From a virus (taxonomy: Duplodnaviria > Caudoviricetes): a DNA stretch of 64,000 bases. A program made the translations under genes and the position numbers. Within the stretch, counting starts at the first letter, position 1. Every line of letters begins with the position of its first letter. Location of the stretch: IMG/VR virus record IMGVR_UViG_3300017774_007926, positions 1,560-65,559 of that record; one strand, written 5' to 3'. Under the pieces are notes generated by a model. The model worked only from the letters and a program-made list of their open reading frames with translations. It was not told the DNA's origin and ran no database searches. This document shows, piece by piece, positions 1-64,000 of the stretch.

Positions 1-2
1 CT

Positions 3-2246
3 GACACAGGAGGAAGTGTTGGAAAAGGTAATGTTTCTTATACTTATGCTATAGGAAAATTCACAATAACCAATAATGAATATATTGATTTTTTAAGGGC
101 TGTGGCAGTAACTGACACTCATCTTCTTTACAATACCCTTATGGCAAATGTCAGGGGCGGTATCACAAGATCTGGAAGTAACGGAAGTTACACTTACTCC
201 GTGAAAACTAATTATGGTGACAAGCCGGTGATATCTGTAAGTTGGTTTGATTGTGCAAGATACTGCAATTGGCTTCATAATGGTAAACGAACTGGACCTC
301 AAGATAATAGCACAACCGAAGATGGAGCATATACCCTAAATGAAAGAATTACTGGAGATGCAGTAGCCAAAAATCCTGGAGCAAAATATCACATTCCCAC
401 AGAAAATGAATGGTATAAAGCGGCTTACTATAAGGGTGGTGGTACTAGTGCAGGATATTGGGTATATGCCACTCAAAGTGATGAAGTTCCAACCTGCGTT
501 AATGCAAATATCTACGGGGATGGTATACTGCCACAGCCTTCGCTAACGCCGACCTCAACACCTACATTAACCCCAACTCCAAGTATAACATCTACTGTAA
601 CGTCAACACCAACAATTACTCCAACAGTCACTAGAACACAAGATCCAACTCCAACGGTAACTCCGACAATAACGGTAACTCCGACAATAACATCAACAGT
701 AACAACAACATTAACCCAAACAGCAACTCCAACGCCAACAATAACTCCGCCGCCGCCTCCTATTTTAGAGATATCACGAAGCAACGCGGCCACCGAAGGC
801 CCGAGTACGTTCACAGTAGGAGGGACATCTTCCAGTCCGACATTCACTCGTTCCGGTAGCCTGACTTACGGTGACGTCGACGGCCTGAGCCGTTATACAT
901 GGACTGCAAATGGCGATTCAATTGTGACTGTGACCTCCTCTTTTTACGATCCACAGGGTGACGAAAGTAGTGGTGTAATTAGACTCAACAGAGGCGGAGT
1001 CGTAACCACTGTTGGTGACAGTAGGACATGCTCGTTCTCTGTTATCACAGGTGACATAATTTTCTTTTTGACAAACTCAAACGATCATTCTTTTTCTAAC
1101 GTCAGCGTCTCGGCAGAACAAGTATTGCCTGATCCATACTTCGGATATGTTTCTTTGCTAGTTGGAGCAAACGGAACAGGCAATACATTTACTGATTCAT
1201 CATCAATGTCAAGCATAAGAACAATATCAACTAGCGGCAACGCAACTCAGTCTGCAACTCAAAGTGTGTTTGGTGGAAAGTCATTATATATACCAGATAA
1301 TACTTCTTATCTAAGTACTCCAATATATTATTATAGCGAGTTTTCATTCTACGATGATTTTGCTTTAGAAGCATGGGTACGCCCGACCTCATTAATTTCT
1401 GATGCTCCAATATTTGACGCTCGTCAGTTTCCATCGGTCACAGCTCCAGACAATTGGTATTTAGCACTAAAGAATGTTTCTGGTACCTATAGAGTATCTT
1501 TTGAGGCAGATAGTGGTCCGGGGAATACCTTGACAACAAGTAGTACTAGTGTACCACTAAACTCATGGACTCATGTTGCTGTTGTTAGATCTTCTGGTGT
1601 TATATCAATCTATGTTAATGGAGTAAAAGACTCAACAACATTATCTTATTCGTCTGATATATTAGCAGGAGCGGTAGACAATAATGGTATTTTACGTATT
1701 GGAAGAACTAATATCTCAACATTTTTTTCTAGTATTAATTTTCCCGGATACTTAGACGAATTAAGAATTACTAATGGAAGTAGCAGAGGATATTCTGGAA
1801 GTACAATAACATTACCAACTTCAGCATTCTCAAGCTCTGGTCCAGCAGCTGCCTCTAAATTAACCATATCAAGAGTAGGAGATGCTGGCGGTACTGATAC
1901 TAGTTCATTTGGAGCTATTGCTAATGGAACAGCAGTTCTTCCTTATTATAGAGCAGCAGAAATATATATCAATAAGCCTGGGATTCCTAATGGTATAGGA
2001 TATTATAGATTTACAGCTACTTCATTAGCTACAAAAGTAATAATAAAAGCAACATTTAATGATGATACTAGTGATGGTAATGAAGGTAAGATCTATAAAA
2101 ATGATAGTGTGGCAATACCTACTTTATTTGGTGATGGTGACACCCAAACAAACGTAATTTCTGTTACTAATGGCGATATCATAACTTTTGGTTCAGATGG
2201 CGATGGTGTATGTACATTTAAAGATGTTGCGATATTTGCGGTATAA
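3..2246 (+). CDS. Fibre/adhesin-like virion protein (5' truncated): partial FGE-sulfatase/CLec domain, Thr/Pro linker, two copies of a beta-rich module flanking a LamG domain
   Basis: Frame is open from base 3 (DTGGSVGKGNVSYTYAIGKFTITNNEY...). FGE-like motifs PVISVSWFDCARYCNWLHNG and IPTENEWYKAAYY; LamG motifs FALEAWVRP, WTHVAVVRSSG and GYLDELRIT. Confidence 0.7.
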   Translation, partial: DTGGSVGKGNVSYTYAIGKFTITNNEYIDFLRAVAVTDTHLLYNTLMANVRGGITRSGSNGSYTYSVKTNYGDKPVISVSWFDCARYCNWLHNGKRTGPQDNSTTEDGAYTLNERITGDAVAKNPGAKYHIPTENEWYKAAYYKGGGTSAGYWVYATQSDEVPTCVNANIYGDGILPQPSLTPTSTPTLTPTPSITSTVTSTPTITPTVTRTQDPTPTVTPTITVTPTITSTVTTTLTQTATPTPTITPPPPPILEISRSNAATEGPSTFTVGGTSSSPTFTRSGSLTYGDVDGLSRYTWTANGDSIVTVTSSFYDPQGDESSGVIRLNRGGVVTTVGDSRTCSFSVITGDIIFFLTNSNDHSFSNVSVSAEQVLPDPYFGYVSLLVGANGTGNTFTDSSSMSSIRTISTSGNATQSATQSVFGGKSLYIPDNTSYLSTPIYYYSEFSFYDDFALEAWVRPTSLISDAPIFDARQFPSVTAPDNWYLALKNVSGTYRVSFEADSGPGNTLTTSSTSVPLNSWTHVAVVRSSGVISIYVNGVKDSTTLSYSSDILAGAVDNNGILRIGRTNISTFFSSINFPGYLDELRITNGSSRGYSGSTITLPTSAFSSSGPAAASKLTISRVGDAGGTDTSSFGAIANGTAVLPYYRAAEIYINKPGIPNGIGYYRFTATSLATKVIIKATFNDDTSDGNEGKIYKNDSVAIPTLFGDGDTQTNVISVTNGDIITFGSDGDGVCTFKDVAIFAV
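2205..2211 (+). promoter_or_regulatory. GGTGTAT motif (candidate phage-specific promoter)
   Basis: Exact motif about 37 nt upstream of ATG 2248; lies inside the preceding CDS. Confidence 0.4.
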
Positions 2247-2247
2247 T

Positions 2248-2687
2248 ATGACTAATATGTTGTTTAGATCCTGTAGCTGGTTATAATAATACTAAATAGA
2301 CCTAAAATCACAAGTCCCGGTTTGGACCGTAGCAAATGAAACAGTTGGTAATTGGCCATTTTTGACACAAACTACTCTAGCACCACAAACTGCTGTAGGA
2401 TGAAATGCAACATTTTCTTTCCCTGTAAGCGTTATTGGCGAAGCATCAGTCCCAACATACCAATGGTACAAAGGCTCAACATTGATATCAAGCCCCCACA
2501 ATATCCACAACAATTAAATTATATTCCTGCCGCAACATCTAGCACATTAAATCTTACTGGTCTTACCAACGCTAATGATAACAATAAATACTACCGCTGT
2601 ATAGCCAAAACAAGTATAAGTTATTTCGGTGGTACTATCTATTATTCTATCAATAGTAATATCGTTCAATTGACAGTACCAAGTTAA
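2248..2687 (+). pseudogene. Degraded Ig-like (I-set type) domain gene
   Basis: Ig motifs are spread over several frames: QTAVG*NATFSF...PTYQWYKGST (in-frame TGA at 2401, TAA at 2515), then ATSSTLNLTGL...YYRCIA...SNIVQLTV in the 2352..2687 frame. Further frameshifts occur near 2255-2300. Confidence 0.6.
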
Positions 2688-2736
2688 TGAGATACTATAT
2701 AGATAGTACTGAAAAAATTTAGAAATATAATCAATT

Positions 2737-5679
2737 ATGACCATTTATCCCCTACCATTCAACGTAGCCTCGAAATATTTATTTTTTACCTATCTTGCTG
2801 ATAGTGATCCTTATTTTTCACAGGTTGCTCTTTTGCTTAATGGAAATTCTCTGGTTGATTCATCAATTTACAATCGGTCTGTTACATCAAATACTCCGGC
2901 AATAATATCGTCTTCAGATAAAAAATTTGGTTCTGGGAGTTTTTATAATCCTGATACTGGAGATTATGGGAATGGATATTTTACATTGAGTGGCACAGAT
3001 TCAGTGTTTTTGTCTGGAGACTTTGCTATTGAGTGGTGGATGAAAAAACCAAATTTTACTGATAGTGGATTTATTCTAAGACCAATCTCTGGATCAGATA
3101 AAAGTATTCGGTTATTTTGTTCATCGGGAGAATTGAAACTAGGCGCTGGCATAGGGGGCTATCAATTAAGCTTTACAGGACTAAATGAATACCTAGTAAA
3201 TAATAGGTGGCAACACTTTGTTATATCACGATCAGGATCATCAAACAAACTATATATTGATGGAATTCAAAGAGGTAATACTATAATTGATAATACCGAA
3301 TATTCTTTGGATAGAACAATGGGCTTTATGACTTATTTTATTGGTAGAAATGCTTATTTTAAAGGATATATCGACGACTTTAGAATCACTAATAATTTTC
3401 ATAGAGGATACACAGGATCGGCTATTAATGTACCAATTAGTGAATTCCCAAATAGCTCAGTTCCAAGATCAATGAACATCAAGGACTTAAACTCTAATGC
3501 TTTATCTCAAATAGAAAAAATTATTACAGTTTCTGATGATGGAGATCATTATATAGAGTATATTCCTGGTAACAAATATAATTCCTTAGAAACTCTAGAA
3601 CCTAATAAAAACTATCTTTTAATTAGCAAGCTTAATCGCCCAGACTATGTTTTGTACCAGCAAACATTACCAGATAATACCAATCCACTAGTATCATTAG
3701 ATAAACCAATCAATATCATAAAATATACTGGACCAAATATTAATCTATATGATGCTGATTGGATCAATAGTATTGGGTATATTTATGGTTTAAACAATAG
3801 CAAAAATGGGTTTTCTGCTTGGATCACTAATCAAGGATCTTTGGACTATAATAGTTTAAAATATCTAGAAAAAAACCAGTATTATATTATAGCTAAGAAT
3901 ACTGTTGGTGGACCAACTATAACAACTCGTACCCCAACTCCAACACCATCAGTAACACAAACATTTACTCCTACAAACACCATAACTCCTACAATAACAG
4001 TTACAAAAACTACTACTCCAACATTGACTATAAGTCCAACATTAACCATAAGTCCAACAACTACTCCATCCAACACAAAAACTCCAGGCGCTACTCCAAC
4101 AGTAACTCCAACCAATACAGCAACCACAAGCGTTACTCCCACAATAACATCGACTATCACTGTAACGCCTACAATCACATCAACTATTGCCATAACAAAA
4201 ACAACAACATCAACACCAACAGCAACAAATACTCCAACCCCAAGCATTACTATTACTAAAACCTCAACCTCTACGCCAACCCTAACCTCTACTCCAACGC
4301 CAACCCCATCTCCATCATCATCTTCTACTTTAAACGATCCATACTACTCATTTGTCACAATGTTGTTGCATTTTGATAGAGATAATGATAGTTTCATAGA
4401 TTCTTCATCCATATGCCCAGCTAGAGACATATCAGCAGCAGGACTTGCCACACAATCATCAACACAGAGTAAGTGGGGAGGTAAGAGCCTATATGGTCAA
4501 AACGGCTCTTATTTAAGTACATCTTCTACCGGACTGTCTTTAAGTGGTGATTTCGTTATTGAGGCATGGATATATCCGACTAGTTTAGCGACTTATGCTC
4601 CTATTATTGATACTAGAAGTGCTGCTGCAACTTATACCAACTGGCTTCTTGGTATATGGAATATAGGAACATATCGTTTAGACTTTGTAAGTAGTGCTGG
4701 TATTGGTTCTCGTTTTACAAGTAATTCTTCTATTCCTATTAATACCTGGACCCATGTTGCTATAGTCAGATCATCTGGAATTATTGGAGGATATATTAAT
4801 GGTGCTGTTGATAGTAATACTGTATCTTACTCCGCAGATATTACACCAGTATCTCCTAATGCTATCATAGGCACTAATGTGGATGCAAATTATTTTCCAG
4901 GCTATATAGACGATATTCGTATAACAAATGGGTCTAACAGAGGCTATACTGGTAGCAGCATACAGATACCATCATCAGCATTTTCTAATGGAACAAAAAC
5001 CACCGATCCCTCCTTTTCTTTAGTCTCTTTATTATTACCTTTTAATAACCAAGCTAATAGAGATTTCTCGCCTTCCCCAAAGAATGTTTCGGTTTTTGGA
5101 AGTCCCACGTATTCGTCAACACAGAAAAAATATGGTTGTGGTAGCATGTTTTTCGGTGGTTCTAATAGCACCTATATGACAGTAGCACCATCTACATCAT
5201 TAGATTTTGGATCATCAGATATGGCGATTGAGTTCTGGTTTTTAACAGGTCAAAGTACTCCGCTTGCTACTATTCTAAATCGTGACTGGGGATCTTCACC
5301 ATATGCCGGTGGTTGGTCAATATTATTAAATGGACTCGGATCAAGTCCTTTAACTATTTATTGGGCAGATTATAGTAATTCTTCGCCTTTCTTAGTATCT
5401 TCTATAGACACATACAGAGACTCTCAGTGGCATCATTTTGTATGGTCTAGGACAGGCAACGTTCATAACATGTATATTGATGGACTTAATGTAGCCACCA
5501 GAACAACAGCTATTAATTTTGCTGCATCATCCAATAATCTAACTATTGGAACAGACACAACTTTTGGACCAAGACCCTTTAACGGCTATATTGATGATTT
5601 AAGAATAACAAAAGGATATAATAGAGCATACTCTGGAGATTTTATAGATGTACCAACAGAGGAGTTTGGGCAAAGCTAA
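2737..5679 (+). CDS. Multi-LamG (concanavalin A-like) fibre protein with Thr/Pro linker
   Basis: Three LamG repeats, each opened by DP(Y/S)(F/Y)S.V.LLL and closed by GYIDD.RIT; T/P-rich linker at about 3913-4329. Confidence 0.75.
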   Translation: MTIYPLPFNVASKYLFFTYLADSDPYFSQVALLLNGNSLVDSSIYNRSVTSNTPAIISSSDKKFGSGSFYNPDTGDYGNGYFTLSGTDSVFLSGDFAIEWWMKKPNFTDSGFILRPISGSDKSIRLFCSSGELKLGAGIGGYQLSFTGLNEYLVNNRWQHFVISRSGSSNKLYIDGIQRGNTIIDNTEYSLDRTMGFMTYFIGRNAYFKGYIDDFRITNNFHRGYTGSAINVPISEFPNSSVPRSMNIKDLNSNALSQIEKIITVSDDGDHYIEYIPGNKYNSLETLEPNKNYLLISKLNRPDYVLYQQTLPDNTNPLVSLDKPINIIKYTGPNINLYDADWINSIGYIYGLNNSKNGFSAWITNQGSLDYNSLKYLEKNQYYIIAKNTVGGPTITTRTPTPTPSVTQTFTPTNTITPTITVTKTTTPTLTISPTLTISPTTTPSNTKTPGATPTVTPTNTATTSVTPTITSTITVTPTITSTIAITKTTTSTPTATNTPTPSITITKTSTSTPTLTSTPTPTPSPSSSSTLNDPYYSFVTMLLHFDRDNDSFIDSSSICPARDISAAGLATQSSTQSKWGGKSLYGQNGSYLSTSSTGLSLSGDFVIEAWIYPTSLATYAPIIDTRSAAATYTNWLLGIWNIGTYRLDFVSSAGIGSRFTSNSSIPINTWTHVAIVRSSGIIGGYINGAVDSNTVSYSADITPVSPNAIIGTNVDANYFPGYIDDIRITNGSNRGYTGSSIQIPSSAFSNGTKTTDPSFSLVSLLLPFNNQANRDFSPSPKNVSVFGSPTYSSTQKKYGCGSMFFGGSNSTYMTVAPSTSLDFGSSDMAIEFWFLTGQSTPLATILNRDWGSSPYAGGWSILLNGLGSSPLTIYWADYSNSSPFLVSSIDTYRDSQWHHFVWSRTGNVHNMYIDGLNVATRTTAINFAASSNNLTIGTDTTFGPRPFNGYIDDLRITKGYNRAYSGDFIDVPTEEFGQS

Positions 5680-5705
5680 TTAACGATATAAACAGATTAT
5701 TTTTT

Positions 5706-5712
5706 GGTGTAT
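5706..5712 (+). promoter_or_regulatory. GGTGTAT motif (candidate phage-specific promoter)
   Basis: Intergenic GGTGTATTTATAC followed by AAGGAG RBS and ATG 5737. Confidence 0.65.
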
Positions 5713-5736
5713 TTATACTTAAGGAGCATAAGAAAT

Positions 5737-5973
5737 ATGGTCAAAGACTTAAAAGTATCATTTCCAGATGGGAATATTATTAATAAAGCAAACGAAACTT
5801 GCAATTGTCCAAATGATATTGTAGTAGAAATACAAGACCTGATTCCTGGACGTAAATATACTGTGTATATTCAAAATTTGAATAATACTCCAGTAAGAAC
5901 ATTTCCAGAAAGCTTTAGTTTTGTAGCTAAGGAAGAACAAAAAAGAGTATCTTTCTACTACCAGTTCGTGTAA
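5737..5973 (+). CDS. Small hypothetical beta-sandwich-like protein
   Basis: ATG 5737 with AAGGAG RBS; MVKDLKVSFPDG...LIPGRKYTVYI. Confidence 0.6.
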   Translation: MVKDLKVSFPDGNIINKANETCNCPNDIVVEIQDLIPGRKYTVYIQNLNNTPVRTFPESFSFVAKEEQKRVSFYYQFV

Positions 5974-6007
5974 TTATCTGATAAGGGAAATTTTCTAAAG
6001 GAAAAAT

Positions 6008-8026
6008 ATGGTATATAGTAGTCCATTATATTATGAGGATGATAATCCATTATTCTCTACTCAGGCCGGAGAGGGATCAAGCTCTAATGGATCATCAGCC
6101 CCAACTAAGCCAGTTAGGGTATTTTATAATGGTACAGGACTGCATGACATTGCTGGTCCAGTACCCATGGTTGATTTATCAACAGTTTTTAATAGATCAG
6201 AAGCAGGAACATTATTTAGTATTACTACCAAAGTAACTCTTAATGGTAAGATACTAAGGGCTGCAAATACCTCAGGAACTAATCCAGACGGAACAGGAAC
6301 TGCCGTTATATTAGATGCCGCTCAAAGAATGACAGACTTATTTTCTCAAAGTGGTCTTGGTACTTTCCAAATACAATGCGGCAACTCTAATATTATAGAG
6401 GGGTGTGGGGTTAAAGTTAATTCTTTTGCTCTTAATAGGAGTAATGATAATTGGATTTTTTCTGCTGATTATAGTATTGATTTAGAATATAGCAAACCCG
6501 GCCCCAGTGGGCAATTAATTAAAAGCGGATCAGACTCTTGGTCATTAGAACCAATGGAAGAGTATGTTTATGCTTCATTTGCCAAAGATGTCACTCAAAA
6601 ATCAGAATATCATAATCCTCTTTTAAATCCTCCACTACCAGCGCCAGGAGCATCCAACGGAAGTAGCAATACCAGCACAACAAAATTGGTACCATCAGCA
6701 AGCAATGCTGGAGAACCCAGCCCATATGGAACTTCAGCATTAAATTTTACCAACATACCACAATTTAAACTATCTCGTAGGATTTCGGCAGAAGGAATAT
6801 CTGGCCCTAGCGGAACAGGTTGCGGGGTTAATGTTTCTGCATATTTAAATGCTAAAAATTGGGTAGCAGAAAGAGTAGCGCAGCCCTACGGGGCAGGAAA
6901 TACTTCCAGCAGTTCCGGAATATCTTTTGGTATATCAGCGACTCCCAACATATCAAATTTTTCAAATTTATTTCTGTATAATCATTTGAGAACAATAAGC
7001 TTTAGCGAGACTGCCGGATCTTATGAAGTTAATGAGACATGGCTAGCTATGCCTACCGGCATAAAATATGTAGAAGACTATACTGTAGAAGCTTCAACAG
7101 ATGAAAGATTTGTAAGAACAGTAAGGGTACAAGGAAGTGTTAAAGGATTAATGATATCTCCCTTTCCTATCATGAGTGGAGCTTCTGGTCTGGTTCCAAC
7201 AACCGGAAAGATTGATTTATCTCCCTATCTTAGAAATGGTGAATCAGGAACTATTTCTCAACAAATTTTAGACTCATCAGGATTAAGTATTAGCTCTAAT
7301 GATCAAAAATTTTATGCGAGTAAGTATGAGAACGCTTTAAGCGGATGGTTAAATGATATAAAACCATACTTATATAGAAGAGCTAGCTTTCCTATAAATC
7401 TTGAAAGAAGCACAGATGATTACGTATCATCAACTACCACTCCCCAGCCTCCACCACTAAACCCAACATACTGTAAACAAAAATTACTAAATATTATCCC
7501 AATCTCAACAAATGAAGGACACGACTCAAGAAAAGGAACAATTAGCTATTCTTATGAATTTAATGACAGATTTAGATTTATAAGCGGAGTATTAGCAGAA
7601 AATATCAGTATTAACCAGACTGGTCCTGTTGATGTTATTAATGAGGCTTTTGTTCTTGGTCGTCGTTTAGGGCCGGTATTACAGTCTTTAGGAGCTAAAA
7701 CTAGCGCTAAAAAAGATTTGACTTTTGAAATTATTGTTGTTCCTCCTAGTAGCTTTAATGGATTTATGTTGACTAGTAAAGAGTGTCCATTATGGACTGG
7801 TGGTACTACCTATAAAACAATTCAAGAAATTATAGAAGGATTTAAGCCTTTTGGTGATAGGCAATCTTCAATTTTTGGTACTTTTGCTACTCGCACTAAT
7901 GACACCGGACAAGTATTTGTATCTCAAGACAATTCTAGCTGGAATCCAACGGAAGGAAGATATACTAGAACAATAGGATGGGTATATCAAACCTGTAATT
8001 TATCAAGATCTTATTTAGATGATTAA
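6008..8026 (+). CDS. Putative virion structural (tail-associated) protein
   Basis: 672-aa Ser/Gly/Thr-rich ORF in the structural operon; no recognised family. Confidence 0.55.
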   Translation: MVYSSPLYYEDDNPLFSTQAGEGSSSNGSSAPTKPVRVFYNGTGLHDIAGPVPMVDLSTVFNRSEAGTLFSITTKVTLNGKILRAANTSGTNPDGTGTAVILDAAQRMTDLFSQSGLGTFQIQCGNSNIIEGCGVKVNSFALNRSNDNWIFSADYSIDLEYSKPGPSGQLIKSGSDSWSLEPMEEYVYASFAKDVTQKSEYHNPLLNPPLPAPGASNGSSNTSTTKLVPSASNAGEPSPYGTSALNFTNIPQFKLSRRISAEGISGPSGTGCGVNVSAYLNAKNWVAERVAQPYGAGNTSSSSGISFGISATPNISNFSNLFLYNHLRTISFSETAGSYEVNETWLAMPTGIKYVEDYTVEASTDERFVRTVRVQGSVKGLMISPFPIMSGASGLVPTTGKIDLSPYLRNGESGTISQQILDSSGLSISSNDQKFYASKYENALSGWLNDIKPYLYRRASFPINLERSTDDYVSSTTTPQPPPLNPTYCKQKLLNIIPISTNEGHDSRKGTISYSYEFNDRFRFISGVLAENISINQTGPVDVINEAFVLGRRLGPVLQSLGAKTSAKKDLTFEIIVVPPSSFNGFMLTSKECPLWTGGTTYKTIQEIIEGFKPFGDRQSSIFGTFATRTNDTGQVFVSQDNSSWNPTEGRYTRTIGWVYQTCNLSRSYLDD

Positions 8027-8028
8027 AT

Positions 8029-11000
8029 ATGGCAACACAAAGATGTAATAGCTATGACAAAATTATTGCTCAAACCTTGTTCTTAGGAGCAAGCGTATCA
8101 AATTTCAATGTTAGTAAAGGATGGGGCGGACAAGCCTCTCAATTAACAGTTAATTTGGTCGATGATAAAAATCCTTTTGCTTGCTTGGTTGGTCGAGGAA
8201 CAAGCTCTGCAGCAATATCCAAGCAGTTTCCAAAATCTGTAGATGAAGGCAAGCCTATTGACAACAGAGATCTTAGTCCTGCTGTTGATACGTATATAGG
8301 AATACCTACCCAAGAGTTAATTGCAAAGTTAAAGCTATCTTCTTTTGATCTTCCTAATCATTACTATGACTGTAGCGGTATCAACTGTTATATAGATACA
8401 ACAGGCATTGCTGCTACGACAGGAACAGCAGCAACACCAGGAAATCCGCCCATTCCAGGGATTCCAGGAACAAAACTAGAAGATCTTATGGTTCCTGGTA
8501 AAGTTTTTTATGAATTTATTTCTAATTATGCCGAACCTACTGGTGTTTTTTCTAAGTATTGGCTAAATAGTGATCCTGGATTTTTTGGTAAACCAAATAG
8601 AATTTCAATAGATGGAACTCTAATAACTAAATATCAAAGCGATAATTCAAATCTCAATAAAGGATATGACATTATTAATACTCCCGTTTATTTTAAAATG
8701 GGAGATTTTGCTTTTGGTGGAGTTGTACAATCTTGGAGTAGCAGCTTAAATTCAGGAGGAGAAAATTATACTGTTAATATTGCTGGATTTGAGAGTGTTT
8801 TATCAAACTGTTATGTGATATTAGATAGTTTTGCTGGTGCTGTTTATAGTAGAACAACTAGTACTAAGCCTGGTACAGATAATAGTTTTGCTGGTCCAAG
8901 AAATTATATAGGTAGAGAATCCGTTGATTATTATGGACCAATATCTAGTGGGAATATGCCTAATGTTTTTAATGTTTATGGATTTTTAGAGTCTTTAGGA
9001 CAAGGCGGATTTGGTGGGGCAAATATTAATCAGGATGGTATATCTGCAAATAAAATTGTTGACGCTTTATCAGTATTAACTTCTAGCACTGTTAATAGTA
9101 GTCCTTCTTTTTTTTCTGATATGGACCAAGGTGCACCAAAAGATATTTACAGAGATTTTGGTTCAAAAAGTGCATTTTCTCCTTTTGGAAGAATTTTGGT
9201 AAAAACGATGCAGGAGTTTGATACATATAATCCGGTGGGAACAGGTTTTACAAGATTTGGTATTATACCTCCTACGTTGTCATATACCAGCACCAGACCA
9301 GCTACAACGCAAAATCCGATACAAGATAATTATTGTCAATTTGTACTAGACTTATCAGAACTACCAAGAACACCAAATGATTATAGAATAGCTGGTCCAG
9401 TTATTAGCATAATGGATCTTATTAATCAGATAACAGAAGAATCTGGATATGATTATAGTATATCGTACTATCCAACATTTTTTAACAATGTGTTATATAA
9501 CGTTATTAAGGTTCATACTATTTCTAGATTATCTCAACCAAAAACAAATAATATAGAAAATACTATCAAGCTATTACAGTGTCAAGGATATCCCATAAGC
9601 TCTGTTCAGGTTGGTAAAGAGAAAAACGAAACCAAAGCCAGACAAATGATCTTAGGAGGAAAACAACAAAGATTATATCAGGCAAAAAGTTTACGATTAG
9701 CCTACTCTCAAAATACATACATTTTAAACCCAATAACCTATCAATTCGTTGATTTTATGAGGATGGGAAGCTGGAAACCTGATAATTCAAGAACAAGAGA
9801 ACCAGGGAGTGGAGTTAGCGACTGGTATCATCATGGTAAAATTAAATTTCCCTCATTTTTATCAACCAGAAATGTAGATTTGTCTGCTATAATTAATCCG
9901 GCCTATAGTGGATTTTATGAATATCAAAATAAACTTCAAGATGAAATTACCACAATAAGTGGAACATTTAATACTTTAGATAGCAAATTTTCGGACGCAA
10001 ACAACTTAGGAAGCAATCAATTCAATCCGATACAGGGAAATTATGGTTCTGCTAATATTGTTAAACAAAGTGGTTTAGAACCAGCAACTGCCTCAGCTAA
10101 CATAACTACTGGCGCTTGGGGAAGTGATTCTAATGAAAGATTTTTTCCAATTTATATGGATGTTATATCTCCATTCTTTGGTTTTGCTATGGAGAGTGAA
10201 ATAACTGTAGATACAGGATCAGGCAACAATAATGATTTTAGAAAATTAAGACCTGTATTTTTTGATACATGGACAGGTCAGCTAGTTATTCTTTTGGGCA
10301 TATTTGAGTTACCAACGACCTCAGTAAATTTGGAAGGACTTTATTCTTCTAGAGGACAAAGCTATTTTACATTAACAGAAAATGAAATGCGAGCTGCTAT
10401 TGCTGGCTTTGAAAATTTCTTAGTATATTCATTATCTAAAACATATAAAAATGATATTATTGAAATGGTTAGAGGTGCATTTCAAAAGAAAAAATATGAT
10501 GAATACCTAGCAACTGGAGAATATACTGCTGATCAAGCTTTACAAGCGTCAATGGATGCTACTGACTGGTATTGGAAATTAACTAATAGCAATATTGCTG
10601 GCCCTTTTGGACAAACAATAGAAACAGCAGGAGACAAAGGAGACGGATCAGCAACTATTGATCCAGAGGCTTTAAAAGATTTACAAATCATACATAACTT
10701 TATTAATGATATAGCCAAGTATTATGGGAAAAAATACATGGTTCACGCTCCGTCATTACGCTCATACAGGGACGATCAATTTGCAGATGTAGTATTATCT
10801 ACTCAAGTAGGAGATGCTTATGTTTTTAGTGGAGGAGGCAATTTACATTATAATTACGAGCCAACTAATGATGGAGCCTGGGAAGAGTATGGTAATATAA
10901 TTGATGATACAATTGCTGTTGGTTCAACAAATTGGTATAATATTACCGATGATGTTGGTAAAATTAAACCTATAGTTGGATATAATATTAGTGAAAATTT

Positions 11001-14000
11001 TGATTATATCAGATATCAAATATGTAAAATGACTACAGCTAGAGCAAATGAATATTTGAATGCTAAAAATGATCCGTTTTGGAGTTATGATAATTATGAA
11101 TACATGATGAGTGTTAGAGACGGAACATGTAGTAAAAATAAGTTCTTGGTTCCTTCAGTAGATATATCCTCTTTAGGAGCTACAGATTATATCACTGTAG
11201 AAGTTGAGGGAGTAACAGATTTAAGAAATCTACCAGCAATGTTCAACCAGTGGCAAGCTACTGGAAACAGAACACCTTTTAATCCCGGAAACTATAATTT
11301 TACTAAAACGACAGCAAAAGACGCATATGGTTCAGGCTTATTTGCTGCTGATGCTACTCCAATACCAATGAAAAAGCTGTATGCTACAACAAGTTTGGAA
11401 GAAAAGTTTGTATATTTAGAGCCATCTAAATTGTACGGGCCGAGAATTTTAATAGACGCTCCAGGATTAACTCTTGGATTTTCAAGTAACGAGTATTCTA
11501 AAGACCCGAATAGAACAGTATTATCTAATATAGCAGCAGAGGATCTATCTATTTATTTGCATTCTGTAAGTCCAAATCAATGGGATTATGAATGGATAAG
11601 ATTTATGTTATTTTATACTACTCCTATTGCTGGTTTGGATAGTTATATGATAGGAAACTATGCTGCCTCATCCAACCAATCAGCAAATTTCGTAGAAATT
11701 GCTCCAAAAGTTGCTCATCCATTTTTTGCCGGAATCCCCATAAAATCTAATCAATATAGCTATGGGCCCTGGACTAACTATCCGTATAGACAAAGAGATA
11801 GTATTTTTACAGCCGGAAATAACGTTACAACTAGCGACTCAATCCCACCATCTTGTACAATATCTCCTGTTATAGTGGGCTTGGCAGAAGCAAGAAAGGC
11901 TATAGACAACTGGGTACCACCAACGGAGGTTTCAATAGTAGAAGATTTTGTTCCGTGGAATTATGGAGGAATGGTATTTTTAGACTCTGCTGCACAAAAT
12001 GAGATAGAAAAAAAGCTTAATTATCAATCAGTAATCGAAACTGCTCAAATAGATATTCCTAAACTACCAATATTTAGTTTGGGTGGAGCTTTTACAACGG
12101 GTATGTTGGATCCGATATCTCCAATGACAGGAGAGCTATCTATTTCATATATAGACTTTAAGGATGATGATTCTTACTCTAGGGTTTTAGCGATATTGCC
12201 AATAAATAGCGGATCTATTATACCTCAGCCACCAAAAATTGCATCTAAAAATTTAGACTATAAGGTTTTTGTTGTAACTGGAATATCTGTGTATACGGAA
12301 GGTCCTATCATAAGCAATATACAAACCTCAATCGGTCAAGGAGGTATAACAACAACATATCACTTTAGAACATACACACAAAAACTAGGACTTTTTAACA
12401 AACAGGCTAATGATAGACTAAAAAAATTAGGCACCGAAGGATTCAAGAGAAATAAGAAAATTGCTAGTGTACAACAACAAACTTCCAATATTCTAAATGT
12501 CCAAAATAAATTTTTACAAGAAAAGCGTATAGAGAATGCTTCTTTCAGTGGGAAGGATTTGAGTAGTAAACTTTTTGGATGGAGTCCCAGCACAGTATTA
12601 ATCGGTCAGGCTAACCCTTATATTAGGTGTCCAGACCGAGAAAGCCCATATCTTGAGCCATCAGGACTATATAGTCAAGTTACAGGATTAGACCTTTCTG
12701 GTGCGACTAGACCATCCGGATTTATTTGGAATCCTGGAAAAGATAGAGGAACCTATAGCGGAGTTATGAATAGTGGATATCTAACGGATGACCTGTCTTC
12801 TGTTGCTTTAAACTCCACACTAAGATATAAAACTAATGTTGGATTGTACCAATTAAAAGAAGTAGATGCTCAGATAAAAAAAGATCACGGACTACAATCA
12901 ATGATGAGTATTGATGGTATTTTTTCTCCAGTCTCTTTTTATCCAACCTTTAAAAACAGCACTTATAATTATACCCTGTATGATACTTATACTTGTCCAT
13001 TCTGTAAGGGCTCTAAAAAAATACTTACCGATTATGTCTTTAAAAAGAAAGACGGAAACTCACAAGCATATAAAGACATAAAAATATACTGTGATAAATG
13101 TTGTAGAGCCAGTGAGAATCCTGTTGCAATGCTTAAAAGCACACAAACAACATCTTCCTCAACACAGTCAATAGAAACCCTACCTCCGTATATTATAACT
13201 AGCGGAACAGATATAACAGCTCTAGATTTTATTAAAAAAGCAGGAGCTTCAGTGTCGGCATTAACAACAGCTGCTGCTTCGTCAACATCCTCCTCAACAT
13301 CAACTATTGGCGTAACAATACCTATCAATTTAGCCACATTAAATCCTATAGTTGTTCCTTATGGTATTTTAGCGAATACTAATGTTCAGTTATATAGTGG
13401 TGCTCATCCTGATGGTAGCGGTGTTCATGGAGATTTGTCTATAGGCATATATTCTTCAGCTAATCCGAGAATGTTTCACGATAGATGTAGACACAGTATA
13501 GAGATAGTTGGAAGAGGAGCAGTTAAGCCAAAAAATATCGATATTAATAATAGTATTGATTATTATATGGGCAGAAAATTTATCGGCAAACCTCAAAATC
13601 AGCCAGATTTTTATTACGATGATTTATTGTTGACAAAAAAAAGAAAAGAGATGGAAGGGATCGACGTAGATTATCAAATGAATCAAAGATTCATTGGTCT
13701 TAGAGGCCCTTTGGTAATGCATGGTTGGGGCTATGATCTTGAGGGATATCCTGTTCCTAATGCTGCTGATGAGCCTTACCAGGTTGATAAATTTAGTAGA
13801 CCAAGAAGATTTAAGCTTTTATTAAGAGCAGAAAATACAACAGTTAATAAAAAATATGAAGATGTATCAGATAATAAATTCGTGTTCAGATTTACCACTG
13901 CGACCATGACTGTATTGCAGGCGATATTGACATGGGCTTTTCCTGAGCCCGATCCCGAGGACGAAGTGCCTGTAGATCCGCCAGAGTTAAGCGACATAGA

Positions 14001-14919
14001 AGTTGTTATTCTCCAGAAGTGTTATTTTTTGGTTAATAATAATTTAGATTGGGTTAAAAACTTTCAATTGGACGTTTTTTGTATTGACGAATTGCAATAC
14101 GTAAAAAATTTGATCGAACGTTCTAGCGCATCATCTGCTCCTAGAGATTTTAGTTTTAATGTATTTGAAGTAATATATGAAACAAATATGGAGCATGTTG
14201 GCGGTTTCATGGATGATAATACCGCTTATCCAAACGATAAAACAGCAGGATTTCAGGGACCAGTAATTAGTAAAACGCAAAGATGGAAAGTTAAAGCTAC
14301 AAATGCTTATGAAGATCCTCCAGCAACAACCCCAGGGAAGTGGACAGACAAGCAGAAATTAAGAGATTTCTATTTGAATTGGGCAGAGCGCACTGACTTA
14401 TGGCCTGTTGGTCCGATAGATCTGAGATGGGACGAGAGCAGAAGAGTATGGACAACTAAATCATCGGACGCTGCATCTCTATATAAAATGGTTTACGTAA
14501 CCTTAGAAGAAGATTTAGTAAGAGATGACGGTATGGATGAAACATATCCGGCAAGGGGTTTCTTGGACGATCTAGAGTATTCAACAGAGCCACTAGCTGC
14601 TGGATTAAGAAGATTAGTTTTTGTAAAAGACAAGGCTGGATTTAGCGCTCCAAGAGGAGCAAAGTTATTGTGTAGATACGATAAAGACAGTGGATTTTAC
14701 GAGGCAGTTAGCAAACCGGCATTTATAGCTAAGGGAACTATCGCCCCGGGATCAAATCAGGCAACCCTAGAAATGTCTTATGCTCCAGGGAAAAAACGAG
14801 GAGAAGCGTATCCTACAATGTTGGTTCTTTTTGAAAATCCATTTAATTTATCAGCAGCTGGCGGTAACGGTTTATTTACATATATTAATGGGAAATGGAC
14901 ACTAACAACAAGCGCTTAA
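8029..14919 (+). CDS. Giant putative tail/baseplate protein
   Basis: 2296-aa ORF tightly coupled to its neighbours; contains CPFC...CDKCC cysteine cluster. Confidence 0.55.
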   Translation: MATQRCNSYDKIIAQTLFLGASVSNFNVSKGWGGQASQLTVNLVDDKNPFACLVGRGTSSAAISKQFPKSVDEGKPIDNRDLSPAVDTYIGIPTQELIAKLKLSSFDLPNHYYDCSGINCYIDTTGIAATTGTAATPGNPPIPGIPGTKLEDLMVPGKVFYEFISNYAEPTGVFSKYWLNSDPGFFGKPNRISIDGTLITKYQSDNSNLNKGYDIINTPVYFKMGDFAFGGVVQSWSSSLNSGGENYTVNIAGFESVLSNCYVILDSFAGAVYSRTTSTKPGTDNSFAGPRNYIGRESVDYYGPISSGNMPNVFNVYGFLESLGQGGFGGANINQDGISANKIVDALSVLTSSTVNSSPSFFSDMDQGAPKDIYRDFGSKSAFSPFGRILVKTMQEFDTYNPVGTGFTRFGIIPPTLSYTSTRPATTQNPIQDNYCQFVLDLSELPRTPNDYRIAGPVISIMDLINQITEESGYDYSISYYPTFFNNVLYNVIKVHTISRLSQPKTNNIENTIKLLQCQGYPISSVQVGKEKNETKARQMILGGKQQRLYQAKSLRLAYSQNTYILNPITYQFVDFMRMGSWKPDNSRTREPGSGVSDWYHHGKIKFPSFLSTRNVDLSAIINPAYSGFYEYQNKLQDEITTISGTFNTLDSKFSDANNLGSNQFNPIQGNYGSANIVKQSGLEPATASANITTGAWGSDSNERFFPIYMDVISPFFGFAMESEITVDTGSGNNNDFRKLRPVFFDTWTGQLVILLGIFELPTTSVNLEGLYSSRGQSYFTLTENEMRAAIAGFENFLVYSLSKTYKNDIIEMVRGAFQKKKYDEYLATGEYTADQALQASMDATDWYWKLTNSNIAGPFGQTIETAGDKGDGSATIDPEALKDLQIIHNFINDIAKYYGKKYMVHAPSLRSYRDDQFADVVLSTQVGDAYVFSGGGNLHYNYEPTNDGAWEEYGNIIDDTIAVGSTNWYNITDDVGKIKPIVGYNISENFDYIRYQICKMTTARANEYLNAKNDPFWSYDNYEYMMSVRDGTCSKNKFLVPSVDISSLGATDYITVEVEGVTDLRNLPAMFNQWQATGNRTPFNPGNYNFTKTTAKDAYGSGLFAADATPIPMKKLYATTSLEEKFVYLEPSKLYGPRILIDAPGLTLGFSSNEYSKDPNRTVLSNIAAEDLSIYLHSVSPNQWDYEWIRFMLFYTTPIAGLDSYMIGNYAASSNQSANFVEIAPKVAHPFFAGIPIKSNQYSYGPWTNYPYRQRDSIFTAGNNVTTSDSIPPSCTISPVIVGLAEARKAIDNWVPPTEVSIVEDFVPWNYGGMVFLDSAAQNEIEKKLNYQSVIETAQIDIPKLPIFSLGGAFTTGMLDPISPMTGELSISYIDFKDDDSYSRVLAILPINSGSIIPQPPKIASKNLDYKVFVVTGISVYTEGPIISNIQTSIGQGGITTTYHFRTYTQKLGLFNKQANDRLKKLGTEGFKRNKKIASVQQQTSNILNVQNKFLQEKRIENASFSGKDLSSKLFGWSPSTVLIGQANPYIRCPDRESPYLEPSGLYSQVTGLDLSGATRPSGFIWNPGKDRGTYSGVMNSGYLTDDLSSVALNSTLRYKTNVGLYQLKEVDAQIKKDHGLQSMMSIDGIFSPVSFYPTFKNSTYNYTLYDTYTCPFCKGSKKILTDYVFKKKDGNSQAYKDIKIYCDKCCRASENPVAMLKSTQTTSSSTQSIETLPPYIITSGTDITALDFIKKAGASVSALTTAAASSTSSSTSTIGVTIPINLATLNPIVVPYGILANTNVQLYSGAHPDGSGVHGDLSIGIYSSANPRMFHDRCRHSIEIVGRGAVKPKNIDINNSIDYYMGRKFIGKPQNQPDFYYDDLLLTKKRKEMEGIDVDYQMNQRFIGLRGPLVMHGWGYDLEGYPVPNAADEPYQVDKFSRPRRFKLLLRAENTTVNKKYEDVSDNKFVFRFTTATMTVLQAILTWAFPEPDPEDEVPVDPPELSDIEVVILQKCYFLVNNNLDWVKNFQLDVFCIDELQYVKNLIERSSASSAPRDFSFNVFEVIYETNMEHVGGFMDDNTAYPNDKTAGFQGPVISKTQRWKVKATNAYEDPPATTPGKWTDKQKLRDFYLNWAERTDLWPVGPIDLRWDESRRVWTTKSSDAASLYKMVYVTLEEDLVRDDGMDETYPARGFLDDLEYSTEPLAAGLRRLVFVKDKAGFSAPRGAKLLCRYDKDSGFYEAVSKPAFIAKGTIAPGSNQATLEMSYAPGKKRGEAYPTMLVLFENPFNLSAAGGNGLFTYINGKWTLTTSA

Positions 14920-14920
14920 T

Positions 14921-17900
14921 ATGTATAAGATAAATAATACTAAAAAGTGTGATATTTTTAATAATTCTTTCTTTCAAGATTTGGAACAATATCGATTAAT
15001 AGACGATATAAATGGAGATGTCTATATAAAATACGAATCAGAAACTGGGGTGAAACCAGTATCAGTAAGGATGGAAGCGGTTATTGGACTCATAGATAAT
15101 AGTGTCGATACTGAAGTTTGGACACCCGTGCTCATGACCGGAGAAAGTTTCTTAGGATACAAACCATTTTTTGGTAGACAGCAAATACAAAATACTATAT
15201 TAGGAGTAGAAAACGCTGTAAGTTTTGAATCAAAATTTAAAAGCTGGAATACTGAATTACCTTCGCCATCAGGCACAGGATTTAAAAGTATAGACATGAG
15301 CTCTAATTGGTTTATATCATCTATGAGCACAACGATCAAGCCAGAATACGGCTTATTGTTCTGGTATAAAAAAAATAGCGCTCCATATAGTAGTAGTGGC
15401 ACTCTTGACTATGAAGACATACCGATAGGAACAACAGTATCTTGGACTGGATCTTTTTCCTATAGAGATATGAATTTAAGTAGTGGTGATTATGGTGTTA
15501 AGATTAATGATAGAACTATCAGCCTTCTCAATAAAAAATCAGCACTAATACAAAATAGTTCCGGTATAAATGCTACTGGTCTGAATGTTAGTTTTAATAG
15601 CGAAATACAGACTATAAATATTGGACCTCAACCTAGCGGTTCTCATTTTTATGTATTGACAAAAGGAATCAAATATACTCCCGATAATAGTAATAGCGCC
15701 CCATCATTCTACGATCTATGGATTCCAGACGGAGAATGTTTTTCATATTATGAGACCGAAGTTTCTTCGCTAAGGGGGAAAATTAATTTAGAAAATTCTA
15801 ATACCTATATATCTCCCGCATTATATCCCATATACAGAGAAATATATCACACACTAACACTACGCAGACTTCGCGGATCGGCATATGCTTATAATAAAAA
15901 ACAAAGTTTAGCTTTACAAAAACTATGTTATTTCCTTAGTAGTTCTCCGCTGATAGATAGAACTACAATAGATATTTTGAATGACAATGACATACGCTCG
16001 GCTGTAATGACATACATAAATCTTGATATTACAGACATCGGAGACAATACAGATATAAAAGAGCTTAAGAAGATACTAAATATCATCTTTAATAAGTACA
16101 AAAAAATATCAAATCATGTATATAAAAGACATAATAGATTCAATTATGTGCAATCAAAATTAGATTTGGTCAAAAAATTGATAAGTAAATATCCTCCTTT
16201 CTTAAATATAAATACCGATGTCGGTTTAAGTCTCAAAAAACCAATAAGCAATGGGCCTCATGCTTTCTTGTCATTGTCCTCTATTGGCATGTACGATAAA
16301 ACAATACCATTAGCTAGTTCGATATACAATAATAGCTCTATAGAGATTGGAAATATAAAATATATAACAGATATTAGTACTACTGGATCAATTATAACTA
16401 TAGGAGCCAGCGGTTTTCTTACTAGTGGTGTTATTCCATTAGCCGATATATCTTTAAGGGCACCAATAGCAGAAACATTTTATTTGGGTAGTGGAATAAG
16501 AATTTCTAACTTCAACAAGCAGTCTGTTATTAAAACATACGATGTTAATCCAAGTCCAGGAATCGAAGAATATTCATACTTATGGGAAAAAATAAGTGGG
16601 CCAAATTGCTTAAAATTTAAAGACATAAATAAAGCTGGAATAAAGGCATATCAAGTAAGAGCATATCCTACATCATCAGATCCTACTCCAGATATTCATA
16701 TCTACTCTACTGGAACTTATCAAGTTAAAGCAACCAGAACAACAAGCGGAGGAGTTTCACAATCCGACGTATTAAAGATCACCACGTCAGATACTGAACC
16801 ATTAAATTCTACAATAATTCCACCACTACCATCTGGTAATAATAAGATAATAAACGGCGTTTTTAAACAGTTGGCTTTTAATAAAAGAGGTCTTTTATGG
16901 ATAGTAGATTCTGATAATTATTATGACGACGGAGAAACATATGAGGTAAATTTTGATCGTTTGCATGTTACAAAACTTAAAGATGTCCAATTAGACTTTA
17001 ATGTAAATAGTCAACAAATTACATTAATGGATCAAGATGCAAATTTAAAACTATCTTTTTATCCTAATAACACTAAAATATTATTGTTAAGTATGGGGAT
17101 ACAGAATATGAGGGATAGCTATAATAAATATGGTCAATGTAAATCATTCTTTAGAGAGAGAGTTGTAGCAGATAAAAAAATTAAATTAGCAGATAATGAG
17201 GAGCTGGGGGCCTCTAGTTATGTTAGAAAATATAAGAGTACAACAACATTCTATTACCATTCTATAGATGGTAGAATAAATAGTGGCAGCAATAATAAAG
17301 TTTCATACACAACACCTGGGGTCTCAACAACCTTATCTCCAAGTGTTTTACCATACGGAGGGTATGATAGTGAGGTGGTTGAAAATATAGGAATTATTAT
17401 GTCCGGTCATCCTCAACCAGAATCAGTAGAGATGCCAGTTCTTTTATCTAGAAACGATTATTCTCTAATCCCTGGAACGGGAGCTAAGTATTGTCATCTA
17501 AAAGAAGTTGCTCAAGCGGGCAGTGGGCATTATGTTGAATTTAAAAGAGGTCATTTTCATCCTAGTTCTGGGTGGATAAAGGATAACGGTAGTTTCAATC
17601 ATGTAAACCAGTCATGTGTGATATCTAATAATCTTGATAGACAAAAATCTTTTGTTTTTAGTGGACCAGGATTAGTAAATCTTAAACCATCTCTTGATGG
17701 ACAGAATATAGTATACCAGTCTACAATAGTATTAAATGAAAATTTATTGACACCCGATATTACTTTAGCTAATAAGTATGGGTTTAGCTCTATAAAATGG
17801 AATAATCTTGATTATGATAATTTAAACAATAGTCCGAATATTCCAATTCAAGAACAAAGTAATAACAGCTTAATATCTAATGGGTGCTTAACTTCTTCTA

Positions 17901-20900
17901 TAACTTATGGGCTGCCATCAACAGGCATTTCTCATTTGAGAATAAAAGACCTTGAAGTTAAGTTAAATTTTTTGAACTATGTTAATCCCAAGAATTTAGT
18001 GGTGTGGTTAGATGTTAAAAATCCTAACTATTCGAAAGATTCTTTGCAGAAAGATACTAAGTTTTTTAACAGACTATTCGCTGGACCTAATTTTATCTCT
18101 TATAGAAATACTACTGATCAATATTTATCAGCATTAGGAAATATGAATACAGGAAATGCTATACCAACAAATGGAATTGGTAGACTATATTTATTAAATC
18201 AAGAACACATATCTAATTATACTAATAATTTTACTTTTAAATTTTCCGATCATGCTAACAAATATATTACTACGTCTAACAATATAGATAATAGTTATGT
18301 TAGATCTCCTTTAAAAGAACAATTAAATAACTATGGATTAATACAACCAACAGTTGCAGCTACTGGATATGATGATATAAGTTTTCAAATCTATAACAAT
18401 ATTATTAAGACCAATAAACTTAATAGAGTAGGTAATTCATTTACTAAATTTTACAATATACCATTAACAGGTACTGAATTTACAATCAATTTTTCTTTTA
18501 TTGATCCAATAGACTATACTAATACTATTTTAGATAATCTGCTAATTAATGATAATGTTGCCGGATTATTGTCTACTGAGCACAAAAACTATTCATCTTC
18601 GATATCGAACAGCTTATGTAGCTGGGAGATCATCATACATACTGATGATATTGTCCAACCTGTAGCTAAAGACGTTTTAGGATATATAGACTATTCTGCT
18701 TTTTCTCCATTATCAAATACGTATAATACTTCTAGCGGTGTCAATTTTATTGGAGATTTTACAAACAAGAATCATCTGATACCTAGTGTTAATTTTAATG
18801 CTCCTTATCCATACCTTGCTAATGTCAATAATTGTTTTAATTGTGATCCGGATATGTATCGAGGGATATCTAGTCAATTACCAACATTTCCTTCTCTTTT
18901 GCCATATACTATGTTGGGCGCTGCTCTTGGTTTTGCTGGTGCGGTTGGAGGTCTCGCGGCACTAGCTACGGTAAGTGCCTTTATGGCTAATGGAGGTCGT
19001 GCAGATCCTATCGTTAATTATTTTACAGATGTTAGATTCTTAAATCAAACTATAGCTAGTGATGCCCAATACTACAAACCAATATACTCGAATTTGTCTT
19101 TTGGAGATGCCGATACCGCTATAGTGTGTGCGAGTAACGATGGTGCTAATTGGTTTTATTTTGAAGCTCCTATATTTAGATATATAAATACTCCAGCTTT
19201 ATCCAAAAATAAATACAAATTCATAAAATTAGCACAAGATAATATTCCAGCACTATCTCATTTTGATTATACTGTAGTTAATGGGTATGAAGATTTAAAA
19301 CTATCTTCTGCTATTCAATCGACAACAGCGAATATAAATGGATTATTTGGTACCGGCATTAAATTAGCTGATATGGCTCCTTTCTATGAAAATGATATAG
19401 TTTACGTTAAGAATCAAACAGATCCAGCTCAGAATGGATATTATGTTATTAACCAATCATCTTGGGATAAAATACCTTTCTTTCAAAATCCAATATTCTT
19501 ACAGAATAATTATGATACTTATTGGGCATCTAATGATATAGGAACTCCTACAACTGATAAGAGACAAATTTTGATAAATGGTACGCGAGCATTTGATTTT
19601 TTTGATATCGATGATAATATAAAAATATCTGATGTTGAAGATAATAACATATACGTAGAAAACAAATATCTATTATCTACTACAGAAGGTAATAAAACTA
19701 TGTTTACATTGAGTTCTGGTTTAACATTAAATGGATATATTACAAAATCAAGTGGCCGAGCTGATGTGTTATTCTTGTATAAGGACGATGTTACTACGAG
19801 AACATCAGAAAATTTTCCTATTAATAATTGGGCCTTTAGTAATAGTTTAGCAGAATCTTTTGGTCCTATAAATCCAGAATCACATATTAGCACATATAGC
19901 GAAGGAAGTATAGGATGGGGAACAGATAAATTAGTTCAAGATAAATTATATACAATAAGTCCAGATTATAATAAAGAACAAAACATTAAAGATATTTTTA
20001 ATAACCAGATTAATGACAGGTTAAAATTTAATCATGTAGATATTGTTGATGTTTCAGGTACTGTGTATCCTTTTGACTTTACTGGAGATCCTATAGCCGG
20101 GGTTTTCCCCTACAGAAATAAATTAAGGGGTTGGTCTTATACTAAAAATGATCTTAGGTATGTTTTTGAAAATAATGATACTACTTTTAGCAAAGACATA
20201 ATAGAAAATCAGCTTATCAAAAATTTAAGATCAACATCTTTTGCAGATAAGTCAGAGCCGTTCGCTATATGTCTTAAATCTGGACAGTTTACTAGCATTC
20301 CTTTTTCTGGTGAAATCTATATAGAAAATGACTATACTAGAAATAACATAATAAATTTTAGTCAACAAGATAAAGATATAATTCGCAATAGACTAGACCT
20401 ACTTTGTACTGGTATAATACCGTCTAGCTTAAAATACTATAATGACCTATCTAATGATCCGGTATCTTGTCTTAGTCAACAAACGTATGATACGGGTGTC
20501 TGTTTAAAGACAGAAGCAAAACAATCTTTGGTTAATTTTACAAGAGAAAAAACAAATCTGCAGATGGCCCTATCTTTATGTGGAACATCTGACATTTTGA
20601 TGCCATATATTTCTGGAAGCATAAGCGTAAAGACTGGACCAAATTTACCACCAGAAGCTAGTGGGGTTACAGTATCATATAAAGAAAATAGAGACTTATA
20701 CTGGATTCATATTGACCCAGAAAAACCCTGTAGACTAGCTGAAGAAATTTCCATAAAAATACCATACAAAACTACTTACGAGATAGGAAATATAGTTGGA
20801 AATTATGATGGTGGAGACTCACAGATCTCACCACCTAATGGAGCAAATATAACTAATGGAATAAATGAAAATCTTGTTATAGCTGGAGATAAGATTGAAT

Positions 20901-21871
20901 ATACAACAAGTCAAGCTGATATAATATCAAAAATTAATGAGTATAGTAAATTATATCCAAATATTGTCTGGTCTAATTCTCCTCCTCTTTTATGGGATCA
21001 ATCAGAAAATCTTGTTTATGGAGATTTAAACCTTAAAACAGGAGCAAGTAAAAAACTTATCATTTCTTTAGGAGATAATACTAAGGACAATGTTATACAG
21101 ATGAGAGAAGAGTATATACGACCGATAGGCAGCAGAGCAAATGCTTTTGGTAATAAAAAAATAAAAGACGTTCTAAATTTGACAGATACTCTCAAAATCA
21201 AGTTTAGAAATATGCCAAGAAAGATTAAAAGTATTGATTCTGAAAGGTATACTAAGTATACTTTTGATAAAAATGGTAATCTAGTAAAGCCACCAGGATC
21301 AACGTTTAGTTCTGTCGGTCAATTAGCTAATAACTTTGTTTGCTGGCATTGTATAAATCCATCTGGTCAATATGTTGCTCCTAGTGATTTTATGGTACTA
21401 CAAAATGAGATGCTTTATAGAGGATTTTTTGGCAGTGTAGACGGAATAGAGAATAAAAATACAGAATATATGGATACTTTAGAAGCCTGGGAATGGATAC
21501 CTTATGAATATTATTCAGACGATGTGGTTAGAAGAGGAGCCAATTTTGACAAAATTACATTGATATTTAAGGCTGGAGGTGCAGATGGACATGTATGCGA
21601 TGCGGCTAAATTTCGTTGTTTAATTAACGATTCTGATATGGGTGAAATTAATTTAGATAACTTAAGAGACGGACTTGAAAAAACCGTTGTTTTAATAATT
21701 TATGGTACTCAATTCCCAAATACTAGATTTTTACGAATAAAACTAGTGTGTGACTATGGGATAGGACAATGTCACAAAGACCTAACAAGACTTATCGCTT
21801 ATGATAGTACAGGCTTTCAATTATTCAATGGAAAACTTGGAGACAGTGAAAAAACTATCAGGGCTTTTTAA
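14921..21871 (+). CDS. Giant putative virion protein with PKD-like and P-domain-like segments
   Basis: 2316-aa ORF; YSYLWEKISGP (PKD/Ig-like), IKDLEVKLN...LVVWLD (P-domain-like), VKNQTDPAQNGYYV (phage fibre-like motif). Confidence 0.55.
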   Translation: MYKINNTKKCDIFNNSFFQDLEQYRLIDDINGDVYIKYESETGVKPVSVRMEAVIGLIDNSVDTEVWTPVLMTGESFLGYKPFFGRQQIQNTILGVENAVSFESKFKSWNTELPSPSGTGFKSIDMSSNWFISSMSTTIKPEYGLLFWYKKNSAPYSSSGTLDYEDIPIGTTVSWTGSFSYRDMNLSSGDYGVKINDRTISLLNKKSALIQNSSGINATGLNVSFNSEIQTINIGPQPSGSHFYVLTKGIKYTPDNSNSAPSFYDLWIPDGECFSYYETEVSSLRGKINLENSNTYISPALYPIYREIYHTLTLRRLRGSAYAYNKKQSLALQKLCYFLSSSPLIDRTTIDILNDNDIRSAVMTYINLDITDIGDNTDIKELKKILNIIFNKYKKISNHVYKRHNRFNYVQSKLDLVKKLISKYPPFLNINTDVGLSLKKPISNGPHAFLSLSSIGMYDKTIPLASSIYNNSSIEIGNIKYITDISTTGSIITIGASGFLTSGVIPLADISLRAPIAETFYLGSGIRISNFNKQSVIKTYDVNPSPGIEEYSYLWEKISGPNCLKFKDINKAGIKAYQVRAYPTSSDPTPDIHIYSTGTYQVKATRTTSGGVSQSDVLKITTSDTEPLNSTIIPPLPSGNNKIINGVFKQLAFNKRGLLWIVDSDNYYDDGETYEVNFDRLHVTKLKDVQLDFNVNSQQITLMDQDANLKLSFYPNNTKILLLSMGIQNMRDSYNKYGQCKSFFRERVVADKKIKLADNEELGASSYVRKYKSTTTFYYHSIDGRINSGSNNKVSYTTPGVSTTLSPSVLPYGGYDSEVVENIGIIMSGHPQPESVEMPVLLSRNDYSLIPGTGAKYCHLKEVAQAGSGHYVEFKRGHFHPSSGWIKDNGSFNHVNQSCVISNNLDRQKSFVFSGPGLVNLKPSLDGQNIVYQSTIVLNENLLTPDITLANKYGFSSIKWNNLDYDNLNNSPNIPIQEQSNNSLISNGCLTSSITYGLPSTGISHLRIKDLEVKLNFLNYVNPKNLVVWLDVKNPNYSKDSLQKDTKFFNRLFAGPNFISYRNTTDQYLSALGNMNTGNAIPTNGIGRLYLLNQEHISNYTNNFTFKFSDHANKYITTSNNIDNSYVRSPLKEQLNNYGLIQPTVAATGYDDISFQIYNNIIKTNKLNRVGNSFTKFYNIPLTGTEFTINFSFIDPIDYTNTILDNLLINDNVAGLLSTEHKNYSSSISNSLCSWEIIIHTDDIVQPVAKDVLGYIDYSAFSPLSNTYNTSSGVNFIGDFTNKNHLIPSVNFNAPYPYLANVNNCFNCDPDMYRGISSQLPTFPSLLPYTMLGAALGFAGAVGGLAALATVSAFMANGGRADPIVNYFTDVRFLNQTIASDAQYYKPIYSNLSFGDADTAIVCASNDGANWFYFEAPIFRYINTPALSKNKYKFIKLAQDNIPALSHFDYTVVNGYEDLKLSSAIQSTTANINGLFGTGIKLADMAPFYENDIVYVKNQTDPAQNGYYVINQSSWDKIPFFQNPIFLQNNYDTYWASNDIGTPTTDKRQILINGTRAFDFFDIDDNIKISDVEDNNIYVENKYLLSTTEGNKTMFTLSSGLTLNGYITKSSGRADVLFLYKDDVTTRTSENFPINNWAFSNSLAESFGPINPESHISTYSEGSIGWGTDKLVQDKLYTISPDYNKEQNIKDIFNNQINDRLKFNHVDIVDVSGTVYPFDFTGDPIAGVFPYRNKLRGWSYTKNDLRYVFENNDTTFSKDIIENQLIKNLRSTSFADKSEPFAICLKSGQFTSIPFSGEIYIENDYTRNNIINFSQQDKDIIRNRLDLLCTGIIPSSLKYYNDLSNDPVSCLSQQTYDTGVCLKTEAKQSLVNFTREKTNLQMALSLCGTSDILMPYISGSISVKTGPNLPPEASGVTVSYKENRDLYWIHIDPEKPCRLAEEISIKIPYKTTYEIGNIVGNYDGGDSQISPPNGANITNGINENLVIAGDKIEYTTSQADIISKINEYSKLYPNIVWSNSPPLLWDQSENLVYGDLNLKTGASKKLIISLGDNTKDNVIQMREEYIRPIGSRANAFGNKKIKDVLNLTDTLKIKFRNMPRKIKSIDSERYTKYTFDKNGNLVKPPGSTFSSVGQLANNFVCWHCINPSGQYVAPSDFMVLQNEMLYRGFFGSVDGIENKNTEYMDTLEAWEWIPYEYYSDDVVRRGANFDKITLIFKAGGADGHVCDAAKFRCLINDSDMGEINLDNLRDGLEKTVVLIIYGTQFPNTRFLRIKLVCDYGIGQCHKDLTRLIAYDSTGFQLFNGKLGDSEKTIRAF

Positions 21872-21872
21872 A

Positions 21873-22199
21873 TTATTTCTCTTTGGTCCACTTATGCCAT
21901 CCTTTATTGGGTAGATATGCGTTTTCGTCATCTTTCCTCTTTGGAAATAATGTTCCGCCTTTTTTATGCTGACCGAAGGACAGATTAGCACCACACTTAG
22001 AGTCTGTGCATCTTAATTCATAATAATCATTAGCATCAACATTTCTAACAATAAACTTGATATTAGTACAACCACATACTCCGCACTTCTCCTCAGAGAA
22101 AATCTCTTGTATTAGTGCAAGTTCCTTGAAAACTTCCTTTTGTCCAGAAGCTTCTAGTTCAAAAGATAATTTGTCGTTAGCTCTGTATAAAACTTTCAT
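21873..22199 (-). CDS. Hypothetical zinc-ribbon protein
   Basis: CGVCG...RCTDSKCG. ATG 22199 lies directly after the upstream stop, so it is preferred over 22211. Confidence 0.65.
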   Translation of the reverse strand: MKVLYRANDKLSFELEASGQKEVFKELALIQEIFSEEKCGVCGCTNIKFIVRNVDANDYYELRCTDSKCGANLSFGQHKKGGTLFPKRKDDENAYLPNKGWHKWTKEK

Positions 22200-22201
22200 A
22201 A

Positions 22202-22945
22202 TTATTTCCATTCATTGTTAAAGCCTAATAAGTCATCAGGAATCTCAGTAATATTCTGCTGATGCTTAGACAATAGCCTTATTATAGTTACGGCATCTTC
22301 GTGGCTTAAAGCATAAATATTCTTAGATTCTAGAGCATTACTTTCCAAAAGCTTGCTCACATTTATATTAAGTCTTTTTGCCATAACGTCAATGAAATTA
22401 ATCTGATTATTTGTGATTTTTGATACAGTATCCTGATCTGGGTGATCTTCCATATCTTTGACCATTTCTTCGGCCGCAATAACTTTTCTTAGCTTTAATG
22501 CTCGTCGTAAAGCTCGACCTTCTGCTCTTGTTTCCGCTACAGCAGTAGGATGGTTACGATACGCCTTGTCACAGTTGCCCCAATAAACGTCAGCCGCACC
22601 GCTAACAGCCCTGTATTTAACATTCATGTCATCTGAGACATCTCCTTTTAATACATAGCGTATGGTGTGTGTGGCGGTGGCTCTTTTTTCATTATCTGGA
22701 CTTGGAGTTTGTACTATTTCTGTGATAGCCTCAATAACATCACAATTTAATGCTATCTCAAATATTCTCCTCAAACCATCCGTTGTTGGATTACCGCTAA
22801 TCTTTTCATCATCACTTAGTAATCCTAGAACATGATCAGTCCACTCCAGATCATTAGGTGTAACAGTCTTCGGTTGTGCTACTTCGATTACTTCCAATGC
22901 CTTATCTTCAATCATCTCTTTGTTGTCCTTCTTATTTTTGACCAT
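22202..22945 (-). CDS. Putative Rad52/Sak-like single-strand annealing protein
   Basis: AVAETRAEGRALRRALKL motif preceded by beta strands (ATATHTIRYV...VSGAADV); short helical C-terminal domain. Confidence 0.5.
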   Translation of the reverse strand: MVKNKKDNKEMIEDKALEVIEVAQPKTVTPNDLEWTDHVLGLLSDDEKISGNPTTDGLRRIFEIALNCDVIEAITEIVQTPSPDNEKRATATHTIRYVLKGDVSDDMNVKYRAVSGAADVYWGNCDKAYRNHPTAVAETRAEGRALRRALKLRKVIAAEEMVKDMEDHPDQDTVSKITNNQINFIDVMAKRLNINVSKLLESNALESKNIYALSHEDAVTIIRLLSKHQQNITEIPDDLLGFNNEWK

Positions 22946-22946
22946 T

Positions 22947-23753
22947 TTAATCCTCTATTACAAAAGTTCTGTTGTCTGGTTGTGGAAAAGATTGTTGAAT
23001 ATCGTCTATGACTTTTTTGAGTTTAGAATAAATTAACTGTGATCTTGTTTTTGAAAAATCCTTGGTCTGTTTGATTCTTATCAGAGCCAACCCCTTACCT
23101 AAAATCAATCCTTGCTTTTTTTGATCATATGATATATTTTTGGCTAAAGCATCTTCTCCCCAAACAGGAAGAAAATGAGACGGCCCGTCAATTTCTATAG
23201 CCGTATTCATACTAGGCAAAAACAGATCAATCTGCAACTTGGTATTTAGTAGACTTTGCTCTTTGTGAAAATCGACCTTGTATCCGTCTTGAAGAAGACT
23301 ATCAAGAATAAACTTTTCCAGTTTTGAACCAACCTTACTCGTTAAACGAACAGCATCATTGGCTAATTTGATCATATGTTTCTTAGCCTCTTGGTCCATT
23401 TTCTCCCAAGCTTCTTTACTTTTATTTTTTCTTTCTTGTAAAGTCTTACTGTCTAATTCATCCCATGACTTCAAAACACCAATACCAATCTTATTTTTTT
23501 CTTCAATCGATCTTTCTTTGCCTTTTGTAGGATGTTGATGCTTGCCGCTTTTAAGAGCATTCTTTTGAGCATCTGATTTATCCCTTATAGGTATCTGAAA
23601 AGACACAGCGTCTCTCCTAATTTTATTAGCATACGTTCCATACTCAGAAGCTATATCTGCAAAACTTTTTTTGCTATCTAAATATGATGATCGTATAATT
23701 TTTTCTTTTTCTGACTTAGATAATTTACTATACAAGATCTTTGATTGTTTCAT
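22947..23753 (-). CDS. Putative homing endonuclease (HTH/basic repeats plus Vsr/DUF559-like PD-(D/E)xK domain)
   Basis: N-terminal HTH (FADIASEYGTYANKIRR), Lys-rich middle, QIDLFLP...AIEIDGPSHF. Confidence 0.6.
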   Translation of the reverse strand: MKQSKILYSKLSKSEKEKIIRSSYLDSKKSFADIASEYGTYANKIRRDAVSFQIPIRDKSDAQKNALKSGKHQHPTKGKERSIEEKNKIGIGVLKSWDELDSKTLQERKNKSKEAWEKMDQEAKKHMIKLANDAVRLTSKVGSKLEKFILDSLLQDGYKVDFHKEQSLLNTKLQIDLFLPSMNTAIEIDGPSHFLPVWGEDALAKNISYDQKKQGLILGKGLALIRIKQTKDFSKTRSQLIYSKLKKVIDDIQQSFPQPDNRTFVIED

Positions 23754-24180
23754 ATGAAAAATCCTCCGATATACCTATTGGTTTTTTCCAGCATATATCA
23801 TAAATATCACAAAGCTGTTGGTTTTTAGCTATTATCTCCAAATCTTCGCATTCAAATATTTTAGACCAATATTTAAAGTTTTGAGAATATTTTGTCCAGG
23901 GTAACTCGTGTGCGTAGTAAAACCTTTTTGATAAATTAATAAAGTTTTTACTTAGTATTAATGAAGGGATGTCAAATACTATTAAGTTTCCTTTAAAAAA
24001 TTTAGCTTGACTGATATGTAGTATTGGAACAGAATGATTATCAATAACTTCAGAGTAGCTATTAAAGACGCATATCTGACTATATGGGTTATTATCTATT
24101 AAAGATTTTGCTGTCTTTAGAATAAGATCAGAAGTGGTTGTATTTTCTAGTTTAACACATAGTATCCCAAGGTCGATCAT
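23728..24180 (-). CDS. Hypothetical protein, possibly a glycosyltransferase-like Rossmann fragment
   Basis: 150 aa; last gene of the coupled GT cluster; alpha/beta pattern. Confidence 0.45.
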   Translation of the reverse strand: MIDLGILCVKLENTTTSDLILKTAKSLIDNNPYSQICVFNSYSEVIDNHSVPILHISQAKFFKGNLIVFDIPSLILSKNFINLSKRFYYAHELPWTKYSQNFKYWSKIFECEDLEIIAKNQQLCDIYDICWKKPIGISEDFSYETIKDLV

Positions 24181-24878
24181 ATTTTTAATATCCTGTCTAA
24201 AAATTGTCCATATGTTTCTATGTTTTCAGGTAATGAAACAGTATCTTCTATTAACTGTCCATTTTTTGGTCTTAGAATTTTTGTTCCACAGGTCATCGCT
24301 TCTGCCAGATACAGATCATCTACCAACAAACAACTCTCAGCTTCATTTAAAATATCGGCTCTATCTTGCTCTGATAGTAAACCAACATTTTGTGGATGTT
24401 TAATAGATGAAGACCCAAAGATCCTTATATTAAAATTTTTATTTGGATATAAGACACCGTATAATTCATTATTCATAGTTGATGCATTATCAATAAAGCA
24501 TGGTATATACTTATTTCTTTTTTTGTTTGTGTTAAAGAATATATCGTTATTTATTAATGTTGGAATTTCTAAAACAGAATCCATATCAGATTTTGGTCCA
24601 ATATTTACACAGTATTCCCCCAATGCTTCCATCATATCTGCATTTACTCTATCGTGGTAAAGTATTATCTTTTTTTCTGTATTAAATTCGAGTATATATT
24701 GGTATATTTCATTAGTCATTAATGAGGAAACAAAGATGTATGCATCAAAATTATACTTGTAATGTATTTGATATAGATTACCATCTATTTCATCGTTGAC
24801 TACAATAAAATTGTTAGATTTAATTAAAGAGACGTTATTAATAAATTTATCTTCAAATTCTTGTACAAATAATTTCAT
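24177..24878 (-). CDS. Glycosyltransferase-like protein (GT-B C-terminal features)
   Basis: LLSEQDRADILNEAESCL...LAEAMTCGTKI. Confidence 0.5.
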   Translation of the reverse strand: MKLFVQEFEDKFINNVSLIKSNNFIVVNDEIDGNLYQIHYKYNFDAYIFVSSLMTNEIYQYILEFNTEKKIILYHDRVNADMMEALGEYCVNIGPKSDMDSVLEIPTLINNDIFFNTNKKRNKYIPCFIDNASTMNNELYGVLYPNKNFNIRIFGSSSIKHPQNVGLLSEQDRADILNEAESCLLVDDLYLAEAMTCGTKILRPKNGQLIEDTVSLPENIETYGQFLDRILKI

Positions 24879-25543
24879 ATAAATAACTTAGCCCTCGATA
24901 TGTCTTTTACTGTATTAATTTTCATTATATTTTTTTTAGGTATGAAATGTTTATCGAATATAGTATTATGTCTCTCCATTAGAATATTAATTAATTCAAA
25001 AAGAAACATTTGATCTATATTATCATATTCACAAATTTGTTTTATGTTTTTAATAGCTATATTATCTAATAATATGCACTCAGACCAAGGTACCGGTAAG
25101 TCATAGAATAAGTAATTGACGCTATCAGATTGACTACATCCTATATTAAAATTTGCTTTTGGTTTGTCGATTAAAAATATTTTTGATTTACTAGAATTTT
25201 TGATACAGGCGTTTTTAAACAAAACTCCATTACTGATTATTAATAAATTATTTATTAAGACATGATTATCTATAAACAATTTTATCAATTTCGCCTGATT
25301 TGTATTTGCATAGTTCTCGTTCTCAATAATATGCACACGGCTATATTTAGATATCACTTTTCTAATTTTATCACACTCAAATCCTGCTCCTATAAAAATA
25401 TTGCAATTGCTATCTATTTTTTTCAATTGCTGTATTTGATAATCTAGTACCATTGTTGAATTCTTAATTGTCAACAGAGCTTTGGATCCTAGGGATTTCA
25501 TTCCTTTGGTAATTTCTGGTACTAATAATAGTATATCAAGCAT
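24875..25543 (-). CDS. Sugar/phosphate nucleotidyltransferase-like protein
   Basis: GMKSLGSKALL...VLDYQIQQL...IFIGAGF, the NTP_transferase/LicC-type N-terminus. Confidence 0.65.
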   Translation of the reverse strand: MLDILLLVPEITKGMKSLGSKALLTIKNSTMVLDYQIQQLKKIDSNCNIFIGAGFECDKIRKVISKYSRVHIIENENYANTNQAKLIKLFIDNHVLINNLLIISNGVLFKNACIKNSSKSKIFLIDKPKANFNIGCSQSDSVNYLFYDLPVPWSECILLDNIAIKNIKQICEYDNIDQMFLFELINILMERHNTIFDKHFIPKKNIMKINTVKDISRAKLFI

Positions 25544-26276
25544 AATATTTTACTAGAGGATTATCAATCTCTTTCAGTGCTAGTGTAATATCCATATTAA
25601 CAGAATGTCTAATCTCTTCATATGTTGTTAAGGTAATAAATAGACCATCTGTATCTTCTTGATTTCTATATAAAGCATGGGCTACTGGTTGTTTTATAGT
25701 TACTATATGGTTTAGATTAATAATATCTGCGCTCCATAGATTAGAAGATATTGCACAGTTTATCCAAAGGAATTGATTAGTATTCTTGGCGGTGTTGGTG
25801 TCTAATACTACGCTAATGCTTTCTTGGTAGTCAAATTTTTCCAACATATTGTGGAGCTTCCATTCTATGTTGTTATCCTTTAGAGTTTTGAAACAGTTAA
25901 TAAGGTTTTCAGTATTGTTTTTTTGATAGGTGACAATTGAAACAAATCCTGGCTTAATAGGCAAACCCATTATGCTTTTAACAACATCATTTGGATCAAT
26001 ATCTTCTAGGAAAATAATTAGATAGTAAGAGATTCTATTCTTTAAGTGAAGACTCTTTTTTAAGTCATCAATAGACCCCAACTCTTCTTTATGTTCTTCA
26101 TACACTCTCATACTAAAGGCATACGGACAAAGATAATTATGTACTGAATAAAAATTTTCACTATTTATTGTTAAGTTTTTGCTATCTTTAATTTGATCAA
26201 TTATATCCATAGCACATGGATCTGGACTATCTGCATAGTCTGAGAAAATGCATTTTTCACAATTAGTATTTTTCAT
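25536..26276 (-). CDS. Hypothetical protein with N-terminal Cys cluster
   Basis: CEKCIF...PCAMD...LCPYAF; inside the GT cluster. Confidence 0.5.
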   Translation of the reverse strand: MKNTNCEKCIFSDYADSPDPCAMDIIDQIKDSKNLTINSENFYSVHNYLCPYAFSMRVYEEHKEELGSIDDLKKSLHLKNRISYYLIIFLEDIDPNDVVKSIMGLPIKPGFVSIVTYQKNNTENLINCFKTLKDNNIEWKLHNMLEKFDYQESISVVLDTNTAKNTNQFLWINCAISSNLWSADIINLNHIVTIKQPVAHALYRNQEDTDGLFITLTTYEEIRHSVNMDITLALKEIDNPLVKYYA

Positions 26277-26698
26277 AAGCCTATTCTTTGGATAGTAATA
26301 TATGTTTTAAAAAAATCTGCAGTATGTTCTATCTTTATTGTTTTAAATTCTTCATTCTTTTCGAATATTGAAGCTATTTGTTTTAAAGAAAAGATGGACT
26401 TTACTCCACTTATAAAATTAAGCATATCTTCATCTGATAATGAATTATTGAAATACTGTCTAGAAATATGTTTAAAATTATTTATAGTAAGAGTAACTAA
26501 ACCACTTGGTCGAATTTTTTCTTTTATGCCAGAGAGTACATTTGTTGCTACCGGAGCATCAAAATACTCTATGCATCCACAATATATATGATCTATTGAA
26601 TGATTGATCAAATTAGACAAATCATTGATCTCTACATTATCAAAACCGTTTATTGTCTCTTGTTTTTTAATCGTGTATAGATTAATTAATCTGCTCAT
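26273..26698 (-). CDS. Small SAM-methyltransferase-like protein
   Basis: SIDHIYCGCIEYFD...IKEKIRPSGLVTL resembles methyltransferase motifs after the SAM-binding loop. Confidence 0.45.
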   Translation of the reverse strand: MSRLINLYTIKKQETINGFDNVEINDLSNLINHSIDHIYCGCIEYFDAPVATNVLSGIKEKIRPSGLVTLTINNFKHISRQYFNNSLSDEDMLNFISGVKSIFSLKQIASIFEKNEEFKTIKIEHTADFFKTYITIQRIGL

Positions 26699-27576
26699 AG
26701 TACAAATGGTCTCCTTATCCTATCTATAATAGTATTATAGATTTCATTTTGAAATTTTACTAGATCGTATTTTTTAATTAAATTATTAGTACGTTCTTTA
26801 ATTTTATCTTTATTACGTGATTTTAAAACAAGTTCTATCTCAAGATGAATCTTATTAAAATCGTCTATATTTTTAATTCCGTCTTCTTCTAGAACAGATG
26901 ATGACAAAACATCACACCCACAAGACAATGCAACCATAGAATCAAAAGATTTCTTTATAGAGACACAAACATCATGCTGCTTTAAGATATTTGTAATATC
27001 ATTATAAGACGTATGCTTATCTATGCTTAGAATTGTAGTATCTGAAAAGTATTGTTTTATATGAGAATACAAAAATTCCATAGATTTCGCACCGTCAGGA
27101 TTTAATACAACAACAGATTTTCGTGGATGACCAAGATCTATTTCTTGTTCTGGAATACCATAAGCTATATGTTTGCCATTGCCTATCGACCATTCGTTTT
27201 TTAGCGGCTTATTCATGTATATTATCAAAGAATCTCTTAATCTATTTTGTAAAAGGAATTTATCCTCTTTTTTAAGCGATGCTTCTGGTAGTTCATGAAA
27301 GAATACCATATCTAGTATGTGTTCATTTTTATACAACTCAGCATTTGATATGTATTGTACGGGATTGTTGTTCCAATATATATCGTAGAAAAACATACCT
27401 CGGGTGCGAACGTACTCAGACTCATACATTAATGAAATATCTAAATATTCTTTTAAGAATTTATCAAATAAGGTATCACTATGATCATACAATATTTTTA
27501 AATCTTTTTTAGGAGACTTGCCAGATAAAGAGAGTACTGGACTCAAAATATTCTGCATTATTGTAGAATATGACAT
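26695..27576 (-). CDS. Glycosyltransferase (GT-B, GT4-like)
   Basis: HIAYGI...ILKQHDVCVS...MVALSCGCDV...KYDLVKF. Confidence 0.6.
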   Translation of the reverse strand: MSYSTIMQNILSPVLSLSGKSPKKDLKILYDHSDTLFDKFLKEYLDISLMYESEYVRTRGMFFYDIYWNNNPVQYISNAELYKNEHILDMVFFHELPEASLKKEDKFLLQNRLRDSLIIYMNKPLKNEWSIGNGKHIAYGIPEQEIDLGHPRKSVVVLNPDGAKSMEFLYSHIKQYFSDTTILSIDKHTSYNDITNILKQHDVCVSIKKSFDSMVALSCGCDVLSSSVLEEDGIKNIDDFNKIHLEIELVLKSRNKDKIKERTNNLIKKYDLVKFQNEIYNTIIDRIRRPFVL

Positions 27577-28610
27577 AGTGTTTCTCCCAAATTCTTATTG
27601 TTGCTTTTTTTAGTTTTTTGGTGTTTGTTCGTATTATTTTTTTGATTTTTAGTATCTATCATTTTTTGATAAAGATCTGTCGTTGGTATCGAAATCATTA
27701 AATCATTGATATCAGAAGAAATATCAACAGCTATTGTTGGTATTTGTATGGTTGTAATATTGTGCTTATTTATAAGATTTTTTCCTGATCTCATAAAATA
27801 TTTTTCATAGATATATTGAGAGTAATCGTCATTCAGAGAGAGAAAACAATCAAACGTATTCAATGAAGCAATGACGGATTCCGTCTCTAAACCATTGAAG
27901 ATAAATATAACATTATCATAGTCTATTATTTTAAGTTTTTGTTTTATCTCTTTATAGTAATTTTCTATATCTCTCTTGTCCTGCTCGGTACCTTTGGCAC
28001 ATATTAAGAGATGAACATCGGAGCATGAACGAAAAGATATGAGAAAAGAAACTATAATTTTTTGAATTATTGAGATATTCTGCTTATATGCTCCTATAAA
28101 ACCAAAAATAAAATTATCTCCAATTTTTTCTCCAAGGTTATATTTTTTGCTAGAATGCTCAACAATATCTTTGTCAGGGAATGGCTCGTCAAAAACAAAT
28201 ATAGGAGACGTTATGTTAGATCTAATCAGTAATGTTTTATCATATTCATTATCTACCAAGATATAATCAAAAGAATTAAGCTTTTGATAATTCTGGTTAT
28301 ATGGACTTTTTGAGATTCTATTACCAATAATTGGTATCGCTATGTTTTTAGTATATTTTTGTACTAAAAGATATTCCGCTGGTGCGTGCTGTACTATTGC
28401 TTCTAGCTCCAGATTATCTGTAATAAATTCCATCCTATTAAGGCTATTATTATTTTCCCGAATAATAGACATATTATCTATAAACAATGGTCTGCTTATA
28501 ACGGACATTTTTCTGTTAATAGCAGCTCTACTAATAGAGTCCAAATAAATTTTTGATATTTGTCCTGCATAATCATATTGTCTATATGGACCGACGAATA
28601 TTGTTGTCAT
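27558..28610 (-). CDS. Glycosyltransferase (GT-B, GT4-like)
   Basis: FVGPYRQYDYAGQIS, FIFGFIGAY, VHLLICAKG, NTFDCFLSLN. Confidence 0.6.
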   Translation of the reverse strand: MTTIFVGPYRQYDYAGQISKIYLDSISRAAINRKMSVISRPLFIDNMSIIRENNNSLNRMEFITDNLELEAIVQHAPAEYLLVQKYTKNIAIPIIGNRISKSPYNQNYQKLNSFDYILVDNEYDKTLLIRSNITSPIFVFDEPFPDKDIVEHSSKKYNLGEKIGDNFIFGFIGAYKQNISIIQKIIVSFLISFRSCSDVHLLICAKGTEQDKRDIENYYKEIKQKLKIIDYDNVIFIFNGLETESVIASLNTFDCFLSLNDDYSQYIYEKYFMRSGKNLINKHNITTIQIPTIAVDISSDINDLMISIPTTDLYQKMIDTKNQKNNTNKHQKTKKSNNKNLGETLCHILQ

Positions 28611-28618
28611 AATATCTC

Positions 28619-30283
28619 TTAGGTATTTGCTTTTATGGACGCATACTGTATAAAATCATCATTAAATTTAACATTTTCAGATCTAACTTTTTCTGAATGA
28701 TTTATATTATCTATATGAGTATTAGCATATTTAATAATATCATTATAGTCATGCTTATTAATATTAGAGCCTTGCATAGAAAAACCATAATCAGCGTATT
28801 GTAGCAGTGTCAACATGCTCATCGATGATATCGTATCTGTGTCATTTAAATGATTAAAACACAGTTTAGCTGTGTTATCAAAATATTGACCTGGATCCTT
28901 CGGCATTTCTTGTTCGACACTCTGCATAAAGTTTGGTGCACTGTTCCAGTCTGATCTATAATTACTATCTATTTGATCTAAATGTTTTTCCCATTTTTTA
29001 GCTATATCGTCCCAATTATAATATTTTTCTGTTAGCTGTCTAGTTTTTTTACCTATAGCTAATCTTTCTGAGGTTGGCATATTACATAACTTAACTATTT
29101 CATTCGCTAGTTGATCATTATCCGGATATACTCTTATAGCTTTGGTTTCAAGCTCCTTAAAGTAGGACTTGGGGCTTATTGCTACAGCTTCTAGTTTTTT
29201 GACTATATCGCACATGGCACTATAATCAACTGTAAATATTGGTAATCCACAAGCACCAGCTTCTGTTTGGGGACAGCCAAATCCCTCACAAATAGAATAT
29301 TGAACATAAGCATCAAATAAGTTATAAATCTTAGCTAGTTGTTCAGTAGATATGCCATTTGTTACAGAGGAGAACGTCATGCTTTTTTCTAGGCATTTTG
29401 AACATACTTTTTGAGGCCCCACAAAAACACTTGAATTTATATATCCACACCTTCTGCATGAGTATGTGAATATTGTTCTGTTGGCTAATCTATACTCTTT
29501 TAATAGTTCTGGCAGATCCCAACCAGCATCTGGATAACTTGTATGGATATATAGATATATCTTTTCTCCCAAAGGGTTATTTTCTGCTTGTAGAATGTCA
29601 AGAGCTTTTCTAAAAGATATCATGAGTTCTGGTATGAGTTTTCTTTTTTGATTACGCATAACAGAACCTATAACTAAACTATCCTCAGATATACCGTATT
29701 GTTCTTTTAGATCTCCTTTATCTTCTACTGGCCTAAATACAGAGAGATCAACGCCTGGGGATGCTGTATCTACATAGTTTATTTTCCCTGAGCTTTGATC
29801 TTTTAATACATTTGCACCCCAGTCTGAATAAGTAAAGACACTATCAGCTGATAGAAATGTATCTATCCATTCTTCCTGTTGAGGGGCGGAGTCAACTGTT
29901 GGCATAAGTATCCAATGAAAGAATTTTCTAAGAGGAGACAAAGCCTGATACGAACTCATCCAATAGTCTCTGATATCTATGACAACATCAGGCCTAAAAT
30001 CTAGTAAAACTTTCTCAAATCTCCACCTACCAAATTGATTATCTCCCCTTGAGGTATATTCTTTATGTCTTGGGTCGTCGTCTCTGACTGCGTTAGCATA
30101 ATATATCCAAGGTATATCCTTGTCTCTTGCATCATTTACCAATCCATATGAAGCAAATTCTGCTATTTCATACTTATTAGTTTTATATAGCCTAGATAAA
30201 ATTTCTTTAGTATAAATTGAGAAGCCAGAACTAAGAAAGCTAGCTTCAGAAACCATAAGTATTTTAAGTTTTGATTTATTCAT
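28619..30283 (-). CDS. GT4 glycosyltransferase with zinc-finger insertion
   Basis: KILMVSEASFLSSGF; YNLFDAYVQYSICEGFGCPQTEAGACGLP; inserted CRRC...CSKC. Confidence 0.8.
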   Translation of the reverse strand: MNKSKLKILMVSEASFLSSGFSIYTKEILSRLYKTNKYEIAEFASYGLVNDARDKDIPWIYYANAVRDDDPRHKEYTSRGDNQFGRWRFEKVLLDFRPDVVIDIRDYWMSSYQALSPLRKFFHWILMPTVDSAPQQEEWIDTFLSADSVFTYSDWGANVLKDQSSGKINYVDTASPGVDLSVFRPVEDKGDLKEQYGISEDSLVIGSVMRNQKRKLIPELMISFRKALDILQAENNPLGEKIYLYIHTSYPDAGWDLPELLKEYRLANRTIFTYSCRRCGYINSSVFVGPQKVCSKCLEKSMTFSSVTNGISTEQLAKIYNLFDAYVQYSICEGFGCPQTEAGACGLPIFTVDYSAMCDIVKKLEAVAISPKSYFKELETKAIRVYPDNDQLANEIVKLCNMPTSERLAIGKKTRQLTEKYYNWDDIAKKWEKHLDQIDSNYRSDWNSAPNFMQSVEQEMPKDPGQYFDNTAKLCFNHLNDTDTISSMSMLTLLQYADYGFSMQGSNINKHDYNDIIKYANTHIDNINHSEKVRSENVKFNDDFIQYASIKANT

Positions 30284-30300
30284 AATAGTAAGAGATGAAG

Positions 30301-30329
30301 ATAAAAATAGGGGCGTTTTACCGCCCCCA
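30301..30329 (-). terminator. Rho-independent terminator downstream of ssb
   Basis: Minus strand GGGGCG-GTAAAA-CGCCCC followed by TATTTTTAT. Confidence 0.75.
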
Positions 30330-30357
30330 TATTTATGAAATTATTATACAACCATCC

Positions 30358-30738
30358 TCAGAAAGCAACAGACTCAGCTGTTTCAGCTTGTTCGCCCTTG
30401 CCTTGCTTAGACAACTTAGTAATCTTAGAGAAATTATTGACTCTAACCTTTAGACTACTATGCTTGACACCATCCTTTTCCCATGTGTCATTACGTAAAG
30501 ATCCTTCTACTAGAACTAGATCACCCTTCTTAAAAGAGGATCCGATAATCTCTGCTCCGGTGTCCCATGCTTCGCAGTTAATAAACGAAGTAACCTTATC
30601 CTTCTCTCCACTAGCCTTAGTATATTCCCTAGAAACGGCTACGGTAAAATTAACAACAGAAGTCTGCTTACCGCCGGTATTAACAACTCGCAATTCCGGA
30701 TCTCTTGCTAAATTACCCCTCAAAATCGTGATATTCAT
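30358..30738 (-). CDS. ssb: Single-stranded DNA-binding protein
   Basis: GNLARDPELR, VVNFTVAV, FINCEAW, KKGDLVLVEGSL; acidic/Phe C-terminus (AESVAF). Confidence 0.95.
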   Translation of the reverse strand: MNITILRGNLARDPELRVVNTGGKQTSVVNFTVAVSREYTKASGEKDKVTSFINCEAWDTGAEIIGSSFKKGDLVLVEGSLRNDTWEKDGVKHSSLKVRVNNFSKITKLSKQGKGEQAETAESVAF

Positions 30739-30787
30739 ATCATCTCCTTAATTAAAAATAAAACCAAACCAACGAACACGATAACAT

Positions 30788-30815
30788 ATCATAATAGACG
30801 GCGTGTGATTGTCAA
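30788..30815 (-). promoter_or_regulatory. Sigma70-type promoter for ssb
   Basis: TTGACA-16 nt-TATGAT. Confidence 0.65.
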
Positions 30816-32434
30816 GATCTCGGCGTAAAACACTTTTCAACCACCAAACCATCCTTTGTTTTTGTTTTGTTTCCAATGAAAATCAATACATTTCCTTGGA
30901 ATAAGTGATGCTTGTATGTTTCCAGCTGCTCTGGAAAAAAGATAATAGAATCTAATAAACCATAAGCATCCTCCACGCTGACAAACGCCATTTCTTGTCC
31001 TGGATTCTTACCTTTTTTGGTTTTAATAATATTTACATTACTAACTTCACCAGCCAAGATTATTTTTTCTGACAATAGCGTGGTTTTAAATTCTTTACAA
31101 TTAGTATTAGTCATACTTATATCATAAGAATCTAGCTTAGAGCACGATATTGCAACGCCCAATAATGAGTTTTCTGAATCTGATAACCATTCAATCTTAT
31201 CTGTTAATGAGTACGGAGGATGCTCCAATGATCTAACCAAGTTAGAGATTGGCTCTATTCTCTTTTTTGTTATCTTTTCATTAAGCAGGGCCGATAGGCT
31301 GATCCTTATATCTGCTGTTGGATTATCTTTTATAAGACAGTCGAATAATTCCAACTCTTTCTTAGTTAAAGATGACAATATATCATAATGAAAAAGTATT
31401 TCTGTTCGATTTTTCCTAAAGTAATCTAGAGCACCGCTACCAACAAGAGCTTTAGCAGCTGTGGAGTTGATATTAAGTAGTATATGGCAAATACATTCTA
31501 AATATCCTAATAAATTAATATCTTTCTGTTGTGTAAGCTCTAGTAGCTTTTTGAATACAGAATCTCCAACCCCCTTAATATCCGTTAATCCGAAGTATAT
31601 ATTCTTGTCTTTAATAAAAAAGTTCTTATTAAGATTTCGTAGATCCGGGAGCCTAACATCAATACCCATTTCGTTGGCGTTTCTTGCTAATTCTTTGATT
31701 TCCTGTTGAGGATCTATTTTGTCCTTAGCAAATTTTAAGTAAGAGGCAAAAAATACTCTAGAGAAGTGAGCTTTTGCATAAGCTGAGAGGTATGCGTTCA
31801 TCGCATAACTAATACTATGAGACTTATTGAAAGAGTATCTTTGTGATTTTTCAATCCAGCCGAAGATTTCTTCTGCCTGATCCTCTGTTACTATGTTCTT
31901 TTCTTTAGATCCTGTTAAGAATTTTTTCTTCAATTTAGCCATTTCTTCTGGTTTCTTTTTTCCAATAGCTTTTCTTAACATGTCCGCTTCCTGCAAGTCA
32001 AATCCTGCAATATCGTGGGCTATCTGCATACTTTCTTCTTGATATATCATTTCTCCATATGTTGTCTTTAGCGCCGGTTCTAACGCCATATGAAAATAGT
32101 CAATACTTTCCAATCCATTTTTCTTGTCTATATAGTGATTGGTAATACTTTTACCGTCTCTAACAGATTCTAAGCATCCTGGCCTAAGAATAGCTATTAA
32201 CCCAGATAATTGTTCAATATTTTCTGGCTTAAGTTTTTTAGCCATCATTTGACCAAGCCTAGACTCCAATTGAAAACATCCTTTGGTATTACCTTCAGAT
32301 ATTAGATCCCAAGTTCTATAGCATTCCAGATTAAGATTTTCTATATTAGCAGAAAATTCTATTTTTGGAATATCACCTGAACCATCTATTACCTTAAATT
32401 TACAGCCACAATCAAATGCAAAAAAATCAGACAT
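30812..32434 (-). CDS. dnaE: DNA polymerase III alpha, C-terminal piece (fingers, HhH, OB fold)
   Basis: GCFQLES, RPG, YQEE, EADMLRKAIGKKK, YSFNKSHS, FGLTDIKGVG, MAFVSVED. Confidence 0.9.
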   Translation of the reverse strand: MSDFFAFDCGCKFKVIDGSGDIPKIEFSANIENLNLECYRTWDLISEGNTKGCFQLESRLGQMMAKKLKPENIEQLSGLIAILRPGCLESVRDGKSITNHYIDKKNGLESIDYFHMALEPALKTTYGEMIYQEESMQIAHDIAGFDLQEADMLRKAIGKKKPEEMAKLKKKFLTGSKEKNIVTEDQAEEIFGWIEKSQRYSFNKSHSISYAMNAYLSAYAKAHFSRVFFASYLKFAKDKIDPQQEIKELARNANEMGIDVRLPDLRNLNKNFFIKDKNIYFGLTDIKGVGDSVFKKLLELTQQKDINLLGYLECICHILLNINSTAAKALVGSGALDYFRKNRTEILFHYDILSSLTKKELELFDCLIKDNPTADIRISLSALLNEKITKKRIEPISNLVRSLEHPPYSLTDKIEWLSDSENSLLGVAISCSKLDSYDISMTNTNCKEFKTTLLSEKIILAGEVSNVNIIKTKKGKNPGQEMAFVSVEDAYGLLDSIIFFPEQLETYKHHLFQGNVLIFIGNKTKTKDGLVVEKCFTPRS

Positions 32435-33122
32435 TACCAAATGACCCCTTAAACTTTATCTTGTTAGATAAATTCCTATGTAATTTTAGAAATCTAATCA
32501 ATATATCTGCAGTATCTTTTACGTCCTTCAAAGCATCGTGAGCACCTTCTTTAGATATGCCTAAATAATCTCTAAGATTATCCAGAGTATAGTTCTTGAG
32601 CTCATTATTGCCTTCAAACCAATAAAATACCATGTTCATTAAATCTACAACATCTCTAGGATAGAATAAGCTAGACTTACCTTCTTTATTGAGATTATTA
32701 TACTTATTACTAAGTCTCTCAATAATCTTAAGGTCAAATCTATTTATATTGTATCCAGCAGCAATAGGAGCACTAAAGCAAGATTTTCTTTCAGATCTGG
32801 TATGATACATATCAAGGTATGATGTGAACATTTTCCATCCATGATCTTGCTTCTGATAAGAACCCCATTCTTTTAGAATATCTGCTTTAGAAGAACCCCT
32901 AACTTTTGCATGAAAATCTAGAACATCGCTATCTGCATAGTCGTATTCTGGATTATCTATCAGAGCTTCTGGTTTAATACTGATATTAAATTCAGAATCC
33001 GGAACTACTTGTAATTTAAGAGGATCTATAATAATAGCAGCTATCTGAACAGGACTACATTTTTCTGGATTGATACCGTCAGTCTCGAAATCGAAAACAC
33101 AAATTTTTTGAAAATTAGGCAT
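32427..33122 (-). CDS. DEDDh 3'-5' exonuclease (DnaQ/epsilon-like)
   Basis: VFDFETDG, AGYNINRFD, AHDALKDV. Confidence 0.9.
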   Translation of the reverse strand: MPNFQKICVFDFETDGINPEKCSPVQIAAIIIDPLKLQVVPDSEFNISIKPEALIDNPEYDYADSDVLDFHAKVRGSSKADILKEWGSYQKQDHGWKMFTSYLDMYHTRSERKSCFSAPIAAGYNINRFDLKIIERLSNKYNNLNKEGKSSLFYPRDVVDLMNMVFYWFEGNNELKNYTLDNLRDYLGISKEGAHDALKDVKDTADILIRFLKLHRNLSNKIKFKGSFGNV

Positions 33123-33294
33123 TAATAACTACCACTAGGTTATCGGTAAAAAATACTCTTGAATTAATATTGTCAGATAAATGAGCATTTACTGACTGAC
33201 AACAAGTAATTTTTACAGAGTTTGTCTTTACATACTCAGAACCGTTTACACTGAATTTTTCTCCTACTGCTAATTCACCGAAAGTTTTTTCCAT
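33115..33294 (-). CDS. Small hypothetical protein (59 aa, not in the ORF track)
   Basis: MEKTFGELAVGEKFSVNGSEYVKTNSVKITCCQSVNAH...; fills the gap between dnaE-N and the exonuclease exactly, with GGAG RBS upstream. Confidence 0.65.
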   Translation of the reverse strand: MEKTFGELAVGEKFSVNGSEYVKTNSVKITCCQSVNAHLSDNINSRVFFTDNLVVVINA

Positions 33295-33296
33295 AA

Positions 33297-35182
33297 TTAT
33301 TCTCCATTTTTTAATAGGTCAGAAATAGTCATAACTTTATCCAACATAGCTACTCCTAGAATATCGAATTTAATTACACCCAAAGCTTCCAAGTCTTGCA
33401 TCTCCATGCCTGCAATAAGTTGGTCATTTTTTGAATCATAAATCATGGGACAAACATTACTGAGCTCATCAATACTAATAACAATACCAGCAGCATGTTT
33501 TGATTGATTGGATTTAGTTCCTTCTAAACGAATAGCCTGCTCAAAACGCTTTGCCAGAGGGCCAGCAAGCTCTCCCTCTTCATTAATATAGCACCACTCC
33601 TTGAGTTTGTCAACATTGTTTTCTAATGCCCAACGGATAATAGATGCTTCGCCAGTATCTTCTTTCATCTCTTGCAACTCGTCTGCAATTTTTGCTTCGT
33701 CCGGAATATATTTTGTTATACGATTCATCTCTTCAAATGCCACATTACCATATACTCTTAATACCTCCTTTAAAGCTCCTCTTCCTTTCATAGTATTATA
33801 AGTTATCATTTGAGATACCTTATTGCTTCCATACTTATTTTTAATATATGAGATGATTTCTTCTCTTTTATTGATTGGTACGTCAACGTCTATATCTGGC
33901 ATAGAAATACGGTCGGCAGTATTTCGGCCAGAATTATAAAATCTACTAAATAGTAGATCGTACCTTATGGGATCTATAGCAGTAATTCCTATTAAGTATG
34001 AGACCAAACATCCTGCAGCAGACCCTCTTCCTGGTCCTGGAAGCCAATTATTAGACTTAACATTATTGAGTATGTCTTGAATTATCAAAAAGTAGCTTGA
34101 CAACCCAGCACCCTGTAAAACATCTAGTTCTTCCTTAATTCTATCGACATAGATTTGTTGCTTATCCTTTGGGATATTATTGGCTATCTTATCTCTCCAA
34201 CCATTTCTACATAATTCTCTTAAATATTCATCTGGATTAAATCCCTTTGGGCATTCGAAATTTGGAAGAGCAGGCTTATTTAGAATGTCATATGATTCTA
34301 TCATAGAGTCTATATGATTGGTATTATCTATTTCTTCTTGAGAATGTAAATTAGCCATTTCTTCTGGAGACAATATGTAATAATTATCTGACTTAAAAAA
34401 ACATCCCATAGGAACATCTTCGTTGTTGAGTATCTTTTTATTAATATCAACAAGAGTAGTCTTTAGATTATTGCATAACAGAATTCTTTGATCAACAGCA
34501 TCTGACTTATCGCAATAATGAGCATCCGGTGTGCATATGACTTTTGTTTTAGTTATTGAGCCAAGTCTTCTTATTAGATCTGTTAGCTTAACCTGTTCTG
34601 GTATATGTTCTCTATCCATGAGTTGAGACTCTAAGAAGAAATTATCTTGACCAAAAATATCCTTCATTTTAGCTATCATTTCAATAGCTTCTTTCTCGGG
34701 ATCGTCATTGGATCTTAGTATCTTATTTGCCAATACTGATCCTAGGTGACCACAAAAGCCAATTAGATTACCGTCTAAAAATTCTTGTAATCTATTAAAA
34801 CTTAGTCTAGGCTTATGATAAAAATTATGCTTGCTATTAGATTCAGATATGATTCTTATTAGACTAGCCCACCCCTTTTTGTTCTTAGCCAAGACTATAA
34901 AATGTCCAAGCTTACTATTTTCTTTAGTCTTTACATGAGAATCATCTTCACTAATATATAATTCACAACCTAAAATGGGTTTGATGCCATTAGATTTCAT
35001 TGACTGGTAAAACTGTACAGTTCCAGATATTGTTCCGTGGTCAGTAATTGCACATGAAGTTACGCCAAGAGTATTACATCTTTTTGCAATTTGTGCCGGT
35101 TTAGATAGTCCATCCAAAAGTGAGTAATGTGACCCACTTAAGAATGGACGTGCAGAGGAATATACCTCTTATTCACGTCCAT
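33297..35182 (-). CDS. dnaE: DNA polymerase III alpha, N-terminal piece (PHP + palm), interrupted by an 11-nt insertion after codon 14
   Basis: MDVNKRYIPLHVHS* (ATG 35182, AAGGA RBS) joins HYSLLDGLSKP if 11 nt are skipped. Also AITDHG, PGRGSAAG, MPDIDVD, HAAG, KFDILG. Confidence 0.9.
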
Positions 35183-35234
35183 CTTTTATTTCCTTCTTTT
35201 GGTATTGAGGCTCAAGGAGAAACTGACTTGATGT

Positions 35235-35262
35235 ATTGTACGATACGAATAGGTATTGTCAA
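35235..35262 (-). promoter_or_regulatory. Sigma70-type promoter for dnaE-N
   Basis: TTGACA-16 nt-TACAAT in the 92-nt intergenic gap. Confidence 0.7.
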
Positions 35263-35274
35263 GCGAAAGAGATA

Positions 35275-36318
35275 TCATTCTGTGGTTCCAGGTGCTTTGT
35301 ACTTTGCAAATGAGTGATTTTTATTCTTATACTCTTTTACAACAGAATCCATACCATTAAGATTAATATCATGCTTAATTTGTTCACATTTTGTCATTGT
35401 TGAACCCACACCGCATGTCTGATTTTCTCTATATTCTATTTGTGGCTCTATATGAGTATTATCAAATGTTGTTTTACCAAAATGACATAATTTTGTACAC
35501 ATCCAGCTTTTATTTAGTCTTGGTTTTCGTGTATTCTTAACTATTTCAAATTTTTGACGCAACATGTCTTCTGTTTTAGAAAGATCTGATTTATCAAAGC
35601 ATATGGAAAAAGGACCGCCATCGTTAATAAAATAGATAGAAAATATGATATGGTCTATGTGAGGATATAAATGACTAATAGCATAATGATATATTCGTAG
35701 CTGTGGGTCGTTCTGTAGTTTTTCTAAAGTCTTTTCTTGTCCGGTTGCCCAATCTAATCTTCGACCGGTTTTCCAGTCAATAATCTCGATAGTATTATCG
35801 TTTACTAGAGTTATAAGATCTATTGTACCCTTAATACCCAGATTGCCTTCTAGCTTACCCTCTGGAGTATCATAAGAATAAGCTGCCCATGGTTTTTTAA
35901 TTTCAATATCAAAATGTTGTTCTGGACATAGTATATGCCTATTTCTTGGATCGAACATACCGTCATTAAATTCTATTGCTTTGTAAACCCACGCATGACA
36001 ATCTTTATAGTCTTTTGGTGTCCATTTATGAAAAGCTTCTGCCGTAGAATAATAGTCATATACTTTTTGTATTATGCTATCTAAATTATATGATTCAACA
36101 TTAATAGATCCAATAATATCATCAACAAAAACACTAATATTATCTTGTTGAGATTTTTTAATAATAGCTAATATTTCCAACACTTTATGAACTACCGTTC
36201 CTTTAGAAGCTTTGAGACCGCTCACACCTCTCCAACCCAAAACATATTCAAGAAAATACTGTTGCTCACATAAAGAATGGGTGTTGTATGATGAACTGCG
36301 AAAATAAGTTACAATCAT
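35275..36318 (-). CDS. PD-(D/E)XK exonuclease, Cas4/AddB-like with probable Fe-S staple
   Basis: GTVVHKVLE, GTIDL...IIDWKTG, QLRIY; Cys at LCEQQ plus WMCTKLC and further C-terminal Cys. Confidence 0.8.
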   Translation of the reverse strand: MIVTYFRSSSYNTHSLCEQQYFLEYVLGWRGVSGLKASKGTVVHKVLEILAIIKKSQQDNISVFVDDIIGSINVESYNLDSIIQKVYDYYSTAEAFHKWTPKDYKDCHAWVYKAIEFNDGMFDPRNRHILCPEQHFDIEIKKPWAAYSYDTPEGKLEGNLGIKGTIDLITLVNDNTIEIIDWKTGRRLDWATGQEKTLEKLQNDPQLRIYHYAISHLYPHIDHIIFSIYFINDGGPFSICFDKSDLSKTEDMLRQKFEIVKNTRKPRLNKSWMCTKLCHFGKTTFDNTHIEPQIEYRENQTCGVGSTMTKCEQIKHDINLNGMDSVVKEYKNKNHSFAKYKAPGTTE

Positions 36319-37007
36319 TTTTTATTTTTCCTATTGTGTTTTGTTATTACTTGACAAAAATCTAAAAATTCATCATCCGATAATTCCCATTTCATATTAT
36401 TTACAGTTTTATGAACCCATCTTATATTATTAATATTGTAGCCATATTCACTGTCTATTCTATCTACAGAGGCTGTTTGAGTAGTGTGTTTTTCTCCAAT
36501 TTTATTGAATCGTATATTAATACCAGATAGTGCACACCTACCATTTTGTTTTACAAATAAATCCCATAAATCTTCCATTGTGATACTAAATTCTAAGTTT
36601 CTACGTTTTGCTCCACCTACTAGAGAACAAAAATATCTACCAGATATTGTGTGATGTGTTCTTTTTTTTCTATCTATGACAGCTTGACTTCTTGTATGCT
36701 CTCTTTGGGTAATCCCAAATTTTTTAAGGGCTTTAGAAATAATTGATTTTCTCTTGAATCCAGCTTTATGTGCGACAGACTTTAAGCTTAAGTTTTGCTT
36801 GATATAATACTCTTCTAAAAATTCTTTTGTTATAATTTTAGAACTATCTTTAAGAGAACATCTATTTATTGCATGTCTTTTCCTCGCCTGAATAACAGAA
36901 TTTACGGAAGAAATATTTAATTCTTCAGCTATTTTTTTATCGCTTTTTCTTTGATTGATGAAATGTTCTGTGAGATATTCTTTAGTTAAGATGTCTTTAG
37001 GTTTCAT
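36315..37007 (-). CDS. Free-standing HNH homing endonuclease-like protein
   Basis: Two N-terminal I.TKE.L..... HTH-like repeats; CALSG...SVDRIDSEYGYNINNIRWVHKTVNNMK. Confidence 0.75.
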   Translation of the reverse strand: MKPKDILTKEYLTEHFINQRKSDKKIAEELNISSVNSVIQARKRHAINRCSLKDSSKIITKEFLEEYYIKQNLSLKSVAHKAGFKRKSIISKALKKFGITQREHTRSQAVIDRKKRTHHTISGRYFCSLVGGAKRRNLEFSITMEDLWDLFVKQNGRCALSGINIRFNKIGEKHTTQTASVDRIDSEYGYNINNIRWVHKTVNNMKWELSDDEFLDFCQVITKHNRKNKK

Positions 37008-37051
37008 AATATTTTTTCGTGAATAATTGATGGGAACTATTGTACATATTT

Positions 37052-37058
37052 ATACACC
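37052..37058 (-). promoter_or_regulatory. GGTGTAT motif (candidate phage-specific promoter)
   Basis: GGTGTATAAATAT, intergenic, 45 nt upstream of the HNH ATG. Confidence 0.6.
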
Positions 37059-37066
37059 TAAAGATT

Positions 37067-37789
37067 TTATAGCGGTAGAATCTCCTGTAAAAATTTTTGT
37101 ATATCCATACATTGATTATATATGTCCATATTTGCATTATCGCAGATATAATCAAAATTGGACCAGTCGTAGTTATCTTTGTCTAATGCTACTTCGGCTT
37201 TAGCTGATGAGTCAAAAGGATTTCTTGTTAATCTGAGTACTTTGCCACCTTCTGCCTTAATGCTATCGGCTTCATTTGGAAATCTACAATCAGCAATAAT
37301 AGCTATCGAAGGTTTTTCCTCTTTAATCTTTTTAATGGTTGCTTCTACCCATACATTATTTTTAAGTGTGCGAAAAATATTGGTACCAATAATTTCCATA
37401 GCTTCTCTTCCGGTAAGCTGCTTATTATCCCACGTTAGGTCGGTTAAAGTATTCTTTTCTTCATCTGATCCATAACATTGCTCATAGGTTAAACCTAGAA
37501 TATTCATACAAATATCTTTTTTCAAGGGATCAGCAAAACTATATACTTTAATATGTTTATCTAGTTTTTCAGCTACCTTATTTAATACAAAATCATTTCT
37601 GTTAATATTAGATAAATCGAATATCCCAGAATAGTTATTGTCATTAAGAAGGTCAGAAACAACAATTTGGCCATTTGCATTTATGGATACTTTTTTAGCT
37701 ATTTCTAGTTGAGCAATAAACAAGGATATAATAAAGTTACTAGATGTACTTTTGCCCGATTGTTTTTTTCCTGAAAATCCTATGATCAT
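37067..37789 (-). CDS. Deoxynucleoside monophosphate kinase
   Basis: IIGFSGKKQSGKST, SFADPLK, ADCRFPNE. Confidence 0.85.
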   Translation of the reverse strand: MIIGFSGKKQSGKSTSSNFIISLFIAQLEIAKKVSINANGQIVVSDLLNDNNYSGIFDLSNINRNDFVLNKVAEKLDKHIKVYSFADPLKKDICMNILGLTYEQCYGSDEEKNTLTDLTWDNKQLTGREAMEIIGTNIFRTLKNNVWVEATIKKIKEEKPSIAIIADCRFPNEADSIKAEGGKVLRLTRNPFDSSAKAEVALDKDNYDWSNFDYICDNANMDIYNQCMDIQKFLQEILPL

Positions 37790-38952
37790 ATAAGGTCTTT
37801 AATTAGGGGTTTGATTTCGTTATTAATTTCTTCAATACTCATTGAAGCTATATCTTCTTTACTAGGAGAAATATTCTTAATATTATATGTTTTTTCGCAT
37901 TTCTGTCTTATCTGAATGGCCGCTTTTTGACCAGCCTCGTCATTGTCCATTATAGTAATAATGGTCATGGCACCAGAAGTGTCCAAAATCATTTTCTGAC
38001 GATCACTCAATGATGAACCAAATATTGCTACGGCATTAAGTATGCCAGCTTCAGACAATCTCCAAACATTTCCTGGGCTTTCAACAAGAATAACACAAGA
38101 TATTTCTTTGATTCTGTGCTGTGCAATCCAAAAATTATACAAATGCTCCTGGGTTTTAAATCCAGTATTATGTCTCCATTTTGAATATTTCCATAAAGAA
38201 TCAGCAGATGGACAGCTTGTTTTTGGGTCGTGGTATGCTTTGCATTGTGAGCATTTCTCATATATACTTCGTCCGGTACAACCGACCATGTATTTAAAAT
38301 CAGGGTCGTATATCGGCACCACGGCCCTACCATTCATCTCTTTTCCTTGAACCTGACAGTCCCCTACATCATAGTTGTTAAGGGTTAGGGCGGAAAATCC
38401 TCTGCTGAGAAAATAATCAGAAGGAATAGATAGGCTTTTCCTAATTACATCTTTTGATATCTTCGGACTATCATCTTGGTTATTATTGCTAATATACTTA
38501 ACCGTATTAACAAAAGCCGTTTTTTCTTTAGCTTTTCTTGATATCTTTATGCTAGAAAAATCTTCTCGTATAAATGCTGTTGCAAAGTCTAAGGCCTCTT
38601 TAAATGAGCATATCTGATCTCCAGATTTTACCCAACCATAAGTATTATGAGATAAACATCCTCTAATGAATCCTATGATCGATCCTTTAAATGTTTCTTC
38701 ACACTGATGAGTTCTACACTTCCAGTTACCTCTATATGAGTCGCCTTGATGATAAATATTAAGCGCAGACTCATTATCTCCACCATGAATTGGACAACTC
38801 ATAGCAATAAGCTTACCAAGATTCTTATACCCCTCTATTCCTAGAGTATCTAGAAGTTCTTCAATATTGTCACATAAAGCATCTGAAACGTATTTCAGTT
38901 TTGCTTGATCATACGAATGGGATTTCTTGATTTTGTTCATTGTTATTGGCAT
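37786..38952 (-). CDS. dnaG: DnaG-like primase
   Basis: CPIHGGDN...WKCRTHQC zinc finger; TOPRIM VILVESPGNV...MDNDEAG. Confidence 0.85.
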   Translation of the reverse strand: MPITMNKIKKSHSYDQAKLKYVSDALCDNIEELLDTLGIEGYKNLGKLIAMSCPIHGGDNESALNIYHQGDSYRGNWKCRTHQCEETFKGSIIGFIRGCLSHNTYGWVKSGDQICSFKEALDFATAFIREDFSSIKISRKAKEKTAFVNTVKYISNNNQDDSPKISKDVIRKSLSIPSDYFLSRGFSALTLNNYDVGDCQVQGKEMNGRAVVPIYDPDFKYMVGCTGRSIYEKCSQCKAYHDPKTSCPSADSLWKYSKWRHNTGFKTQEHLYNFWIAQHRIKEISCVILVESPGNVWRLSEAGILNAVAIFGSSLSDRQKMILDTSGAMTIITIMDNDEAGQKAAIQIRQKCEKTYNIKNISPSKEDIASMSIEEINNEIKPLIKDLI

Positions 38953-40378
38953 CGATTAAAAATCCATCCGAGTTTGATTTGTTATTATGCATCATCTCTA
39001 GCTTAGTCTGGCCTTCTGTAATCTTGGCACACCAACCCTTCATATGACAATTGATATAGTCGTTGTCATCCAACCCTCCACCATGCCTGCTAATTACTGG
39101 TACCAATTTACGATTACCAGATTTTCCTCCATCTTCGGCAATCTCTTCGTCAGACTTTCTCTTAAATATGGAAAAGTTACTACATAGCCATATAATTCTA
39201 TCCGAACCGCTTGCAGAATCGGTACTCTCTTTAGATATACCGTCACGATTAAGCTGAATAAATGAAAGGATTGGAACCTTGTATTTAACGGCAAAATTAT
39301 GCAGGGCGGTCATCATGAAGCCTAGTACCTGATATTCTTTTAGGTCTTGAGATATTCCACCGGAATCCATTAGCTTTAGATAGTCATATATAATAACACA
39401 GTCCTTAGCTGTTCCGTCATCATTTAAACCAACGTCCTTAACTAGCCATCTTCTCATAATAGCTAATTGTTCATCGAATGGTTTTCCAGCGATAGACTTA
39501 TGATAAAGAGGTGCGGCTTTAAGATCCTTAACTGCCTGCTCTATTTTCTTAGCGTTAATAGGAGACTCTGTAAATTTGCCAGTTTCGATCTTGTTGATCT
39601 CAATTTCTGTACTCATAGCCAAGATTCTATGGATATGATCTTCTTTATTCATTTCAGTATCCATATTTAATACTGGAATATTTTGTCTTGCTATATGGTA
39701 ACCTATGTTATCAGATAAAAGAGTTTTACCAACTTTTGGTCTTGCTCCTATAACATTGATTGTTCCTTTTCTTAGTCCTCCACCTATTGACTGATCATAA
39801 ACAGGAAATCCTGTGGAAATACCAACCTGATCGATCTTATTATTTTGTAGATATTCAATATACTCATCTAATCCAGCAGACATGAATGTTGGGGCATTGT
39901 CATTATCATTATTCAGCGAGGAAGAGAAGTTGAATATGGAATCTTCGGCAATACCAATAATAGATGATATTGATTCTGATCCTGATATGTCTAGCAGCTT
40001 TTCCTGAGTATTGCCTAGTTCCTTATGAAGCAGTCTGGCTATCTCAAGCTTTCTGATCTTGGCTGCAAATTTTCTAATATTCTCCTTATTGACAGGAAAA
40101 TCTTTAATAGCCTTTAAATGTTGAGCTTCTTCTTTCTGACTAAGAATATGAGACATTCCTAGTTCTTGAGCAGAGGAGTAGATTGAGGCTATGTCTATGG
40201 TGTTTACAGACTGTCCCTTTTCAAGGATATGCTTACAGCACTTGAATAAAACCTGATTACTATCAATAGTAAAAGATTCCTCTTGAACAATATCTCCTAT
40301 ATCAAGAAATACTTCTTCTCCATACTGGAGCATACCGCTCAATACGGCTCTTTCGGCTGATGGATCACACAAAATCAT
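38909..40378 (-). CDS. dnaB: Replicative DNA helicase
   Basis: AERAVLSGML, GARPKVGKT, DTEM, IIYDYLKLM, QLNR; no intein. Confidence 0.9.
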   Translation of the reverse strand: MILCDPSAERAVLSGMLQYGEEVFLDIGDIVQEESFTIDSNQVLFKCCKHILEKGQSVNTIDIASIYSSAQELGMSHILSQKEEAQHLKAIKDFPVNKENIRKFAAKIRKLEIARLLHKELGNTQEKLLDISGSESISSIIGIAEDSIFNFSSSLNNDNDNAPTFMSAGLDEYIEYLQNNKIDQVGISTGFPVYDQSIGGGLRKGTINVIGARPKVGKTLLSDNIGYHIARQNIPVLNMDTEMNKEDHIHRILAMSTEIEINKIETGKFTESPINAKKIEQAVKDLKAAPLYHKSIAGKPFDEQLAIMRRWLVKDVGLNDDGTAKDCVIIYDYLKLMDSGGISQDLKEYQVLGFMMTALHNFAVKYKVPILSFIQLNRDGISKESTDSASGSDRIIWLCSNFSIFKRKSDEEIAEDGGKSGNRKLVPVISRHGGGLDDNDYINCHMKGWCAKITEGQTKLEMMHNNKSNSDGFLIDANNNEQNQEIPFV

Positions 40379-40381
40379 AAT

Positions 40382-40759
40382 TTATCCTGCTGATGATGAA
40401 CACTTGTTACATTTATATCTTGATACAGACTCGACTAGCGATGGGTTTAGGGTTTCTTCTTTACCACAAATTCTACACTTAACCGTTAATGGCTCAAATT
40501 CTCTAGACCTCGCAACAGGAGGATGCTTAGATAGTCTTTTGTCTATTTCACTATCTTCTTTGTGCATATTCATTTCTGGCATATTTAAAAACTTATTAGA
40601 GTTCTGTGTCTGGCTTTTTGGCTTTTTTGAACTCTTTGTTCTAATGGGACTAGTACCCTCACCGCTTTCATCAGTATCGTCTGACGGCAGCATATTCTGT
40701 AGTAAGGAGATGAGTTGTTTTAGCTGGTCTGGGTTTTTACTTAGTTCACTGAGGTCCAT
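40382..40759 (-). CDS. Hypothetical protein with C-terminal zinc ribbon
   Basis: CRICG...CNKC. Confidence 0.6.
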   Translation of the reverse strand: MDLSELSKNPDQLKQLISLLQNMLPSDDTDESGEGTSPIRTKSSKKPKSQTQNSNKFLNMPEMNMHKEDSEIDKRLSKHPPVARSREFEPLTVKCRICGKEETLNPSLVESVSRYKCNKCSSSAG

Positions 40760-41231
40760 TTTTCACCTTTGCCCTTTGAATAGATAACATAATATCAGAT
40801 AAGTGCTTAATACTATTTGCTAAATATTGAAGTCTATCACTTCTTTGTTTAGCATATTTTTTAATCTTATTTAATGCTGATGCTTTCTCATTATTCTTAA
40901 TGGCCTGAAAAGATTTTTCAATATATCCGTATCCCTTATAATTATTAATCTCTTCAGCAATTGTTTCTTTGATAGTCTCGTCAGCCCAATTTAGTCTGGA
41001 AAGCTCTCTGTTTATTGATCGCTGAACATGAAATGCGAACTGGCCTAGCCTGTATGCTATTTCCCCACAAACCTCTGGAGTTGTTTTTTCTAGTTCATCT
41101 CTACTCATTTGAAAATAGCCATTAAGCTCTTCTTCTGGGAAAGAGTCTGCTCTATAAGTTCCAAGACCAATATTTTTTTCGTATTCGTCAAGAATCTTAT
41201 CCCATTCATTAACTTGTTCTTTCGTGTTCAT
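40746..41231 (-). CDS. Hypothetical helical protein, possibly a UvsY-like recombination mediator
   Basis: 161 aa, all-helical coiled-coil pattern, two genes from recA; the family call is speculative. Confidence 0.35.
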   Translation of the reverse strand: MNTKEQVNEWDKILDEYEKNIGLGTYRADSFPEEELNGYFQMSRDELEKTTPEVCGEIAYRLGQFAFHVQRSINRELSRLNWADETIKETIAEEINNYKGYGYIEKSFQAIKNNEKASALNKIKKYAKQRSDRLQYLANSIKHLSDIMLSIQRAKVKNGPQ

Positions 41232-41628
41232 TTTTAATCCTTAATGTCCAGTGATCAGTCTGATCAAATGGAAGTTCTATATACTCAATGCCATTCAACT
41301 CACACCAATCTTTTTTCTCTTGATCTCGCTTCTTATGTCTTATAAAACCTAGAGGACTATTATGAAAAAATCTACTAAACTTATAATGCTGTTCCCCGTG
41401 AACTTCAATACATCTCTTTATAAGAGGTAGGTAAAAATCTAGGTATAGAGTTTCTGACCTTCTAATATTTACTGGTACTTCTTCTAACACTTGCAGTGTT
41501 GGAAAGCACTCATGTATTAAATCTCTTGCCTGTAAATGTAGGCTAGATTTATTTTGAATTGATCCATGAGCGATATTACCAACTAATTGCCAATTATAAG
41601 AGTTACCATCTAGATCTTTTACTTGCAT
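41209..41628 (-). CDS. DUF559/Vsr-like endonuclease
   Basis: LYLDFYLP...IEVHGEQHY...RDQEKKDWC. Confidence 0.7.
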   Translation of the reverse strand: MQVKDLDGNSYNWQLVGNIAHGSIQNKSSLHLQARDLIHECFPTLQVLEEVPVNIRRSETLYLDFYLPLIKRCIEVHGEQHYKFSRFFHNSPLGFIRHKKRDQEKKDWCELNGIEYIELPFDQTDHWTLRIKNEHERTS

Positions 41629-42641
41629 TTGATGCCCATAGTATCCTTGACTTTTGTCCATAAATCATCATAAACTTCTGGGTGGTCAACTAAGTATTGT
41701 CTTGTTTTTTCAAGACCCTGGAACTTAGGCTTGTCCTCGACAGATGACATAGTATACCATGCTCCACCCTTAGATACAAGTCCCAAATCTACAGCAAGTG
41801 TCAATAATTCCATCTGCTTATCGATTCCCTGACCATATCTAATATAGCTTGTAATCTTACCTCCGGGAGCACCTAGAGCAGAACATAATACTTGCCAATG
41901 TACTTCTTGACCAATTTGGGGACTATCAGTACTTAAATTCCATGGACTAAAATAGTTGGCTTTGATTTTAATATCTGTTTGATATGCAATAGCCTGACCG
42001 CTCTTTTCCTTCCACTCACTATGCCCCATACCGGGATTACCCATTTGGTGAGTAATGCCTATCACAATATTTCTATTAACAGGAATAACATTAGCCACCT
42101 TCCTGCAAAACTTTGCCAATAGCTTTGCGCCATCTGCTCTTTGCATCTTATTCATATCACTAGTAATTTCTGCTTCTGTACATAGAGCAGAATAGGAGTC
42201 TATGATCACTACTGATCCTGGAATTTCGTTGATAATTCTTTCACCAATTTGGAGATATTCTTCTGCGTGAAGAATCTTACCTTCTTGAGATCCAATGATA
42301 TTGAATTTTTCTAGATTTAATCCCGGTATACCTTCTAGATCTCTTTTCTTTAAACGACCTTCTATATTGAGATAATAAACTTCTCTACCATCCTTAAATG
42401 ATCCATGAGCGTATTCTTTCTTCTGTGCTGTTGCACAAAAGTCTAAAGAGGTTGTAGTTTTACCGCATTTTGGTTGACCAGTAAAAATTACGAAACTTCC
42501 TTCTGGTATTCCTCCATTAAGAACAACATCCAGTGCTGGACTAATAGGAATATTAATTAATGACTTATCAATAACAGCATTTGCCGTTAACATCACATTG
42601 TCGCCAAAATTTTTCTTAACATCTTCTTTAAGTGCCATCAT
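41619..42641 (-). CDS. recA: RecA/UvsX-like recombinase
   Basis: ALDVVLNGGIPEG, GQPKCGKTT, VIIDSYSAL. Confidence 0.85.
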   Translation of the reverse strand: MMALKEDVKKNFGDNVMLTANAVIDKSLINIPISPALDVVLNGGIPEGSFVIFTGQPKCGKTTTSLDFCATAQKKEYAHGSFKDGREVYYLNIEGRLKKRDLEGIPGLNLEKFNIIGSQEGKILHAEEYLQIGERIINEIPGSVVIIDSYSALCTEAEITSDMNKMQRADGAKLLAKFCRKVANVIPVNRNIVIGITHQMGNPGMGHSEWKEKSGQAIAYQTDIKIKANYFSPWNLSTDSPQIGQEVHWQVLCSALGAPGGKITSYIRYGQGIDKQMELLTLAVDLGLVSKGGAWYTMSSVEDKPKFQGLEKTRQYLVDHPEVYDDLWTKVKDTMGIKCK

Positions 42642-43056
42642 CTATTTCCTTAAGTTTGGATAGAACATTTTTCTTAACCTGATCTTTTCTATATGATTTA
42701 TCGTTCTTTCGATCAATATCAATAGTAAGGTCTGTGTTTTGAGACTCTAGGAGTTCAGAATGTTTTTGTATAATAGCGGGCAAATGTGGTGCTCGCAAAG
42801 AGTAAATTTTTTCTGCTTCCTTGTCCCTGATAGCATTAATAATAGCTTTAGCACCATATGTTTTTAAAAGCTTATGGGCAGAAGCTATCTGGTTTCTGTA
42901 GTAAGCTTCCCATTTCTTACTAACCCAAAACCTATAATGTAAATCAAGCCTATCTTTTCTTGCTTTATTTTCACATATTAATTCAGTAATATACTGTGCT
43001 GCTGAGACTGTTTTGCCATTGGAATACTTGGACAGATACTGGTTATTATTTTCCAT
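42628..43056 (-). CDS. Hypothetical protein
   Basis: Coupled ORF starting MENNNQYLSKYS. Confidence 0.55.
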   Translation of the reverse strand: MENNNQYLSKYSNGKTVSAAQYITELICENKARKDRLDLHYRFWVSKKWEAYYRNQIASAHKLLKTYGAKAIINAIRDKEAEKIYSLRAPHLPAIIQKHSELLESQNTDLTIDIDRKNDKSYRKDQVKKNVLSKLKEIDDGT

Positions 43057-43393
43057 TTTTTGGATTAAAGATAAAGCTATCATTTCTTGTTCTTGGGATA
43101 TTTGCCATATTGTCTTTTAGCGAATCATTAAGTGCTGATGCTGCACCCGTCATTATCGATACGTTATTGCTTTTTTTACCAGCTGTTTCAGTTATCATTA
43201 AATTTTTAGACTTACTTACCGAAGATTTTGCTGTCTTCAAATTATTATCAGACGTACTGGTACTAACCTTTTCTAGTACTGTTAATACTTGTTTTTCTGT
43301 TATTTTTAATTCATCAGCGATTTCTACTGGTGATTTATTTTGACTATTTAACCAGCTAATAGCATAACCTAGTGTTTTATTAATTCTAGCCAT
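43046..43393 (-). CDS. Hypothetical HTH-containing protein
   Basis: KSPVEIADELKITEKQV. Confidence 0.55.
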   Translation of the reverse strand: MARINKTLGYAISWLNSQNKSPVEIADELKITEKQVLTVLEKVSTSTSDNNLKTAKSSVSKSKNLMITETAGKKSNNVSIMTGAASALNDSLKDNMANIPRTRNDSFIFNPKNGK

Positions 43394-43396
43394 AAT

Positions 43397-43783
43397 TTAC
43401 ATCTCCCTTTCTGCATTATTTAACCATGCAATATTTTTGGTTTTCAAAAAACTTAAATACATATTGAAAGCTTTTAGGTTTACTTCTTTATACTTATTTT
43501 GAGATCTACAGACTCTATCTAAAAATGAGCTAATTTTTGTCTCTCCATATATAGACATGGGATTGAAAATCTTTCCGTTGTTGTCTAGCTTTATAGTATA
43601 CTTTACAGCCCCGCCATCTCTTACAATTTTTTTAGCGAGTACGTTGTCACCATTTTCGCTGTTGCATCTTGGGTTATTGTTTGAGTCAAGAAAATCTTCT
43701 TGTCCTTTCATACAATAAAACTCATCTCCGTTTTGAATATTATCTAATGATGCATTTTTAGCTGAATGTATAAAGTTATTCAT
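43397..43783 (-). CDS. Hypothetical protein (paralogue of 44409..44816)
   Basis: Shares the C-terminus F..Y..FLKT.N..WLN.A.RE. Confidence 0.6.
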   Translation of the reverse strand: MNNFIHSAKNASLDNIQNGDEFYCMKGQEDFLDSNNNPRCNSENGDNVLAKKIVRDGGAVKYTIKLDNNGKIFNPMSIYGETKISSFLDRVCRSQNKYKEVNLKAFNMYLSFLKTKNIAWLNNAEREM

Positions 43784-44066
43784 TTTTTATTCCTGTGTCT
43801 TTTTCGTATGCTTTTTGTGCCGAACTAGCTAGGCATCCTTCTAAGAAACTAAAAAAGGAACCCATAAACTCTTTGTAGTCGGCATCTTCTTTTACTGGGA
43901 TGTGGTAATGCTTAGTGCAAATTTCTTCATATCCAGCATCTTCACCCCTTTCATTCTCACTTATTACGCTAGCAGTAATATTGAAAATAATTTCATGCTT
44001 ACAGCTAATCTTTTTGTTTTGTCCTTCAAATAAAGAACCATATTGATTTTCCATTTTTATACCCAT
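43776..44066 (-). CDS. Hypothetical protein
   Basis: 96-aa coupled ORF. Confidence 0.5.
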   Translation of the reverse strand: MGIKMENQYGSLFEGQNKKISCKHEIIFNITASVISENERGEDAGYEEICTKHYHIPVKEDADYKEFMGSFFSFLEGCLASSAQKAYEKDTGIKNE

Positions 44067-44404
44067 TTAGTCTTTGGAGTTTTCTTCATTCTGGTCATTC
44101 CTTTTGGTAGTTCTGATGGCGCTGGACCTTCTTTATAGTCGTTGTGCTTTTGATACAGATTTAATTTTTGATCATCTGTTAACTTATCTCTATTCCTGTT
44201 TGCTAGATCGCCTATAGTTTTGAGTTCTGAGTCAGATTTTTTGACTGAAGAATTTATAGTTAGTACATCTTCAGTATATGCTCGTATAACATTTCTGGAA
44301 TTAGAACACTTTTCACATCTTTGTTTTTCTGAATAGTCTTTTATGCTACATATAATTTCGAACTTATATTTGCATTTTTCACAATAAAACGTATATGCTG
44401 GCAT
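44057..44404 (-). CDS. FmdB-like zinc-ribbon protein
   Basis: MPAYTFYCEKCKYKFE...CEKC. Confidence 0.75.
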   Translation of the reverse strand: MPAYTFYCEKCKYKFEIICSIKDYSEKQRCEKCSNSRNVIRAYTEDVLTINSSVKKSDSELKTIGDLANRNRDKLTDDQKLNLYQKHNDYKEGPAPSELPKGMTRMKKTPKTKWV

Positions 44405-44408
44405 ACTA

Positions 44409-44816
44409 TTACTTCAATTCCCTCTGTGCGCTATTTAGCCATTTAGTATTATTGGTTTTTAAAAAGTTAATATAGTGATTGAAGGCGCTTTCTGTTACTT
44501 CAGAAAATACTGATTCTATCTTACAGGTTTTATTTATAAACGAAGATTTTTCTTTAGTCTTTATAGAGTAGGTCTCTATTGGATTAATAATATTCTTATT
44601 TGGGTCAGTCTTAATATAAAATCTATAAGACAGATTATTTGATCCAAAAGCTTTTGCTACCTTACTCTTTACTGCTTTGGCAAATGTGTATTCATTTTCA
44701 GATTCCGATCTTGGAAATCCTCCATCATCGCAAAATGATTCATGTCCTAACAGGGTATAGAACTTATTCTGTTCCTGATTTTGTTTGATCCTAAAATCTT
44801 CGGTATCAACTCGCAT
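44409..44816 (-). CDS. Hypothetical protein (paralogue of 43397..43783)
   Basis: FYTLLGHESFCD...FPR...INP...FLKTNNTKWLNSAQRE. Confidence 0.6.
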   Translation of the reverse strand: MRVDTEDFRIKQNQEQNKFYTLLGHESFCDDGGFPRSESENEYTFAKAVKSKVAKAFGSNNLSYRFYIKTDPNKNIINPIETYSIKTKEKSSFINKTCKIESVFSEVTESAFNHYINFLKTNNTKWLNSAQRELK

Positions 44817-44820
44817 TTAA

Positions 44821-45405
44821 TTATCCTGTATATGATTCTGGCAAATATAGATGCCATTCTTGAGGAATATCTGTCCTTATAGTAGATAGATGGTGAGATA
44901 CGGGCAAGTAGCGGATATTTTTTTGTGGAACTATTGGCAAGTTTAGTAATGGCATATTGGCTTGCTTTGGGGTCTTACTTCCTTTTCTCCTATTACATTC
45001 TACACAAGCAGTTACTATGTTTGTCCATGTCGTAGGACTTGCAGATTTATGCTTCCAAGATGATTTTGGAATAACATGATCATAGGTAAGCTTATTTAGC
45101 TCTTTTATATTTCCACAATATTGACAGGTATAATTATCTCTGATAAATAAATTTTTACGAGAAAAAGTAACTTTTTGGTTATTTATACGAAAATATCTAT
45201 TCGTTTTTACTACTGCTGGAATAGGATGCTTTTTATCATTAACACCAATAATAAAATCATCTTTATAAAAGTCTAGTATCTCTATACCATGATTGCTTTT
45301 ATTTTCATACTTTACGCACCAAGTTATAGCTCTCTTCCAGTCTATAATACCTAGTGGAGAATAATCTCCATTTAGTACTAAGCATTTGCTATTTTCTGTT
45401 TTCAT
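44821..45405 (-). CDS. HNH endonuclease (McrA-like)
   Basis: RDNYTCQYCG...TYDHVIPKS...NIVTACVECNRRKG. Confidence 0.85.
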   Translation of the reverse strand: MKTENSKCLVLNGDYSPLGIIDWKRAITWCVKYENKSNHGIEILDFYKDDFIIGVNDKKHPIPAVVKTNRYFRINNQKVTFSRKNLFIRDNYTCQYCGNIKELNKLTYDHVIPKSSWKHKSASPTTWTNIVTACVECNRRKGSKTPKQANMPLLNLPIVPQKNIRYLPVSHHLSTIRTDIPQEWHLYLPESYTG

Positions 45406-46114
45406 TTTCGTATGAGTCTAAACGACCTATGATTTTTCCTATGATAGGATTCCTAACTATATCTGCAAATTCAAGCTTAGAAATACCTATGCCTTCCATA
45501 TCAGAAAGTGCTGATAACATATCATAAAATCCGCCCTGCATATGTCTATGTAGATCAGATTGACTAACGTCCCCTGTTAATACCATCTTGCTATTATTAC
45601 CTATTCTGGTTAATAGCATTTTTAGTTGATCATATGAAGCATTTTGGCATTCATCTGCAACTATAAAAGCATTATGAAAATTACGTCCTCTCATCAAGCC
45701 TAATGGTACTATCTCAATCTTGTTATTTGTCTTTAAAGTGGTATAGTGAGCAGAGGGTATGAAGTGGTTTACTTCGTCTAGTAATGGCAGAAGATAGGGG
45801 TGTAGTTTTTCTTCCGCTGTACCGGGAAGGTATCCTATCTTTTCTCCAGATTCTACAACTGGTCTTGTGATAATAATCTTTTTAACTTTTTCATCAAGCA
45901 AGTATTCTAAAGCCATACCTATGGCAATATGAGTCTTACCACTACCAGCAACACCTTGACAAAAGGTTATAGTGTTTTCTGCTACTGTTCTAATATATTC
46001 TTTTTGATTTTCTGTTCTTGGTTTAAGCCTATTTCTATAAGCGGAGGGAATTTGGATCTCATTTGTAGCATCGATAACCCTGGGTCTTTTCTTAGAGCTA
46101 TTTTTTTTTCTCAA
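45389..46114 (-). CDS. phoH: PhoH-family ATPase
   Basis: GVAGSGKT, RPVVESGEKIGYLPG, MRGRNF, DECQN, GDVSQSD. Confidence 0.92.
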   Translation of the reverse strand: MRKKNSSKKRPRVIDATNEIQIPSAYRNRLKPRTENQKEYIRTVAENTITFCQGVAGSGKTHIAIGMALEYLLDEKVKKIIITRPVVESGEKIGYLPGTAEEKLHPYLLPLLDEVNHFIPSAHYTTLKTNNKIEIVPLGLMRGRNFHNAFIVADECQNASYDQLKMLLTRIGNNSKMVLTGDVSQSDLHRHMQGGFYDMLSALSDMEGIGISKLEFADIVRNPIIGKIIGRLDSYENENRK

Positions 46115-46163
46115 ATTATGCCCTTTTAACTACAGAGGATAGGACCTTCCAATCATAAGTATA

Positions 46164-46170
46164 ATACACC
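46164..46170 (-). promoter_or_regulatory. GGTGTAT motif (candidate phage-specific promoter)
   Basis: GGTGTATTATACT, intergenic, 50 nt upstream of phoH. Confidence 0.6.
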
Positions 46171-46186
46171 GTTAATAAGAGTTGTC

Positions 46187-46615
46187 TTATTTTATCCCAC
46201 TAGAACCGAACCCATTATTTGATCTACTAGTATCCGAAAGTTCTGGTACCTCTTCCATTTTAAAATTCCAATGTTCTTCAAATATAATTTGTGCAATCCT
46301 ATCTCCAACATTGACAATAAACTCTTTATCTTTGTCTGTATTATATAGAACAACACCGAGAGGACCACGATAAGAACTGTCTATAACTCCAGCTAATACA
46401 TCAATACCATATTTAACAGCAAGTCCTGATCTAGGCGCTATTCTTCCATAAAACCCATAAGGAATCTCTAAAGCCAATCCTGTACTGATAAGAGCACGAG
46501 ATAGTGGAGGGATAGTAATATGTTCTATTGATCTCAAATCAGCCCCAGCATCTGATACATTATTTCTAGATGGTAGACTAGCTTTGGGATCTAACTTTTT
46601 AAAATATACTGGCAT
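46187..46615 (-). CDS. dut: Trimeric dUTPase
   Basis: AGADL, APRSGLA, GVIDSSYRG, GDRIAQ, GFGSSG; ATG 46615 overlaps the nrdJ stop (TAATG). Confidence 0.95.
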   Translation of the reverse strand: MPVYFKKLDPKASLPSRNNVSDAGADLRSIEHITIPPLSRALISTGLALEIPYGFYGRIAPRSGLAVKYGIDVLAGVIDSSYRGPLGVVLYNTDKDKEFIVNVGDRIAQIIFEEHWNFKMEEVPELSDTSRSNNGFGSSGIK

Positions 46616-48807
46616 TATATTAAGCAGGCTCCCCCAGCACAACTGATTTCTTCGATACCGGCAGTGTTATCTTCAGTTTCTAATAGTTGAGTATAGTCTA
46701 CCTTACCAAAGCTACTATATAGATCGCAGTATATCTTCCAGTTGTAAACATCCTTCATACAATACGTTAATCTTCTAATATCTCCATCAAAGTATTTGCT
46801 GGCAAAATTTTTCATCTTAGCAGCAAACATAATTTTACTCTCATCATCACTATCTTTAGCTTGATTTAAACCAACATAGTCACAAGCAGCCCACAAGTTA
46901 TTATTAAAAGAGTTGAGAGCAAGCTCTATTAATCCAGAGCACCATAAAGCAGCATCTCCGTACTCTTTAACAATTTCCCTGCTTGTATATACTGTAGTAA
47001 ATGGAGCTTGAGGATAATCCTTATCTCCACTTTGTGGAATTAAAGATATTCCTGCAAAATACTTCCTATTGTCATAAATGTATTTGGTTACAGATTCCCA
47101 TTCGTCTGGTTTAACTGTGACAGTATTACTAACATTATGACTCAAATATTCCTGTGTACATAATGATCTATTTTTGCCAGAGTGAACCCAGTTCTTTTGG
47201 GTCTCTTTTACAACAGAGAGCATTTCTACTGCTGGTAATTGATTTCTTAACTTAGCACCATCTGGTACTTCTATTGGAAACTTAACTACTTCATCAGTAT
47301 TGTTTGCAGACCACGATGATTTTTCGCAGGCTTGCGGGTTTACTTTCTTGAAGTGTTGATATGGTGCTTCTAAAATATTGGCCTGAACATGGCGTATGTA
47401 TCGTTTAGCATGGTGTGGGTGGATACCAGAACTAGTACCCAACATACTTGACGATGTTCCCTCTGGCTTCAAGCACGTTACTCTTGCTGCTTGGTTTATA
47501 TTGATTTTTTTAGCAATTTGCTTATTGGTTTCAACAGCAATCTTAGCTCCCTTAGTTAATGTCTTTTCTGTAAGAACAAGATCATGCTTTTCCATGGTTC
47601 CAGTTAATGAGACTCCAAGCAAAGCTTCTCTTTCAAAGATCTTTTCGCTAGTTGGTCCAAGATACTCTAACTTGGTAAAGCCAGCTTGTAATGTTCCTAT
47701 GATAGCTGCTGCCTTGCATCTTTCATAGAAATCTTCTTCATCGTCAACACTAGAGCAATTAATTGTGGATAGATTGCAGCCTTGCCATCCGCTCTTACCG
47801 CTACTCTCATCTATAGGCCACATGCCAATTTCAACACAAGGATTAAAAATCATTTCTGTTGATTCGCTCCAAATGAAGCCCGGCTCACCGAACTCCTTAA
47901 CCGATTGCATCAAACCAGAAAATTCTTCAAAGGTAGTTTCACCTTTTAGAAGTAATGCAGAGTTATTGCTTCGTGCTCTTTGTGGATTTTCCACATACCA
48001 GTTACCTGTCTTGGCTTTGGCCATCTCATCGTCATCATGACTAAATAGTGCTAGAGATGCACTTCTTCTAACTCCACCAGATAAAACAGCATCACTACTA
48101 TGCATAACAATATCATAAGCATCAATTGGTCTTAGTTTTTTTTGTCCACTACTAATACATCTATCTAATAGTGCTCTGATCTTTTCGAGACCATTAGCTA
48201 ATGGTTCATATCCGGGAGCCTTGCCAACACCAGATGCTAGTGATGATCCTTTTGGTCTAATATTGGAATAGTCAAATACAATATGAGTATTTTTATACTG
48301 TTTGAACTCTTCAACTGGTTTGCTAAAATAAGAACTTAGCAAAACACCCAAGGCATTTGCCCATCCTTCAATGCTGTCCTCTATTAAGTATTTTGTGGCC
48401 TGATCTTCTTCTACTGAATGTTCCAATGAGGGTAGCTTTGCGACATGGTGCTTCTGAACACTGAATCCAGTGCCAGACCCACACAATAATAACCAAAAAC
48501 ATTCCTGAAAAAATCTTAGACGATCACAGTAGCTTGCTGTGCAATTATAGATTTTAGCATGACGCTTTAAGATAGGTTCGCCACCGAATTGTAATGCTCT
48601 TTGACTACCAAGAACTTTCTTCTTATACATAATATCATATGCCCAGTCGATATCTTCTGCTATTCCGAAAGAATCATATTGAGTATGCATCATTTCACGT
48701 ACTCTATCAACAGCCTCTTTCCAAGTTTCTCTGCGATTCTTGTCCTCTAACCAACGAGCATATTTGCTGACGAATGTATAATTTTGTAGTTCTTGAAGTG
48801 CAGACAT
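46615..48807 (-). CDS. nrdJ: Class II (B12-dependent) ribonucleotide reductase, monomeric RTPR type
   Basis: YNC, GGVRRSA, NPCVEI, TCLKPEGTSS, C-terminal SCAGGAC. Confidence 0.9.
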   Translation of the reverse strand: MSALQELQNYTFVSKYARWLEDKNRRETWKEAVDRVREMMHTQYDSFGIAEDIDWAYDIMYKKKVLGSQRALQFGGEPILKRHAKIYNCTASYCDRLRFFQECFWLLLCGSGTGFSVQKHHVAKLPSLEHSVEEDQATKYLIEDSIEGWANALGVLLSSYFSKPVEEFKQYKNTHIVFDYSNIRPKGSSLASGVGKAPGYEPLANGLEKIRALLDRCISSGQKKLRPIDAYDIVMHSSDAVLSGGVRRSASLALFSHDDDEMAKAKTGNWYVENPQRARSNNSALLLKGETTFEEFSGLMQSVKEFGEPGFIWSESTEMIFNPCVEIGMWPIDESSGKSGWQGCNLSTINCSSVDDEEDFYERCKAAAIIGTLQAGFTKLEYLGPTSEKIFEREALLGVSLTGTMEKHDLVLTEKTLTKGAKIAVETNKQIAKKININQAARVTCLKPEGTSSSMLGTSSGIHPHHAKRYIRHVQANILEAPYQHFKKVNPQACEKSSWSANNTDEVVKFPIEVPDGAKLRNQLPAVEMLSVVKETQKNWVHSGKNRSLCTQEYLSHNVSNTVTVKPDEWESVTKYIYDNRKYFAGISLIPQSGDKDYPQAPFTTVYTSREIVKEYGDAALWCSGLIELALNSFNNNLWAACDYVGLNQAKDSDDESKIMFAAKMKNFASKYFDGDIRRLTYCMKDVYNWKIYCDLYSSFGKVDYTQLLETEDNTAGIEEISCAGGACLI

Positions 48808-48808
48808 A

Positions 48809-48946
48809 TTATCTCCTATTTAGTAATGCAATGAGGCCGAGAATGACGGTGATGTGGAATAATTTATTAACATTAGGATCACCGATGTATTCCAGATATG
48901 ATAAATAAAATACTGATAGATAAAAAAATAAACTTTGTACATTCAT
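48809..48946 (-). CDS. Small membrane peptide (45 aa, not in the ORF track)
   Basis: MNVQSLFFYLSVFYLSYLEYIGDPNVNKLFHITVILGLIALLNRR; ATGA overlap with the upstream stop. Confidence 0.5.
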   Translation of the reverse strand: MNVQSLFFYLSVFYLSYLEYIGDPNVNKLFHITVILGLIALLNRR

Positions 48947-49410
48947 ATTACACCGCACAGGCTCTTTAGCCAAGATAGGTCTGGTGTTACTTTCATAATT
49001 TTTATTCCGCTCATCTCTACAAAAGTATCAAATATTTTTTTAGCATTGTCATCAAATAAGTGTGTCCCATGATCATCGGTCATATAAACTGTTTGAACAC
49101 CTTCCTGCCATAAAGCCATAATACAATCATTACAGCATTGACCAGTAACATAGGCTATGCCATTATCTGGTCTAACAACACAATTAGATAGTGCGTTTCT
49201 TTCAGAGTGAACCATCCAAGGATATTTATCTGGACGATTCTTTGGAAGCTTAGTATCATCTAAGCCTCTTGGATACCCATTATATCCTACTCCTAGTATC
49301 CTATTATTTTGATCTGTGATAACACAACCATGCTGAGTATGTATGTCATGGCTCCTTTGGGAAACAACTTTAGCTAATCCCAAGAAATAGTCCGTCCAGA
49401 TTGGTCTCAT
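48943..49410 (-). CDS. dCMP deaminase
   Basis: GYNG, HSERNAL, CCNDC. Confidence 0.9.
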   Translation of the reverse strand: MRPIWTDYFLGLAKVVSQRSHDIHTQHGCVITDQNNRILGVGYNGYPRGLDDTKLPKNRPDKYPWMVHSERNALSNCVVRPDNGIAYVTGQCCNDCIMALWQEGVQTVYMTDDHGTHLFDDNAKKIFDTFVEMSGIKIMKVTPDLSWLKSLCGVI

Positions 49411-49423
49411 TATTAAGCGTCGA

Positions 49424-49669
49424 TTATTTTTCTAATAGCTTTTTGTAAAATACTAAGGAAGCAATTGCTCCTGCAACTCCCATAACTATCCCCGTAGGTT
49501 GTAGTGGAGTCATACCAAGCAGATAAGTTATTATACCGCCGCAGTACGATCCTGCAACCCCTAAAGCTATAGTTTTCCAGAAACCGAAATTTTCTTCTCC
49601 TGGAACGATACTTTTAGCAATTGAACCGACAAAAAGACCATAAACACACCAAATCATTATATTAAACAT
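49424..49669 (-). CDS. GlsB/YeaQ/YmgE-like small membrane protein
   Basis: GSIAKSIVPG...TIALGVAGS..GG, three hydrophobic helices. Confidence 0.75.
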   Translation of the reverse strand: MFNIMIWCVYGLFVGSIAKSIVPGEENFGFWKTIALGVAGSYCGGIITYLLGMTPLQPTGIVMGVAGAIASLVFYKKLLEK

Positions 49670-50060
49670 TTGCTGCCTCCACTAAGGTTACCACTTCCTC
49701 CTCCGTGAGAACTTCTCCTGTTTCTAATAAAGCATTCAATATCGCTAAAGAATACTTTTCATAATCTTCTTTTTTCATTTCTCTTCTTAAGATTTTCTTA
49801 ATTCTCATCTTAGTAAACCAACCCCTACGCTCACTAAAGGTATGTAGTTGTTCGCTGTACATTGCGTATTTATCTTCTGCTGTAGATTGAGCAGTTAGTT
49901 TATTTTTATTACATTCTTGTAGTATTCTTACACAAGTTAAGACTATGCTGATAATCATTAAAATAGTAACAATAGCAAATCCATATACCTCGTCTTTTGG
50001 TACATTAGATTTTTCTAAAATTTTAATAGCTATAGCTTTGAGTTTTTCATTATCAGCCAT
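49662..50060 (-). CDS. Hypothetical single-pass membrane protein
   Basis: FAIVTILMIISIVLTCVRILQEC. Confidence 0.6.
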   Translation of the reverse strand: MADNEKLKAIAIKILEKSNVPKDEVYGFAIVTILMIISIVLTCVRILQECNKNKLTAQSTAEDKYAMYSEQLHTFSERRGWFTKMRIKKILRREMKKEDYEKYSLAILNALLETGEVLTEEEVVTLVEAANV

Positions 50061-50065
50061 AGTAT

Positions 50066-50425
50066 TTATCTCCTTGATGTTTTAGGAATTGGGCAGTTTC
50101 CATCAGGACAATTTATTGGAGAAGAGTGTGTCTTAGCTGGTGGGACTGATGGGGAGATTGATTTTATTGGGCCTACAGAAATAGAGCCTTTATCTGCTTC
50201 ACAATATGTACAATCAATTTTAAGAATACCATCACCACTCATATACCAACCTTTACCCTTGCAAATTGGACAGTCTTTTCTTTTATATTTTTGTGTTACT
50301 TCCTGCACATGCTTTGCTTTAATAATGCCTCCAGCAAGAGTTACTGGGGCTGTTGTAGAGCCATAGTAGGATGACTGACTAAACAATAGTCCAACGCAAA
50401 ATAAACCAACAAACAATTTATTCAT
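50066..50425 (-). CDS. Signal-peptide-bearing Cys-rich protein
   Basis: MNKLFVGLFCVGLLF; CPICKG...CTYC; CPDGNCP. Confidence 0.6.
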   Translation of the reverse strand: MNKLFVGLFCVGLLFSQSSYYGSTTAPVTLAGGIIKAKHVQEVTQKYKRKDCPICKGKGWYMSGDGILKIDCTYCEADKGSISVGPIKSISPSVPPAKTHSSPINCPDGNCPIPKTSRR

Positions 50426-50619
50426 TTTTGTTCTCTCCATGGGACAACATTATCTATCAGATCTTTTAAAGGTCTGCGTTTAGGCGATGGTTTTGGTTTA
50501 ACGGGACCATCTGGCTTATCTTCTGGAGTGCTTTTATCAAACATCTTAATAATAGCTAAGATAAAATCTAAAAGCATTTGTATTGCTCTGTTAAGAGCTA
50601 TTCTATCTATTAGTCTCAT
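50422..50619 (-). CDS. Small hypothetical protein
   Basis: Amphipathic N-terminus and Pro/Lys-rich tail. Confidence 0.55.
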   Translation of the reverse strand: MRLIDRIALNRAIQMLLDFILAIIKMFDKSTPEDKPDGPVKPKPSPKRRPLKDLIDNVVPWREQK

Positions 50620-50655
50620 AGAAATAATCTCTGTAGAAAGAAAGTATATGTATTA

Positions 50656-50662
50656 ATACACC
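50656..50662 (-). promoter_or_regulatory. GGTGTAT motif (candidate phage-specific promoter)
   Basis: GGTGTATTAATAC, intergenic, 37 nt upstream of ATG 50619. Confidence 0.6.
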
Positions 50663-50696
50663 AATTTCTATTTTCAATTATTTTAGCTAAATTATT

Positions 50697-51620
50697 TTAT
50701 AGATAGTCTTCAAATCCATAGCTTGGAAGTTTTTGTAGAGGAAATCCGTCAAATCCACTAAAAGCATAAGATCCATTAGCAGATAACATACCTGCTGCAA
50801 CATCAGCATGGATTAAAAACGACCCATCTGGAATTGGACCCCACTCTGGGTGTCCACCGTCATTCCATTTACCCCAGCTATTTTGGACTAAAAATGCTGG
50901 TTCGCTACCGGTATCATCACATGCTATCCAAGCCATACAATGAGCCCAGTTCCCAGATGTTCTAGCAAAACCCTTTTTATCTCTTGTATTACTAAATCCA
51001 TAATTAGAACATACGGCTAATCCATAACCATTAGCTAGAGCGTCACGAGCTTCTTCTACTGTTCGTATTAATGAAGCAGTCTTGATCTGGTGATCATTAG
51101 AGAGGTCTAATACTTTATCGGGGAGACCTCTACCGCCCCAGCCTGCCCCTAAATTACCATTGTATTTGCTAAAATCTACAAAGCCATAATTCTTCCTCAC
51201 TACAAGACCACCAACTTTGCTAACAAATTCAGCTGCTCTGGCGCAACTCATACCTTGTCCACTAAATCCTCTATATCCATAGATAGCTTCTGTTGCACCT
51301 TTTGCTATCCAATCCTCTCTCTCATTGTGTATATCTATTTCTACGGCTCGTGTTACGTCACAAGCATTTCGTGTTCCATGACTAACACAATCTCCAGTAG
51401 TTTGTCTTTCATTATAAGGATTTTTATCAAACTTTAACACACTCTTGTATGGTGTTGAAAGTTTGCCCTTACCACTACCACTAATTTTTTTACTAGCATC
51501 GCCAAACAATGGATATTTAGAAGTCTCCATCAAATAGTCATAAACATGCTGTTCCCATACACAACCGCTGAATCCTTTGCGATAGTTATCGTATAGTTCT
51601 TTAGGAGAAAGTCTAGCCAT
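50697..51620 (-). CDS. Papain-like (C1-type) cysteine peptidase
   Basis: QTTGDCVSHG (Gln/Cys), WAHCMAW (His), QNSWG (Asn). Confidence 0.8.
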   Translation of the reverse strand: MARLSPKELYDNYRKGFSGCVWEQHVYDYLMETSKYPLFGDASKKISGSGKGKLSTPYKSVLKFDKNPYNERQTTGDCVSHGTRNACDVTRAVEIDIHNEREDWIAKGATEAIYGYRGFSGQGMSCARAAEFVSKVGGLVVRKNYGFVDFSKYNGNLGAGWGGRGLPDKVLDLSNDHQIKTASLIRTVEEARDALANGYGLAVCSNYGFSNTRDKKGFARTSGNWAHCMAWIACDDTGSEPAFLVQNSWGKWNDGGHPEWGPIPDGSFLIHADVAAGMLSANGSYAFSGFDGFPLQKLPSYGFEDYL

Positions 51621-52108
51621 TATTTTGACCCCATGTTAAAAGCCCAGGCTAAAGCGTTAAGACCCTCTACAGCCTTAGTTCTTAGCTCTTTTGATAAAAG
51701 AATTTGATCATCACCGATAGCTGCTACTACAACTTCTTTAGATTCTTTAGCTAAGTTAGGATACTTTCCTTTGATGTCTAATCTAAGCATAACCCCAGCT
51801 AAACTATTTGCTTGACGAATTTCTTCTGTGCTCTTAATTACCTCATCTTCTCCGTCAAGCTCAACAAGCTTTGCTAAATCAAGATACAAATCTCTCAATC
51901 TTTTAGCATCACCCTTTGCTCCAGACTCTTTTACTAATACAACAACGTCATCAGCTTCTTTTTTGACAGCTTCATCTGTTGGTGCTGGTAATTCAAGAAC
52001 ATCTACTACAGATGGTCTGGGACTAAGTATATTAGAAAATTCTGGCTTAAGTAAACCAATAACAATTAATAAAGCAGCTAATCCTAGCAGTACATTTTTT
52101 TGGCTCAT
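51620..52108 (-). CDS. Membrane-anchored hypothetical protein
   Basis: N-terminal LLGLAALLIVIGLL followed by a helical domain. Confidence 0.6.
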   Translation of the reverse strand: MSQKNVLLGLAALLIVIGLLKPEFSNILSPRPSVVDVLELPAPTDEAVKKEADDVVVLVKESGAKGDAKRLRDLYLDLAKLVELDGEDEVIKSTEEIRQANSLAGVMLRLDIKGKYPNLAKESKEVVVAAIGDDQILLSKELRTKAVEGLNALAWAFNMGSK

Positions 52109-52491
52109 GATACCTTATCCTCATTTTTTTTGCATACGTTGGGACTTAAAAACGGAAACATTTGATCGGCAACCTTAACTGCCTCAGAACAACCGCTCTG
52201 AACAGCTAGATCACGAGTTTGTTTCCAAGAAACTACTAGCTTAAAAAAAGTATCTTCAGCATCAGTTCTCTTTGGAACAACCACTGGAGATACTGACGGC
52301 ACTGTAACTACTGGTAACGCGGAGCCACCAGTACCCTTAAACTTATCCACTAACCCCGCGAGGAGTTTTTGTACTGGACTTAGCTTGTCCTTAAACAAAA
52401 TCCATAGAACTAAACCTACACCGGCGTAAAGAGCCAAATCCGTTGTGCTCAATTTGCTACTAAACTCTTGGAAGCTCTCTGTAAAATTCAT
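52105..52491 (-). CDS. Single-pass membrane protein
   Basis: LALYAGVGLVLWILF. Confidence 0.6.
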   Translation of the reverse strand: MNFTESFQEFSSKLSTTDLALYAGVGLVLWILFKDKLSPVQKLLAGLVDKFKGTGGSALPVVTVPSVSPVVVPKRTDAEDTFFKLVVSWKQTRDLAVQSGCSEAVKVADQMFPFLSPNVCKKNEDKVS

Positions 52492-52506
52492 TTTATATTC
52501 CTCGTT

Positions 52507-52938
52507 TTATTTATCTGAAACTTTTGGTACATTATCTACACTTGGATCAACAGTATTGGGATCCACAAACACACCGGTTTGTCTGAAAATTTCAACCATA
52601 GAATCTATTGTTGAACTTACCAATAACATCAAAAGAGCTTTGATGTACTTTTGTATAATAGGCTGTAAAGCAGATGGGAGATACGGGATGTTCACTACTA
52701 AGAAAACTTTATCATAAAAATTGCTTATCATATTCAAAGCAAGTTCTTTTTTATTTGATCCCTTAAGAGAAGGATTACTATCTTCTATAACTTGTATAGT
52801 GTCTGCTACTGCAAGCTGTAGGATTCCCCAGGCTTGATTTACAGCTACTGATTTATTCTTTATTAATGAATTTTTGACTTTATTAACAAGATCTTCTAAT
52901 CTAGAAGAAAGCTCAATACTCAAGATTACACTATCCAT
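52507..52938 (-). CDS. Hypothetical helical protein
   Basis: ATG 52938 with AGGAG RBS; G..KKELA motif. Confidence 0.55.
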   Translation of the reverse strand: MDSVILSIELSSRLEDLVNKVKNSLIKNKSVAVNQAWGILQLAVADTIQVIEDSNPSLKGSNKKELALNMISNFYDKVFLVVNIPYLPSALQPIIQKYIKALLMLLVSSTIDSMVEIFRQTGVFVDPNTVDPSVDNVPKVSDK

Positions 52939-52962
52939 AAAAACTCCTATTGTTAAAATGAA

Positions 52963-52969
52963 ATACACC
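52963..52969 (-). promoter_or_regulatory. GGTGTAT motif (candidate phage-specific promoter)
   Basis: Intergenic, 25 nt upstream of ATG 52938. Confidence 0.6.
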
Positions 52970-52980
52970 AAAAAAAGAAA

Positions 52981-53322
52981 TTAGGTCAATCCCTGATCTG
53001 TTATTTCAATAGACGGTTTCTTTTTTGTTGTTGTTTTTTTCTTTTTGTTTTTGCTATTAGTTCTATTAGCTATTTTTCTTTCTTCCGGAGTTGCAGTACT
53101 CCACCAAGTTTTCTTGAGATCTGTGCGACCCTTAACATACTTGAACAATATTGTTAATTGTCCAATAATAAGAATAGTAGCTTCTAGACCCCTGCTAGTT
53201 TCTTGAATCAAATCTTCTTTTTGAGCATTTTCTCCAATAATTCCCAATAAATATAGTCCACTAAAAACAAAGCTAACCATCGTGAACCAAAATTCACTAG
53301 TTCTGTAGCCGGGTTTAACCAT
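52981..53322 (-). CDS. Holin-like membrane protein
   Basis: KPGYRTSEFWF N-terminus, two hydrophobic segments, highly basic C-terminal tail. Confidence 0.55.
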   Translation of the reverse strand: MVKPGYRTSEFWFTMVSFVFSGLYLLGIIGENAQKEDLIQETSRGLEATILIIGQLTILFKYVKGRTDLKKTWWSTATPEERKIANRTNSKNKKKKTTTKKKPSIEITDQGLT

Positions 53323-53358
53323 GATTAATACCCTTTATGGTTTGTGAATAATGCAAAA

Positions 53359-53559
53359 TTAGGATAATGTTTTGACAAAAATACCATTATAGAATCTATA
53401 ACCATATTTAGCAGCTATGTCTGAGATTACTGGAGTATTTTTAACATGATTATTATTTAAGGAATATCTGCCTTTGAATGTAGCGGAAGCTATCACTGTA
53501 CCATTTTTAATTGGGTTAGAGCTAATGGATGTAGTTATGTCTGTGAATGGTCTTGGCAT
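53359..53559 (-). CDS. Small hypothetical protein
   Basis: 66-aa ORF with GGAG RBS. Confidence 0.5.
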   Translation of the reverse strand: MPRPFTDITTSISSNPIKNGTVIASATFKGRYSLNNNHVKNTPVISDIAAKYGYRFYNGIFVKTLS

Positions 53560-53610
53560 TTTAATTTCTCCAATTTAAAATTTGATTGAATATATGTCTA
53601 ATAACTAAGT

Positions 53611-53617
53611 ATACACC
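53611..53617 (-). promoter_or_regulatory. GGTGTAT motif (candidate phage-specific promoter)
   Basis: 52 nt upstream of ATG 53559. Confidence 0.55.
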
Positions 53618-53937
53618 TATGGTCTTTCTATCCTATCTTCTAGCGCTTCCAATGTTTTACCAAGCATAGCTATTTGAATTTTTAGTTCTGTCATAACTTC
53701 TGTATTTCTTTGAAGAGCAAGAGCAAAAGCTGCTTGGCTTTCTTTGTTGGAGGCTAATCTTTCCATAATAAATTGTTTATCATGAATATACGGAGATTGC
53801 GTTTCAATCATTACTAATACTTCTGATTTTGTAGCCATATTTCTTCCTATAGCAACCCAAAAACCAACCATAGTAACGATTATACCAATGCTGGTTGTTG
53901 CTATATTTTCCCAGAAGTGAATAATAGTTTCTGACAT
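53617..53937 (-). CDS. Single-pass membrane protein with coiled coil
   Basis: IGIIVTMVGFWVAIG followed by heptad repeats. Confidence 0.6.
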   Translation of the reverse strand: MSETIIHFWENIATTSIGIIVTMVGFWVAIGRNMATKSEVLVMIETQSPYIHDKQFIMERLASNKESQAAFALALQRNTEVMTELKIQIAMLGKTLEALEDRIERP

Positions 53938-53962
53938 AAGTTTATCTTTCTTTAAAGTAAAC

Positions 53963-53993
53963 AAGCCAACGACACTTTACGCATCATTGGCTT
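53963..53993 (-). terminator. Stem-loop, probable terminator
   Basis: Minus strand AAGCCAAUGAUGC-GUAAA-GUGUCGUUGGCUU: 13-bp stem whose G-U pairs form only on this strand, followed by GUUUACUUU. Confidence 0.6.
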
Positions 53994-54026
53994 ATTTATG
54001 TCGCTTTATATCGAACAATAATATTA

Positions 54027-54554
54027 TTAGTTAGTCTTTGCTTTATATGAAGCTAGTGTTGGAACTTTACGACCAATCATATAAACTAATCTTCCTGGAC
54101 TAGATGTTGTAGGATTAGCTGCTACGTCTGATCCAAGACTATCTGTTGTTGTTGTTACAGCACCAGAATACTGACCAGTGAACAAGTTAAATCCAGCCCT
54201 AAAAGCGGTGGCTGTTTTATTGGTAACTACTGATTCAATCTTGTGGATACTTCTAGTAACCTTATTATCTGCTCTTAATAGACTATTATTATTAACACCA
54301 GCTAGTTCTGTTGTGACCCTAGCGCTTAATGGTTTAACATGATTATGAGAAAATGTTCCGGCACTAACAGCTTTTGCGTTACCTACTAGATCACTTTGAA
54401 CAACAACAGAAGCAAATACTCCAACATTATAACCTTTTGGATTTTTCTTAACAAGATTTCTACTTGGATTTGTACCACCAGCGATAATTGAACCGCCATT
54501 ATTTTTTGTTGATGTACCTGTGACAGCACTGCTATTTTGTTGCATTTCGGCCAT
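54027..54554 (-). CDS. Hypothetical Gly/Ser/Thr/Asn-rich protein, possibly a virion component
   Basis: Low-complexity composition; GGAG RBS. Confidence 0.5.
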   Translation of the reverse strand: MAEMQQNSSAVTGTSTKNNGGSIIAGGTNPSRNLVKKNPKGYNVGVFASVVVQSDLVGNAKAVSAGTFSHNHVKPLSARVTTELAGVNNNSLLRADNKVTRSIHKIESVVTNKTATAFRAGFNLFTGQYSGAVTTTTDSLGSDVAANPTTSSPGRLVYMIGRKVPTLASYKAKTN

Positions 54555-54595
54555 TTTAATCTCCATTATTGAAAGTGGTGATAGTTCTAATAGAT

Positions 54596-54602
54596 ATACC
54601 CC
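54596..54602 (-). promoter_or_regulatory. GGGGTAT, one-mismatch variant of the GGTGTAT motif
   Basis: Intergenic, 42 nt upstream of ATG 54554. Confidence 0.4.
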
Positions 54603-54611
54603 AAAACTCTG

Positions 54612-55265
54612 TTAAAGACTATTATTTTTCAAAAAGAGAGCAATAGACGGCGTGTGGTGTAACCTAATACCATAAATATTTGACAACTTTAAAGATTCAG
54701 ATTGTTTTTCTGTCCAAATATTACCATTGCAGATAGCTTGTATCTGGGATTTGCTTGATAAATATTTACATGCAATAATATTGTCATTAATATCATCTAG
54801 CATATGTCCAGTTGAAGGCATAACATATTCAATACCAAGACTTTTAAAAATTTGGCACGTCTTGGCTAATGTTTCATGATTGAATACTCTATATTCCAAT
54901 ATATACCTAAGACTAATATTTTCTTGTTGACATAAAGTTATACTATTCTTAATATCGTCTCTTAGTTTATCGTATTTCCTATTCGTAATAAACTTAGCAG
55001 GGGCCACAACATCTATTGTTTTTGCCCCAGCTTTAATTGCTGCTGAGATAGCCGATAGTCTATTTTTAGAATCTAATAGACCATAAGGATAATCAATAGG
55101 AGAAGATATTTTTAGATCGTGTTCTTCTATCAAATTTTTGATCAAGGATATATTTATATAGTGTAAACCAATATTTTTAACTCCCAGCTTAACAGCTAGG
55201 GCCACGTTATTTTTTATTTCTTCATCAGATAATGAATAGTCATAACAAGCATATTCTATGTACAT
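54612..55265 (-). CDS. DeoC/DERA-like TIM-barrel protein lacking the catalytic lysines
   Basis: IDYPYG, GAKTIDVV, RYILE, EYVMPSTG (DERA has DFVKTSTG). Confidence 0.7.
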   Translation of the reverse strand: MYIEYACYDYSLSDEEIKNNVALAVKLGVKNIGLHYINISLIKNLIEEHDLKISSPIDYPYGLLDSKNRLSAISAAIKAGAKTIDVVAPAKFITNRKYDKLRDDIKNSITLCQQENISLRYILEYRVFNHETLAKTCQIFKSLGIEYVMPSTGHMLDDINDNIIACKYLSSKSQIQAICNGNIWTEKQSESLKLSNIYGIRLHHTPSIALFLKNNSL

Positions 55266-55948
55266 TAATTTTTTCTTTTGATGCAAGTTTTTAGATAGTC
55301 TATGTTGGGATATTTCTTGCTACCAAGTACTCCATCAGCAAACCCATAATATAAAGCTTCTTCTGATGTTAAAATCCAATCGCATTTATTAGCCAATTGA
55401 GAAATGATATGTTTTTTTGCCATCATCTTTTTCCAATTTTTTTCTTTACATATACTACTATTCATACACCTATCAGTGAATACATCAATCATCTTATCGC
55501 ATTCTCTTTCATTCCATTGTATTCCTGCCGCCGCTGCTTTACTGTGTTCTGCATCAACACTAAATGAACCATAATGTATTAGCACATTCGTATTTGGCAT
55601 TAATATTCTTAAGTCTGCAGCTTGTAATAAAACACTACTAGATGACTCTGCTTTTGCATACGCAAGTATGATCACTTTAGCTTTTGATGATTTTATAGCA
55701 TCATACATACCTAAACAATCTTGCCAATCTCCTCCTGGTAGATGCATATGAACCAAAATAGGTTCTAGTGATAGGAGATTTAAATATCTTAGATTTTTTT
55801 CAAACGTAACAGCAGATCTATAATCAACACCACCTTCTTCATCTGAGTCGGACATATAGGAATGTAAATATATCTCTCTATTTTGTATATCTATGCCATG
55901 ACTATGTATTAATAAGATATCTGGTTCTTTATTCATTTTATTATTCAT
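55265..55948 (-). CDS. clpP: ClpP-like serine protease
   Basis: HLPGGD, AESSSSVLL (Ser), LIHYG (His), KCDWILTSEEALYYGFAD (Asp). Confidence 0.8.
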   Translation of the reverse strand: MNNKMNKEPDILLIHSHGIDIQNREIYLHSYMSDSDEEGGVDYRSAVTFEKNLRYLNLLSLEPILVHMHLPGGDWQDCLGMYDAIKSSKAKVIILAYAKAESSSSVLLQAADLRILMPNTNVLIHYGSFSVDAEHSKAAAAGIQWNERECDKMIDVFTDRCMNSSICKEKNWKKMMAKKHIISQLANKCDWILTSEEALYYGFADGVLGSKKYPNIDYLKTCIKRKN

Positions 55949-56397
55949 TCTAGATAGGAATATACATTTTCATTAATACATCTCATTACATTTGAATCAT
56001 CAAATGCTTTTCCAACAGATATCCTAAATCGGTATCTAGTAAAAATATCTAATGTTTCCACCCCATCGGTTTCTTCTATAATGTTTACTATTCTTCTGGT
56101 GATATTAAAGTTTGTATGACCAGTCCAAAAATTAAAAATTCTACCACTAGCGGTATTTTCTGTTACTGGAATAATTCCCATAGGCGTTGCCATAACTTTA
56201 ATATTCTTGCGATTTTTTATAATCTCTTTTTTTCTCTCTGGTTCCTCTGTTTCGTTCTGGTCAGTATCGATAAAATTAGAATACTCATCATCACATAGCT
56301 CAGAATCGAGACCATCCACCAACTGATCTAAAGGATCGTCGTCACCAAATGGGTCTGCCCATTTTTGCCAAATAATTAGATTTTCTTTTCCATTCAT
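55945..56397 (-). CDS. Hypothetical protein
   Basis: WQKWADPFG, acidic linker, FNFWTGHTNFNIT. Confidence 0.6.
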   Translation of the reverse strand: MNGKENLIIWQKWADPFGDDDPLDQLVDGLDSELCDDEYSNFIDTDQNETEEPERKKEIIKNRKNIKVMATPMGIIPVTENTASGRIFNFWTGHTNFNITRRIVNIIEETDGVETLDIFTRYRFRISVGKAFDDSNVMRCINENVYSYLE

Positions 56398-56440
56398 TTT
56401 TTTACCATAATCCTTAAAAAAGGCTGAAATATACAAGAAA

Positions 56441-56447
56441 ATACACC
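56441..56447 (-). promoter_or_regulatory. GGTGTAT motif (candidate phage-specific promoter)
   Basis: Intergenic, 44 nt upstream of ATG 56397. Confidence 0.6.
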
Positions 56448-56484
56448 CTACACTATAGTAATGGGTTGTAGAATAGTTTCAATT

Positions 56485-56928
56485 TCAAGCAGGATTAAAA
56501 ACAGAAATTGGCCTAATTACAGGTTGGTCTTTTTTCTCTTTATTTCTTTTCTTTTTTTCTTGTTCCACATGAGATAATGCCCAATAGAATAGCATATTTT
56601 CTAGAAATAAGGTGTCTTTTGCCTCACCACTATTATCCACATTTTTCTGTATAATATTGATGATATCATCCTTTAAATGTCCCTCATTGATAGCCAATAA
56701 AAAATCAGCATATTTTTCGGCCAATACGGATATTTGATCAGTAGTAGCATCTTTAATATCTGGTAAAGCACACATAACATCGATATCTAAATTAGATGTT
56801 ACTTTAAAAGATATTGCTCCAATATATGTTTCATTATTTTCTACTTTAGTTGCTGGTTGTTTTTCAACGATTGGTAATTCCTCCTTCTTTACGAAGGAAG
56901 AAATCCAATCTATTATATGTTTAAACAT
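56485..56928 (-). CDS. Hypothetical protein
   Basis: 147-aa ORF coupled to the sigma gene. Confidence 0.55.
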   Translation of the reverse strand: MFKHIIDWISSFVKKEELPIVEKQPATKVENNETYIGAISFKVTSNLDIDVMCALPDIKDATTDQISVLAEKYADFLLAINEGHLKDDIINIIQKNVDNSGEAKDTLFLENMLFYWALSHVEQEKKKRNKEKKDQPVIRPISVFNPA

Positions 56929-56931
56929 TTA

Positions 56932-57522
56932 TTAAACTCTGCAAATGTCAAAATTTTTGATAATATCTAATCCACGCTTAATATTTTGTCTAACAGCTTC
57001 TCTAGACACACCAAATTCTTTTCCTATTTCAGATAGAGTTTTATCTTGAAAGTAATACATTTCTATCTGTTCTTTTTGCTTAGACGAAAGAGCACTACTA
57101 CTAAAGAGTGTTTCTATATCGACTGATAGATTAGCATGATATTCTTGATCAATAAGACAATCAACTGGTGATTGTTGTTTTGTGTCTGGGATCATACTAT
57201 CTAGTTTCTGATCATTGTCATTATCATGATCAAGACTAAGATGCTTCTTGCTCTTATACTTATTAGTCACATATGTTTTAATTGCCCAAATAGCACATTG
57301 ATTTCTATAAGAATAGAGTGTCTTTTTTTGTCCAGACTTTCCTGGCCTATCAGCATCAAATCTCCAATCAGCATACATTAAAGCAGTAGCTACATCAGAG
57401 ATAGCCTCTTCGTTTTTTAACATCTCTGTTGAAAGACCATTGTAAAACTTTGGTCCAAATTTAGAGATGGTTTTTTTAGCTAGCGATATATAGGTAGACA
57501 ATGAATCAAAACTTTTTTCCAT
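56932..57522 (-). CDS. Phage sigma70-family RNA polymerase sigma factor
   Basis: Region 2-like ADWRFD...YSYRNQCAIWAI; region 4 HTH KTLSEIGKEFGVSREAVRQ. Confidence 0.85.
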   Translation of the reverse strand: MEKSFDSLSTYISLAKKTISKFGPKFYNGLSTEMLKNEEAISDVATALMYADWRFDADRPGKSGQKKTLYSYRNQCAIWAIKTYVTNKYKSKKHLSLDHDNDNDQKLDSMIPDTKQQSPVDCLIDQEYHANLSVDIETLFSSSALSSKQKEQIEMYYFQDKTLSEIGKEFGVSREAVRQNIKRGLDIIKNFDICRV

Positions 57523-57564
57523 TTTAGTTCCTTAGGGTTTCCTTAAAAATTATTAGATAACAAA

Positions 57565-57993
57565 TTACTTCTTAGTATCCTTAGTCAGCTTTTTCCATGC
57601 CTCAGGATCTGGTCTATCTTCATCCCCACGTTTTGCGGGCTTATACTTTTTGCCTTCTCTTTCTTTTTTCTTGCGAATATTGTCCCATAGTCCAGGTCTT
57701 GATCCAGACACTGTTGTATCGTCAGTTTCCTTTGTGAACATGACGAAATCGTGAATGGTTCTCATATAGTCCTCTGTGACTGCTATCTTACCCTGTAGCC
57801 AACTAGCTGTCAAGTTTTCTTTTACAGAGAGAGATTCTAAGGAGTTGAGGATATTAGTTGCATGAGTTGCTATGGCCCTTAATGACCCAACACTCATTTC
57901 ATAAAAGTCTTCTTTATACTCATTGTATTCTGCTTGCAGTTTATCTGAAACGTTTGTGTCAATCTCTTTTAAGATCTCATGAAATCTGTCCAT
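57565..57993 (-). CDS. Hypothetical protein, possibly a head-internal/core protein
   Basis: WLQGKIA..EDYM and RPGLWDNIR...KPAKRGDEDRP resemble motifs recurrent in large-phage proteins. Confidence 0.45.
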   Translation of the reverse strand: MDRFHEILKEIDTNVSDKLQAEYNEYKEDFYEMSVGSLRAIATHATNILNSLESLSVKENLTASWLQGKIAVTEDYMRTIHDFVMFTKETDDTTVSGSRPGLWDNIRKKKEREGKKYKPAKRGDEDRPDPEAWKKLTKDTKK

Positions 57994-58676
57994 TGTGATT
58001 CTTTCTGTAATAAAGGATGTAAATTATTAAATAGGATTCTACTTAAGTCAATAGAGGCTAAATTATCAGATGGGTAGTGCACCCCCTGCAATACTCTAGC
58101 TGTTTCGGTATTTTTTACAATGCTATCAAATTCAAAAGATAAGCTCGGATAGATACTTTTTCCGATATTAGCCGCTAGGCTCGTATAAAAAGTATGTCCC
58201 GATGGATATGATGGAGTATGGTGGGTTTCTGTTTCTATGACTGGTAATTCGATACCATAAATATTTGCTATTGTTTCAGGCCTAGGACGATTATAGAACT
58301 GCTTAATATTAAGAAGTACTGGTTTCGTAATCTCATAGAACATTTTGAGATATTCATAAGGAAAATTTAATTTTCTGCTATCTAACAAATCAAAGATTTC
58401 TATTGCCGGATCCGAGTCTATTCTTAGTAGTTTCTTTGTCCATACGTCTGTTCTTTGTCTTTTTATAGAGTCAAATATAAATTGGATCTCACCAAAGGTT
58501 GTTTTACTACTATTTTTGGGCGGAGTAACTAAGATATTTCTCCAGTCTAATTCTATGATATCAGGAACAGGAGTTTCCGAAATAAAATTAGAGTAGGTGA
58601 TTGTATCTATATCTACAGACATTAAGCTGTGATGTAAGTCTGACAATATCTTTTTATAGTTATTAGCTATTGACAT
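57969..58676 (-). CDS. PAP2 / acid phosphatase superfamily protein
   Basis: KQFYNRPRP, PSYPSGH, RVLQGVHYPSD. Confidence 0.85.
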   Translation of the reverse strand: MSIANNYKKILSDLHHSLMSVDIDTITYSNFISETPVPDIIELDWRNILVTPPKNSSKTTFGEIQFIFDSIKRQRTDVWTKKLLRIDSDPAIEIFDLLDSRKLNFPYEYLKMFYEITKPVLLNIKQFYNRPRPETIANIYGIELPVIETETHHTPSYPSGHTFYTSLAANIGKSIYPSLSFEFDSIVKNTETARVLQGVHYPSDNLASIDLSRILFNNLHPLLQKESQWTDFMRS

Positions 58677-58680
58677 ATTA

Positions 58681-59256
58681 TTAAGCTTGTATACTAAGGA
58701 AATTATCTAGACCCATTTCCTCAATAAGCTTAAGGAAACCAGTGTATAGCGTAATGCCATCTTCACTACCTTGAAGTAGAGGAATCATAATATTTGCTGT
58801 CATCTCGTCACCGACTGCTCTAGCAGCAAGTATGGTTTCTCTCTCTACTTTAGCAGCTTCTTGAACTGAATTCAGATTATACTGAATCATAGATAACATG
58901 TCGTGTCTCTTCCAGATTAGAGGCTGTACCACTAGCGGCTGGTACTCTGCATCAAAAAATTCTAGTCTAATTAAATTGACTATAGAATGTTCGTGTTCTT
59001 GAAGAGCATCTGCTTTAATTAATGCCGCTAACTTTGTATAGCCCCATCTTTCAAGATGCACAGCTTGTGCGGAGAGTGATGTGGTTTGTTGCCAATGGAT
59101 ATTCAGAGACTTCTTTAGTAGTTCTACTACGCTATTGGTCTCTGTCTCCGTTTTATCCAAAGTGTTTTCTGTCAAACTTATTTCCTTCTCTTCTGGTGTT
59201 GTATTTGAGTATTCTGACGAAAGCAGTTCTGAGATAGTACGATAGTCTTGTGACAT
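58681..59256 (-). CDS. Bacterioferritin-like protein
   Basis: HLERWGYTKL...QEHEH...RLEFFD...VGDEMTA. Confidence 0.75.
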   Translation of the reverse strand: MSQDYRTISELLSSEYSNTTPEEKEISLTENTLDKTETETNSVVELLKKSLNIHWQQTTSLSAQAVHLERWGYTKLAALIKADALQEHEHSIVNLIRLEFFDAEYQPLVVQPLIWKRHDMLSMIQYNLNSVQEAAKVERETILAARAVGDEMTANIMIPLLQGSEDGITLYTGFLKLIEEMGLDNFLSIQA

Positions 59257-59265
59257 AATAATTCC

Positions 59266-59805
59266 TTAAGTTAAATCTGAGACATTAGTTTTTGACCACA
59301 TTTTACAAGACCAGTAGTTAGCTTTCCACTTTGGTCCAGGACTTTCACAGTTATGTCTGGCTCTATACGATTTACGTCTTTCTGGATCGTCTCTTTTAAT
59401 TTCCATATTAGGATCACCAAAATTGACTTTGACAACATTACCTTTGTCATTTTTGACATATACAGAGAATTTTTTTGGCCCACTTGGAGTTCTAAAAGGC
59501 TTATTTAAAGTTACTTTTTTACCTTTTTCATCAGCAATTACTTGACCAAACTCATCTAATATATCCCCCGGATCATAAATATGGGTCCATTCGTCCCAAT
59601 TATCATCATAATCAGCTTGTGAAATCAATATGTTGTCATGTACTTCTTCTATCAAAGAAGCTTTATATTTTTTATTAGCCTCTCCCATACAGATGGCTGA
59701 TCGTTGTTTTGTATTGGGATGTTCCTCTTTCATCGTAGAATCACTCATGCATCTAGAAACAAACTTTGTTTTATCTTCATTTTCTTCTGGTTTTGGCATT
59801 ATCAT
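59266..59805 (-). CDS. Conserved-looking phage protein with two small modules
   Basis: PKPEENEDKTKFVSRCM...QRSAIC and KVTLNKPFRTP...ARHNC...YWSCKMW. Confidence 0.55.
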   Translation of the reverse strand: MIMPKPEENEDKTKFVSRCMSDSTMKEEHPNTKQRSAICMGEANKKYKASLIEEVHDNILISQADYDDNWDEWTHIYDPGDILDEFGQVIADEKGKKVTLNKPFRTPSGPKKFSVYVKNDKGNVVKVNFGDPNMEIKRDDPERRKSYRARHNCESPGPKWKANYWSCKMWSKTNVSDLT

Positions 59806-59819
59806 AATAGTCTCCTTAT

Positions 59820-60875
59820 TTAAGATATACACCTAGAAATTATGTTGGCCGAGTTATCCCATGATAGTTTTTTAGCCGTAATAACTCCTTCTGGATTATT
59901 TTTTATACTATTACTATAGAGATGCTTCATATAATCTATAGTCTGATCTTTTTGTTTTTGTCCAATTTTTGCCCAGTTTCCTTGGCCAGTAAATGCCTTA
60001 CCATCAAAAGCTTTTTCTGTTTCATCTATATCAACAAGATAAGAATTACTCTTATTGCAAAATTCAGTATGGGCCGAATAGTCCGTGGCTATTACTGGCT
60101 TATTCATACTCATAGTCTCTAATAGCTCTAAATTCCAACCCTCAGCTTTGCTTACATATAATCCGCAATCACTATGAGCTATCACATTGGCAACATCCTT
60201 TTGGTCTTTTACGCCCGGCATGACTCTTATATTATCTGCCTCATATAATTTTTTCCATTCTGAAATTTGTTCTGCTGATGAATATGAGTTTGTGTGTTCT
60301 GCCGCCAGTATCCAAAGCTCTACGTCTTTTGAGTCACCGAAAGCTTTTTTAAATAGTTCTGGAAGAATATCGTGACTTTTCCTTACTTCCCATTTTCCAA
60401 TAGTCAAAAACACATACTTACCATCATTTCTAAGACTTGGAATATTCTCATGAAAAACATCTCTATTAACGCCAAGGGGAACCACCGATACTGGACTATT
60501 AATTCCATTATTGATAATGACATTCTTAGCCCACTTACTAGATACAAAAATTTCATCTGGTACTGATAAATGTTTTTTTTCTCTAGAATTAAATGTATCT
60601 AACTCAAAAAATGGATAAGCATAATATTTTCCACGACCCACCCTATCTGCTAAATCAAACTGATGCCAAATTTTTACAAATGGTGCGTCTATATCAAAAT
60701 CATTTTGCCTTGACAGCAGTAGATTTACAAGATCATATTCTTCCTGGGTATCAACAGATGGATTTCCTTTAGGGAAATATGCTATATTATACTTTTTAGC
60801 TAATTCTTTTAGAATAGAGAAAGAGGATATACCATATCCAGTATGATTTATAGGTGAAGAAAAATTTAAGTTCAT
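59820..60875 (-). CDS. GT4 glycosyltransferase
   Basis: FLTIGKWEVRKSHD, SKAEGWNLELLETMSMNKPVIAT. Confidence 0.85.
   Translation of the reverse strand: MNLNFSSPINHTGYGISSFSILKELAKKYNIAYFPKGNPSVDTQEEYDLVNLLLSRQNDFDIDAPFVKIWHQFDLADRVGRGKYYAYPFFELDTFNSREKKHLSVPDEIFVSSKWAKNVIINNGINSPVSVVPLGVNRDVFHENIPSLRNDGKYVFLTIGKWEVRKSHDILPELFKKAFGDSKDVELWILAAEHTNSYSSAEQISEWKKLYEADNIRVMPGVKDQKDVANVIAHSDCGLYVSKAEGWNLELLETMSMNKPVIATDYSAHTEFCNKSNSYLVDIDETEKAFDGKAFTGQGNWAKIGQKQKDQTIDYMKHLYSNSIKNNPEGVITAKKLSWDNSANIISRCIS
59827..59833 (-). promoter_or_regulatory. GGTGTAT motif (candidate phage-specific promoter)
   Basis: 22 nt upstream of ATG 59805; AAGGAG RBS in between. Confidence 0.6.
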
Positions 60876-62002
60876 TTGTCATATGTTTTTGTATGAGTAT
60901 TGTTGACCATTATGAATGTGGTCTTTTTACCAAAGTCCTTCATTCTTGACGCTCCAATATAAGTACAGGCGCTTCTTAATCCTCCAAAAATATCTAATAG
61001 AACATCTTGCACTGGTCCTTTGTATGTAACAGTAACGCATCTACCCTCACTTGTTCTATAGTTTGCAACTCCGTTGCTATGTTTCTCCATAGCTTCTTTA
61101 CTGCTCATTCCATAAAACTTAAGTTTAGTTTTTCTTTTTTCTGTTTCATATCCCGGATAAAAAGATTGCCAAAATGGTTCTGCTGAACCTACACCCACTC
61201 CAGCCTTATACTCATATTCCCATTCTCCTTCACATTCTTCGCATCCAGCAAAGAAGTTTCCGCACATAACGAAATCAGCATTACTACCAAATACTTTACA
61301 TATATCTCCAACATGCTTACATCCACCATCACCACAAATATGTCCTCCAAGACCATGAGCAGCGTCAGAACACTCCAAGCAAGCTGATACTTGTGCGTAT
61401 CCTACGCCAGTTTTTAATCTCGTAGTACAAACAGACCCCGGACCTATACCAACCTTTACAATATCAACCCTACCATGCAAGATGAGTTCTTCTACCATTT
61501 CTGGAGTAACAACATTTCCTGCCATAATAACAATTTCTTCATATAGTTTACGAATGTGTGCTACTGTTTTTACAAATTTTTCACTATATCCATTAGCAAC
61601 ATCAACACAGATATTTGGTAATGAGGATCCTCTATTTTTTATAGCGTTGAAAACATACGTAAGTTTTTCAATATCTGAAGACGAAGTTCCTGTTGAATAG
61701 AACGTTAATTCTTTGTGGTCGTTAGTGCTACTACAATAATATTCTATTAGTTGATCTGGCTTATAATGCTTATGTAAAGCTACCATAGCTTGATTTTCAC
61801 AGACTACATTTGCCATACTAAAAGTTCCAGTAGTATCCATGTTTGCTACTATAACAGGAATAGCAGAGAACTTCCTTAGAGAATGTTTAAAATGAAAGTC
61901 CCTGACCAAACAAACCTCAGACCTACTAGATAGCGTAGATCTTTTAGGTCTTATAAGCACATCATCGAAATCTAATTTAATCTCATTGATAATTTTTTGC
62001 AT
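60872..62002 (-). CDS. guaC: GMP reductase
   Basis: LDFDDVLIRPKRS, ANMDTTG, DVANGYSE, GIGPGSVCTTR, FYGMSS, SEGR, LRSACTYIGA. Confidence 0.9.
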   Translation of the reverse strand: MQKIINEIKLDFDDVLIRPKRSTLSSRSEVCLVRDFHFKHSLRKFSAIPVIVANMDTTGTFSMANVVCENQAMVALHKHYKPDQLIEYYCSSTNDHKELTFYSTGTSSSDIEKLTYVFNAIKNRGSSLPNICVDVANGYSEKFVKTVAHIRKLYEEIVIMAGNVVTPEMVEELILHGRVDIVKVGIGPGSVCTTRLKTGVGYAQVSACLECSDAAHGLGGHICGDGGCKHVGDICKVFGSNADFVMCGNFFAGCEECEGEWEYEYKAGVGVGSAEPFWQSFYPGYETEKRKTKLKFYGMSSKEAMEKHSNGVANYRTSEGRCVTVTYKGPVQDVLLDIFGGLRSACTYIGASRMKDFGKKTTFIMVNNTHTKTYDK

Positions 62003-62205
62003 TATACTTTCCTTATATATTCGTCCGTATCATAGCATGTCCATTGATGAAAATCATCAAAACCATTTTCAGAAATACAAATCTTAAGTCCTGTCATTAT
62101 TCCTCTACCCTTATAGTGCTTTAGTGCTGCTAATATGGCAGTTATATGGTCTTGCGAATCTATAATAAATTTGATTTGACCAGACTTAACATAGTATTTT
62201 GGCAT
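62002..62205 (-). CDS. Small hypothetical protein
   Basis: MPKYYVKSG...; ORF-track frame with a shorter start chosen. Confidence 0.55.
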   Translation of the reverse strand: MPKYYVKSGQIKFIIDSQDHITAILAALKHYKGRGIMTGLKICISENGFDDFHQWTCYDTDEYIRKV

Positions 62206-62212
62206 GAGTCTT

Positions 62213-62935
62213 TTATTGTATTTGATCAAACTCTTTTTTAACTGCACAACCTATTCCTAAATATTGAGAACCAACACTAGGATATTGATCAACAAATTCA
62301 TAAAAATTAAACCTATCTCTATATGAACTCTTAAATTCTTCCCAATATGATGTAGTTCCGGGACAAACAGAACTTACTATATCATGAAACACTATTATGT
62401 CTCCACTATCAATACATGCTTCCGAGTCTTTTTTAACACCATCATATAAATGATCGCCATCTATTAATATTAATGAAAAATGCTTATTACTAATGAAGTT
62501 TTTGAATTCATCAGATTGTGAGCTAATCTCTAAATAAGAAGAGTTGATATTTAATTCATTGTATTGAGATATATTTGTTGGTATAGGAATTATATCGCAG
62601 GCTGTGCTTTTAATGGGTTCATTTTTAATGGCTTTTAAGTATTCGTTAGTAAAAATAAATGTTCCGCCATAACGAGATCCTATTTCTAGATATGAATTAA
62701 TTTTATCTTTGTAATTATTTAGTAGCAGTAAATAGGGTACGAATTGATTTGGATACTGCCAAATTCTTAGACCATATCCCGTTCCAAAATACTGACTCAG
62801 CTCTATTGGCTGTTCCTCAAGATGTTCGTCGTTAAGTCCAGCCTTAAGTAAACAAGCTTGTAGGATAGTGTTATCTGTTAGATATAATGTATCTATAGAC
62901 GACATAAAATCAATAAATTTAGCTATATTAGTCAT
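62213..62935 (-). CDS. Class I SAM-dependent methyltransferase
   Basis: YLEIGSRYGGT, LILIDGDHLYDGV, IVFHDI. Confidence 0.8.
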   Translation of the reverse strand: MTNIAKFIDFMSSIDTLYLTDNTILQACLLKAGLNDEHLEEQPIELSQYFGTGYGLRIWQYPNQFVPYLLLLNNYKDKINSYLEIGSRYGGTFIFTNEYLKAIKNEPIKSTACDIIPIPTNISQYNELNINSSYLEISSQSDEFKNFISNKHFSLILIDGDHLYDGVKKDSEACIDSGDIIVFHDIVSSVCPGTTSYWEEFKSSYRDRFNFYEFVDQYPSVGSQYLGIGCAVKKEFDQIQ

Positions 62936-62942
62936 AATTACC

Positions 62943-63473
62943 TCACACTGAAAAAAAATACCATCTTTTATACGTATCTATATTTTCTGAAAGATTAATA
63001 TGAGATAAGTATTCTTTGATATCGTCCCAAGACGAAAAAATTGTTTGGTGTGGTATTGTACCAAATAGCCAGTCTGGGGCGTTGATTTTTCCTTGTTCCA
63101 TATGAACTATTATAGGCTTTTTTTGACGATTAGCCCAGAAAATTTCTTCATAAGTTCCACATGGATGAATATCTAGATCTAGATTAACAATCAAAAAATC
63201 ACTAATGTCTACTAATCTCAAATCTACTCTACGAATTACTTTCATCATTTCAGATAGCTCATCATAGTTTTCTTTTTGTCTTAATTTTCGTTTGATAGCA
63301 TGAGCATCTTTATCTTCTAATCCGGTTGAAGATGGTTTAGATATTGGATTAAAAACAATAGATCCCATTTCTTCTAAGAACGGAGTTATATTATCTCTCC
63401 ATGTAGTTCCTCTATCTGGAACTCTATCCATAGCACCTGCAAGATATACTCTCTGATTTTTAAGCCTGTTCAT
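62943..63473 (-). CDS. Nucleoside 2-deoxyribosyltransferase / nucleotide N-glycosidase-like protein
   Basis: VYLAGAM, DLRLVDISD, CGTYEE. Confidence 0.75.
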   Translation of the reverse strand: MNRLKNQRVYLAGAMDRVPDRGTTWRDNITPFLEEMGSIVFNPISKPSSTGLEDKDAHAIKRKLRQKENYDELSEMMKVIRRVDLRLVDISDFLIVNLDLDIHPCGTYEEIFWANRQKKPIIVHMEQGKINAPDWLFGTIPHQTIFSSWDDIKEYLSHINLSENIDTYKRWYFFSV

Positions 63474-63599
63474 TTATTCCCCAAAGATAAAAGAAAAGAG
63501 ATTCTTAGAAGACTGTACATTAGGATTACCCCCACAAAGTCCATGTATAGTACCAAAAACTAAAGACAACATGAAGATAATATAAATAGACTCATTCAT
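63474..63599 (-). CDS. Small membrane peptide (41 aa, not in the ORF track)
   Basis: MNESIYIIFMLSLVFGTIHGLCGGNPNVQSSKNLFSFIFGE; its stop abuts the next ATG. Confidence 0.5.
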   Translation of the reverse strand: MNESIYIIFMLSLVFGTIHGLCGGNPNVQSSKNLFSFIFGE

Positions 63600-63658
63600 A
63601 AAAATTTTCAACCCTTTGTATGGACTCGTTCAAAAATATCAAAAGCCACCTACTTGGT

Positions 63659-63687
63659 ATTATAGCACCATGACCACATATTGGCAA
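63659..63687 (-). promoter_or_regulatory. Sigma70-type promoter with extended -10
   Basis: TTGCCA-17 nt-TATAAT with TG at the extended -10 position. Confidence 0.7.
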
Positions 63688-63723
63688 ATGCTTGGTTATG
63701 TCTTTTTTTATACTGTCAGTCTA

Positions 63724-63972
63724 TTAAAAATTGTTTCGTTCAAAAAATGATAAGTATTCTTGATGTTTCGTATCATGTTTTTTAAAAATTTCGTCTAGAT
63801 TATAGTAGAAAAATTTGAGAAAACTGTATAGATCACTTACAGATGAAGTATATGTATTATCTATGCCAAAGAAGGGTTCATTTCTGATGAATTTAATTCT
63901 ATCTGTTGTTTGAGGTGGATTATGTAGCAGGTTCATGATAGTTTTGGGGTTAGTACTAAAAGAATTAGACAT
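63724..63972 (-). CDS. Hypothetical protein
   Basis: 82-aa ORF from the track. Confidence 0.45.
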   Translation of the reverse strand: MSNSFSTNPKTIMNLLHNPPQTTDRIKFIRNEPFFGIDNTYTSSVSDLYSFLKFFYYNLDEIFKKHDTKHQEYLSFFERNNF

Positions 63973-64000
63973 AACATCAAATCTAGTTTGTATAACAGTC

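Follow-up and report, generated by a model that had tools for sequence, protein, structure and literature searches.

The dnaE gene of an uncultured phage is interrupted, 14 codons after its start, by an 11-nt gap that opens with a stop codon, and comparison with related genes suggests that ribosomes cross this gap by short-range programmed translational bypassing, a reading that we consider probable and hold with moderate confidence. The stretch of DNA analyzed (hereafter the window) covers 64 kb of an IMG/VR virus record of 65.6 kb. The anatomy of the site, its conservation, the co-variation around it, the coding constraint on both of its sides, and its link with a nuclease gene were all observed directly. 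No DNA match to the window was found in the cultured-phage collection searched, where the best protein matches were 33% (DnaE) and 25% (helicase) identical, and this phage has no laboratory representative in that collection.

The locus lies on the minus strand. Its first open reading frame (ORF1) starts with ATG at 35182-35180 and reads through 14 codons to a final His-Val-His-Ser; the Ser codon, UCU (35143-35141), is followed directly by UAA (35140-35138), the first codon of the gap (35140-35130). 3' of the gap, the message reads CAU UAC UCA CUU and then UUG at 35117. The preliminary description of this DNA had reported a stop-led 11-nt insertion in the dnaE PHP motif; the sequence is exactly as described there, and deletion of the 11 nt gives back the canonical motif. 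The downstream ORF (33297-35117) encodes 606 residues of the DnaE N-part, covering the PHP and pol III alpha domains. It matches the PHP profile (164 positions) only from position 11 onward, and the strand that carries the HxH ligands is therefore absent from it. None of the codons AUG, GUG, and UUG occurs in frame before His-Tyr-Ser-Leu in the downstream frame of the window, in keeping with the earlier statement that no ATG or GTG precedes the lost ligands. A promoter match is located in the 98-nt spacer between a PD-(D/E)XK nuclease gene and dnaE. The features of the locus are as follows.

35235 to 35262, minus strand: predicted sigma-70-like promoter match (TTGACA, 16 nt, TACAAT; 11/12, a consensus match only).
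35141 to 35182, minus strand: ORF1, the DnaE N terminus, 14 codons, ending in Tyr-Ile-Pro-Leu-His-Val-His-Ser; first PHP strand, with the HxH metal ligands.
35174 to 35182, minus strand: 5' arm of helix SL1 (start codon and codons 2 and 3), pairing with 35144-35152.
35144 to 35152, minus strand: 3' arm of SL1 (His-Val-His codons), directly 5' of the take-off codon.
35141 to 35143, minus strand: putative take-off codon, UCU (Ser); all gap-bearing loci of the protein search have UCU or UCC here.
35130 to 35140, minus strand: coding gap of 11 nt, led by UAA (35138-35140); 8 to 12 nt in relatives.
35130 to 35132, minus strand: putative landing codon UCA (Ser), the final three bases of the gap.
35118 to 35139, minus strand: SL2, a take-off (A-site-type) hairpin of 8 bp with a 6-nt loop.
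35142 to 35149, minus strand: 5' arm of SL3, a lower stem that extends SL2, pairing with 35108-35115.
35108 to 35115, minus strand: 3' arm of SL3 (Leu-Asp-Gly-Leu codons).
33297 to 35129, minus strand: ORF2, the remaining DnaE N-part (PHP and polymerase core), resuming at CAU (35127-35129) with His-Tyr-Ser-Leu-Leu-Asp-Gly.
36315 to 37007, minus strand: free-standing HNH/EndoVII-type endonuclease gene, two genes upstream of dnaE.

The gap recurs widely among relatives. A protein similarity search of IMG/VR gave 58 related loci with DnaE N-parts 64 to 98% identical; a stop-led insert directly follows the same Ser codon in 19 of these, and 39 are uninterrupted. The identical 11 nt were present in contigs of three other samples (L001, L046, and L002). 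A DNA pattern search added 65 further contigs that were true matches and carried the gap, and a looser pattern for SL1, whose hits were mostly chance matches, yielded at least four new gap types, including a UGA stop. Removal of duplicates left 50 distinct gap-bearing sequences, all from related uncultured phages. Gaps of 8, 9, 10, 11, and 12 nt occur among them, all at exactly the same codon; UAA, UAG, and UGA are all used, and the stop is always directly after a UCU or UCC Ser codon, a position at which uninterrupted relatives also have UCA, UCG, AGU, or ACU. The 11-nt insert is real and is neither an assembly error nor a one-off: alignment of related dnaE 5' ends, a check proposed in the preliminary description, revealed a gap that is recurrent and co-varying in the 50 variants, rather than a single unstructured indel.

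The gap lengths bear on how such genes might be expressed. Frameshifting or readthrough within the gap (+1, +2/−1, or stop suppression, according to the variant) would leave two to four extra residues in the PHP motif, and we consider it very improbable. In its favor, the downstream frame of the window is open across the gap, and only the stop breaks the frame of 9- and 12-nt gaps. However, the gaps occupy all three frames, so that no single frameshifting or readthrough rule serves all variants and each gap length would need a separate mechanism; there is no slippery site and no suppressor tRNA; and the variable residues would separate the HxH from the Ser/Asp ligands, which solved DnaE structures show at a fixed spacing. 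What could serve every gap length is an event independent of frame, either a hop or a restart.

Removal of the gap from the RNA, as a mini-intron or through cleavage and ligation, has the structured hairpin around the gap in its favor, but it is scarcely credible. Inserts of 8 to 12 nt leave no room for a ribozyme core, their terminal G is not conserved, and the gap region had no Rfam match at E values up to 1. To our knowledge, no splicing machinery for such inserts exists in bacteria or phages. The mini-intron reading of the preliminary description lacks support on the same grounds, and the last base of its excision frame, proposed to be G, is A in L005. The size of 8 to 12 nt, the lack of an Rfam match, and the lack of a conserved terminal G likewise speak against a group I or other self-splicing intron.

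Coding constraint is evident on both sides of the gap. The eight codons 5' of it encode Tyr-x-Pro-Leu-His-Val-His-Ser in 50 of 50 sequences, in which the Tyr, Pro, and Leu codons change synonymously. Five different Leu codons are used before the gap, and Phe codons are never found, compared with ∼4 expected from base frequencies. RNA pairing is a further constraint on the His-Val-His codons, so that their conservation alone is no proof of translation, which weakens part of the coding argument. The four codons 3' of the gap specify His/Met-Tyr/Phe-Ser-Leu and vary almost exclusively at third positions. Alignment with the DnaE proteins of Taq and M. tuberculosis indicates that the remaining PHP metal ligands are retained; with these intact, the HxH strand is needed. 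In a complete 152-kb relative whose DnaE is 98% identical, dnaE is the sole family A, B, or C polymerase gene.

These constraints also bear on the view that no recoding takes place, the gap being a nuclease-immunity scar, DnaE being made from UUG 35117 without the HxH strand, and proofreading being left to a DnaQ-like exonuclease. UUG 35117 is the first start given by the ORF finder and is nearly invariant in gap-bearing loci, a separate DnaQ-like exonuclease gene is present at 32427-33122, and some DnaE PHP domains, e.g., that of E. coli, have lost metal ligands. Nevertheless, this view is improbable, as every other PHP ligand is kept, and the residues encoded by ORF1 and by the four codons preceding UUG are conserved among relatives with DnaE N-parts only ∼70% identical. 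The UUG belongs to the SL3 region too and is replaced by CUG in L002, L134, and L194; a start at the downstream UUG is therefore not general.

Several lines of evidence favor conserved RNA structure around the gap. First, SL1 has 9 bp that are 99% paired in 46 distinct sequences, with a double change from G-C to A-U in 16. Second, SL2 opens at base 2 of the stop codon and closes at the third base of the Leu codon that precedes UUG 35117, with the landing and resume codons at its top. The preliminary description had proposed a hairpin at 35118-35139 that starts inside the stop codon, and this was found, with 8 bp and a 6-nt loop, and co-varies in relatives. A hairpin with these boundaries, its 5' end at the first or second base of the stop, is predicted in all variants irrespective of gap length, and the stop codon co-varies with the Leu codon (UAA with UUA, UAG with CUA, and UGA with CUC), while the 3' arm changes at third codon positions only. 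The SL2 arms of 8- to 10-nt variants are misregistered in the MAFFT alignment, and the 11-nt subset and a structure-fitted alignment were therefore used. In the structure-fitted alignment of 50 sequences, which leans toward structure, 97.8% of cells pair, six pairs have double changes, and double changes are found in five of the eight SL2 pairs; none of 500 shuffles reached these values, and slid controls paired at 33 to 51%. The ungapped 11-nt subset agrees with this alignment on SL2. Third, a consensus prediction by RNAalifold gives SL3, whose 5' arm takes in two bases of the take-off codon and overlaps the 3' arm of SL1, making the two helices competitors. All eight of its pairs are present in every gap-bearing locus of the protein search, compared with three to seven of the eight in uninterrupted relatives.

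The uninterrupted relatives lack SL1, SL2, and SL3. The 98-nt leader has a predicted folding energy of −32.6 kcal/mol (z score of −4.9), and 0 of 200 shuffles were as good. A covariance model of SL1 and SL2 matched each gap-bearing locus once, and five uninterrupted relatives and the remainder of the window gave no match. The model's weak antisense matches are explained by the palindromic nature of SL1.

The 3' end of the gap divides the variants into two classes. The final three bases read UCA, UCU, or UCC in 32 of the 50, with variation at the third base only, and every one of the 24 distinct variants that lack an in-frame start, among them the window, has such a UCN end. The other 18 end in ACU, GCU, or GCC, and 17 of these have an in-frame AUG or GUG. 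Such a start, either AUG in place of the His codon or GUG, lies beside or overlaps the stop codon in 25 of 50 variants and is accompanied by a Shine-Dalgarno-like purine run in the gap. The L087 type, with a gap of 8 nt, has neither a matched landing codon nor a canonical start. The distribution suggests that a Ser landing codon is needed where restart is impossible, and some lineages may have switched to termination-reinitiation. The association between landing-codon decay and the presence of a start codon represents ∼5 evolutionary events and is not significant when phylogeny is considered; an independent-pairs test had 2 to 5 pairs and was underpowered.

Termination-reinitiation would make dnaE a split gene: a 14-residue micro-peptide with the HxH ligands would be released at UAA, translation would restart nearby to give DnaE without its first strand, and the released peptide may or may not assemble with DnaE. 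We regard this as unlikely. We know of no precedent for a 14-residue strand given in trans to a PHP barrel, and this counts against it. The window and 23 other variants have no in-frame AUG, GUG, or UUG, and yet their His-Tyr-Ser-Leu codons evolve as coding sequence; UUG 35117 is CUG in three relatives; and the protein-level constraint on ORF1 persists even where a start is available, which a discarded leader peptide would not explain. Conversely, reinitiation is likewise frame independent, half of the variants have the start and purine run that it would use, and homing-endonuclease insertions do split genes into subunits that assemble, as in T4 genes 39 and 60 (10.1101/2022.08.31.505936). For the 17 of 50 variants that combine a mismatched gap end with AUG or GUG, reinitiation would be the simpler account, which counts against bypassing; it is a live rival in this third or so of the variants on the basis of their codons, and bypassing is not needed throughout the family. 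Termination-reinitiation can account for variants that have an in-frame start but not for the window, and the peptide is without a role unless it acts in trans.

The interpretation given in the preliminary description therefore stands in part. Its bypass reading is strengthened by the comparative evidence, i.e., gaps of 8 to 12 nt, a constant stop after Ser, a UCN end in every start-less variant, and co-variation of the helices, but some variants need no bypass, and its intron reading is not upheld.

The relatives also provide evidence on the origin of the gap. On the DnaE tree, genes with the gap are mixed with uninterrupted ones, and well-supported branches force at least seven changes. Gap-bearing genes share a distinct 5' end with its own ribosome-binding site and ∼3 extra N-terminal codons, which form SL1. 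They are separated by a spacer from the upstream PD-(D/E)XK nuclease gene, whereas uninterrupted genes overlap its stop. In six gap-bearing lineages, the spacer is filled by a 238-residue HNH/EndoVII-type gene with N-terminal helix-turn-helix motifs, which terminates inside dnaE codons 3 and 4, and remnants of it are found in three more. It adjoins dnaE in none of 32 uninterrupted loci (Fisher P = 0.011). An adjacent endonuclease, a patchy distribution, and decayed copies, as in a homing cassette, are thus seen across the relatives. The window is without an adjacent HNH copy, but the last ∼30 nt of the cassette joint remain. On the best explanation of these comparisons, the gap would be a scar left when an HNH homing-endonuclease cassette took the place of the 5' end of dnaE, and we infer that it probably protects dnaE from the HNH nuclease.

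Two other candidates for traces of the cassette in the window were considered. The spacer, which at 98 nt is much longer than that of most other gap-bearing relatives, is not a decayed nuclease gene, as its homology to the cassette joint is confined to the last ∼30 nt. The HNH gene at 36315-37007 is 29% identical to the HNH gene adjoining dnaE in other gap-bearing phages, but its tie to the gap is weak: it is absent from L001 and L046, which are 98% identical, and present in one uninterrupted relative.

For the window, we infer a hop and roles for the helices as follows. Ribosomes would start at AUG 35182, translate 14 codons, and then pause, with UCU (35143-35141) occupied by peptidyl-tRNA-Ser and UAA in the A site. 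SL2, which starts within the stop codon and is extended by SL3, would hinder access of the release factor. The 9-bp helix of SL1 would then refold behind the ribosome and pull the mRNA forward by approximately the length of the gap. The 3' arm of SL1 ends one base before the take-off codon, and SL1 could therefore close only after 8 to 12 nt have left the exit side; because closure needs movement of this size, folding would draw the message forward by about one gap length. The retained tRNA-Ser would re-pair with UCA (35132-35130), and decoding would resume at CAU 35129. The product would be one DnaE N-part with the canonical Leu-His-Val-His-Ser-His-Tyr-Ser-Leu-Leu-Asp-Gly. A phage tRNA would play no part in the hop. 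Suppressor or UCN tRNAs were absent from the related complete genomes, the nearest of which has no tRNA at all, and the other complete relatives have the same tRNA sets with or without the gap.

Two features of the window sit less easily with bypassing. The landing and resume codons are predicted to lie atop SL2, which would have to melt for decoding, and this counts against a hop. Further, a nascent chain of only 14 residues would probably be too short for a tunnel signal of the gene 60 type, and with so short a chain, drop-off of the peptidyl-tRNA is a risk. These 14 residues are conserved, but they form the ordinary DnaE N terminus, found also in uninterrupted relatives. A bolder and rather doubtful proposal is that one clade handles the cassette scar in two ways. 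Gaps that end in Ser would be hopped efficiently, over 8 to 12 nt and with a 14-residue chain, through a two-state RNA switch (SL1 versus SL3) that measures the hop, and gaps with AUG or GUG would leave the first PHP strand as a separate micro-subunit of 14 residues, from which DnaE would obtain its HxH ligands in trans.

Established cases of natural programmed bypassing are limited to T4 gene 60, its homologues, and the mitochondria of one yeast, to which a Streptomyces phage adds one supported candidate (10.1101/2022.08.31.505936). No similar phage bypass has been reported beyond the topoisomerase gene 60 homologues, save the candidate in the phiHau3 terminase gene (10.1101/2022.08.31.505936; PMC10732093), and a literature search for bypassing together with DnaE found nothing relevant. 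Among the signals of gene 60 are take-off and landing codons that match, a stop that follows take-off, and a stem-loop enclosing the take-off codon (10.1101/2022.08.31.505936). A 5' stem-loop is proposed to propel the ribosome (10.1101/2022.08.31.505936; see also 10.1101/2024.12.09.627546), and a driving role has been proposed for pairing of the mRNA that leaves the ribosome (10.1101/2022.08.31.505936; 10.1101/2024.12.09.627546).

The resemblance to gene 60 pointed out in the preliminary description is borne out by these signals. The take-off and landing codons of dnaE match (UCU to UCA in the window and UCY to UCN in 32 of 50 variants), and an undecodable A-site codon, a stop in every variant, directly follows take-off. 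As in gene 60, a take-off stem-loop (the predicted folds SL3 and SL2) contains the take-off codon, and its top starts at the stop. SL1 provides the separate 5' stem-loop and would form behind the ribosome. The genetic setting is also shared with T4 gene 60/MobA: an HNH gene, in many cases decayed or lost, has its 3' end close to the gap, the distribution among related phages is patchy, and the host is an essential replication gene. In the T4 case, the bypass insert guards the gene from the nuclease, whose own gene often decays (10.1101/2022.08.31.505936).

The differences from gene 60 are equally clear. The dnaE gap is 8 to 12 nt rather than 50 nt, and the host gene is dnaE rather than that for a topoisomerase subunit. 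Take-off would occur after only 14 codons, with no long nascent-peptide signal, the landing codon is within the take-off hairpin, and SL1 includes the start codon. Sequence homology to the gene 60 cassette is not evident. With dnaE as host and a gap of 8 to 12 nt, the locus does not fit the gene 60/MobA family, which has the topoisomerase large subunit as host and a gap of ∼50 nt.

Closest in gap length is the Streptomyces phage phiHau3, in which a 10-nt coding gap has experimental support (PMC10732093). The gap in its terminase gene (10 nt, or 7 nt in a prophage) follows a rare UUA codon and is a candidate for regulatory bypassing (PMC10732093). Like the dnaE gap, it measures ∼10 nt, interrupts an essential phage gene at a protein junction of high conservation, and is accompanied by RNA structure on its flanks and a Shine-Dalgarno-like element; frameshifting is disfavored in both, as residues would be added. 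Unlike in dnaE, the slow codon in its A site is a rare sense codon linked to the physiology of the host, and only three genes are known; dnaE has a stop in the A site, dozens of natural variants, and a linked homing-endonuclease gene.

More distant parallels are summarized in the same literature. The byps of Magnusiomyces capitatus mitochondria are described there as GC-cluster-like inserts of 27 to 55 nt, 81 of them in 12 genes of one genome (10.1101/2022.08.31.505936). On that description, they resemble the dnaE gap as mobile inserts bypassed in translation, with an undecodable A-site codon at take-off, and they differ from it in that dnaE has one site per genome and much shorter gaps. In stop-hops on E. 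coli constructs, 9 nt specify one residue at ∼1%, without programming (Weiss et al. 1987, as cited in 10.1101/2022.08.31.505936 and PMC10732093). As reported in those accounts, peptidyl-tRNA hops a stop to a nearby synonymous codon, as proposed for dnaE; the stop-hops were found in synthetic or overexpressed genes, whereas the dnaE site has conserved helices in a natural essential gene.

One consequence concerns annotation: gene callers truncate gap-bearing dnaE genes and miss the metal-binding strand. If the bypass reading is true, these phages would represent an independent, much shorter bypass in another essential gene, and their dozens of natural variants would form a mutational series in gap length, stop identity, landing codon, and helix pairs. 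Three questions would become testable: (i) how ribosomes may leave and re-find the frame without a long nascent-peptide anchor, (ii) whether mRNA refolding behind the ribosome may set the hop distance, and (iii) how recoding sites would arise from selfish nuclease cassettes.

In the gap-bearing loci, that is, those in which dnaE carries the short stop-led interruption, the open reading frame (ORF) of the adjoining HNH/EndoVII-type cassette endonuclease terminates within dnaE itself, at a UGA made of dnaE codons 3 and 4 read in a different frame. Therefore, where the endonuclease gene is present, the 5′ arm of SL1, the helix that pairs the dnaE start codon and codons 2 and 3 with the His-Val-His codons, has a double use, as it also holds the nuclease gene's final codons. 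Codons 1 to 4 of the window's dnaE (35171-35182) retain this UGA, and the endonuclease gene is gone.

Two features lie upstream of dnaE in the window.

Features upstream of the interrupted dnaE
35235-35262, minus strand: near-consensus sigma-70-type promoter match (11/12; a match to consensus only), in the spacer directly upstream of dnaE
36315-37007, minus strand: free-standing HNH/EndoVII-type endonuclease gene, between the dNMP-kinase-like and PD-(D/E)XK nuclease genes

The long (98-nt) spacer is found only in the window's closest relatives. L001 and L046, two 98%-identical relatives, lack the free-standing endonuclease gene, and counterparts with 41 to 43% identity are present in L002 and in L050, a locus with uninterrupted dnaE.

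Besides the 5′ gap, dnaE of the window (30812-35182, minus strand) is split a second time, after the polymerase core.

Gene order at the second split of dnaE
ends at 33297, minus strand: dnaE N-part
33115-33294, minus strand: 59-aa ORF, following the N-part
32427-33122, minus strand: DnaQ-like exonuclease gene, between the 59-aa ORF and the C-part
30812-32440, minus strand: dnaE C-part with fingers, HhH, and OB, following the exonuclease gene

This order is kept in nearly all relatives. In one related locus, L080, an HNH-type endonuclease ORF is located exactly at the junction between the two parts, ∼1854 to 2513 nt past the UUG anchor (the UUG at 35117 in the window) and just beyond the N-part stop. 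Its position is a hint that a homing-endonuclease insertion may have given rise to the split as well.

The complete 152-kb relative nearest the window (G001, the record of L046) has no tRNA genes. Two complete relatives of 180 to 200 kb (G002 and G003, the records of L008 and L014), one with the gap and one without, each carry 9 to 11 tRNAs of largely shared kinds, among them a tRNA-Ser with an ACU anticodon.

Further insertions of ∼1 kb break or separate replication genes in single relatives. The dnaE N-part ORF ends at 455 residues in L054 and at 418 residues in L124, with ∼1.1 to 1.2 kb extra in each; the PD-(D/E)XK nuclease gene of L124, the upstream neighbor of dnaE, is in two pieces with ∼950 nt between them; and in L044 an insertion separates the exonuclease gene from the dnaE C-part. 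Mobile inserts appear to have a hot spot in the replication module.
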